Position numbers and translations under genes: made by a program
Shown here: positions 1-8,045 of the stretch, piece after piece
Position numbering within the stretch: the first letter of the stretch is position 1
Layout of the letters: each line of letters opens with the position of its first letter
Notes under the pieces: model-generated
Told to the model about the DNA's origin: nothing
Seen by the model: the letters and a program-made list of their open reading frames with translations, nothing else
Database searches by the model: none
Assembly: GCF_003334815.1 (NCBI RefSeq)
Contig: NZ_QOWO01000066.1
Origin: Escherichia coli
Lineage (GTDB): Bacteria; Pseudomonadota; Gammaproteobacteria; Enterobacterales; Enterobacteriaceae
Direction: 5' to 3' (one strand)
Length of the DNA stretch: 8,045 bases

Positions 1-78
1 GTTATCGTGAGAGTAATTCATCGGCACGTTAAATCATATCAGGCGTAATACCACAACCCTTAAGTTAGCGCTTATGGG
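1..78. repeat. Left terminal inverted repeat (78 bp), perfect reverse complement of 7968..8045
   Basis: Hand comparison: bases 1-78 (gttatcgtgagagtaattcatcggcacgtt...ttagcgcttatggg) are the exact reverse complement of the last 78 bases of the window. A further ~12 bp inward match imperfectly (about 7 of 12). Confidence 0.93.
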
Positions 79-124
79 GTAAAACCCCGCGTACTGAATT
101 GTGATGGTTTGGTCTCCTGCACCC

Positions 125-259
125 TTTTTTAATTTATATTGTTTATGTGAATATTATGCCTATGTTTATTATTCATATATATTACGGATGAAAATTATTT
201 GATTATTCATAATGTAAATATTTTATTGAATGATATATATCACAGATAATTTTTAATAT
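125..259 (+). promoter_or_regulatory. AT-rich putative promoter/silencing region upstream of cas3
   Basis: Very AT-rich tract with several TATA-like elements immediately upstream of the cas3 start. From established knowledge, enterobacterial type I-E cas promoters are AT-rich and H-NS repressed. No precise -35/-10 assignment could be made by eye. Confidence 0.4.
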
Positions 260-2959
260 ATGCGTAAATATCCTTTAAGTTTACTGAAGGATAAAAATAT
301 TGTGACTTTTTTTGATTTCTGGGGAAAAACCCGACGCGGCGAGAAAGACGGGGGCGACGACTATCACCTTCTTTGCTGGCATTCGCTGGATGTAGCCGCG
401 ATGGGCTATTTAATGGTTAAAAGAAATTGCTTCGGGCTGGCTGATTATTTTCGTCAATTAGGGATTTCTGACAAGGAACAGGCGGCTCAATTTTTCGCCT
501 GGTTGCTGTGCTGGCACGATATTGGAAAATTTGCCCGCTCTTTTCAACAACTTTACCTGCCCCCTGAACTCAAGATTCAGGAAGGTGCCAGAAAAAATTA
601 CGAAAAAATCTCTCATTCAACGCTGGGCTACTGGTTGTGGAATCATTATTTAAGTGAATGTCAGGAGTTACTTCCTTCATCTTCGCTCTCTCCGCGCAAA
701 CTTAGGCGAGTGATAGAAATGTGGATGCCCGTGACGACAGGGCATCATGGTCGGCCCCCTGATCGTATGGATGAATTGGATAATTTTCTGCCTGAAGACA
801 AAGCTGCAGCACGAGATTTTCTCCTTGAAATCAAACCACTGTTTCCGCTCATAGAGATCCCCGCATTCTGGGATGATGATGAGGGCATTGAACTTATAAA
901 ACACCTTTCCTGGTATATCTCTGCAACCGTCGTGCTCGCAGACTGGACGGGTTCGTCAACGCGATTTTTTCCACGCGTCGCACACCCAATGGATATTAAA
1001 GGTTACTGGCAGAAAACTTTAATTCAGGCTCAAAACGCCTTAACCGTCTTTCCTCTAAAAGCAAAAGTCGCGCCTTTCAACGGAATTAATACGCTGTTTC
1101 CTTTTATTGAGAATCCGACACCGTTACAGCAAAAGGTGCTGGATCTGGATATCAGCCAGCAAGGACCGCAGTTATTTATTCTGGAAGATGTGACTGGCGC
1201 AGGTAAAACAGAAGCGGCGCTTATCCTGGCGCACAGGTTGATAGCTGCGGGGAAAGCTCAGGGGCTGTTTTTTGGTCTGCCAACAATGGCAACGGCCAAT
1301 GCCATGTACGATCGGCTGGTCAAAACCTGGCTTGCTTTCTATTCGCCAGAATCCCGCCCCAGCCTGGTGCTGGCACATAGTGCCCGCACATTAATGGACC
1401 GCTTTAATGAATCACTCTGGTCTGGTGATTTAGTCGGGTCAGAAGAACCGGATGAACAAACGTTCAGTCAGGGATGTGCGGCCTGGTTTGCCGACAGTAA
1501 CAAGAAGGCGTTGCTGGCTGAAATTGGCGTCGGCACGCTGGATCAGGCGATGATGGCGGTGATGCCGTTCAAACATAATAATCTGCGGCTTCTGGGGCTG
1601 AGTAACAAAATCCTGCTGGCTGATGAGATCCACGCCTGTGACGCTTACATGTCGTGCATTCTTGAAGGGTTGATCGAGCGGCAGGCGCGTGGCGGAAACA
1701 GCGTTATTTTGCTTTCTGCCACGTTATCTCAACAGCAGCGCGACAAACTCGTCGCTGCCTTTGCGCGGGGTACAGAGGGCCAGCAAGAAGCTCCGTTCCT
1801 GGAAAAGGATGATTACCCCTGGCTGACGCATGTCACGAAATCCGATGTGAACTCACACCGGGTAGCGACGCGCAAAGACGTTGAGCGTAGCGTCAGCGTG
1901 GGTTGGCTTCATAGTGAACAAGAGTGTATTGCGCGTATCGAATCGGCGGTAAGTCAGGGGAAATGCATCGCCTGGATCCGGAATTCTGTCGATGACGCTA
2001 TTAAGGTTCATCGTCAGCTGCTTGCCCGCGGCGTCATTCCTGCTTCCAGCCTTTCACTTTTTCATAGCCGCTTTGCTTTTAGCGATCGCCAGCGAATTGA
2101 AACGGAAACGCTGGCACGCTTTGGTAAATATTGTAGTTTACAGAGAGCGTCGCAAGTCATTGTTTGTACACAAGTAATTGAGCAAAGCGTGGATATTGAC
2201 CTGGACGAAATGATCTCCGACCTGGCCCCTGTTGATTTGCTGATTCAGCGAGCAGGACGATTACAGCGGCATATCCGCGATATTAATGGTCAGTTAAAGC
2301 GTGACGGAAAGGACGAGCGTTCCCCCCCTGAATTGCTGATTCTGGCTCCCGTCTGGGACGACTCTCCTGGCGACGAATGGTTTGGCAGTGCCATGCGTAA
2401 CAGTGCATTTGTCTATCCCGATCATGGGCGAATCTGGCTGACGCAGCGTGTGCTGCGTGAGCAAGGTGCTATTCAGATGCCACACGCAGCCCGGCTTCTT
2501 ATTGAATCCGTCTACGGTGAGGACGTGGTAATGCCGGAAGGATTTGCCCGCAGCGAGCAGGAGCAAGTGGGCAAATATTACTGTGATCGCGCAATGGCTA
2601 AAAAGTTTGTGCTGAACTTCAGGCCCGGCTATGCCGCCAATATCAACGATTACCTCCCGGAAAAACTGTCGACACGTCTGGCTGAGGAGTCTGTTTCCCT
2701 GTGGCTGGCTACCTGTATTGACGGTGTGGTGAAGCCTTATGCCACCGGTGCTCACGCATGGGAAATGAGCGTTGTCAGAGTGCGCCGAAGCTGGTGGAAA
2801 AAACATCGGGATGAGTTTTCTTTACTGGAGGGAGAGGCGTTCAGGCTGTGGTGCATTGAACAGCGACAAGATCCGGAGATGGCAAACGTGATTTTAGTCA
2901 ACGATGACGAAAGTTGCGGGTATTCGGCTACGGAAGGATTGATTGGCAAGGTTGGTTGA
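260..2959 (+). CDS. cas3: Type I-E Cas3 HD nuclease / superfamily-2 helicase (899 aa)
   Basis: Long ORF with ATG at 260 and TGA at 2957-2959. N-terminal HD-domain motifs (HLLCWHSLDVAA, CWHDIGKF), Walker A (DVTGAGKTEAAL) and DExH-like box (LLADEIHACD). Size and position upstream of cse1 match type I-E cas3. No clear Shine-Dalgarno before the ATG, so the exact start is uncertain. Confidence 0.93.
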   Translation: MRKYPLSLLKDKNIVTFFDFWGKTRRGEKDGGDDYHLLCWHSLDVAAMGYLMVKRNCFGLADYFRQLGISDKEQAAQFFAWLLCWHDIGKFARSFQQLYLPPELKIQEGARKNYEKISHSTLGYWLWNHYLSECQELLPSSSLSPRKLRRVIEMWMPVTTGHHGRPPDRMDELDNFLPEDKAAARDFLLEIKPLFPLIEIPAFWDDDEGIELIKHLSWYISATVVLADWTGSSTRFFPRVAHPMDIKGYWQKTLIQAQNALTVFPLKAKVAPFNGINTLFPFIENPTPLQQKVLDLDISQQGPQLFILEDVTGAGKTEAALILAHRLIAAGKAQGLFFGLPTMATANAMYDRLVKTWLAFYSPESRPSLVLAHSARTLMDRFNESLWSGDLVGSEEPDEQTFSQGCAAWFADSNKKALLAEIGVGTLDQAMMAVMPFKHNNLRLLGLSNKILLADEIHACDAYMSCILEGLIERQARGGNSVILLSATLSQQQRDKLVAAFARGTEGQQEAPFLEKDDYPWLTHVTKSDVNSHRVATRKDVERSVSVGWLHSEQECIARIESAVSQGKCIAWIRNSVDDAIKVHRQLLARGVIPASSLSLFHSRFAFSDRQRIETETLARFGKYCSLQRASQVIVCTQVIEQSVDIDLDEMISDLAPVDLLIQRAGRLQRHIRDINGQLKRDGKDERSPPELLILAPVWDDSPGDEWFGSAMRNSAFVYPDHGRIWLTQRVLREQGAIQMPHAARLLIESVYGEDVVMPEGFARSEQEQVGKYYCDRAMAKKFVLNFRPGYAANINDYLPEKLSTRLAEESVSLWLATCIDGVVKPYATGAHAWEMSVVRVRRSWWKKHRDEFSLLEGEAFRLWCIEQRQDPEMANVILVNDDESCGYSATEGLIGKVG

Positions 2960-3056
2960 GATGTCTGCGACAGGACTCTCTGAATAGTTGATACACCGAA
3001 AAGGATGGAAAGATGGACAACCGACCTGGGATGGTCTTTTTTACGAGAGGATGCGT

Positions 3057-4619
3057 ATGAACTCGTTTTCACTTCTGACAACCCCGTGGTTGCCCGTTCG
3101 TTTTAAAGACGGAACGACAGGCAAACTGGCGCCAGTCGATCTGGCGGATGAAAATGTTGTCGATATTTCTGCGCCGCGGGCAGATCTCCAGGGTGCGGTA
3201 TGGCAGTTTTTGCTGGGGCTACTACAAACCAGCTTCGCGCCAAAAGATCATCGTCGTTGGGATGATATCTGGGAAGACGGACTGGAAGCTGAAAAGCTAC
3301 GGGAAGCATTGCAGTCATTAGAACATGCTTTCCAGTTTGGGCCAGATTCCCCTTCATTTATGCAGGATTTCGAGGCGCTCACCGGAGATAAAGTTCCGGT
3401 CGCTTCGCTACTGCCTGAGATTCCCGGCGCTCAAACAACGAAGTTTAATAAAGACCACTTTATCAAGCGTGGTGTAACGGAATACCTGTGCCCACATTGT
3501 TCTGCGTTAGCTCTGTTCTCCCTACAGTTGAATGCGCCGTCAGGTGGCAAAGGCTACCGCACCGGTTTACGCGGCGGTGGGCCGATGACCACTCTGATTG
3601 AATTACAGGAATATCAGGGTAATCAACAAACTCCCTTGTGGCGCAAACTGTGGATCAATGTCATGCCGCAGGATGAAGCCGATTTACCGCTACCCAAAAA
3701 ATTTGACGATCTGGTTTTCCCCTGGCTTGGCCCGACGCGCACCAGCGAACTGGCCGGTGCGGTGGTAACCGATGAGCAGGTCAATAAACTCCAGGCGTAC
3801 TGGGGAATGCCTCGCCGTATTCGTATTGATTTTAATACCACGACAGTCGGCAACTGCGATATTTGCGGTGAGCAGAGCGACGCGCTCCTGAGCCTGATGA
3901 CGACCAAAAATTACGGTGCGAATTATGCCATGTGGCAGCATCCCTTAACGCCTTACCGTGTACCACTTAAAGAGGGTGGCGAGTTTTACTCCGTTAAACC
4001 ACAACCGGGCGGTTTAATCTGGCGTGACTGGTTAGGCCTTATCGAAACGGGTAAATCAGAAAACAATACGGAACTTCCCGCGCTGGTGGTGAAACTCTTC
4101 AATGCCAGCAGTCTCAAGCAGGCAAAAGTGGGCCTGTGGGGATTTGGCTATGATTTCGACAACATGAAAGCGCGCTGTTGGTACGAACACCATTTCCCGC
4201 TGCTGCTCGATAAAAAAGAAGGTCAGATACCGAAGCTGCGGCTGGCTGCGCAAACAGCTTCACGGATTCTAAGTCTGTTACGGAGTGCATTGAAAGAAGC
4301 ATGGTTCTCCGATCCAAAAGGTGCAAGGGGTGATTTTAGTTTTGTGGATATCGACTTCTGGAACAAAACTCAGCATCGCTTTCTGAGGTTAGTGCGCCAA
4401 ATTGAAGAAGGTCAGGATGCGGATGAATTACTCAGCAAATGGAATAAGGAAATTTGGTTATTCGCACGTCAGGATTTTGACGAGCGTGTATTCACCAATC
4501 CTTATGAGCCCGTTGATCTGGAACGCGTCATGACCGCGCGCAAGAAATATTTTACAACATCGGCGGAGAAGCAAAGTGCTAAAGCCGCCAGGGAGAAAAA
4601 GCAGGAGGCTGCTGAATGA
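3057..4619 (+). CDS. cse1: Cascade large subunit Cse1/Cas8e (CasA), ~520 aa
   Basis: N-terminus MNSFSLLTTPWLPVRFKDG resembles the E. coli CasA N-terminus (..NWIPVR..) and an internal GLRGGGPMTT resembles CasA SGLRGGTPVTT, both as I recall them. The stop overlaps the cse2 start. Start chosen at ATG 3057, with GAGG six nt upstream; the ORF-track start at 2988 is a TTG, and ATG 3051 is also possible. Confidence 0.88.
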   Translation: MNSFSLLTTPWLPVRFKDGTTGKLAPVDLADENVVDISAPRADLQGAVWQFLLGLLQTSFAPKDHRRWDDIWEDGLEAEKLREALQSLEHAFQFGPDSPSFMQDFEALTGDKVPVASLLPEIPGAQTTKFNKDHFIKRGVTEYLCPHCSALALFSLQLNAPSGGKGYRTGLRGGGPMTTLIELQEYQGNQQTPLWRKLWINVMPQDEADLPLPKKFDDLVFPWLGPTRTSELAGAVVTDEQVNKLQAYWGMPRRIRIDFNTTTVGNCDICGEQSDALLSLMTTKNYGANYAMWQHPLTPYRVPLKEGGEFYSVKPQPGGLIWRDWLGLIETGKSENNTELPALVVKLFNASSLKQAKVGLWGFGYDFDNMKARCWYEHHFPLLLDKKEGQIPKLRLAAQTASRILSLLRSALKEAWFSDPKGARGDFSFVDIDFWNKTQHRFLRLVRQIEEGQDADELLSKWNKEIWLFARQDFDERVFTNPYEPVDLERVMTARKKYFTTSAEKQSAKAAREKKQEAAE

Positions 4620-5152
4620 GTATTGTAAAAGAGGAGCACAAAGCCACGCTGCGCAAATGGCACGAGGAATTGCAGGAGAAACGTGGCGAACGTGCCAGTC
4701 TGCGGCGTAGTACGACGGTTAATGATGTTTGTCTGACGGATGGATTTCGCCTGTTTCTGAAGAACAGACAAATAAAGTGGCAGGATGAACCTGAGTGGCG
4801 TATCACCGCACTGGCGCTGATAGCCGCAGTTAGCGCCAATGTTAAAGCTATTGATGAACGGCAGCCTTTTGCCGCGCAGCTGGCGGCGGTAATGTCAAAG
4901 GGGCGTTTTACTCGTCTGTCGGCAGTAAAAACACCGGATGAATTACTGCGCCAGTTACGCCGCGCAGTCAGATTATTAAACGGTTCCGTCAATCTTGACT
5001 CTCTGGCAGAGGGGGTCTTCCGTTGGTGCCAGGAGAGCGACGACCTGCTCAATCATCACCGCCGCCAGCAGCGGCCAACCGAATTTATCCGTATCCGCTG
5101 GGCGCTGGAATATTACCAGGCTGGCGACGCCGATAACGAACAAAATCAATAA
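4616..5152 (+). CDS. cse2: Cascade small subunit Cse2/Cas11 (CasB), 178 aa
   Basis: ATG at 4616 overlaps the cse1 stop (ATGA), with AGGAGG about 8 nt upstream. Size, basic/helical composition and position between cse1 and the cas7 start are as expected for Cse2. Assignment is mainly by synteny and size. Confidence 0.8.
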   Translation: MSIVKEEHKATLRKWHEELQEKRGERASLRRSTTVNDVCLTDGFRLFLKNRQIKWQDEPEWRITALALIAAVSANVKAIDERQPFAAQLAAVMSKGRFTRLSAVKTPDELLRQLRRAVRLLNGSVNLDSLAEGVFRWCQESDDLLNHHRRQQRPTEFIRIRWALEYYQAGDADNEQNQ

Positions 5153-5163
5153 AGGACTATCTC

Positions 5164-5208
5164 ATGACAACATTTATTCAGCTTCATTTGTTAAGGGGCG
5201 GCTTATGA
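5164..5208 (+). pseudogene. cas7: cas7 (casC/cse4) remnant: 14-codon stub MTTFIQLHLLRGGL*
   Basis: ATG at 5164 preceded by AAAGGA at the expected spacing. The first residues (MTTFIQLHLL) resemble the E. coli CasC N-terminus (MSNFINIHVL, as I recall it). The ORF ends after 14 codons at a TGA that overlaps the cas5 ATG. A native cas7 is about 360 codons. Confidence 0.5.
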
Positions 5209-5526
5209 GCCAATATCTGATTTTTCAGCTTCATGGGCCGATGGCGTCCTGGGGTGTCGATGCTCCAGGTGAAGTTCGTCATACCCATGAACTTCCTTCG
5301 CGCTCAGCATTGCTGGGGCTACTGGCTGCCGGGGTAGGGATTCGGCGTGATGATACCGAACGCTTAAACGCGTTTAATCGCCACTATTCACTGGTGGTTT
5401 GCGCCAGCCGTAACCCGCGCTGGGCACGGGATTATCACACGGTCCAGATGCCAAAAGAGGTGCGTAAAGCACGTTATTTCAGCCGTCGCGAAGAGTTGAG
5501 CGACCCTGATCCGCACGCACATTCCG

Positions 5527-6605
<1,079 letters not shown>

Positions 6606-6701
6606 GTTATCCGTTCTTTAAAAATAAGGAAATGTTTTAATTTAGTTGGTAGATTGTTGATGCGGAATAAATTTGTTTAAAAACAGTTATGTATGCTTAG
6701 T
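6606..6701 (+). promoter_or_regulatory. CRISPR leader (AT-rich, between cas2 and first repeat)
   Basis: 96-bp AT-rich segment immediately upstream of repeat 1 and downstream of cas2, the canonical I-E leader position that carries the array promoter and IHF/integration signals. Confidence 0.8.
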
Positions 6702-7949
6702 GTGTTCCCCGCGCCAGCGGGGATAAACCGAACATTAAATTGCCGTGCTGGATGAATCGCGGGTGTTCCCCGCGCCAGCGGGGATAAACCCTGGATCAGC
6801 TGGTTCAATCGTTTACAGCACTGGTGTTCCCCGCGCCAGCGGGGATAAACCGGCAGTAAATTATTTGACCTCGTTGATAATCCCGTGTTCCCCGCGCCAG
6901 CGGGGATAAACCGCCGGTGCAACTGATATTGATAAACGTCGACTCGTGTTCCCCGCGCCAGCGGGGATAAACCGACACCCGACCGCTAACCGATTTCGTT
7001 ACAGTAGTGTTCCCCGCGCCAGCGGGGATAAACCGTGTATCACCGAAAGAATGGTTTGACGCGCAGGGTGTTCCCCGCGCCAGCGGGGATAAACCGACGT
7101 CTATCATTTTCAGTACAAGCTGGGTTTTGTGTTCCCCGCGCCAGCGGGGATAAACCGGACGATCCCGAGATTCACAGAGTTACAACTAAGTGTTCCCCGC
7201 GCCAGCGGGGATAAACCGGAAATTTTCACATGGATTGTAGCCCTGTATATGTGTTCCCCGCGCCAGCGGGGATAAACCGGCCAGGCGGTCGGATTAGGTG
7301 CAAATCAAAATGTGTTCCCCGCGCCAGCGGGGATAAACCGCGCTGGCGGTGCGAGTGCTGGAGGCGCTGAAAGTGTTCCCCGCGCCAGCGGGGATAAACC
7401 GCAGGAGACGGCCAGCCGGAACGGCGGCGGCGTGTGTTCCCCGCGCCAGCGGGGATAAACCGTCGGGCGGCTCTGGTGTTCCTGACATGGCGGCGTGTTC
7501 CCCGCGCCAGCGGGGATAAACCGAATTTGCATCACATAGGGGCGAGGCTCAGTGAGTGTTCCCCGCGCCAGCGGGGATAAACCGTTCTTGCGGGTGTTGC
7601 AAATATTCTCCACGTAGTGTTCCCCGCGCCAGCGGGGATAAACCGCCTGTTTTTTGTGCGGGGAATTATGGGGGAATGTGTTCCCCGCGCCAGCGGGGAT
7701 AAACCGTTATACTGATTTTGATTTGTATTTCGGTCGCTGTGTTCCCCGCGCCAGCGGGGATAAACCGACACGCCCTGCCGTATTTACTGACGCGCAGGAG
7801 TGTTCCCCGCGCCAGCGGGGATAAACCGCCGCGCAAATCCAGCGAGCCGCCGACGCTCAGTGTTCCCCGCGCCAGCGGGGATAAACCGTTGCAAACCGTG
7901 GCAAACGCAATTAACAAAAAGTGTTCCCCGCGCCAGCGGGGATAAACCG
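6702..7949 (+). CRISPR. Type I-E CRISPR array: 21 x 29-bp repeats (GTGTTCCCCGCGCCAGCGGGGATAAACCG), 20 unique spacers
   Basis: Repeat starts at 6702, 6763, 6824 and so on at 61-bp period to 7800, then 7860 and 7921. Spacers are 32 bp except spacer 19 (7829-7859, 31 bp). Repeat 2 ends in C instead of G (6791). The repeat has the CCCCGC/GCGGGG stem and ATAAACCG 5-prime handle typical of I-E crRNA. Transcribed on + from the leader, so the newest spacer is 6731-6762. Confidence 0.97.
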
Positions 7950-7967
7950 AGTTAAGAGGGGGTTTTT

Positions 7968-8045
7968 CCCATAAGCGCTAACTTAAGGGTTGTGGTATTA
8001 CGCCTGATATGATTTAACGTGCCGATGAATTACTCTCACGATAAC
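7968..8045. repeat. Right terminal inverted repeat (78 bp), reverse complement of 1..78
   Basis: Hand comparison shows an exact reverse-complement match to bases 1-78. It begins 18 bp after the last CRISPR repeat. Confidence 0.93.

Follow-up and report, generated by a model that had tools for sequence, protein, structure and literature searches.

The window analysed here, a stretch of 8,045 nt from Escherichia coli that comprises one whole short-read contig, carries a reduced type I-E CRISPR-Cas locus between two partial IS186/IS421 elements. Genes were assigned from open reading frames (ORFs), from RefSeq annotation, from gene calls on a sibling contig and from alignment to strain ETEC4073, a complete genome with a near-identical locus. 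The RefSeq-annotated loci utilized for cas3 were about 98.6 to 99.98% identical to the window over positions 1 to 5194. Nothing in the window reached the gathering thresholds of Rfam. The features, in order, were as follows.

1..76, minus strand: left IS186/IS421, transposase-proximal end (matches annotated IS421 of many complete genomes at 100%); 23-bp terminal inverted repeat at 54-76; transposase ATG at 21, reading outward
77..86, plus strand: inner copy of the left IS target duplication, GGGTAAAACC, 10 bp (same 10 bp on the hok side in ETEC4073)
87..259, plus strand: AT-rich intergenic region upstream of cas3 (sequence; RefSeq cas3 position in near-identical loci)
260..2959, plus strand: cas3, 899 aa, intact (ORF; RefSeq annotation; Pfam Cas3_HD on the sibling contig)
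3057..4619, plus strand: casA/cse1, 520 aa (called on sibling contig L004 at a 32-nt offset; RefSeq annotation)
4616..5152, plus strand: casB/cse2, 178 aa (ORF; RefSeq annotation; sibling contig)
5164..5208, plus strand: cas7e stub, 14 codons (alignment to ETEC4073)
5205..5630, plus strand: cas5e, truncated, reading into cas1e out of frame (alignment; ORF)
5584..6315, plus strand: cas1e remnant, 5'-truncated, 243 aa as called (ORF; sibling contig gene call)
6312..6605, plus strand: cas2e, 97 aa (ORF; RefSeq annotation; sibling contig)
6606..6701, plus strand: CRISPR leader (assigned by location, after cas2 and before the first repeat)
6702..7949, plus strand: CRISPR array, 21 repeats of 29 nt and 20 spacers, the leader-proximal part of CRISPR2.1
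7950..7969, plus strand: split spacer, first 20 of 32 nt, AGTTAAGAGG followed by GGGTTTTTCC (ETEC4073; intact in NCTC9041)
7960-7969, within the split spacer: inner copy of the right IS target duplication, 10 bp
7970..8045, plus strand: right IS186/IS421, transposase-proximal end (match to annotated IS421); terminal inverted repeat at 7970-7992; transposase ATG at 8025, reading outward

The reduced appearance of the cas operon was due to two plain deletions. One, of 1025 bp, lies in cas7e, with its junction between 5194 and 5195 and a TAA microhomology (alignment to ETEC4073), and was also present in strain 52F4. The other, of 1188 bp, with its junction between 5509 and 5510 and a GA microhomology, removed the 3' part of cas5e, the entire cas6e gene and the 5' end of cas1e. 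The locus is not a complete type I-E system, cas7e and cas6e being deleted and cas5e and cas1e truncated, while cas3, casA, casB, cas2 and the array are retained. The deletion-junction ORF was recorded only on three contigs of 5 to 10 kb, one of which, the sibling contig of 8118 bp, was read. Several different cas deletions were observed within the lineage carrying both IS copies.

Identity of the terminal arms

Self-comparison of the 8,045 nt verified the exact 78-bp inverted repeats reported in the earlier note, positions 1 to 78 being the exact reverse complement of 7968 to 8045. When mismatches were allowed, the inverted pairing extended to 93 nt at 95% (arms 1 to 93 and 7953 to 8045). An exact inverted repeat of 78 nt within 8 kb cannot have arisen by chance. 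In each arm, 76 nt derive from IS186/IS421, namely from its transposase-proximal end, and 2 nt are target sequence; the same 76 nt were present at both contig ends because this end of the IS faces inward in both copies. The imperfect extension past nt 76 resulted from the palindromic nature of the target motif, GGGG(N6)CCCC. The arm length of 78 nt reflects only the point at which the contig stops, the sibling contig having ended 108 nt into the IS on one side and 117 nt on the other. As a multicopy repeat, the IS brought the assembler to a halt.

IS186A of strain K-12 contains an exact copy of the 76 IS-derived nucleotides of the arm, and the full 1339-bp IS from ETEC4073 was 100% identical to IS186A (1339/1339). 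IS421, the name used for IS186 in NCBI annotation, is a 1339-bp member of the IS4 family with thousands of copies in E. coli. Annotated IS421 was matched by the arm at 8963 places in 2192 of the 5426 complete E. coli genomes. Full IS copies carried the 23-bp terminal inverted repeat CATAAGCGCTAACTTAAGGGTTG at both termini. Positions 21 to 1 on the minus strand and 8025 to 8045 on the plus strand both read ATGAATTACTCTCACGATAAC, the opening 7 codons (MNYSHDN) of the IS421 transposase, which is 370 aa long, and this protein (WP_001300563.1) was annotated in both IS copies of complete genomes. Assignment to IS186/IS421 was, hence, consistent in reference identity, terminal repeats, transposase and target motif. 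The earlier observation that no transposase ORF was present held for the window, where the ORF list contained no complete transposase ORF within the 8045 bases, but not for the elements, as the start of the gene lies in each arm and the rest past the window. Full IS copies beyond the window were deduced from near-identical complete genomes together with the beginning of the transposase gene seen in both arms. These data indicated that the arms are very probably the inward-facing tips of two complete IS186/IS421 copies cut by the ends of a draft contig.

Insertion sites and target duplications

About 23 complete genomes, among them ETEC4073 and NCTC9100, had both junctions with full IS copies. 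The order in ETEC4073 was cysH-hok-IS421(-)-cas3..cas2-array-IS421(+)-array remnant-iap, with duplications of GGGTAAAACC around the left IS and of GGGTTTTTCC around the right IS. The left target was originally GGGG-GTAAAA-CCCC, beginning 10 nt past the hok stop codon and upstream of cas3. The right target was originally GGGG-GTTTTT-CCCC inside a CRISPR spacer, and in silico removal of the right IS from ETEC4073 restored this 32-nt spacer. The two sites were found empty separately, the left one being intact in strain E14 and the right one being present as the intact spacer AGTTAAGAGGGGGTTTTTCCCCACCGTTCAGG in NCTC9041. Exactly two GGGG(N6)CCCC motifs were present in the reconstructed IS-free locus of 19.6 kb, and these were the two occupied sites; the window itself contained none because both sites have been split by the IS insertions. 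A GGGG(N6/N7)CCCC target with duplication of the core has been described for IS186 (Lee et al. 2016, PMC5009759).

In genomes with the canonical arrangement, each IS was flanked by its own 10-bp pair and no duplication was shared by the outer flanks. The two IS copies, therefore, represent separate insertions and not a mobilised cassette. As the right IS lies within a spacer, the array continues beyond it, and complete genomes contained a further 2 to 5 spacers followed by iap; the repeats do not, as had been proposed, bracket the whole CRISPR locus. Every complete genome inspected had the locus at its normal, ancestral cysH-iap site. Nor are flanking repeats foreign to E. coli I-E loci, as the earlier note had supposed: IS421 adjoined cas3 in about 620 of the 5426 complete genomes, and Almendros et al. 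2014 (PMC3903273) had already reported such an IS.

Taken with the orientation data below, these comparisons make it highly likely that the window is a draft contig of an ordinary chromosomal type I-E locus situated between two inverted full-length copies of IS186, with related genomes carrying the segment flipped. A cassette that is non-autonomous, lacks a transposase and carries a reduced CRISPR-Cas between terminal inverted repeats of 78 bp, as first suggested by the missing transposase ORF, is extremely improbable and is contradicted by the complete genomes, since the arms are ends of a 1339-bp autonomous IS that begins its transposase in each arm, full copies with their own duplications occupy both junctions in complete genomes and the length of 78 is set by the contig. 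A MITE-like or cassette class was rejected, the repeats being interior parts of an IS that continue beyond the window and not element ends. A pure assembly or hairpin artefact, absent from the genome, would be consistent with a contig whose two ends halt at equal depth in a repeat; the occurrence of both junctions in about 23 complete genomes, however, renders this scarcely credible. The suspicion of a contig-end artefact was correct in so far as only 76 nt of each IS are visible where the contig breaks in a multicopy repeat, while the repeat itself is real DNA.

The IS186 pair and its cargo might alternatively form a working compound transposon that moves CRISPR-Cas as a unit of about 11 to 13 kb. 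In Tn5 and Tn10, two inverted IS copies (IS50 and IS10, of the IS4 family) bracket cargo DNA, and the present locus shares this architecture, though the architecture only. In E. coli IS186 is active, and the two copies around the cargo are identical and inverted; their outer ends are intact, as, for the most part, are their transposase genes. Against this reading, the outer flanks of the canonical arrangement differ (GGGTAAAACC versus GGGTTTTTCC), indicating that the unit did not arrive whole, and neither a single duplication around the unit nor a second location or replicon was found among the loci inspected, in contrast to Tn5 and Tn10. The cas region was located on plasmids at 0 places among the 5426 E. 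coli genomes. Among the matches of a PLSDB search for a mobilised unit, three were chromosome-sized records wrongly labelled as plasmids, one was a fragment carried by ISEcp1 and one was a 358-bp stretch beside a hok locus, and none lent support to mobilisation by IS186; the only true plasmid with a large part of the cas operon had ISEcp1-blaCTX-M-15 beside it and no annotated IS421. A compound transposon is, hence, a very unlikely explanation.

Orientation of the segment between the IS copies

In strains 52F4, ECCHD184, G1/2 and 64EVA, the inner junctions were unchanged but the outer flanks and the halves of the target duplications were swapped. The inverted-state junction was present in at least 6 of the about 23 genomes with the IS pair. 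This comparison of complete genomes, in which the inversion was observed in assemblies and not in raw reads, supported the occurrence of a flipped CRISPR-Cas segment in related genomes and, with it, the earlier suggestion that the segment could invert by recombination between the arms. Sequence comparison demonstrated which IS is involved, that each copy has its own target duplication, that empty sites exist and that related genomes carry the segment in both orientations. Each IS186 copy entered a perfect GGGG(N6)CCCC target separately, one 10 nt downstream of hok and upstream of cas3 and the other within a CRISPR spacer. As a proposed further step, the two identical 1.3-kb inverted copies would undergo homologous (RecA-type) recombination, flipping a CRISPR-Cas segment of roughly 8 to 11 kb; such a flip would keep the inner junctions and exchange the outer ones.

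The inverted genomes could instead be mis-assemblies of a locus with only one natural orientation. Short reads cannot decide orientation between identical 1.3-kb inverted repeats, some of the assemblies may be hybrid and hybrid assemblers can mis-orient segments between such repeats. However, four projects, independent of one another and based in four countries, arrived at the same inverted state, and a 1.3-kb repeat is spanned by any long read of a few kilobases. Furthermore, NCTC9041 exhibited an independent, analogous inversion involving the same cas3-side copy and a different partner IS421. Mis-assembly was, therefore, considered unlikely, and inversion between the IS copies is the preferred reading. 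A site-specific switch of the Hin, Gin or fimS type was rejected as a candidate, the repeats being whole 1339-bp IS copies and not short inverted repeats; complete genomes had no annotated recombinase within the segment or next to it.

The two IS copies were essentially identical over 1339 bp and provided no markers for mapping the crossover. A SNP comparison of the inter-IS segment and its flanks showed nearly identical loci, with 2 SNP columns in 1.6 kb of the hok flank, while the cas3 segment was invariant except in one misaligned deletion strain, and no tree was possible. Spacer content exhibited no common deletion pattern among inverted strains. There was a hint, from these patterns of spacer loss, of at least two inversion events; identical repeat-mediated losses can recur. 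The inverted IS186 pair could conceivably act as a recurrent flip-flop or occasionally transpose as a CRISPR-Cas-carrying compound element, though either is rather improbable. If a flip-flop did operate, cas3, the cas operon, the leader and the proximal array would be moved relative to the hok and iap flanks and the orphaned distal spacers, which could affect cas expression or decay of the locus.

Relation to known systems and implications

The presence of IS186 at these positions of the CRISPR locus is already known. Almendros et al. 2014 (PMC3903273) described IS186 at the E. coli CRISPR-I locus (iap-cysH) in arrangements D-F and I and in the hypothetical arrangements AH1 and AH2. The same IS was found there, in a cas-E1 locus type, at the hok/sok-cas3 boundary (their IG2-IG3) and within the CRISPR2.1 array, and intermediates with two IS copies, rearranging by IS-IS recombination, were proposed. 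Those intermediates lead to deletion, which requires direct copies, whereas the copies here are inverted and relatives carry the inversion; the words inversion and inverted are absent from the paper. Targeting was attributed by those authors to GC-rich repeats, while the array target here is a spacer that happens to have an exact GGGG(N6)CCCC motif. Strain HSP425 carries a direct-copy IS pair at the same spacer, resembling the hypothetical intermediate, and a pair in this orientation is deletion-prone.

Recombination between inverted IS copies is known to invert the intervening segment in a manner invisible to short reads (Lee et al. 2016, PMC5009759). The present inversion resembles those cases and the rearrangements of the LTEE (PMC4173774) in having identical inverted IS copies, a flipped segment with an IS at each end and swapped duplications, and differs in that the segment is small, about 8 to 11 kb, and consists of the cas operon and the leader-proximal array. 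It is, hence, an instance of a known process and not a new one. IS186A at hokC of K-12 provides a further parallel, as this IS, identical over 1339/1339 positions, also lies directly beside a hok toxin locus at a GGGG(N6)CCCC site (GGGGATCACTCCCC), though at another hok locus and with no involvement of CRISPR.

Symmetric inverted repeats at the ends of a short-read contig usually denote a contig between two IS copies and not a new cassette. Similar caution applies to array orientation and cas synteny taken from draft E. coli assemblies, the source contig included, as short reads cannot decide the orientation of such a segment. What the present comparison adds is modest: it shows directly, across genomes of natural isolates, that the cas operon and leader-proximal array are flipped by an inverted IS186 pair. 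The locus illustrates a point described previously, with IS186 targeting GGGG(N6)CCCC motifs around the type I-E system of E. coli and recombination between its copies then remodelling the locus.

Identity of the inverted repeat arms

An exact 78-bp inverted repeat was confirmed, window positions 1-78 being the reverse complement of 7968-8045, and with mismatches allowed the repeat covered 93 nt at 95% identity. It is genuine and far above chance. Querying with 100 nt of the left end gave matches at 8963 places across 2192 of 5426 complete E. coli genomes, each falling under an 'IS4-like element IS421 family transposase' annotation. The complete IS element spans 1339 bp and ends in 23-bp terminal inverted repeats, past which its two ends differ; it was identical (1339/1339) to E. 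coli K-12 IS186A, whose transposase is annotated 'IS186/IS421 family'. Both window arms contain the transposase-proximal end, each including the transposase start codon and the first 7 codons (MNYSHDN), oriented outward from the window.

Left IS end: window 76, reads ...CAACCCTTAAGTTAGCGCTTATG
Right IS end: window 7970, reads CATAAGCGCTAAC...

GG begins both flanks, which lengthens the exact repeat from 76 to 78 nt. The absence of a transposase reported in the earlier note was only apparent, as the window ends where this gene starts; the transposase-less mobile cassette proposed there was unsupported, the arms being the ends of a full 1339-bp IS with a transposase.

IS186 bracketing of this locus is already known, since Almendros et al. 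2014 (PMC3903273) catalogued IS186 both at the hok/sok-cas3 boundary and inside the CRISPR2.1 array; the IS elements, the targets they prefer and their occurrence here have all been described before. That study proposed two-IS intermediates, with cas genes lost through recombination, and does not mention inversion. In K-12 MG1655 (388-1961 of locus L021), IS186A directly adjoins hokC/mokC/sokC, at GGGGATCACTCCCC, and has the same sequence as the IS at this CRISPR locus; hence, IS186 insertion next to hok genes recurs.

Separate insertions at two target sites

The window was 99.98% identical over 1-5194 to the complete genome ETEC4073, in which the order is cysJIH - hok - IS421(-) - cas3 casA casB cas7e cas5e cas6e cas1e cas2e - CRISPR (1249 bp) - IS421(+) - CRISPR (273 bp) - iap - cysDNC. 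This is an ordinary chromosomal I-E locus. As the right IS lies inside the array, the claim that the entire CRISPR-Cas locus lies between the repeats does not hold. The left IS of ETEC4073 has GGGTAAAACC on either side and the right IS has GGGTTTTTCC. Taking out the right IS together with one copy of the duplication gave a normal 32-nt spacer, AGTTAAGAGGGGGTTTTTCCCCACCGTTCAGG, which is uninterrupted in NCTC9041, while the left target, beginning 10 nt past the hok stop codon, is uninterrupted in strain E14. The single duplication on the outer flanks expected of a unit moved whole was not present in ETEC4073 and each IS had its own; thus, the IS copies are separate insertions and not one transposon-like cassette. 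Both targets are GGGG-N6-CCCC, which Lee et al. 2016 (PMC5009759) reported as the specific target pattern of IS186, and an IS-free version of the locus, reconstructed over 19.6 kb, contained exactly two such motifs, both being the occupied sites. Because this motif is palindromic, the inverted repeat extends imperfectly past the IS ends.

The suggestion of a contig-end artefact was correct in part. Two internal deletions of the window generate a unique ORF at 5205-5630; records of an identical protein are limited to three contigs of 5-10 kb. The only one read belongs to draft assembly GCA_965212685.1 and is 8118 bp long; it spans the same locus, with its two ends lying 108 and 117 nt into the IS. 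As this sibling likewise stops inside the IS, the window is a short-read contig ending at a collapsed multicopy repeat, and the stopping depth is a property of assembly rather than biology. An artefact of this type explains why only 76 nt of each IS are visible, but the inverted repeat itself is real.

This IS was detected next to hok-cysH in ~620 complete genomes, out of 2662 genomes matching the window's cas region, and the right-hand junction was additionally present in ~23 of the former (19 with query coverage of at least 80% plus several with a different preceding spacer). The right IS421 of HSP425 occupies the usual spacer with the same 10-bp duplication in reversed orientation, making the pair direct repeats.

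IS421 copies of HSP425: 7087-8425 and 13050-14388 of locus L022

This pair resembles the two-IS intermediate, prone to deletion, that Almendros et al. 2014 (PMC3903273) put forward as a hypothesis. A casA-cas2 deletion junction is common to HSP425, IAL7250 and BS74R-D, with the right IS in the usual orientation in the latter two. A shared junction with opposite right-IS orientations implies that the right-hand hotspot either received more than one insertion or saw its IS re-inserted, and makes a single ancestral right-hand insertion unsafe to assume.

Decay of the cas operon and plasmid-borne copies

Relative to ETEC4073, the window has lost 1025 bp comprising nearly all of cas7e (junction 5194|5195, TAA microhomology), a deletion common to 52F4, and 1188 bp comprising the 3' part of cas5e, cas6e and the 5' end of cas1e (junction 5509|5510, GA microhomology). 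The latter was in no complete genome searched; its only records are three draft contigs.

Deletion region: window 5164-5630, cas7e and cas6e removed, cas5e and cas1e truncated, 2-3 nt microhomology at both junctions

Both deletions are plain decay events and, judging by the known make-up of type I-E Cascade, the remaining genes would be insufficient for its assembly. Comparison of related cas operons (L010, L012, L016, L017 and L005) revealed varied lesions across strains with the cas3-side IS421, most of which also had the right-hand copy. A cas3-casA fusion ORF of 3291 nt was found in 160-11H1, partial cas3 and casA in NCTC9041 (left IS only) and an IS66 element inside the ECCHD184 array; cas3 is annotated as frameshifted in ETEC4073 and ETEC4090, possibly through sequencing error. 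Comparison of the array (window 6702-7949) with those of L002, L003 and L009-L016 indicated that the lineage's arrays all derive from one ancestral series of ~35 spacers via different internal losses. No sign of recent spacer acquisition was observed across these arrays, as most strains have common leader-proximal spacers. The spacer starting near window 7831 has 31 nt, not 32.

No plasmid match to the window's cas region was obtained in the E. coli genome set searched. Among PLSDB entries, pIOMTU792 (IncHI2, NZ_LC542972.1) was the sole true plasmid to contain a large portion of the operon; it carries casA'-casB-cas7e-cas5e-cas6e-cas1e-cas2e, the array and iap at ~95% identity to the window; three 4.8-4.9 Mb records were evidently chromosomes and gave false 'plasmid' matches for chromosomal loci.

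CRISPR-Cas piece of pIOMTU792: about 9000-21000 of locus L018, conjugative IncHI2 plasmid

This piece adjoins ISEcp1-blaCTX-M-15 within a split DUF6012 gene, has no IS421 annotation beside it and looks like an ISEcp1 transposition unit; ISEcp1 appears to have carried part of a chromosomal CRISPR-Cas locus, without cas3, to this plasmid. Another IncHI2 plasmid, NZ_MN732922.1 (L019, 5719-7744), has hokE followed by a 358-bp match, 93.6% identical to window 77-435 (intergenic region and cas3 5' end), and then an IS421 copy.

Inversion of the CRISPR-Cas segment

The order in 52F4 is cysN-cysD-iap - CRISPR remnant - IS421(-) - cas3...cas2 - CRISPR - IS421(+) - hok - cysH - cysI, with the inner junctions of the window and swapped outer flanks. 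Due to this exchange, each IS has one half of each target duplication, as is characteristic of homologous recombination between inverted copies. Left and right IS were essentially identical across 1339 bp in every strain compared. An inverted-state query matched 52F4, ECCHD184, G1/2, G6/7, G8 and 64EVA, while many other strains were canonical, and junctions were confirmed base by base for 4 inverted and 9 canonical loci. The proposal that the segment can invert between the arms is, therefore, supported by relatives in both orientations; the window contig does not give the orientation in its own strain.

SNPs were too sparse to count inversion events. Spacer-loss patterns grouped 52F4 with canonical strains lacking spacers 30-32, while spacer 32 was kept in ECCHD184 and G1/2, as in canonical ES5 and X14-3. 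These differences among inverted strains hint at, without proving, more than one inversion event.

In NCTC9041, which lacks the right IS, a different IS421 copy sits within a repeat of the array adjoining queE; the flanks of this copy suggest a duplication, CGGTTTATCC, that only half-matches the target motif.

IS421 copies of NCTC9041: L008 13336-14674 and L017 4901-6239

Between this copy and the cas3-side one, the ~17-kb hok-cysHIJ...ygcE segment is inverted, which points to a second kind of inversion, through recombination of the queE-array IS421 with the cas3-side IS421. According to Lee et al. (PMC5009759), inverted IS copies recombine and flip the DNA between them without a short-read signal, and IS-mediated inversions occur often in E. 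coli evolution (PMC4173774).

Follow-up and report, generated by a model that had tools for sequence, protein, structure and literature searches.

Nearly all that is known about the regulation of CRISPR-Cas in Escherichia coli, including the roles of Pcas, H-NS, LeuO, CRP and LrhA, comes from the type I-E variant of strain K-12. In this strain the leader is AT-rich, and AT-rich promoter DNA is subject to H-NS/LeuO-type regulation (PMC8616872; PMC7019758). The cas promoters are repressed by H-NS (PMC8616872, PMC7019758), and deletion of hns raised the activity of the cas3 promoter only slightly (PMC7019758). In Klebsiella pneumoniae, cas3 is likewise repressed by H-NS (PMC4987720). Salmonella Typhi carries the type I-E variant cas-STY, in which H-NS/LeuO-regulated AT-rich promoter DNA serves five mapped transcription units (PMC8039139) and cas3 lies on the complementary strand, 357 nt apart (PMC7712790). 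The cas-STM variant of S. Typhimurium, S. Enteritidis and S. diarizonae, with relatives in Citrobacter, Klebsiella and Phytobacter, has contiguous genes and is shared with Escherichia (PMC7712790). In S. Typhimurium cas3 has been treated as a member of the operon (bioRxiv 10.64898/2026.02.26.708173), and in S. Enteritidis deletion of cas3 increased expression of cse1 20-fold and that of other cas genes as well (PMC7168661). The E. coli form is known as Cas-EO of O157:H7, or var. B-8552, with CRISPR-A repeats (PMC3737337; PMC12736100); the literature searched contained no transcript mapping for this non-K-12 variant.

Here we analyzed a stretch of 8,045 nt of E. coli DNA, referred to as the window. 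On sequence comparison, its cas locus belongs to the non-K-12 type I-E variant (Cas-EO/cas-STM). It occupies the usual E. coli site between cysH/hok and iap, in the arrangement cysH-hok-cas-CRISPR-iap, and its genes follow the order and strand of cas-STM: cas3-cse1-cse2-cas7-cas5-cas6e-cas1-cas2-CRISPR. Among cas-STM relatives, Cas3 of S. diarizonae, Citrobacter, Klebsiella and Phytobacter is 67-72% identical to that of the window, and Cse1 about 75% identical. The contiguous layout is already described for the lineage and is not special to the window, which differs from other Cas-EO copies by two internal deletions. The K-12 locus is of the same system type and lies at the same chromosomal site with its genes in the same order, but its Cas3 is only about 29% identical.

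The original prediction contrasted a short cas3-cse1 gap that is not AT-rich with a longer region in K-12, and this contrast held on both sides. In MG1655 cas3 and casA are separated by 414 bp of 29% GC that contain Pcas and a divergent promoter, cas3 having a promoter of its own. In the window, the spacer spans positions 2960-3056 of the plus strand (97 bp, GC 0.474), directly before the cse1 ATG at 3057. Of 5,426 complete E. coli genomes, 2,437 share this gap, in every case without annotation. The variant lacking the 414-bp region of K-12 thus accounts for about 45% of complete E. coli genomes, so that regulatory models built on K-12 cannot be carried over directly to the majority of natural isolates. 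Related genomes were compared, as originally recommended. In S. diarizonae, Citrobacter, K. grimontii and Phytobacter the cas3-cse1 junction is 10-11 bp long, with a GGAGG Shine-Dalgarno sequence inside cas3, whereas Escherichia has an additional conserved spacer with its own Shine-Dalgarno sequence, which is 89 bp long in E. albertii and in Escherichia sp. MOD1. The window therefore shares with the contiguous cas3-first lineage a same-strand cas3 directly preceding cse1, but not the coupled junction of about 10 bp. The 89-97-bp spacer would have arisen within this lineage, in its Escherichia/Intestinirhabdus branch. Loci with the short gap are low in GC before cas3, and the final 800 bp before cse1 contain no AT-rich island.

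We consider it fairly probable, judging from these sequences, that in intact copies cas3, the Cascade genes, cas1 and cas2 are transcribed mainly as one unit from one or more promoters in the AT-rich tract that precedes cas3. Neither a credible promoter nor a terminator was detected in the gap, and relatives have junctions of 10-11 bp; together these observations favour co-transcription from upstream of cas3. Specifically, no credible sigma-70 site was found in the gap on the plus strand, nor on the minus strand, and the terminator scan called no intrinsic terminator (a GC-rich stem of 5 bp or more with a U-run behind it) within 2960-3056. With a GC skew of +0.33, RNA in the vicinity of the gap is rich in G, unlike C-rich Rho sites. 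The prediction that cas3 through cas2 form one unit is partly supported as far as intact copies are concerned, but in the window itself the operon is broken. The missing promoter match should be regarded as weak evidence, because the experimentally known Pcas region of K-12 could not be separated from shuffled DNA by identical scoring. Given these shuffle controls for both Pcas and the AT-rich tract, promoter scans (consensus and PWM, both strands) were rejected as decisive evidence.

A division into two units appears somewhat unlikely. In this reading cas3 would be expressed from the AT-rich tract, and Cascade-cas1-cas2 mainly from a second promoter, either weak or in need of an activator (LeuO/LrhA-type), located in the 97-bp spacer or at the end of cas3. 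Weak promoters are beyond the reach of sequence scoring, and it is possible that weak or activator-dependent ones lie within the cas3 coding sequence. Apart from the spacer, no gap or non-coding stretch of appreciable size occurs in the operon, whose remaining junctions, when it is intact, range from -19 to +11 bp. The spacer contains a good -35-like hexamer (TTGATA, 2988-2993) as well as AATAGT at 2983, which is invariant. Transcription of cas3 and cse1 in separate units is established for K-12 and S. Typhi (PMC7019758, PMC8039139). However, no workable -35/-10 spacing could be found: the sole moderate match in the gap, TTGATA N15 AAAGAT, has no conserved counterpart in E. albertii, its pairing being lost in the 89-bp versions of both E. 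albertii and MOD1. Moreover, at 47% GC the spacer is not H-NS-like, and the Salmonella, Citrobacter, Klebsiella and Phytobacter members of the lineage manage with 10-11 bp and have no AT-rich island in the final 800 bp of cas3. The Typhi data stem from a different variant (PMC7712790). With cas3 on the other strand and a 357-nt gap, the Typhi promoter map is inapplicable to the window, and we rejected it both as a comparator and as counter-evidence.

The spacer itself evolves more slowly than expected of neutral sequence. It is conserved above third codon positions across Escherichia (P = 0.0006 and 0.017), most strongly in its 3' 45 nt, which suggests some constraint at least at the translation-initiation region of cse1, where the Shine-Dalgarno sequence GAGAGG (3045-3050) is located. 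The spacer also contains an 8-bp tandem duplication (GATGGAAA at 3004-3011 and GATGGACA at 3012-3019) and a weak 4-bp hairpin (GACC at 3023-3026 and GGTC at 3033-3036) followed by T6 at 3037-3042. It is present in a single copy per genome, which rules out a repeated or mobile element, and had no match in Rfam. Constraint above that of neutral sites leaves room for a regulatory element within the spacer that would uncouple Cascade from Cas3 in the common E. coli variant. This might be an internal promoter or operator, weak and dependent on a regulator, or else an RNA element that affects termination or the translation of cse1. We regard such an element as unlikely; if it did exist, most natural CRISPR-Cas loci of E. 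coli would be regulated differently from those of both K-12 and S. Typhimurium.

One form of this idea places control of the Cas3:Cascade ratio at the RNA level within a single transcript, either by partial termination at the hairpin and U6 (3023-3042) or by pairing of CUCUC (2976-2980) with the GAGAG of the cse1 Shine-Dalgarno sequence. The hairpin and T6 lie immediately 5' of the cse1 ribosome-binding site, within the most conserved portion of the spacer, and could attenuate read-through; one natural C-to-T change preserves the stem as a G-U pair, and RNAalifold paired CUCUCUGAA with UUUACGAGAG. Nevertheless, the stem is just 4 bp long and fails the terminator scan, the predicted fold energies of the spacer are no better than those of shuffled sequences (z-scores of 0.42 and -0.04), and RNAalifold recovered 0 compensatory pairs out of 58 predicted. 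Neither pairing is kept in register in I. alba. The apparent compensatory change in the hairpin (GACC/GGTC in E. coli vs GTCC/GGAC in I. alba) was discarded, its arms being out of register in the alignment. Finally, less Cascade relative to Cas3 would contradict the known stoichiometric need. Such RNA-level control is accordingly quite improbable, and transcription of intact loci as one unit from upstream of cas3 is the reading we retain.

The predicted extremely AT-rich tract of about 135 bp before cas3 is indeed there: positions 125-259 (135 bp, GC 0.148) form the lowest-GC stretch of that length in the entire window. Only 1.4% of all 135-bp windows fall below 25% GC, every one of them inside the tract, and below 30% GC there is just one further island, the CRISPR leader (6606-6700, GC 0.263). 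The tract is longer than the annotation implies. The cas3 open reading frame spans 260-2959 and the RefSeq start is the ATG at 260; yet Cas3 homology with other genera begins only at residue 15, and the stretch 260-301 contains an in-frame stop in E. albertii and a 1-nt insertion in Escherichia sp. MOD1. These comparisons make GTG 302 the most likely start of cas3, with GAAGGA before it at 286-291. In that case the untranslated AT-rich tract really extends over 125-301 of the plus strand (177 bp, GC 0.169, compared to 0.51 in cas3). The gene itself (302-2959, plus strand), coding for the HD nuclease and helicase, is intact: NCBIfam profiles TIGR01596 (cas3_HD) and TIGR01587 (cas3_core) score above cut-off, and the product is 100% identical to WP_001233949.1 of NCTC9100.

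We presume that the 125-301 tract is the promoter region of cas3 and the operon. In alignments its distal half (125-215) is variable, with two haplotypes within E. coli, while the proximal half (216-301) is nearly invariant within the species. Composition upstream of cas3 is low in GC in most relatives too, cas-STM members among them. Transcription would start in the proximal, conserved part. A conservation-filtered scan for -10 elements highlighted GATAAT at 245-250 (plus strand) as the best conserved candidate, A at position 2 and T at position 6 being retained in 7 of 7 Escherichia sequences (the E. albertii counterpart is GAATAT), and CATAAT at 208-213 as the second. These conserved -10-like hexamers are only suggestive of a promoter. 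Promoter prediction was proposed originally as a check: the gap has no credible site, and the sigma-70 -35/-10 matches in the AT-rich tract do not rise above what its composition yields (best score 9.94 vs shuffle mean of 11.3, with 83% of shuffles equal to or better than the observed value). Homology of the tract with the K-12 region upstream of cas3 and its CRP site (PMC7019758) was also considered and rejected, the two regions being essentially not alignable.

The proposed silencing by H-NS fared similarly. The tract is as AT-rich as required (GC 0.148-0.169) and, by analogy with K-12, S. Typhi and K. pneumoniae, may be a silencing target; enrichment in H-NS motifs, however, was not seen. 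Allowing up to 2 mismatches, the high-affinity motif TCGATAAATT has 13 matches in the window vs 8.8 expected, one of them within the tract. An H-NS-silenced promoter at this place is plausible on two grounds, base composition and analogy.

Whether cas3 in this particular strain might instead be transcribed from the adjacent insertion sequence has to be considered, because the window begins with the end of an IS421 element (IS186-type, IS4 family; positions 1-76, minus strand) and ends with that of a second, inverted copy (7970-8045, plus strand), the two window ends sharing a 93-nt inverted repeat. The left copy adjoins the upstream region at 76/77, 225 bp from the cas3 start. In addition, the IS-bounded cassette occurs inverted in strain 52F4, implying that whatever drives cas3 must move with the cassette or the IS. 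On the other hand, the left IS end, which has its terminal inverted repeat at 54-76, carries the transposase start codon (19-21, minus strand, MNYSHDN...) directed away from cas3; no notable plus-strand promoter-like site was found in 1-125 (best score 7.06); and the AT-rich tract and layout are unchanged in IS-free strains. We consequently regard an IS421 or hybrid IS/flank promoter as highly improbable, and favour the native tract.

Between the left IS421 and the tract lies the 3' part of the hok/gef locus (77-124, plus strand), which with a GC of 0.52 is not part of the AT-rich tract. In IS-free strains the hok/gef coding sequence stops about 11 bp before this segment, which is nearly invariant across aligned Escherichia, E. 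albertii included. Insertion of the left IS421 split the hairpin CGCGGGGGTAAAACCCCGCG, situated just past the hok stop, and duplicated a 10-bp target (GGGTAAAACC, 77-86) that is present on both sides of the IS in comparison locus L002; the IS421 transposase is annotated in both L001 and L002. The target duplication of the right copy is GGGTTTTTCC (7960-7969). Since each IS421 has its own target duplication, they represent two separate insertions. A composite transposon of the form IS421-cas-CRISPR-IS421 is ruled out: two IS copies do flank the unit, but the two 10-bp duplications are separate, no single duplication surrounds the whole unit at a new site, and the locus sits at its native cysH-iap position.

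The remaining genes show that this copy of the operon is a decaying remnant. Cse1/casA (3057-4619, TIGR02547 across the full profile) and cse2/casB (4616-5152, TIGR02548) are intact on the plus strand, as is cas2e (6312-6605, TIGR01873 across the full profile), and window positions 1-5194 are 100% identical to NCTC9100 in BLAST. BLAST offsets relative to that strain and the junction sequences define two microhomology deletions. The first (1,025 bp, junction TAA at 5192-5194) is frameshifting and left a 14-codon cas7 stub (MTTFIQLHLLRGGL*, 5164-5208, plus strand); the same junction is found in strain 52F4. The second (1,188 bp, junction GA at 5508-5509) removed the 3' end of cas5e, the whole of cas6e and 116 nt from the beginning of cas1e. 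What is left of cas5e (5205-5630, plus strand) is native to about position 5509, continues into out-of-frame cas1 and covers only profile positions 1-95 of 230. The 3' portion of cas1e (5510-6315, plus strand) lacks the start together with the initial ~39 codons, and its match to the Cas1e profile covers positions 43-268 of 269. The window is accordingly a degraded member of its type, with an incomplete Cascade set (cse1, cse2, cas7e, cas5e, cas6e) and an incomplete Cas1e-Cas2e adaptation pair, in which cas2e is whole and cas1e truncated. Because cas6e has been removed, Cascade cannot be made. No complete genome in the collection carries both deletions. Partial deletions and IS insertions within cas clusters are well documented in Escherichia, Shigella and Salmonella (PMC2886076; PMC12736100), and the window resembles such degraded loci in both respects; the IS421-bounded invertible cassette and this pair of deletions are particular to its lineage.

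These deletions also bear on the ATGA stop-start overlaps that had been read as a sign of translational coupling. All three are present (4616-4619, 5205-5208 and 6312-6315), and those at cse1/cse2 and cas1/cas2 are conserved in intact loci. The cas7/cas5 overlap at 5205, by contrast, is an artefact and no sign of evolved coupling: it arose when deletion joined the remnant of cas7 to the beginning of cas5, two genes that are 10 bp apart in intact loci. For a specialist the sequence holds no surprise and, as this copy is unable to make Cascade, its practical value lies mainly in correct annotation of where cas3 starts, what has been deleted and where the IS elements end.

Downstream of cas2e, the CRISPR leader (6606-6701, plus strand, GC 0.26) contains a promoter-like TTGGTA N16 TAAATT at 6646-6673, and the array would use this leader promoter of its own. 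The adjoining array (6702-7969, plus strand) has 21 repeats of the CRISPR-A variant (GTGTTCCCCGCGCCAGCGGGGATAAACCG), which are 29-bp type 2 repeats, and 20 spacers of 31-32 bp. Searches of these spacers against phages and plasmids returned solely repeat-driven matches to other arrays. A last spacer fragment (7950-7969) is cut off by the right IS421, and in comparison loci L001 and L002 the remainder of the array continues past this element.

The 97 bp that separate cas3 from cse1 in the window (positions 2960-3056, GC 0.474, with the cse1 ATG at 3057) form the short, non-AT-rich junction described in the original prediction. The contrast drawn there with K-12 is real, the cas3-casA gap of MG1655 being 414 bp long with a GC content of 0.29. 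Of 5,426 complete E. coli genomes, 2,437 carry the 97-bp gap, as one unannotated chromosomal copy each. Intact operons have no other sizeable junction, the remaining ones ranging from -19 to +11 bp. Within the same cas lineage, the gap measures 89 bp in E. albertii and Escherichia sp. MOD1, the difference from E. coli being an 8-bp tandem duplication in the latter (GATGGAAA/GATGGACA at 3004-3019). It is 151 bp long in K. indica, 170 bp in Intestinirhabdus alba, which shares homology with the Escherichia gap at either end, 500 bp in K. spallanzanii and 856 bp, AT-rich, in Chimaeribacter. Salmonella diarizonae, Citrobacter youngae, C. sedlakii, K. grimontii and Phytobacter differ in that only 10-11 bp are left and the cse1 Shine-Dalgarno sequence GGAGG lies within the end of cas3; no AT-rich island was detected in the final 800 bp of their cas3 genes. 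With such a junction and no late AT-rich island, cse1 of these species would almost have to be read from a transcript also spanning cas3.

For intact copies of the Escherichia variant, we consider, with moderate confidence, that a single operon running from cas3 through cas2 is the likeliest reading of the sequence. A consensus scan of the gap found neither a plus-strand sigma-70 site nor a terminator. With position weight matrices, the majority of the window's top plus-strand matches fall in 128-260, and the only match in the gap, TTGATA N15 AAAGAT (score 7.5), has been lost in E. albertii, where the gap is 89 bp long. The gap folds no better than shuffled sequences (z = 0.42), nor does the small hairpin followed by T6 at 3023-3042 (z = -0.04), and the surrounding RNA is rich in G, differing from a Rho utilisation site. 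Lacking promoter, terminator, fold and Rho-like signals, the gap favours read-through from cas3.

Nevertheless, the gap is under constraint. Over 89 sites, the gap of the window shows 3 substitutions relative to E. albertii and 5 relative to MOD1, whereas neighbouring third codon positions differ by 13-15% (binomial P = 0.0006 and 0.017). Among eight Escherichia sequences, conservation is highest in the 3' 45 nt, where hairpin, T-run and Shine-Dalgarno sequence are located. Such conservation could reflect an internal regulatory element, for example one in which CUCUC would pair with GAGAG and so hide the Shine-Dalgarno sequence of cse1. However, this pairing involves invariant bases only and is absent from I. 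alba, and RNAalifold found no compensatory pair in the gap; we therefore keep such an element as a minority possibility beside the single-operon reading.

Published accounts of related systems are in line with the single-operon reading. The cas lineage of the window is known in Salmonella as cas-STM (PMC7712790), and its genes are described as 'contiguous', as opposed to the cas-STY variant of S. Typhi, in which cas3 lies on the opposite strand across a 357-nt gap (PMC7712790). In S. Typhimurium, cas3 is counted within the cas operon (bioRxiv 10.64898/2026.02.26.708173), and deletion of cas3 in S. Enteritidis raised cse1 expression 20-fold together with that of other cas genes (PMC7168661). 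The map of five transcription units in S. Typhi (PMC8039139) was rejected as a guide to the window, because it belongs to the other variant.

The AT-rich tract predicted ahead of cas3 was borne out: 125-259, with a GC content of 0.148, is the minimum among 135-bp stretches of the window. Stretches of this length below 25% GC make up 1.4% of the window's total, every one within the tract, and elsewhere only the CRISPR leader forms an island below 30% GC. Although the annotated cas3 reading frame covers 260-2959, translation most likely starts at GTG 302 rather than at the RefSeq-annotated ATG 260. Homology of Cas3 to other genera begins at residue 15, and the 42-nt extension (260-301) contains an in-frame stop in E. 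albertii and a frameshifting 1-nt insertion in MOD1. In addition, 260-301 resembles the tract in composition (GC 0.24), and GAAGGA at 286-291 precedes GTG 302. With this start, the untranslated tract would extend over 125-301 (177 bp, GC 0.169).

A promoter within this tract, silenced by H-NS as originally proposed, is plausible. Promoter scores of the tract were equalled or beaten by 83% of composition-matched shuffles, and the same scoring did not distinguish the experimentally established Pcas region of K-12 from shuffles either (36% of them reach the observed score). Likewise, the H-NS nucleation motif was not enriched. In view of these controls, the proposal draws on base composition, on the low GC content that most relatives show upstream of cas3 and on analogy with H-NS silencing in K-12, Typhi and K. 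pneumoniae (PMC8616872, PMC8039139, PMC4987720). Conservation is uneven along the region. Positions 77-124 (GC 0.52) are the 3' part of the hok/gef locus, the hok coding sequence ending ~11 bp upstream in IS-free strains, and are nearly invariant throughout Escherichia, in contrast to the adjoining tract. The distal half of the latter (125-215) occurs in two E. coli haplotypes, ~12% different and with indels: window and SMS-3-5 versus E14, WS3294A and ERL05-1306. These do not follow cas3 divergence (cas3 of E14 is 99.8% identical to that of the window), pointing to recombination or rapid turnover. Within E. coli, the proximal half (216-301) is near-invariant, and phylogenetic footprinting showed that A2 and T6 of the hexamers CATAAT (208) and GATAAT (245) are kept even in E. 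albertii. A transcript starting near 257 from the candidate GATAAT would fit a ~45-nt leader to GTG 302.

At least 80% of the window length is matched in 2,105 complete E. coli genomes, at a chromosomal site with cysH/hok on one side and iap on the other, and 1-5194 is 100% identical to strain NCTC9100, which has an intact operon. The CRISPR repeat, GTGTTCCCCGCGCCAGCGGGGATAAACCG, is the 'CRISPR-A' variant, which accompanies the non-K-12 'Cas-EO' (O157:H7-type) cas genes (PMC3737337; PMC12736100). Cas3 of the window shares 67-72% identity with its counterparts in Salmonella diarizonae, Citrobacter, Klebsiella and Phytobacter but only ~29% with K-12 Cas3. The contiguous layout of this very common variant is already known for the cas-STM/Cas-EO lineage. 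Copies of cas3 and cse1 98-99% identical to those of E. coli also occur on a 6,981-bp contig (JAIJJM010000114.1) that bears the label 'MAG: Collinsella sp.' but probably comes from E. coli and was mis-binned.

Judging by its gene content, the operon of the window itself is a remnant, unable to make Cascade or Cas1. NCBIfam models match cas3 (HD and helicase), cse1, cse2 and cas2e at full length, but cas5e and cas1e only as fragments (profile positions 1-95 of 230 and 43-268 of 269, respectively). Relative to NCTC9100, a 1,025-bp deletion with TAA microhomology (5192-5194) reduced cas7 to a 14-codon stub, and a 1,188-bp deletion with GA microhomology (5508-5509) took out the 3' end of cas5e, cas6e in its entirety and 116 nt from the start of cas1e. 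Strain 52F4 has the first deletion without the second, and none of the complete genomes in the collection combines both. The ATGA overlaps at 4616, 5205 and 6312, from which translational coupling had been proposed, lie where predicted; those of cse1/cse2 and cas1/cas2 are genuine and conserved, but the one between the cas7 stub and cas5 (5205) is no evidence of coupling, because it was created by the first deletion, intact loci having 10 bp between cas7 and cas5. VTB96935v and OZ547226.1 appear to carry a distinct, smaller cas5-to-cas1 deletion. In strain ETEC4073 (4260-6958 of that locus), cas3 is frameshifted and the remaining operon intact, a further case of independent decay within this IS-flanked lineage. 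That cas clusters decay through deletions and IS elements has been well documented (PMC2886076, PMC12736100).

A 93-nt inverted repeat is found at the two extremities of the window, which are the ends of two inverted copies of IS421 (IS186-type), at 1-76 and 7970-8045; the corresponding copies in comparison locus L002 lie at 1738-3076 and 13305-14643. Since the left copy stops at 76, position 79, where the predicted layout began, is simply the IS boundary. A separate 10-bp target duplication accompanies each copy (GGGTAAAACC and GGGTTTTTCC), so these are two independent insertions, one into the hairpin immediately past hok and the other into a CRISPR spacer, splitting the array. IS186-type elements favour GC-rich GGGG(N6-7)CCCC-like targets, a preference that both sites presumably fit. 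In E. coli K-12, insertions of IS150 or IS186 near the reading frame reportedly inactivated chromosomal hok loci (Pedersen and Gerdes, 1999), and we take the left IS421 to follow the same pattern. In E. albertii NBRC 107761, an IS421-type element (296-1634 of that locus) occupies the identical site upstream of cas3, which points either to a hot spot for insertion or to a recombined segment that is shared. In strain 52F4 (NZ_CM147848.1, 860-11788), the entire cas-CRISPR cassette between the IS421 copies, these included, has the opposite orientation with respect to cysH/hok and iap, a ~9-kb segment evidently flipped by recombination between the inverted copies. Given such inversions, the contig alone cannot give the orientation of the window in its source genome.

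The 20 spacers at 6702-7949 had no exact match of at least 28 nt in phage or plasmid collections; the matches obtained were to other arrays only, via the repeat. Some short records filed as phages (e.g. OR845838.1, 1,567 bp) are essentially CRISPR arrays, and the true-size plasmids LC542972.1 and CP107157.1 contain I-E-type repeats.

Follow-up and report, generated by a model that had tools for sequence, protein, structure and literature searches.

Probable natural decay of a type I-E CRISPR-Cas locus in Escherichia coli through an out-of-frame microhomology deletion of cas7e

In type I-E Cascade, a hexamer of Cas7 forms the backbone that binds the crRNA, and the type I-E locus of E. coli is usually regarded as silent. 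Engineered loss of this protein is represented by the laboratory ΔcasC (Δcas7) K-12 strains of the Keio type, in which the deletion is in frame by design, leaves an FRT/resistance scar and lies in the cas-E2 variant of the locus. Under the nomenclature of PMC3903273, which separates cas-E1 from cas-E2, partial or interrupted cas-E genes have already been described in E. coli and Shigella (Almendros et al. 2014, PMC3903273), and a recently inactivated CRISPR-Cas system is a known phenomenon. Alternative end joining in E. coli, in the part of the work of Chayot et al. 2010 that is cited in PMC6990116, gives rise to kilobase-scale deletions at microhomologies of 1–9 bp with no inserted bases. Here we analysed a locus of the cas-E1 variant, which is prevalent in E. 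coli and is not the cas-E2 variant of K-12, in which little is left of cas7e. We found that the gene was in all probability (about 0.9) lost by a spontaneous, out-of-frame microhomology deletion that was followed by a second deletion, representing natural decay of the type I-E locus.

The window, that is the whole stretch of 8,045 nt that was analysed, is a short-read contig of wild E. coli that is broken at IS421 repeats. Its + strand encodes a type I-E CRISPR-Cas locus arranged as cas3-casA-casB-stub-cas5e/cas1e remnants-cas2e-leader-array. An IS421 end lies at each contig boundary (1–88 and 7959–8045, no strand assigned); the reverse match of 1–88 to 7959–8045 revealed that the two are inverted copies of each other, and the identity of the second was further indicated by the IS421 genes flanking the locus in the intact reference strain, E. 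coli NCTC9100 (NZ_LR134239.1, called L001 here when its own coordinates are given). IS421 transposase genes border the locus in both NCTC9100 and strain 52F4. Matches to NCBIfam profiles confirmed that the open reading frames of the window encode full-length Cas3 (260–2959, +, 899 aa; TIGR01587 and TIGR01596, with 100% nucleotide identity to NCTC9100), Cse1/CasA (3057–4619, +, 520 aa; TIGR02547, 610 bits), Cse2/CasB (4616–5152, +, 178 aa; TIGR02548, 99 bits) and Cas2e (6312–6605, +, 97 aa; TIGR01873), the casA start at 3057 being taken from the PGAP annotation of the NCTC9100 locus and the gene call in L003. The Cas3 helicase-nuclease, Cse1/CasA and Cse2/CasB are accompanied by an AT-rich leader, which is the sequence between cas2 and the first repeat (6606–6701, +), and by the array that follows it, with repeats of 29 nt and spacers of 32 nt. 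The array (6702–7949, +) has 21 repeats (GTGTTCCCCGCGCCAGCGGGGATAAACCG) and 20 spacers with a periodicity of 61 nt, and was shortened by an IS421 insertion. When window 1–8045 was scanned against Rfam at gathering thresholds there were no matches, the CRISPR direct-repeat family included, despite the canonical 29-nt repeat. Contig CBDBYT010000080.1 of E. coli assembly GCA_965212685.1 differed from the window by a single mismatch, at position 84.

Downstream of casB, an ATG at 5164 opens a short reading frame of 14 sense codons (MTTFIQLHLLRGGL; 5164–5208, +), which is preceded by the Shine-Dalgarno sequence AAGGA at 5152–5156 and closed by a TGA at 5206–5208 that overlaps the cas5e ATG at 5205–5207. 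The original prediction had described the well-placed ribosome-binding site, the start, the length and the overlap exactly as we found them, and had read the frame as the N-terminus of Cas7. This identification was borne out by the comparison with NCTC9100, whose Cas7e (351 aa; TIGR01869, 445 bits) begins with MTTFIQLHLLTAYPAANLNR: the first 10 codons of the stub are identical to it, and codons 11–14 (RGGL) come from out-of-frame reading of the intergenic spacer. Because window 1–5194 is 100% identical to the intact NCTC9100 locus, the stub is a remnant of cas7 and not a chance resemblance. A conserved leader peptide was rejected as an alternative identity for the stub, as the same ATG opens a full cas7e in every intact relative inspected. 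With 10 of 351 native codons left, no full-length Cas7e is encoded in the window and no Cascade backbone is possible, in agreement with what had been predicted. The stub is passed over silently by gene callers and by PGAP, so that the defect goes unflagged in the annotation.

An alignment against an intact I-E locus had been proposed as the way to obtain the endpoints of the loss and any microhomology, and it yielded a 3-bp TAA and a deletion of 1,025 bp, matching the roughly 1 kb of cas7 thought to be missing. Window 1–5194 corresponded to L001 1501–6694 and window 5192–5509 to L001 7717–8034, the left and right alignments overlapping by 3 bp with zero bases inserted. In the intact locus a TAA stands at both endpoints (L001 6692–6694, in codons 10–11, and L001 7717–7719, the native stop codon of cas7e), and one copy of this short direct repeat is kept in the window (5192–5194, +). 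The deletion covers cas7e nt 32–1056 or 29–1053. Dividing 1,025 by 3 leaves a remainder of 2, so the deletion is out of frame, and the clean in-frame loss that had been proposed did not withstand the alignment. The native stop survives at 5192–5194 but, with a loss that is not divisible by three, the stub reads through it in the +1 frame; the shifted frame across the junction is TTA-AGG-GGC-GGC-TTA-TGA and passes through both the old stop and the intergenic spacer. In the intact layout, cas7e occupies L001 6664–7719 and cas5e starts at 7730, an arrangement of TAA-GGGGCGGCTT-ATG with a 10-nt spacer. Since intact cas7e stops 10 nt before the cas5e ATG, the ATGA overlap is a by-product of the frameshift, and not the native coupling junction for which it had been taken. 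Any coupling of cas5 that might persist because translation of the stub stops at its ATG would be accidental. We found no FRT, lox, restriction or marker scar and no foreign or filler bases at this junction, which is made of contiguous native sequence.

The same alignment revealed a second deletion, of 1,188 bp, about 300 bp downstream of the first junction and extending from cas5e nt 306 to cas1e nt 116. Window 5508–6707 corresponded to L001 9221–10420 with 100% identity, and the two sides share a 2-bp GA (5508–5509, +), again a short direct repeat at both endpoints with one copy kept and zero inserted bases. The right endpoint, cas1e nt 117, lies exactly at a GATC. Cas5e residues 102–248, all of cas6e and Cas1e residues 1–39 were lost in this deletion. 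What is left of cas5e forms a chimeric open reading frame of 141 aa (5205–5630, +), in which Cas5e residues 1–101 are followed by 40 out-of-frame residues from cas1e; it matches TIGR01868 at positions 1–95 of 230 only, and has been deposited as hypothetical protein CAM9424706.1. The Cas5 cluster that holds it includes many truncated Cas5e entries from E. coli and Shigella. The cas1e remnant (5509–6315, +) matches TIGR03638 at positions 43–268 of 269 and is without codons 1–39 and its own translation start. Full-length Cas5e and Cas6e are thus both missing from the window, cas6e lying wholly inside the deleted segment, and the Cas1e-Cas2e adaptation module is reduced to an intact Cas2e beside the truncated Cas1e.

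Because the joints are 2–3 bp repeats with one copy kept, with nothing inserted and neither an IS nor a recombinase site present, the deletions are best explained by spontaneous illegitimate recombination. In the first event, RecA-independent illegitimate recombination would have joined two TAA triplets that lay 1,025 bp apart, with one TAA being kept. We infer the repair pathway from the anatomy of the junctions, and the candidates are replication slippage and microhomology-mediated end joining (RecBCD/LigA), either of which would leave the same junction. The 10 surviving codons would then run through the old stop, cross the 10-nt spacer and end by accident at the TGA over the cas5e ATG.

The distribution of the deletion was then examined. 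A 231-nt query across junction 1 was matched end to end in 1 of 5,426 complete E. coli genomes, that of strain 52F4 (calf, Switzerland), and as two separate halves only in about 2,650 complete genomes. In 52F4, annotated by PGAP, casB is directly followed by intact cas5e, cas6e, cas1e and cas2e, so this strain has deletion 1 and lacks deletion 2; a query of casB/cas7/cas5 matched a single place in its genome, which leaves no second cas7e of this variant there, and a further Cas7e would also be unexpected from what is generally known of E. coli. An exact-protein look-up with the Cas5e of 52F4 revealed 9 further draft contigs in which casB abuts cas5e, and the single one of these that was retrieved (L010, GCA_051411935.1) has a junction identical to that of the window. 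The chimeric Cas5 frame, which marks deletion 2, was found in 3 contigs. Overall, 52F4 and about 12 draft assemblies carry the deletion-1 allele, at least 9 of the drafts having deletion 1 only. Furthermore, a SNP at 5331 relative to NCTC9100 (Cas5e R43G) is common to the window, 52F4 and L010 and is a marker linked to the deletion allele, and the arrays of these three and of NCTC9100 each contain part of a single ancestral array, sharing two spacers next to the leader and two at the distal end. The shared SNP and the related arrays indicate that deletion 1 is shared by common descent; most probably it occurred a single time and survives in a small lineage made up of 52F4 and the drafts.

This sharing of alleles between assemblies also gave the order of events. 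In the simplest history, a single Δcas7 event would have occurred in the common ancestor of the window, 52F4 and L010, after which the branch of the window would have lost the cas5-cas6e-cas1 segment together with two spacers, and no new spacer would have been acquired anywhere in the group. The related arrays differ by internal spacer losses only, that of the window being the L010 array minus two internal spacers, and the shared leader-proximal spacers indicate that there was no acquisition since divergence, the strain with the intact operon included. Since the surviving cas genes are 100% identical to those of intact relatives, the events are recent.

The spacers of the window matched phage and plasmid collections only weakly. 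Spacer 2 (6853–6884) aligned over 34 bases, three of them mismatched, with a few records of Escherichia phages, and the lone 'plasmid' match was discarded as a mislabelled 4.8-Mb chromosome carrying a CRISPR array. Spacer 4 (6975–7006) had a 32/32 match, preceded by ATG, to the baseplate J gene of a P2-like prophage in strain GF131, and its match in TUM13936 lies in an annotated baseplate assembly protein; spacer 6 (7097–7128) had a 32/32 match, also preceded by ATG, to the terminase large-subunit gene of a P2-like prophage in strain S1-KEN-03-A. An ATG PAM permits interference in the cas-E2 system of K-12, and cas-E1 may differ. Spacer 18 (7829–7859) is 31 nt long, and the second repeat ends in C, not G. 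As to the mobile elements, two inverted IS421 copies bracket the locus, the first lying upstream of cas3 and the second within the CRISPR array. Compared with cysH and iap on its flanks, the entire cas/CRISPR segment between the IS421 copies has the opposite orientation in 52F4, with the remaining array beyond the other IS copy, and in NCTC9100 the segment is not inverted. A literature search for IS421 with CRISPR returned mobile-element inventories only and nothing on such an arrangement.

With respect to function, a null cas7 would leave no Cas7 hexamer and in turn no Cascade, so that neither interference nor primed adaptation would be expected. In the strain of the window, deletion 2 would additionally abolish crRNA processing and spacer acquisition. 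In strains of the 52F4 type, Cas6e and Cas1-Cas2 could still work in principle. The locus in the window is an orphan array with relics of cas3, casA, casB and cas2.

To place these deletions among others, we inspected the genomes with incomplete cas7e and the matches to junction 2. Among the 2,649 genomes that matched cas7e, 2,631 had at least 80% of the gene and 18 (about 0.7%) had less than 80%. Independent operon deletions were found in four backgrounds, joined at microhomologies of 2–5 bp. VTB96935v has lost 899 bp from cas5e to cas6e, with a 5-bp CCGAT overlap; 2018-05-2CC has an IS1 in cas3 and deletions of 3,520 bp and 1,407 bp, each with a 2-bp overlap; YD786 and its relatives have lost 3,314 bp from cas3 to cas7e, with a 2-bp TG overlap; and in PI12 the loss begins at cas7e nt 38 and reaches the cas1e 3′ end, where the junction is not exactly placed and a shared TTA was noted by inspection. 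The Cas3, CasA and CasB proteins of PI12 are identical, and its deletion of about 3.2 kb (seen at L006 6001–6061) has a left end 7 nt from that of the window (nt 38 versus nt 31). The GATC at the right endpoint of deletion 2 (window 5508, L001 9221) is also that of the 1,407-bp cas5-cas1 deletion of 2018-05-2CC (L005 6507), which is about 6% divergent, and the junction of VTB96935v (CCGAT/CC) is likewise on a GATC. We considered whether the cas5-cas1 deletion of 2018-05-2CC was a further-deleted form of the window allele and rejected this, given the approximately 6% divergence of the flanks. The shared GATC endpoint may reflect a break hotspot or coincidence, GATC sites being dense in the 5′ region of cas1e. 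Selection or a fragile site could be behind the three or four independent deletions in close alleles and the left ends at cas7 nt 31 and nt 38 in two strains. A broader proposal, that Cascade-gene deletions in the cas-E1 allele group are selected escapes which tolerate P2-like prophages matched by spacers, that the operon contains break hotspots (the GATC at cas1e nt 117; cas7e nt 31/38), or both, is speculative and we regard it as unlikely.

Three other explanations of the missing cas7 were weighed against natural decay. The idea of an engineered, non-polar in-frame deletion drew on the stub ending at a TGA over the cas5 ATG with the cas5 Shine-Dalgarno sequence kept, by which downstream translation could persist, and on the intact downstream genes of 52F4. 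It is almost certainly wrong, since a loss of 1,025 bp shifts the frame, native sequence meets at a 3-bp overlap free of any FRT, lox or restriction scar, and the ATGA overlap is not the native arrangement. The allele moreover occurs in a calf isolate and about 12 drafts of wild E. coli, in cas-E1 and not in the laboratory variant of K-12, and 300 bp from it there is another deletion that was plainly not designed. Frame, scarless junction and distribution among wild isolates thus contradict the engineered deletion favoured by the original prediction, which had dismissed random decay as unlikely to keep the frame; the frame was not kept, and random decay is the best fit. A collapse of an intact cas7 by a short-read assembler is scarcely more credible. 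An approximately 8-kb contig bounded by IS421 repeats is typical of fragmented short-read assembly, but shared endpoints of 3 bp are far below any k-mer able to cause a collapse, and the same junction is present in the complete chromosome of 52F4 and in contigs from several other samples.

More weight, although still little, belongs to the possibility that the Cas7 null, and later the cas5-cas6e-cas1 deletion, were favoured by relief from autoimmunity or by lysogeny of a targeted prophage. The full-length matches of spacers 4 and 6 to P2-like prophage genes of other E. coli, with the preceding ATG, are consistent with such selection, as is the finding of several independent Cascade-gene deletions among near-identical cas alleles, and deletion of cas genes is a documented escape from self-targeting (PMC6990116). 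However, 52F4 has the same Δcas7 without spacers 4 and 6, the spacer query having matched only its CRISPR array. The type I-E system has also been reported to be silent in K-12 derivatives (PMC3903273), though the variant there is cas-E2 and the same paper cautions that findings in K-12 may not apply to cas-E1. Finally, the proportion of cas7e-matching genomes that are less than 80% complete, about 0.7%, is compatible with sporadic neutral decay. Selected loss is therefore improbable, and we infer that the loss was neutral.

Spontaneous microhomology deletion within a decaying locus thus remains our preferred reading, and it has consequences for how such loci are read. A short open reading frame that ends on the start codon of the next gene does not show that a deletion was designed or in frame, and it is alignment to an intact relative that decides. 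The lineage should be counted as CRISPR-Cas-defective despite its cas3, casA, casB and cas2 and its array of 20 spacers. The results suggest that, besides IS elements, small microhomology deletions gradually dismantle the type I-E loci of E. coli, which is consistent with weak selection for their maintenance.

Compared with known systems, the window has the same gene order and IS421 flanks as the intact cas-E1 locus of NCTC9100, which is of the same variant as that in O157:H7 and has a cas7e about 96% identical to the one in O157:H7. The two are 100% identical in nucleotide sequence over cas3-casA-casB, the first 31 nt of cas7e, cas1e from nt 117 onward, cas2e and the leader, and they share the array; the window differs in being without 1,025 bp of cas7e and 1,188 bp of cas5e/cas6e/cas1e, and in a few internal spacers. 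As in the laboratory ΔcasC strains, Cas7 is lost while downstream cas genes are potentially translated, and neither Cascade nor interference would be expected; unlike in those strains, the deletion shifts the frame, leaves no scar, lies in cas-E1 and is found in wild isolates. The degenerate cas-E loci of PMC3903273 resemble the window in having damaged cas genes beside a retained array in an IS-flanked locus, but they were mostly ascribed to IS-promoted deletions, whereas the two deletions described here lie within the operon, arose independently of IS and have microhomologies of 2–3 bp at their joints. In these respects they are similar to the end-joining deletions of Chayot et al. 2010, as far as these are described in PMC6990116, which are likewise of kilobase scale with microhomology joints and no insertions, and a comparable pathway, or replication slippage, may have acted in the present locus.

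Follow-up and report, generated by a model that had tools for sequence, protein, structure and literature searches.

Early decay is the probable state of an Escherichia coli type I-E CRISPR locus whose clean array is inherited

The 8,045-nt stretch of E. coli DNA analyzed here (the window, at its full length) very probably represents the native chromosomal CRISPR-I locus of the species, of the type I-E cas-E1 variant, in a state of early decay, with the array remaining as a passive and young leftover. It is a locus of known kind in a known decay state, and the system is one that is usually silent. The evidence for this reading comes from the gene content of the operon, from close relatives that carry the same locus, from the spacer order of four arrays and from the insertion sequences that bound the window.

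The Cas proteins were identified and their truncations shown with NCBIfam profiles, and the deletions were mapped by alignment to the intact operon of NCTC9100. All genes and gene remnants of the operon lie on the plus strand. The first gene, cas3 (260..2959), is intact, encodes 899 aa and is 100% identical at the DNA level to that of NCTC9100; the HD and helicase core models of Cas3 both match it, as expected of the helicase-nuclease of type I-E. It is followed by casA/cse1 (3057..4619, 520 aa), intact and matched by TIGR02547 over its full length (E = 2.6e-183), and by casB/cse2 (4616..5152, 178 aa), intact and matched over its full length by TIGR02548. The last gene of the operon, cas2e (6312..6605, 97 aa, TIGR01873), is also intact. 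The open reading frames of cas3, casA, casB and cas2 fit a recent event and, taken by themselves, are also compatible with some residual role.

Between casB and cas2e, the operon is interrupted by two deletions. Only the first 31 nt of cas7e are left (5164..5194, by alignment to NCTC9100), and the first junction (5192-5195) carries a 3-bp microhomology, TAA, at which 1,025 bp are gone, from nt 32 of cas7e through its stop codon. The cas5e remnant, delimited by the same alignment, consists of the first 305 of 747 nt (5205..5509), with 59% of the gene missing and the NCBIfam profile match limited to positions 1-95 of 230. Its open reading frame continues into cas1 sequence, which it reads in the wrong frame, and ends at 5630, giving a 141-aa fusion product. 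The second junction (5508..5510) shows a 2-bp microhomology, GA; here 1,188 bp are gone, comprising the 3′ part of cas5e from nt 306, the whole of cas6e and nt 1-118 of cas1e in comparison with NCTC9100. What is left of cas1e (nt 119-924, at 5510..6315) lacks the start codon and the first 39 codons, and the match of its product to TIGR03638 is confined to profile positions 43-268 of 269. The preliminary description, drawn up from the letters of the window, had listed cas7, cas6e, most of cas5 and the N-terminus of cas1 as missing, and the alignment and the profiles both bear this out. Collectively, only cse1 and cse2 of the Cascade set (cse1, cse2, cas7e, cas5e, cas6e) are intact in the window, and the adaptation module found there consists of a truncated Cas1e and a whole Cas2e.

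The consequences of these losses can be predicted from established I-E biology. Cas6e has an established role in pre-crRNA cleavage, reportedly described by Brouns and colleagues in 2008. Pre-crRNA would not be processed because Cas6e is absent, Cascade would not assemble because Cas7 and Cas5 are absent, and spacers would not be added because Cas1 is not full-length. The locus would therefore be non-functional for interference and adaptation alike, and mature crRNA from its array is predicted to be absent without Cas6e, Cas7 and Cas5.

The CRISPR array (6702..7949, plus strand) is composed of 21 copies of a 29-nt type I-E repeat, GTGTTCCCCGCGCCAGCGGGGATAAACCG, and 20 spacers that represent, in order, part of an ancestral array of 24. 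The palindromic repeat recurs with a period of 61 nt and folds into the stem-loop that serves as the substrate of Cas6e, a hairpin with the canonical 7-bp stem (-15.2 kcal/mol, z = -3.2). All 20 spacers are distinct, 19 of them 32 nt and one 31 nt in length (7829-7859), and even the most similar pair differs at 17 positions. The count of 21 repeats with one base variant and 20 unique spacers given in the preliminary description was reproduced, and the variant was located at the last base, a C, of repeat 2 (6763-6791), an internal repeat and not the terminal one. The same description called the array near-pristine. This holds for the repeats and spacers, which are clean, and fails for the array as a whole, which is split by IS421 and has lost four of 24 ancestral spacers. 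The last repeat is followed by the first 20 nt of a 21st spacer, AGTTAAGAGGGGGTTTTTCCCCACCGTTCAGG (7950..7969, plus strand), and then by the IS421 that breaks it, and in relatives the rest of the split spacer, five further spacers and a degenerate terminal repeat adjoining iap lie beyond this element. Upstream of the array, the AT-rich, 96-nt leader (6606..6701, plus strand) is the same as in the cas-intact NCTC9100, and the alignment of the two loci over 5510-6823 contains no mismatch. A simple promoter scan found no strict sigma-70 consensus in the leader, a result that carries no information, since cas-intact relatives have the same leader sequence. When the spacers were searched against phages and plasmids, the matches were nearly all repeat-driven and led to other CRISPR arrays. 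Three weak spacer-level matches (E = 0.03-0.4) were obtained in all, namely spacer 3 to Escherichia phages vB_EcoM-569R10 and relatives (30/33), spacer 12 to Klebsiella phage Kp4866-3 (28/30) and spacer 19 to Edwardsiella phage Edno5 (29/33), and they are not informative about the present use of the array.

Relatives with the same locus allowed the deletions to be dated and ordered. The operon variant of the window was found at a coverage of at least 80% in 2,105 of 5,426 complete E. coli genomes. NCTC9100 and ETEC4073 share a complete layout, cysH, hok, IS421 (minus strand), cas3-casA-casB-cas7e-cas5e-cas6e-cas1e-cas2e, array, IS421 (plus strand), array remnant and iap. With the deletions left out, the window differs from NCTC9100 by one mismatch in 6,745 comparable bases, from which it follows that both microhomology deletions are evolutionarily young. 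It differs from 52F4, the complete genome of a separate isolate, by two mismatches in 6,745 nt. The cas7 junction of 52F4 is identical to that of the window, and cas5e, cas6e and cas1e are still present there; therefore, the cas7 deletion came first and is common by descent, and the deletion from cas5e to cas1e arose later, in the window's own lineage. The two deletions occur together in none of the 5,426 complete E. coli genomes. Of the alternatives raised in the preliminary description, very recent deletion is thus the one upheld by the comparison with NCTC9100 and with 52F4, which has the cas7 deletion in common with the window.

Comparable damage has occurred elsewhere in the species. In PI12, the deletion extends from cas7e over most of cas1e, in VTB96935v and OZ547226 the 3′ part of cas5e is deleted together with cas6e, and in FORC_042 cas7e is shortened and frameshifted; the array is kept in every one of these strains. 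The breakpoints differ from those of the window, and the events are independent. E. coli has thus arrived repeatedly at a damaged operon with a tidy array next to it, and truncated Cas5e products are frequent in the records of E. coli and Shigella sonnei. On the event order suggested by the relatives, decay of the window's locus would have started with an IS421/IS186 insertion upstream of cas3, which is widespread among genomes, followed by a second, inverted IS421 that entered a GGGG..CCCC-like spacer and split the array. The 1,025-bp microhomology deletion, common to 52F4, would then have removed cas7e, and the 1,188-bp microhomology deletion would finally have taken out cas6e entirely, along with the 3′ part of cas5e and the 5′ end of cas1e.

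The comparison of spacers with related strains that the preliminary description had proposed for dating the deletions was carried out, and it yielded an ordered ancestor of 24 spacers with losses only. The arrays of the window, NCTC9100, ETEC4073 and 52F4 all fit this single order and retain 20, 22, 20 and 12 of the ancestral spacers, respectively. No spacer gain was found among these four arrays; their differences are internal losses, in lineages with intact cas genes as in those without. E. coli I-E arrays generally change mainly through the occasional loss of repeat-spacer units. Spacers 1 and 2, which lie next to the leader, and the variant repeat 2 are the same in all four arrays, and this variant is inherited and common to the relatives. 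Spacer 7 (7097-7128) is present in the window alone among the four arrays. It was considered as a recent acquisition and rejected, since it occurs elsewhere in an identical sp6-sp7-sp8 context in other genomes and is ancestral.

The clean state of the array has to be read against this short history. At the observed divergence, we would expect at most about 0.1 substitutions in the 609 nt of repeat, and the arrays of cas-intact relatives are equally clean and equally static. Perfect repeats are therefore uninformative about selection or use, because the divergence amounts to only 1-2 substitutions per 6.7 kb, and the array looks pristine because there has been too little time for point mutations. 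In conclusion, we find that the array is a frozen inheritance and a passive relic, which is not kept by use. In published work (PMC12248084, PMC10910852), the E. coli I-E system is described as silent at the level of transcription, with arrays that stay stable over years, and this silence and stability fit relaxed selection on the system.

The alternative that keeps most weight, though it is very unlikely, is that the array is kept working by Cas7, Cas5 and Cas6e, and perhaps Cas1, supplied in trans from a second I-E set on the chromosome or on a plasmid. Such supply has a precedent, in that E. coli Cas proteins serve the cas-less CRISPR-II arrays in trans, the repeat being the same (PMC3903273), and the intact cas3, casA, casB and cas2 of the window would be compatible with it. 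We searched the 5,426 complete E. coli genomes with a chimeric query in which the cas7-cas5-cas6e segments of the two E. coli I-E variants were combined, at a megablast level that sees cas operons at least about 85% identical to one of these variants. The query was found at 3,861 places in 3,844 genomes and at a single place in 3,827, which leaves at most 17 of the 3,844 genomes with Cascade genes at two or more places, and none of the 5,426 genomes carried Cascade genes on a plasmid at this level. A second chimeric query, which joined the 52F4 junction region to the reverse-complemented cas7 of both variants such that each copy of cas7 counts separately, was found at one place in 52F4 as against two in intact genomes. 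At megablast sensitivity, 52F4, which among complete genomes carrying the cas7 deletion is the closest to the window, thus lacks another cas7 that could compensate for the lost one. Against trans use also stand the absence of spacer gains in any compared lineage and the clean array, which is expected at this divergence regardless of use. The preliminary description's proposal of an array still used with Cas proteins supplied in trans is thus not sustained, a judgement that rests on the relatives and on species-wide statistics.

A plasmid could in principle provide the lost functions. The conjugative IncHI2A plasmid pIOMTU792 carries casB-cas7e-cas5e-cas6e-cas1e-cas2e-array-iap next to ISEcp1-blaCTX-M-15 and thereby holds exactly the genes that are missing here, plus an array. 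It is the sole true plasmid with such genes among 72,556, and plasmid supply, while physically possible, is accordingly rare. It is hardly to be expected that the source strain, or strains met by it, carry a plasmid-borne I-E Cascade/Cas6e, such as a pIOMTU792-like, ISEcp1-captured casB-cas2e segment or a related plasmid system compatible with I-E repeats, by which the orphaned 20-spacer array would be re-armed each time a plasmid of this sort arrives in the cell. If this were true, the re-armed array would constitute a chromosomal spacer memory with horizontally supplied effector genes.

Both ends of the window lie within IS421/IS186, and the preliminary description had taken them for the inverted repeats of a possibly mobile and parasitic cassette. 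A composite transposon, in which the IS421-cas-array-IS421 unit moves as a whole and exploits the Cas machinery of its host, is exceedingly improbable. The left end (1..76, minus strand), with the terminal inverted repeat CATAAGCGCTAACTTAAGGGTTG, belongs to a copy that extends leftwards past the window and is annotated with an IS4-like IS421 transposase in relatives. It is followed by GGGTAAAACC (77..86), the inner copy of its 10-bp target-site duplication in the hok-cas3 intergenic region; the outer copy is found in NCTC9100, and the empty left insertion site, cacgcggGGGTAAAACCccgcg, is seen in FORC_042. The right end (7970..8045, plus strand) belongs to a second copy, inverted with respect to the first, that extends rightwards past the window. 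The inner copy of its target duplication, GGGTTTTTCC (7960-7969), lies within the split spacer, and in NCTC9100 GGGTTTTTCC stands on either side of the right IS421, followed by the remainder of the spacer and the leftover array. Since a separate 10-bp duplication flanks each IS421, the two copies represent independent insertions and not a composite transposon, and no single duplication surrounds the whole IS-cargo-IS unit in NCTC9100, where the outer flanks, which lie outside the window's contig, can be read. The inverted repeat of the window ends appears as 93 nt instead of 76 nt because both insertion sites are similar sequences of the GGGG..CCCC type, a known target preference of IS186 (PMC3903273). 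IS186 insertions at precisely both of these GC-rich hot spots, together with IS-driven erosion of cas-E, have already been described (Almendros et al. 2014, mBio, PMC3903273).

Two observations could be taken in favor of the composite transposon, namely that the window is bounded by two inverted IS421 ends and that the segment is inverted as a unit in 52F4. The contig of the draft assembly GCA_965212685.1 that matches the window also has both ends inside IS421/IS186; the apparent cassette results from short-read assembly, which broke off within two oppositely oriented copies of a multicopy IS. With respect to cysH and iap, the 52F4 segment is turned around as a whole and its target duplications are swapped, the signature of an in-place inversion by homologous recombination of one IS copy with the other. 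The right IS, furthermore, sits inside a spacer and leaves the remaining array on its far side. Of the complete genomes, 502 have the left IS421 junction and about 24 have the right one, a nested pattern of vertical descent. In the complete E. coli genomes compared, the segment is single-copy and always lies between cysH/hok and iap, and the chimeric-query tests of the 5,426 genomes revealed no plasmid copy. The mobile, parasitic cassette is thus set aside in favor of two IS421 insertions at the native cysH-iap locus.

It is just as improbable that the deletions are artefacts of draft assembly and that the true locus is intact. The suspicion arises from the fact that the locus is known from an 8.1-kb short-read contig. 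The cas7 junction, in contrast, is identical in the independent complete genome 52F4, and neither junction contains collapse-prone repeats, just 2-3 bp of microhomology. The unique fusion reading frame created by the second deletion is present in contigs of two sources, NCBI and Logan: the 141-aa product is recorded as CAM9424706.1, a hypothetical protein of E. coli from the draft GCA_965212685.1, and is also found in Logan assemblies, and the 8,118-bp contig of this draft agrees with the window except at position 84, where there is a single mismatch. A new role of the array that is independent of cas genes or directed against them, for example to block I-E cas genes from being acquired again, has a precedent in E. 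coli orphan I-F arrays with spacers against I-F cas genes (Almendros 2016, cited in PMC5972030) and is likewise scarcely credible here, given that no spacer matches either cas-E variant, the window or its flanks over 17 nt or more (the best being a 16-nt chance match), which also speaks against self-targeting, and that the spacer set was inherited from cas-intact ancestors.

With the array regarded as a passive leftover of a decaying native locus, the window can be placed among known systems. It agrees in position, repeat, leader and gene order with the E. coli CRISPR-I (CRISPR2.1) I-E cas-E1 locus with IS186 (PMC3903273), including IS186/IS421 both at the GC-rich site upstream of cas3 and within the array, and differs from it by two extra small deletions inside the operon that are not IS-mediated. 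It also resembles degenerate I-E loci of E. coli and Shigella (PI12, VTB96935v, FORC_042), in which cas genes are partly deleted or frameshifted beside a clean array, although the breakpoints differ. BL21-type strains similarly lack cas genes and keep their arrays. Like the window's array, the E. coli CRISPR-II arrays bear I-E repeats and need Cas proteins encoded elsewhere; a functional cognate operon is present in the cell in their case, whereas the resident operon of the window is broken and no other is found in 52F4, the closest complete relative. Phage and plasmid mini-arrays, as well as type IV-A3 plasmid systems, which borrow I-E adaptation proteins, are further cas-less arrays with a cognate operon in the cell. 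The orphan I-F arrays of E. coli with anti-cas spacers (Almendros et al. 2016) are similar in that an array outlives its cognate cas genes; the window, by comparison, has no cas-matching spacer, and its cas loss is partial and very recent.

The discovery value of the locus itself is small. Two cautions for the reading of such loci can be drawn from it: clean repeats and unique spacers beside broken cas genes are no proof of use when the locus lies 1-2 bases per 6.7 kb from intact relatives, and inverted repeats at the ends of a short contig are often merely an assembly break in IS copies. The one incidental lead of broader interest is the capture of Cascade genes and an array on the conjugative, blaCTX-M-15-bearing pIOMTU792, which indicates that I-E effector genes occasionally move horizontally. 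For the biology of E. coli, the locus provides a clean, datable picture of the erosion of an unused I-E system by IS421 insertion, inversion between IS copies, microhomology deletions within the operon and stepwise spacer loss.

Decay of the cas operon with retention of the array is found in several other E. coli strains, in which operon-internal deletions have arisen independently of one another (coordinates outside the window are internal to each retrieved locus). In strain PI12, the operon is missing everything from cas7e through most of cas1e (locus 9001-9161). The 3' part of cas5e and the whole of cas6e are lacking in VTB96935v (locus 9014-9493), and the same loss is seen in OZ547226. FORC_042 carries a cas7e that is both shortened and frameshifted (locus 9045-9759) together with a frameshifted cas3, and cas3 is likewise frameshifted in ETEC4073.

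Three spacers of the window array show weak, protospacer-like matches to phages. Spacer 3 (6853-6884) matches Escherichia phages vB_EcoM-569R10, -720R5, -705R4, and -783R5 at 30/33 positions, spacer 12 (7402-7433) matches Klebsiella phage Kp4866-3 at 28/30, and spacer 19 (7829-7859) matches Edwardsiella phage Edno5 at 29/33. Because their E-values range from 0.03 to 0.4, some of these matches may be due to chance. The phage collection also holds several short records that consist of I-E CRISPR arrays, such as OR845838.1 and OR851156.1, and three entries that PLSDB lists as plasmids (NZ_OL790696.1, NZ_CP134663.1, and NZ_CP141089.1) are chromosomes, each 4.8-4.9 Mb in size. Such array-only phage records and chromosomal PLSDB records inflate the seeming phage and plasmid matches to CRISPR sequences.

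Among the 72,556 plasmids searched, pIOMTU792 (NZ_LC542972.1), a conjugative IncHI2A plasmid of E. coli, is the sole true plasmid with these cas genes. It carries casB-cas7e-cas5e-cas6e-cas1e-cas2e followed by an array and iap (locus 3699-9697 and 11430-14202), all adjoining WbuC-blaCTX-M-15-ISEcp1, and the segment is apparently chromosomal CRISPR-I DNA taken up by an ISEcp1 transposition unit. An I-E repeat fragment of about 150 bp immediately adjoins WbuC-blaCTX-M-15-ISEcp1 on the IncI1 plasmid pR11-698-2 (NZ_CP107157.1; locus 8001-8152), and is probably the leftover of a similar ISEcp1 capture from the iap-CRISPR region.

The inverted repeat that bounds the window (1-93 and 7953-8045) extends about 17 nt past the ends of the two IS421/IS186 copies. 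Their insertion sites, GGGTAAAACCCC and GGGGGTTTTTCC, are alike, both being of the GGGG..CCCC type, a likeness that is consistent with the target preference of IS186. One of the two sites is a spacer, so the sequence content of a spacer can attract IS421/IS186. The left target-duplication copy contains the sole difference between the window and contig CBDBYT010000080.1 (A versus C at position 84). An insertion of ISKpn26 (an IS5-like element) separates the left IS421 from cas3 in VTB96935v (locus 493-2916) and is further IS build-up at the hot spot of the left IS421.

In the complete genome of 52F4 (NZ_CM147848.1; locus 2619-13889, corresponding to the whole window), the whole cas-array segment bounded by the two IS421 copies lies in the opposite orientation with respect to cysH/hok and iap, and the two copies have their target duplications swapped. 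Together, these two features indicate that IS-IS recombination flips the CRISPR-Cas locus and parts the main array from the distal five-spacer fragment.

Follow-up and report, generated by a model that had tools for sequence, protein, structure and literature searches.

Organization of the locus

The window, by which we mean the whole 8,045-nt stretch of DNA analysed here, holds a type I-E CRISPR-cas locus of Escherichia coli. Strains ETEC4073 and NCTC9100 carry loci with which it is 97-98% identical from end to end. A decayed cas operon is followed by an AT-rich leader and by an array of repeats and spacers, and the locus is bracketed by IS421 ends (Table 1). IS421 is likewise annotated on both flanks of the locus in ETEC4073 and NCTC9100, where the matching array carries the annotation "CRISPR".

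The repeat was predicted to fold into a 7-bp GC hairpin (-15.2 kcal/mol, z = -3.2). One copy, repeat 2, has C in place of G as its last base, and this variant copy precedes spacer 2. The array displayed the features by which a type I-E array is recognized, namely direct repeats of ~29 nt with a palindromic core, unique spacers of ~32 nt, an AT-rich leader and a 5' AWG motif. A scan of positions 6500-8045 against Rfam gave no family at or above its gathering score; this is not a defining criterion and is no argument against the I-E assignment. The leader lies where the annotated E. coli loci (ETEC4073, NCTC9100) also have it and, since it sits between cas2 and the array, the plus strand is the transcribed strand. 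Spacer 1 adjoins the leader and is therefore the most recent acquisition.

The spacers of the array are common to many E. coli strains, with spacers 19 and 20 being present in many E. coli arrays, and the lineage carrying this spacer set is seen mainly in pig ETEC strains and NCTC9100. The data are best explained if the repeats and spacers of the window make up the leader-proximal portion of the cas-adjacent I-E array of an E. coli strain with the non-K12 cas variant.

Table 1. Features of the window, with the best candidate protospacer of each spacer (identical positions, upstream trinucleotide and location). L numbers are our handles for the matched elements and are followed, where given, by positions within them.
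Feature	Position	Strand	GC content	Remarks
IS421 end, inverted copy	1-88			Reverse complement of 7959-8045, 97.7%
Decayed type I-E cas operon	260-6605	+		NCBIfam matches and alignment to the intact NCTC9100 and ETEC4073 operons
cas3	260-2959	+		Full length
cse1	3057-4619	+		Full length
cse2	4616-5152	+		Full length
cas7 remnant	5164-5194	+
cas5 5' fragment	5205-5509	+		About 305 nt kept
cas1	5508-6315	+		Without its first 116 nt
cas2	6312-6605	+		Full length
AT-rich leader	6606-6701	+		Between the cas2e stop (6605) and repeat 1 (6702)
Type I-E CRISPR array	6702-7949	+		21 repeats of 29 nt, 20 spacers, strict 61-nt period
Repeat	21 copies within 6702-7949	+		GTGTTCCCCGCGCCAGCGGGGATAAACCG
Spacer 1	6731-6762	+	47%	26/32, ATG; tail gene, P2-like prophage of E. 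coli 40EC (L006 32526-32557)
Spacer 2	6792-6823	+	47%	Weak and uncertain, 24/32, AGG; capsid-scaffold gene, 40EC P2-like prophage (L006)
Spacer 3	6853-6884	+	38%	30/32, ATG; GPW/gp25 baseplate gene, RM10042 prophage (L007)
Spacer 4	6914-6945	+	47%	31/32, ATG; antisense to tail-sheath gene, SE11 prophage (L010 20001-20032)
Spacer 5	6975-7006	+	50%	26/32, ACG; baseplate J gene, myovirus family (L005, L007, L010)
Spacer 6	7036-7067	+	50%	31/32, ATG; intergenic, upstream of terminase genes, myovirus family (L007 20001-20032, L010)
Spacer 7	7097-7128	+	38%	32/32, ATG; terminase large-subunit gene, 40EC P2-like prophage (L006 20001-20032)
Spacer 8	7158-7189	+	44%	No credible protospacer (BLAST of phages, plasmids and complete E. 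coli genomes)
Spacer 9	7219-7250	+	34%	Weak, 23/32, ATG; myovirus family (L007, L010)
Spacer 10	7280-7311	+	50%	No credible protospacer (BLAST of phages, plasmids and complete E. coli genomes)
Spacer 11	7341-7372	+	68.8%	See text
Spacer 12	7402-7433	+	78.1%	See text
Spacer 13	7463-7494	+	68.8%	See text
Spacer 14	7524-7555	+	50%	No credible protospacer (BLAST of phages, plasmids and complete E. coli genomes)
Spacer 15	7585-7616	+	44%	27/32, ACG; tail-tube gene, vB_EcoM-705R4
Spacer 16	7646-7677	+	47%	27/32, ATG; lambdoid prophage end, E. coli DETEC-P169 (L054 7999-8030)
Spacer 17	7707-7738	+	31%	29/32, ATG; prophage tail-fibre gene (L008); 27/32 in SE11 prophage
Spacer 18	7768-7799	+	59%	No credible protospacer (BLAST of phages, plasmids and complete E. 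coli genomes)
Spacer 19	7829-7859	+	71%	31 nt; weak and uncertain, 27/31, GTG; hypothetical gene, Edwardsiella phage Edno5, E = 1
Spacer 20	7889-7920	+	38%	Weak, 25/32, ATG; portal gene, HK97-like prophage (L008 6504-6535)
IS421 end	7959-8045			Begins 9 nt past repeat 21, inside spacer 21

The cas operon

Comparison with the NCTC9100 operon revealed two internal deletions. The first one has removed 1,022 bp, corresponding to nearly all of cas7, with the junction at about 5192-5194, and the second one 1,186 bp, reaching from within cas5, whose 3' part is lost, across the entire cas6e gene into the beginning of cas1 (junction at about 5508-5509). The cas6e gene is consequently absent from the operon. 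The two deletions were found together in none of the 5,426 complete RefSeq E. coli genomes. Strain 52F4 has the same cas7 deletion, and other E. coli strains carry different cas deletions.

Cas3 and Cse1 passed the generic I-E models but scored far below the cut-offs of the K-12-type NCBIfam models (425 bits against 569 for Cas3 and 111 against 576 for Cse1), which fits the non-K12 variant, Cas-EO. Judged by its gene content, the locus would clearly be I-E by descent, with an incomplete cas set.

The full gene set for functional immunity (a complete Cascade of Cse1, Cse2, Cas7, Cas5 and Cas6e, together with Cas3 and intact Cas1-Cas2) was not found in the operon. As Cas6e and Cas7 are missing, neither crRNA processing nor Cascade assembly is expected, and the truncated Cas1 argues against new acquisition. 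The array is thus probably neither processed, nor used for interference, nor extended, and would represent a fossil record. The decayed operon agrees with the long-held view that active immune selection does not act on these E. coli arrays.

Candidate protospacers

We have searched for the sources of the spacers by BLAST, using as query the spacers concatenated with stretches of N between them; the databases comprised 50,697 phage records, 72,556 plasmids and 5,426 complete E. coli genomes. In a second stage, every spacer was aligned without gaps to each of the matched elements. When shuffled spacers were aligned to a 40-kb locus as a null test, they mostly reached 19-20 identical positions out of 32, with a single one in 400 rising above 22/32 (at 24/32). 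For 15 of the 20 spacers a candidate protospacer was obtained, in each case in a temperate phage or prophage; ten of the matches reached at least 26/32. The mismatches of spacers 3, 5 (all six of them) and 17 fell in one codon phase, and those of spacer 12 mostly at third codon positions. Such single-phase mismatches are expected for diverged homologues and not for chance matches.

Most of the spacers other than spacers 11 and 12, described below, were traced to E. coli prophages of 48-50% GC. One myovirus family with a lambda-type head and a P2-type tail, with phage vB_EcoM-705R4 and the prophages of E. coli RM10042 and SE11 as members, was the source of spacers 3, 4, 5, 6, 15 and 17 and, weakly, of spacer 9, for which the null gave one of 400 shuffled spacers at 23/32 or better. 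Spacer 3 also matched vB_EcoM-705R4 phages, the SE11 prophage and ST131 prophages at 29/32, and spacer 15 matched the RM10042 and SE11 prophages at 23/32 with ATG upstream. The P2-like prophage of E. coli 40EC was the source of spacers 7 and 1 and, weakly, of spacer 2. The protospacer of spacer 16 adjoins a tRNA-Pro gene. For spacer 10, a peptide similarity in one element (L004) was discarded, its score of 38 not being significant. Five of the spacer sequences were looked for in the full text of papers, with no occurrence.

Motif flanking the protospacers

The preliminary description of this DNA had expected an AAG-type PAM. This motif preceded none of the 15 best matches, which instead had ATG directly 5' of the protospacer in 11 cases (8 cases if the ten matches of at least 26/32 are taken by themselves). 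The background frequency of ATG being 1.5%, the binomial probability is about 1e-17 for the 15 and about 1e-13 for the 10. The PAM itself was found on the expected 5' flank, and ATG lies within the known AWG consensus.

The ATG preference is already published biology of the non-K12 E. coli I-E variant: its natural spacers most often have the motif CAT (that is, ATG), and CAT/CWT has been published for it (PMC3737337). According to Diez-Villasenor et al., K-12 uses CTT (AAG), and the O157:H7 Cas1-Cas2 accept both motifs (PMC3737337). In K-12 interference assays, ATG was permissive and ACG and GTG were not (PMC3737346). An upstream ACG was seen in some relatives for spacers 5, 11 and 15, which counts against our best explanation of the locus.

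GC content of the spacers

The 20 spacers lay exactly where the preliminary description had placed them, between 6731 and 7920, and its by-eye impression that spacers 11-13 are unusually GC-rich was borne out by counting: they have 68.8, 78.1 and 68.8% GC, against a mean of 50.0% (sd 13%) for all 20 spacers. The low-GC spacers that it had set against them were also correctly named (spacer 17, 31.2%; spacer 20, 37.5%). Spacer 19, which it did not mention, is GC-rich as well.

The run of three GC-rich spacers gave p = 0.046 when the spacer order was shuffled, and the lag-1 autocorrelation of spacer GC was 0.36 (p = 0.028). The clustering of spacers 11-13 hence exceeds chance only modestly. In DNA of about 50% GC, for which we took positions 1-6600 of the window, a GC count of 22/32 is reached by 3.6% of the 32-mers and one of 25/32 by 0.17%. 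The corresponding values in Mu-like phage DNA of 55% GC are 11% and 0.6-0.9%.

Sources of the GC-rich spacers

Spacer 12 matched a portal gene of the Mu gp29 type (DUF935) at 28/32, both in Klebsiella phage Kp4866-3 and in a Mu-like prophage on Klebsiella plasmids. A codon-degenerate scan of IMG/VR added 27 further Mu-like contigs at 26-29/32, in stretches of 54-60% GC. All of these matches carry ATG upstream, this being the Met codon of the encoded peptide MQETASRNGGG.

For spacer 11, an exact IMG/VR scan returned no match. Its frame 3, the one with the best codon usage, encodes LAVRVLEALK, and the sole match of this peptide in IMG/VR, as well as its sole match among 100,044 species genomes, was a GemA/gp16 gene (PF06252) that belongs to a Mu-like prophage of Aeromonas piscicola. 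GemA relatives in Mu-like contigs of 59-63% GC read DALASRVLEALK. When relatives of the Aeromonas GemA were searched for in IMG/VR, the same contig was recovered and nothing further. At the DNA level, spacer 11 agreed with the GemA relatives at 24/32, with GAC-G upstream; the synonymous codon GAT would give ATG. We hold it to be fairly probable that spacer 11 comes from the gemA gene of a Mu-like phage. The attribution is less well supported than that of spacer 12, because the search pattern forced amino-acid identity and because the peptide also occurs by chance in soil contigs: a metagenome scan with LAVRVLEALK gave seven of these, in unrelated contexts, which we judged to be chance matches.

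The genes matched by spacers 11 and 12 are of the Mu type and transcribed rightward, and the match is in both cases to their sense strand. Phage Mu itself (52% GC) matched no spacer at 22/32 or better. Matches of spacers 11 and 12 to Mycobacterium and Arthrobacter phages appeared in permissive BLAST searches with E values of 1-5 and were dismissed as GC-driven chance.

Spacer 13 yielded no source in the exact IMG/VR scan or in the exact metagenome scan (repeat context excluded), no match in codon-degenerate IMG/VR scans covering two of the three wobble phases, and none in the phage, plasmid or E. coli BLAST searches. A resemblance between its peptide SGGSGVPDMA and the motif SGGTGTPDIA of Mu-like tail sheaths was rejected, as it scored 41 where the null reached up to 45, and the nucleotides agreed at only 20-21/32 with TTC upstream. 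Nothing shows that the whole trio of spacers 11-13 is Mu-like, with spacer 13 being without a source.

A GC-rich block would follow from the composition of Mu-like phages of the Klebsiella and Aeromonas kinds (54-63% GC), the sampled segments being in addition GC-rich locally. Alternatively, the run could be a coincidence, in which case spacers 11-13 would stem from elements of ~50% GC and would owe their composition to local fluctuation. The permutation p-value is indeed only 0.046, a count of at least 22/32 occurs in 3.6% of the 32-mers of 50% GC DNA, the equally GC-rich spacer 19 is isolated, and spacer 13 has no source. We nonetheless regard coincidence as unlikely, given that the spacer 12 match recurs with ATG in 29 independent records of Mu-like phages having 54-60% GC, that spacer 11 leads to gemA in Mu-like phages with 59-63% GC, and that three successive 32-mers with at least 22/32 GC would be drawn from 50% GC DNA at a rate of about 5e-5 per position.

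The preliminary description had suggested that the contrast in composition reflects different sources, for instance high-GC plasmids or phages for the GC-rich spacers and AT-rich elements for the others. The general part of this proposal held: the spacers derive from several mobile elements, with a GC-richer, Mu-like source for spacer 12 and probably for spacer 11. The plasmid part did not, despite the roughly 14% of plasmid-derived spacers reported for E. coli cas-adjacent arrays (PMC10101085) and despite the matches of spacer 12 to three Klebsiella plasmids. These fall inside a Mu-like prophage that has integrated into the plasmids and contains transposase, GemA, Mor, portal and sheath genes. 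A permissive search of the 72,556 plasmids with the spacers left without a source returned only two chance-level matches, to Streptomonospora and Cupriavidus plasmids (E of about 3), which were rejected, and no plasmid backbone match was retained. As to AT-rich elements, spacer 17 occurs in ordinary prophages of about 48-49% GC, in which 5-7% of the 32-mers are as AT-rich as this spacer. An origin from high-GC plasmids on the one hand and AT-rich elements on the other is accordingly very improbable.

We have also considered that the GC-rich spacers might have been taken from the host chromosome, which Cas1-Cas2 can sample. Among the 5,426 complete E. coli genomes, 112 matched any of nine spacers that included spacers 11-13; this speaks against a core-genome source, which would match thousands. 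Among the 60 matches listed, those of spacers 11-13 were all in annotated CRISPR. In ETEC4073, the closest complete genome and a different one from that of the actual host, the array was the one place to which any of the 20 spacers matched. With these data, self-derivation is hardly conceivable.

No known Mu-like genome among those examined has the protospacers of both spacer 11 and spacer 12: where spacer 12 matches, in genomes of the Klebsiella type, the GemA gives no match to spacer 11, and the spacer 12 motif is absent from the 18.8 kb examined of the Aeromonas-type contig that matches spacer 11. It is conceivable, as a tentative proposal that we hold to be rather doubtful, that spacers 11-13 record one burst of primed adaptation against a single mosaic Mu-like phage, not yet sequenced. 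Such a phage would join a Klebsiella-type portal gene to an Aeromonas-type gemA gene and would once have infected this E. coli lineage. If this were true, the burst would imply exposure of the lineage to phages that are now found mainly in other genera.

Discussion

The closest known system is the cas-adjacent I-E array of E. coli (CRISPR2.1 of Diez-Villasenor and Mojica) in its non-K12, leader-A-associated variant Cas-EO. The array studied here shares with it the 29-nt hairpin repeat, the 32-nt spacers, the 61-nt period, the location downstream of cas2 and the AT-rich leader. In leader-A arrays the ATG (CAT) motif dominates (PMC3737337), as it does here. Unlike the usual CRISPR2.1 locus, the one in the window has two internal cas deletions, and IS421 both brackets it and interrupts the array.

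With the I-E system of E. coli K-12 (CRISPR I) it has in common the subtype, a nearly identical repeat and the rule that the last base of the repeat derives from PAM position -1 (PMC3737346). It differs in that K-12 acquires spacers almost solely beside AAG (CTT) and not ATG (PMC3737337), whereas here ATG flanked 11 of 15 protospacers and AAG none, and in the scores of Cas3 and Cse1, which lie below the K-12-type cut-offs.

Spacers of the same source are adjacent in the array (3-6, 11-12 and 1-2). This order suggests that a single encounter may each time have yielded several spacers in a burst, in the manner of primed adaptation. The array has in common with type I-E primed adaptation that same-source neighbours mostly match one strand of the source; contrary to its expectation, spacer 4 lies on the strand opposite to that of spacers 3, 5 and 6, and spacers 11 and 12 match different genomes.

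We consider it likely that the locus is an ordinary I-E array that has recorded temperate phages, with a Mu-like origin for two of the spacers in its GC-rich block, and that is now inactive. In this history, Cas1-Cas2 would have cut 32-nt spacers from invading DNA beside an A-T/A-G motif and inserted them at the leader end. The temperate phages so recorded would be those of the myovirus family (spacers 3-6, 15, 17 and perhaps 9), a P2-like prophage (7, 1 and perhaps 2), a lambdoid prophage by its end (16) and Mu-like phages (12 and probably 11). These features match published knowledge of E. coli I-E systems throughout (PMC3737337; PMC10101085), and the biology is known.

The spacer set provides a readable temperate-phage history of one E. 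coli lineage, in which a GC outlier among the spacers can point to a specific class of phages. The data also confirm, independently, the presence of ATG beside natural spacers of the non-K12 I-E variant, and they add one more E. coli array that has been retained after the loss of its machinery.

The CRISPR-cas locus and its boundaries

The CRISPR-cas locus was flanked on both sides by an IS421 end, the two copies being inverted with respect to each other. The downstream copy began 9 nt past repeat 21 of the type I-E array, within what was formerly spacer 21. In E. coli ETEC4073, the array continues on the far side of the IS421, and therefore the 20 spacers of the window do not make up the complete array but just its leader-proximal portion.

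Alignment of the cas operon to those of ETEC4073 and NCTC9100, two E. coli strains in which it is intact, revealed two internal deletions. The 1,022-bp cas7 deletion was also present in E. coli strain 52F4, and further strains among the complete RefSeq genomes carried different cas deletions. The two deletions were found together in none of the 5,426 complete RefSeq E. coli genomes.

Coordinates of the features described (window positions, except for those in L009, the locus of Edwardsiella phage Edno5)
Feature	Coordinates	Remarks
IS421 end, upstream	1-88
cas-operon region with both deletions	5164-5509
Deletion 1, 1,022 bp	junction at about 5192-5194	almost whole cas7 missing
Deletion 2, 1,186 bp	junction at about 5508-5509	3' part of cas5, entire cas6e and first 116 nt of cas1 missing
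Repeat 2	6763-6791
Spacers 3-6	6853-7067
Spacer 19	7829-7859
IS421 end, downstream	7959-8045
Spacer 19-like copy in Edno5	L009 20001-20031	GTG upstream
Spacer 19-like copy in Edno5	L009 20121-20151	GTG upstream

Origin of the spacers

Spacers 19 and 20 were common to many E. coli arrays. Spacer 19, with 31 nt instead of the usual 32, had a GC content of 71%, on par with that of spacers 11 and 13; its GC richness had gone unmentioned in the preliminary description, which had flagged spacers 11-13. A sequence resembling spacer 19 was present twice in one hypothetical gene of phage Edno5, the second copy being offset from the first by 120 nt.

Variants of spacer 15 (31/32) and of spacer 16 (26/28) were located within the CRISPR arrays of many other E. 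coli strains. These variants may be diverged copies or, alternatively, may have been acquired independently from one and the same region of a protospacer. Spacer 15 also matched (31/32) the PLSDB record NZ_OL790696.1, a 4.8-Mb E. coli record listed as a plasmid, and this match most likely corresponds to a chromosomal CRISPR array rather than to a plasmid protospacer.

The terminal base of repeat 2 was a C and not a G. In I-E systems, the last repeat base is a copy of PAM position -1 (PMC3737346), and thus spacer 2 may have been acquired beside a non-G motif. The sole candidate protospacer of this spacer was a weak match (24/32).

The four consecutive spacers 3-6 all matched a single family of myovirus prophages (lambda-type head, P2-type tail), spacers 3, 5 and 6 in the gene-sense orientation and spacer 4 on the opposite strand. 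This looks like an acquisition burst from one phage.

Follow-up and report, generated by a model that had tools for sequence, protein, structure and literature searches.

The window, by which we mean the whole 8,045-nucleotide stretch of Escherichia coli DNA that was analysed, carries a CRISPR array with its leader and a degraded cas operon. Its features are given below, with L numbers denoting the loci used for comparison.

260–2959, + strand: cas3 (NCBIfam Cas3 models)
2988–4619, + strand: casA/cse1 (TIGR02547, E=3e-183; in strain PK5 the gene is annotated as starting at the equivalent of window 3057)
4616–5152, + strand: casB/cse2 (TIGR02548)
5164–5208, + strand: cas7e remnant of 14 codons (~1022 bp deleted relative to strain PK5; same junction in strain 52F4)
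5205–5509, + strand: cas5e 5′ fragment, followed by a 1186-bp deletion that took the 3′ end of cas5e, the whole cas6e gene and the 5′ end of cas1e
5508–6315, + strand: cas1e without its first ~39 codons (TIGR03638 matched from profile position 43)
6312–6605, + strand: cas2e (TIGR01873)
6606–6701, + strand: AT-rich leader between cas2e and repeat 1 (96 bp, 26% GC; layout as in annotated E. coli genomes)
6702–7949, + strand: CRISPR1 array, 21 repeats and 20 spacers (direct reading)
6702–6730, + strand: repeat 1, leader-proximal and newer, ends in G (direct reading)
6731–6762, + strand: spacer 1 (32/32 in L025, L028 and L029; preceded there by cgcATG)
6763–6791, + strand: repeat 2, the sole C-ending repeat among 21 (direct reading)
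6791, + strand: terminal C, repeat position 29 (matches the C in prophage AAG-C-TGGATCAG)
6792–6823, + strand: spacer 2, 32 nt (32/32 in L011, L012, L023 and L025; 31/32 in L006–L010, L013 and L022)
7280–7311, + strand: spacer 10 (32/32 in L026, 31/32 in L025; preceded there by ttaATG)
7950–8045, + strand: likely IS end abutting the last repeat (identical to the sequence before an IS421-family transposase gene in strain TO6, L004)

Read directly from the window, the array consists of 29-nt repeats at 61-nt spacing, and 19 of the 20 spacers are 32 nt long. The remaining one, spacer 19 (7829–7859), is 31 nt rather than 32, and an identical 31-nt spacer is present in strain TO6. The 29-nt repeat GTGTTCCCCGCGCCAGCGGGGATAAACCG, the 32-nt spacers and the 61-bp period are those of a type I-E array, as is its site downstream of cas2e and an AT-rich leader, near the signature genes cse1 and cse2. 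The repeat type, GTGTTCC..., belongs to the non-K12 'cas-EO' variant, for which the acquisition motif is CWT, equal to AWG on the strand used here, with CAT found at 34 of 55 natural protospacers of that variant (Diez-Villasenor 2013, PMC3737337). The window array is the E. coli CRISPR1 / 2.1 type I-E array of this variant, next to a degraded operon. Twenty of the 21 repeats are identical in sequence and end in G; repeat 2, GTGTTCCCCGCGCCAGCGGGGATAAACCC, differs from them at a single position, the C at 6791. The original prediction had drawn attention to this repeat and to the spacer behind it, and both its coordinates and its description proved exact on direct reading. Because repeat 1, which is newer and leader-proximal, ends in G, the C at 6791 was not propagated to the next repeat.

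The operon is far from complete when set against strain PK5, whose intact operon served as the reference for the deletions: there is no cas7e or cas6e, and what remains of cas5e and cas1e is truncated. The 1022-bp cas7e deletion has TAA microhomology at its junction (~5194) and the 1186-bp deletion has GA microhomology (~5509). Since the cas7e junction recurs in strain 52F4, which also carries spacer 2, that deletion is real in a natural isolate; the second junction was seen in no complete genome. The window array can be neither used nor extended, since Cas7e, Cas6e and an intact Cas1e are all missing, and the array is now a fossil in which the C at 6791 is a historical record. The array ends with a perfect repeat, and in TO6 the same junction to the likely IS end comes after three further spacers, so that the window lineage probably lost three units by repeat–repeat recombination. 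The TO6 array also carries the spacer ACACGCCCTGCTGTATTTACTGACGCGCAGGA, one base off window spacer 18, twice in tandem (L004 2128–2249), a duplication of one repeat–spacer unit.

In E. coli type I-E systems, the prespacer includes the last PAM base pair, which ends up as repeat position 29, such that a deviant PAM leaves a deviant repeat end (Swarts 2012, PMC3338789). The original prediction started from the premise that the repeat takes its last base from the end of the PAM, and this is experimentally established. Relaxed short-query BLAST of E. coli genomes returned one non-CRISPR match, in strain N1420, within a GPO-family capsid-scaffold gene of a 33-kb HP1/P2-like prophage adjoining a tRNA-Leu gene. 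This allele reads ...gaaggc AAG T TGGATCAGtTGGTTCAATCGTTTACAGCACTG acagg and agrees with spacer 2 at 31/32 positions. A second allele was reached through the cluster members of the N1420 gpO protein and their contigs, in two independent assemblies (GCA_054858535.1, Logan ERR1622260). It reads ...gaaggc AAG C TGGATCAGCTGGTTCAATCGTTTACAGCACTG and agrees with spacer 2 at 32/32 positions, or at 33/33 in the alignment when the last base of repeat 2 is counted; the gpO fragment that holds it runs GGCAAGCTGGATCAG... In this perfect protospacer the base at −1 is C and AAG occupies −4 to −2, exactly one base farther upstream than the canonical position, and the effective PAM is AGC. The protospacer check that the original prediction had proposed therefore gave a source without a canonical in-register AAG, and its suggestion of a non-canonical PAM or a slipped integration event is supported by a C at −1 and an AAG one base out of register.

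The reading frame of gpO at the site is AAG CTG GAT CAG CTG ... (K L D Q L), in which the −1 base is the first base of a Leu codon. Because this codon varies between CTG and TTG among the phage variants, the −1 base is C in some and T in others, and since both are first positions of Leu codons, these differences are synonymous. The commoner prophage variant has T at −1, the rarer CTG variant, on which the reading of the C at 6791 depends, occurs in 2–3 assemblies, and G was found at −1 of the spacer 2 protospacer in no phage variant. Escape from CRISPR targeting was considered as the origin of the T-variant phage, its PAM being AGT and position 9 a mismatch, and was rejected, because the variants differ by ~8.5% overall, a divergence that predicts 2–3 differences per 32 nt by drift alone. 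Whole-array BLAST against a phage collection gave no match for spacer 2, and against plasmids it was overwhelmed by matches to other CRISPR arrays. Neither IMG/VR nor the GTDB species representatives nor JGI metagenomes contained a match to the protospacer as an exact or codon-degenerate pattern, so that the relaxed BLAST and the protein cluster were the sole route to it. The source phage family is absent from the 50,697 deposited phage records searched, given that the relatives returned by tblastn of gpO against deposited phages were all ≤39% identical. One prophage with perfect protospacers also encodes an early-region protein (L023 5362–6303) with a precomputed Pfam match to an AcrVA2-like family (PF26125).

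Each window spacer was searched against the prophage loci, and in a shuffled-spacer control 0/200 sequences gave a match within 8 mismatches. The protospacer of spacer 1 (32/32) lies in the same prophage as that of spacer 2 (L025), 10.2 kb downstream and on the same strand; that of spacer 10 (32/32) lies in a sister phage (L026), again on the strand of the spacer 2 protospacer. Both protospacers are preceded by ATG, and the repeats of both spacers end in G. Imperfect phage matches were obtained for spacers 3, 6, 12 and 19, with ATG, CGG, ATG and GTG upstream, respectively, and hence G at −1 in all four. For every checkable spacer, the exceptional repeat 2 included, the last repeat base is the base that precedes the protospacer. 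The AWG motif is found as ATG at the perfect matches of spacers 1 and 10 and at the imperfect matches of spacers 3 and 12. The original prediction had named AAG as the PAM, which needs one refinement: the cas-EO variant uses AWG and is not confined to AAG (PMC3737337), and spacers 1 and 10 have ATG. The best phage match of spacer 19, with 4 mismatches and the GTG upstream, is Edwardsiella phage Edno5, and spacer 7 (7097–7128) has a weaker match (6–7 mismatches) in the HP1/P2-like prophage family of spacer 2, on the same strand.

To follow the C through related arrays, a 66-nt probe that runs from the end of repeat 2 through spacer 2 into the start of repeat 3 was compared with 5,426 complete E. 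coli genomes. The probe matched 46 of them, 42 at 100% identity, and because the context is identical in these 42 genomes the C at 6791 is no sequencing quirk of the window. The four variant matches were read individually: two have ...AAACTC, one has CACCG, and one, in strain N96, lies in a different array. In the two ...AAACTC genomes an extra C-to-T change is present at repeat position 28 and the C at position 29 is retained, while the CACCG variant is changed at the far end of spacer 2 and retains the C. The position-28 change, in strains CFSAN061761 and H7 (L002 1486–1517 and L003 1486–1517, where the repeat ends ...ATAAACTC), is a genuine later point mutation beside the retained C; the arrays of these two strains also carry one newer spacer ahead of spacer 1. 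A metagenome scan with a gapped pattern, able to catch G, GC or GT junctions as well, matched four contigs, all with ...AAACCC. In one of these contigs (L034) the leader is followed directly by the C-ending repeat, so that spacer 1 was either not yet acquired there or has been lost. The comparison of relatives that the original prediction had called for, as a way to see whether the C is ancestral, thus found C in all 49 CRISPR1 arrays with spacer 2, of which 45 are in complete genomes and 4 on metagenome contigs, and a G, T or GC junction in none of them. The array-junction pattern had no match in GTDB representatives.

We conclude that the C at 6791 is very probably the product of a spacer capture that slipped by +1 in gpO of an HP1/P2-like prophage. 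Slippage of this kind has been described before: spacers without AAG often come from slippage after AAG recognition, as was first reported by Shmakov 2014 (PMC4027179), and in E. coli I-E systems +1 is the commonest slip, accounting for 37% of non-AAG prespacer use and yielding AGN PAMs (Stringer preprint, bioRxiv 10.1101/2020.02.10.942821). The source would be the gpO (capsid scaffold) gene of a temperate E. coli phage, at 5′-GGC AAG C|TGG ATC AGC TGG ... CAC TG-3′. In the normal case the Cas1–Cas2 integrase keeps the last PAM base, the G of AAG or ATG, as the first base pair of a 33-bp prespacer, and at integration this first base turns into position 29 of the repeat that is newly formed next to the leader. 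In the case of spacer 2 the prespacer would have been taken one base downstream of the normal register, starting at the C after AAG and ending one base farther on, with the 33-bp unit (C plus 32 nt) and the 61-bp period left unchanged by the slip. The repeat before spacer 2 would then have ended in C from the moment of acquisition, and the next acquisition, spacer 1 from the same phage with an ATG PAM, would have given the new first repeat its G while the C stayed with spacer 2. This last step agrees with the finding that the last repeat base is always the third PAM base and that a variant base does not pass to the repeat made at the following acquisition (Swarts 2012, PMC3338789).

What was found at the locus corresponds to such a capture in each respect that can be read from sequence. 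A protospacer identical to the spacer lies in a mobile element (32/32, prophage gpO), the consensus PAM lies one base upstream of its canonical position (AAG at −4 to −2), the last repeat base equals the protospacer −1 base (C and C), and both ends of the 33-bp unit are shifted, given that a canonical unit would end one base earlier. At this level the feature fits every expectation for a +1 slipped acquisition. We further infer that the slip followed recognition of the AAG, as opposed to PAM-independent capture.

The same site was also captured in strain N96 (L005, NZ_CM169999.1, 1243–1640), in a CRISPR2 array at queE–ygcE with K-12-type repeats (GAGTTCC...). There a normal ...CCG repeat is followed by a 33-nt spacer, TTGGATCAGCTGGTTCAATCGTTTACAGCACTG, from the same protospacer as spacer 2, and this spacer runs TTGGATCAG...CACTG, in the canonical AAG register. 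The capture in N96 was independent, and the unit shows the form of the canonical product at the gpO site. Because N96 used the same AAG canonically, the AAG upstream of the spacer 2 protospacer is a recognised capture site. N96 is not an ancestor of the window array, since its cas and repeat variant, its array and its phage allele (TTG) all differ from those behind the window array. The two spacers neighbouring the captured unit in N96 also show similarity to this phage family, with 7 mismatches and on the same strand. Elsewhere in this CRISPR2 array one repeat ends in A and another in T, and a protospacer search for the T-ending repeat and its spacer found nothing useful.

Three other routes to the C were weighed. 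Under PAM-independent capture, a naive and error-prone process would have taken up a fragment that happened to start with C, and the AAG one base upstream would be a coincidence. Naive adaptation in E. coli does use many non-AAG sites (literature cited in bioRxiv 10.1101/2020.02.10.942821), but an AWG at exactly the +1 offset is expected by chance in only about 3% of cases, the same AAG was used canonically by N96, and three same-strand spacers from one phage look more like primed adaptation, which is highly PAM-specific. A rough posterior, calculated with a prior of 37% for a +1 slip among non-consensus captures and a chance of ~3% for AWG otherwise, favours the slip by ~20 to 1 over PAM-independent capture, with the slip frequencies coming from the K-12 cas variant under primed adaptation and the window belonging to the cas-EO variant. 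We consider capture irrespective of the PAM to be highly improbable here. The sequence seen today could also have arisen from a canonical-register capture of a 34-bp prespacer (G plus the 33-nt CTGGATCAG...CACTG) and a later 1-bp loss of the position-29 G, giving ...AAACC-C-TGG. The final sequence would be the same as that of a one-step slip, N96 captured just such a G plus 33-nt unit with the same PAM-distal end at this gpO site, and in K-12 ~1% of use goes to 34-bp AAG-associated prespacers that are one base longer at the PAM-distal end (bioRxiv 10.1101/2020.02.10.942821). This route, however, takes two rare events rather than one, its intermediate ...AAACCGCTGGATCAG was not found in the 5,426 complete genomes or in the metagenome scan, and N96, with its other cas and repeat variant, other array and TTG allele, is no ancestor; a capture followed by deletion therefore strikes us as very unlikely.

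The original prediction had offered a simple point mutation as the alternative, in which a repeat end of G (or of T, after a slip on the TTG allele) changed to C after acquisition. Repeat mutations do occur, with C-to-T changes in terminal repeats and, in two strains, the ...AAACTC form of this very repeat as examples. However, the −1 base is C in the perfect phage match and G in no variant, all of which have C or T, so that a G would never be expected in this register, and G before spacer 2 is retained in none of the 45 genomes and in none of the 4 metagenome contigs, with T equally missing from the 49. A mutated base would moreover match the protospacer base by chance only ~1/3 of the time, and the non-canonical register would be left unexplained. 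Mutation from G is contradicted by the lack of any allele with G at −1 together with the 49 arrays with C, and point mutation is effectively excluded as the origin of the C.

Slipped capture during acquisition, the reading that we retain, is well known as a mechanism, with experimental evidence from E. coli already available (Swarts 2012; Shmakov 2014; Stringer preprint 2020). The window resembles the acquisitions of Swarts 2012 (PMC3338789) in that the last repeat base is the protospacer −1 base (there CCT-AAT, CCA-CGA and CCA-AAA) and in that the variant base stays with its own spacer, the next repeat being normal (here C in repeat 2 and G in repeat 1). Those were laboratory acquisitions from a plasmid in K-12, whereas the event in the window is natural and fixed, involves the cas-EO (AWG-PAM) variant and has a prophage as its source. 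With the '+1 slipping' of Shmakov 2014 (PMC4027179) and Stringer (10.1101/2020.02.10.942821) it shares a PAM one base upstream, a 33-bp prespacer and an AGN PAM; those studies give population-level deep-sequencing statistics, in contrast to a single slipped spacer in at least 49 sequenced arrays. The class of 34-bp AAG-associated prespacers (Stringer preprint) is fitted by the N96 CRISPR2 copy (G plus 33 nt), which shares its PAM-distal end with spacer 2, but the window unit itself has the normal length. A natural non-G last repeat base is also known from the CCT polymorphism in repeat 2 of K-12 CRISPR 2.3, for which Swarts 2012 (PMC3338789) gives only the polymorphism, while the window case comes with its protospacer. 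What is specific here is the perfect natural protospacer of a slipped spacer together with its retention in about 50 sequenced arrays. The window is a tidy natural example, and neither a new phenomenon nor a new mechanism. It illustrates the laboratory findings that position 29 of the type I-E repeat is part of the captured fragment and that off-by-one capture errors persist in wild arrays. Where a repeat in an E. coli or Salmonella array ends in a base other than G, that base should accordingly be treated as spacer information and not as repeat decay, and it can help in locating protospacers and PAM registers.

The slip also bears on what spacer 2 could do. In K-12, an AGC PAM is intermediate for interference and proficient for priming, and AGT is inert (Musharova 2019, PMC6568314). 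By analogy, the crRNA of spacer 2 (5′ handle AUAAACCC) would face an AGC PAM, at which intermediate interference and support for priming would be expected. The three same-strand spacers from one phage family fit primed adaptation, which is only suggestive given a chance of 1/4 that three fall on one strand. It is conceivable, though on balance unlikely, that the array records successive acquisitions by primed adaptation in nature against a single HP1-like phage, first spacer 10 (ATG), then spacer 2 (the +1 slip at AAG) and then spacer 1 (ATG), with spacer 2 possibly triggering the acquisition of spacer 1 10.2 kb away. If that were the case, the window would show from nature that a slipped spacer can serve as a seed for priming.

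Follow-up and report, generated by a model that had tools for sequence, protein, structure and literature searches.

The degraded type I-E locus

The window analysed here, a stretch of 8,045 nucleotides of Escherichia coli DNA, carries a type I-E CRISPR-Cas locus in which a run of cas genes is followed by a leader and a CRISPR array, with an IS421 end at either extremity (Table 1). As a whole the window is 94-98.5% identical to the E. coli iap/cas type I-E locus and 97-99.98% identical to the loci of strains ETEC4073, TO6 and 52F4, which lie between hok/cysH and iap, such that, judged by these relatives, it represents the reference chromosomal locus (cysH/hok to iap); positions 1-5509 are 99.98% identical to strain 52F4. 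The array corresponds to CRISPR1 of Touchon & Rocha 2010, that is, CRISPR-I of K-12. In its 29-bp repeat, its 61-bp period, a leader adjoining cas2e and a cas3-casABCDE-cas1-cas2 gene order, it resembles the version of the array found in IAI1, TO6, ETEC4073 and 52F4.

Table 1. Coordinates of the features discussed, within the 8,045-nucleotide window.
Feature	Positions	Strand	Description
IS421 end, copy 1	1-88	-	inverted copy of 7959-8045; upstream of cas3
cas3	260-2959	+	intact ORF, 899 aa; full-length by NCBIfam
casA/cse1	3057-4619	+	520 aa; TIGR02547, 610 bits
casB/cse2	4616-5152	+	178 aa; full-length by NCBIfam
cas7e remnant	5164-5194	+	first 31 nt; other 1022 bp deleted
cas5e remnant	5205-5509	+	5' 305 nt only; Cas5e profile 1-95 of 230
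cas1e	5510-6315	+	start and roughly first 39 codons absent; Cas1e profile from position 43
cas2e	6312-6605	+	97 aa; full-length by NCBIfam
leader, AT-rich, cas2e to repeat 1	6606-6701	+	96 bp; 26% G+C, against 51% in the window
type I-E CRISPR array	6702-7949	+	21 repeats, 20 complete spacers
repeat 2	6763-6791	+	sole variant repeat; final base (6791) C instead of G
repeat 19	7800-7828	+	complete 29-bp consensus
predicted mature crRNA, spacer 19	7821-7880	+	60 nt against the usual 61; placed by the established Cas6e cut site
spacer 19, CCGCGCAAATCCAGCGAGCCGCCGACGCTCA	7829-7859	+	31 bp (enumeration)
repeat 20	7860-7888	+	complete 29-bp consensus; first base G
spacer 21 left stump, AGTTAAGAG + GGGGTTTTTCCC	7950-7970	+	interrupted by IS421; not trailer
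IS421 end, copy 2	7959-8045	+	inserted in spacer 21

Where the window departs from these relatives is in its own combination of spacers and in what its cas operon has lost, namely cas7e, as in 52F4, plus the 3' end of cas5e, all of cas6e and the 5' end of cas1e. By comparison with intact relatives, two deletions are responsible. The one that removed cas7e, of 1022 bp, has its junction at 5192-5194 with a TAA microhomology and is common to 52F4. The other, of 1186 bp, took everything from the cas5e 3' end to the cas1e 5' end, leaving a junction at 5508-5509 with a GA microhomology, and was found in none of 5426 complete E. coli genomes; across it the cas5e remnant continues out of frame into cas1e sequence, its ORF ending at 5630. 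The array is accordingly not accompanied by a complete type I-E cas operon, cas7e and cas6e being absent and cas5e and cas1e partial. Since Cas7, Cas6e and an intact Cas1 are missing, Cascade cannot form, crRNA cannot be processed and new spacers cannot be acquired. In other words, the locus is type I-E by descent, its operon is degraded, and the array in this genome is an inactive, frozen relic. In this regard, the cas-operon deletions tell more of the biology of the strain than the length of a spacer does.

Lesions of the operon are also present in close relatives of the window, where they comprise a frameshift in cas3 (ETEC4073), internal stop codons in casA (TO6) and cas7e (NCTC11121), and a frameshift in cas6e in both ABWA45 and ECONIH5. 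Together with the deletions in the window, these independent lesions point to a type I-E system that would have decayed repeatedly within this strain group.

The array and its 31-bp spacer

Pattern enumeration gives 21 copies of the 29-bp repeat GTGTTCCCCGCGCCAGCGGGGATAAACCG, of which all except one are identical. They are type I-E consensus repeats with a 7-bp GC stem and a tetraloop, the repeat folding into a CCCCGCG/CGCGGGG hairpin at -15.2 kcal/mol (z = -3.2). A search of the repeats against Rfam 15 returned no family at the gathering threshold and, at E <= 1, only a chance-level Chlorobi-1 match and no CRISPR-repeat family; Tandem Repeats Finder picked up the array in fragments only and its output was left aside. 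The terminal C of the single variant, repeat 2, recurs in ETEC4073, TO6 and 52F4. In type I-E systems the final base of a repeat derives from the PAM of the next spacer, and this C suggests that the PAM of the spacer 2 protospacer may have ended in C, not G.

The position of the AT-rich leader fixes the polarity of the array, with spacer 1 as the latest addition and the older spacers towards the high numbers, and the oldest spacers, at the distal end, are indeed those common to other strains. The spacers are unique and recur at a 61-bp period, with a single departure: 19 of the 20 are 32 bp long and spacer 19 is 31 bp. Both claims of the earlier note on this point, that spacer 19 is one base short and that the period here is 60 rather than 61 bp, were borne out exactly by enumeration, the repeats on its two sides starting at 7800 and 7860 and all other periods being 61 bp. 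Both of these repeats are full-length consensus copies. An ungapped repeat search correspondingly returned a 61-bp spacing 17 times and then one of 121 (= 60 + 61), and array-finding software that holds to a strict 61-bp period will break at spacer 19 in the same way. The 31-bp length is a direct reading of the sequence in which no statistical signal is involved.

Distribution and age of spacer 19

A comparison with homologous arrays, which the earlier note had proposed, bears the short unit out. A 51-nt query made of spacer 19 and 10 nt of each flanking repeat matched 223 complete E. coli genomes, 222 at 100% and the remaining one with a single substitution in the unit and no change of length. 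By sensitive blastn, 224 of the 5426 complete E. coli genomes (~4%), IAI1 among them, carry the 31-mer without mismatch. When a G was added at the spacer/repeat junction to construct a 32-bp version, which would read ...GACGCTCAG then GTGTTCC, none of the 5426 genomes matched it exactly, and 223 genomes match this construct at 57/58 with a single one-base gap.

The order of the neighbouring spacers is equally stable. Spacer 20 always comes next after spacer 19 in the arrays extracted, and the two are common, in the same order, to the window, IAI1, TO6, ETEC4073 and 52F4. The IAI1 array ends ..23,19,20,25,26, and its leader-proximal spacers all differ from those of the window; ETEC4073, TO6, 52F4 and the window have leader-proximal spacer sets other than that of IAI1, with spacer 19 leader-distal. 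Touchon and Rocha (PMC2886076) described such a pattern in E. coli, with old, conserved spacers on the trailer side, and the distribution of spacer 19 fits it. The 31-bp form of spacer 19 is thus real, heritable, old and fixed; it is already in public genomes, IAI1 for example, and is nothing new in kind.

A length that is invariant among carriers separates strains no further than possession of the spacer already does. The usefulness as a strain marker that the earlier note saw in the 31-bp form is not upheld, since this form is identical in all carriers (224 of 5426) and no 32-bp allele with the extra junction G was found. For CRISPR typing, the 31-bp length is to be treated as a fixed trait of an ancestral spacer and not as a polymorphism.

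Related phage genes

No exact protospacer of spacer 19 was found in the phage, plasmid, E. coli genome, IMG/VR, JGI metagenome or GTDB collections. By blastn of the 31-mer, the best match among 50,697 phage records is in Edwardsiella phage Edno5 (27/31, E = 0.02), and among the 5426 E. coli genomes the one match beyond the CRISPR copies, at 26/31, lies in a lambdoid prophage of E. coli ET791. The 72,556 plasmids gave chance-level matches only, in unrelated GC-rich replicons. Pattern scans of IMG/VR found nothing, either with a 26-nt core plus a non-repeat flank or with the 22-nt core common to a spacer of strain 06-00048 (see below); IMG/VR contigs do also give ungapped 31-nt alignments to spacer 19. 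In the JGI metagenomes, an exact-core scan and a codon-wobble-degenerate scan that kept the spacer-specific AAATC were both empty, and a family-level degenerate pattern run over 100,044 species genomes gave one distant match, in Thalassovita.

The Edno5 and ET791 matches fall in an early-region gene near exonuclease and repressor genes, which encodes tandem 20-residue units (...GLSVGGSLDLRGTGITALPD...). Searches for the identity of this gene returned PHROGs families of unknown function only and, in Pfam, sub-threshold LRR_14 matches only. The units of the tandem-repeat family end ...GAGCCNCCGACGCT[C/G]A and then GGCC. We infer from these matches that spacer 19 would derive from this gene family of temperate enterobacterial phages.

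A second spacer bears on the same family. In strain 06-00048, the last spacer extracted from the iap/cas array (GGGTGATTACCGTCGGCGGCTGGCTGGATTTG) and spacer 19 in reverse complement agree at all but one of 22 overlapping nt. The two are distinct spacers, on opposite strands and offset by a few bases; that of 06-00048 is the oldest extracted from its array, with one further spacer and a degenerate terminal repeat beyond it. Being independent of spacer 19, the 06-00048 spacer means that the phage repeat-protein gene family has been sampled at least twice by E. coli arrays. Blastn of this overlapping spacer against the phages gave no useful match. The distant match mentioned above, in Thalassovita litoralis (NZ_FXTO01000031.1, ~776-990, minus strand), is a member of the tandem-repeat family with 6-7 mismatches to spacer 19; as the host is a marine alphaproteobacterium, the gene family extends well past enterobacterial phages.

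Position of the missing base

Thirty repeat units from nine loci can be aligned to spacer 19 at <=7 mismatches, all of them ungapped and with both ends in register; the Edno5 alignment, for instance, is exact over 7 bases at its 5' end and over 16 at its 3' end, the two stretches sharing one register. Alignments that are ungapped and collinear imply that the missing base is terminal and disfavour an internal deletion, and on these homologues the base is most likely to be missing from the PAM-distal spacer/repeat junction. Immediately upstream of the match, G is present in 30/30 units, which fits a PAM-derived last base of the repeat. The base that follows the matched 31 nt is likewise G in 30/30 units and equals the first base of repeat 20; this +32 G is complementary to the C that opens a conserved Leu codon, CTG, in the motif LSVGGSLDLRG.

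Because the +32 G is the same base as the first G of the repeat, a short prespacer and the loss of a junction G yield the same product, ...GCTCA followed by GTGTTCC. The lost base could, on this evidence, belong either to spacer 19 or to repeat 20. In other words, sequence alone does not distinguish a 'short spacer' from a 'short repeat' whenever the protospacer is followed by the base with which the repeat begins.

Upstream of the matched 31 nt the homologues have GTG, not AAG. Two further readings were considered and are unsupported: acquisition in the flipped orientation, as no homologue has CTT downstream of the matched 31 nt, and an AAG PAM slipped by +1, as no homologue has AAGG upstream.

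Frequency of off-size spacers

In a sample of 126 distinct natural spacers, drawn from both type I-E arrays of 10 E. coli genomes together with the window, 122 are 32 bp, three are 33 bp and one, spacer 19, is 31 bp. A 33-bp prespacer corresponds to a 32-bp spacer plus the PAM-derived G. A review puts the share of 32-bp spacers in E. coli at 95%, the lengths ranging over 31-34 bp (PMC10011333), and deep sequencing of primed adaptation gave prespacers of 33 bp in 98.6% of cases, 32 bp in 0.3% and 34 bp in 1.1% (bioRxiv 10.1101/2020.02.10.942821). The natural sample and the experiment agree in order of magnitude and in their asymmetry, 33-bp spacers being commoner than 31-bp ones, and this agreement means that acquisition error alone accounts for the natural frequency. 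About 3-5% of natural type I-E spacers in E. coli depart from 32 bp, a share also put at 1-3%, and spacer 19 is one ordinary example; at 3-5%, about every second array of 20 spacers would be expected to contain one or more.

Spacer 19 resembles the short prespacers of that experiment (bioRxiv 10.1101/2020.02.10.942821) in being one nucleotide under the canonical length, with intact repeats, and in belonging to a rare class. The experimental prespacers, however, mostly have an AAG PAM and a PAM-distal base that is demonstrably absent, whereas the homologues of spacer 19 have GTG upstream and its junction base is ambiguous.

Origin of the short spacer

In type I-E adaptation, the length of the prespacer is fixed by the Cas1-Cas2 complex together with trimming of the ends, and the 3'-OH at the PAM-distal end of the prespacer attacks the leader-repeat junction. 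Against this background, spacer 19 would have been acquired long ago from a temperate-phage gene for a 20-residue tandem-repeat protein, Cas1-Cas2 having integrated a 32-bp prespacer (the PAM-derived G plus 31 nt) instead of one of 33 bp. Such a prespacer, one nucleotide short at its PAM-distal end, is a known minor product of Cas1-Cas2, and faithful copying since its acquisition would have given the same 60-bp unit in every carrier. We consider this the probable origin of spacer 19, in that it invokes a measured product whose rate explains the natural frequency, and we infer that the shortening would have taken place at acquisition and not afterwards. The uniformity of the carriers does not itself decide the matter: that all 224 are 31 bp, and that 0 of 5426 genomes have the 32-bp form with the extra G, fits an origin at acquisition or an early deletion alike, fixation in all carriers being equally expected if a base was deleted soon after acquisition.

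The principal rival is that a canonical 33-bp prespacer ending in G was integrated and that one G of the GG which it formed with repeat 20 was lost. This could have come about through a nucleophilic attack at the leader-repeat junction that fell one base into the repeat or, at some later time, through replication slippage or a point deletion that was fixed before the carrier lineages diverged. The proposal has substance, since the G that follows the 31 matched bases in 30/30 units and the G with which the repeat starts give it an exact fit, and since neighbouring spacers did mutate after acquisition (three 1-nt variants of spacer 18 and two variants of spacer 2). Set against it, the +32 G is taken from homologues that are <=27/31 identical and not from the true source, and the related target deduced from the 06-00048 spacer has T at +32; no 32-bp allele survives among the 5426 genomes, and the measured errors of prespacer length suffice to explain how often 31- and 33-bp spacers occur in nature. 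We know of no measured off-by-one rate for attack at the leader-repeat junction. The second attack is set by two rulers in the repeat, but the first is positioned by the leader-repeat junction itself (PMC5039180), which speaks against a misplaced first attack. Taken as a whole, the loss of a junction G in one of these ways is a possibility that deserves to be kept in mind, albeit a lesser one; that the 60-bp unit is more specifically a natural fossil of off-by-one integration at the leader-repeat junction, in which the PAM-distal G of the prespacer may replace the first base of the repeat, is unlikely. If true, such a fossil would document, in nature, an imprecise first step of integration rather than imprecise sizing of the prespacer, and would be of modest interest.

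The two other explanations carry far less weight. A one-base deletion inside an originally 32-bp spacer is conceivable in principle, but it would shift one end of the spacer by a base, and the 30 units in nine loci are collinear over 31 nt, making it very improbable. The earlier note had described a minor size variant, due either to imprecise acquisition or to a one-base deletion; acquisition-type shortening or the loss of one base both stand, whereas a deletion internal to the spacer does not, given the ungapped alignments to the phage genes. That note had also left room for a sequencing error as the ground on which the short spacer might be refuted. An error of sequencing or assembly in this genome is, however, ruled out for practical purposes by the identical 60-bp unit in 222-224 independent complete genomes, which span many hosts, countries and platforms and lack the 61-bp form throughout.

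Consequences for the crRNA

The sites of Cas6e processing are well established for type I-E systems. From these, the crRNA of spacer 19 is predicted to consist of an 8-nt 5' handle (AUAAACCG), the 31-nt spacer and a 21-nt 3' handle ending in the repeat hairpin, and the hairpin is retained when this predicted crRNA is folded. Work with crRNAs of altered length showed that Cas6e cuts irrespective of how long the spacer is, and that spacers of >20 nt, shortened by <=12 nt, still give interference (PMC5159557). By analogy, Cascade would be expected to tolerate a 60-nt crRNA, and the loss of one PAM-distal base should be near neutral. The likeness to those engineered crRNAs of E. coli Cascade lies in a spacer of less than 32 nt; the difference is that they carry deliberate 6-18-nt truncations and were studied with active cas genes (PMC5159557), whereas spacer 19 has a natural 1-nt shortening and resides in a strain without Cascade. 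Indeed, since cas6e is deleted, the spacer 19 crRNA cannot be made in this genome.

IS421 and the related loci

The array of the window is cut short at its distal end by IS421. In TO6 and ETEC4073 the IS junctions allow the interrupted 32-bp spacer to be rebuilt as AGTTAAGAG-GGGGTTTTTCCCC-ACCGTTCAGG, with a target duplication of 12-13 bp, the split-spacer junctions lying at 39340-39370 of the extracted TO6 locus and 13010-13040 of that of ETEC4073. The array of these relatives runs on past IS421, in TO6 with spacers 32/24/25/26/33, and because of this continuation spacer 19 was not truly the second-last spacer of the ancestral array. TO6 also retains three spacers between spacer 20 and IS421 which have been lost in the window, ETEC4073 and 52F4.

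In 52F4, the IS421-bounded segment of cas genes and array is inverted relative to TO6 and ETEC4073, such that iap adjoins cas3 and not the array. This arrangement suggests that recombination may have taken place between the inverted IS421 copies.

Small changes are also seen within the shared spacers. Spacer 18 (7768-7799) has single-base variants in TO6 and 52F4, that of TO6 being tandemly duplicated, and spacer 2 (6792-6823) has a one-base variant in TO6. From these variants it follows that point mutation and duplication of units do occur in otherwise static arrays.
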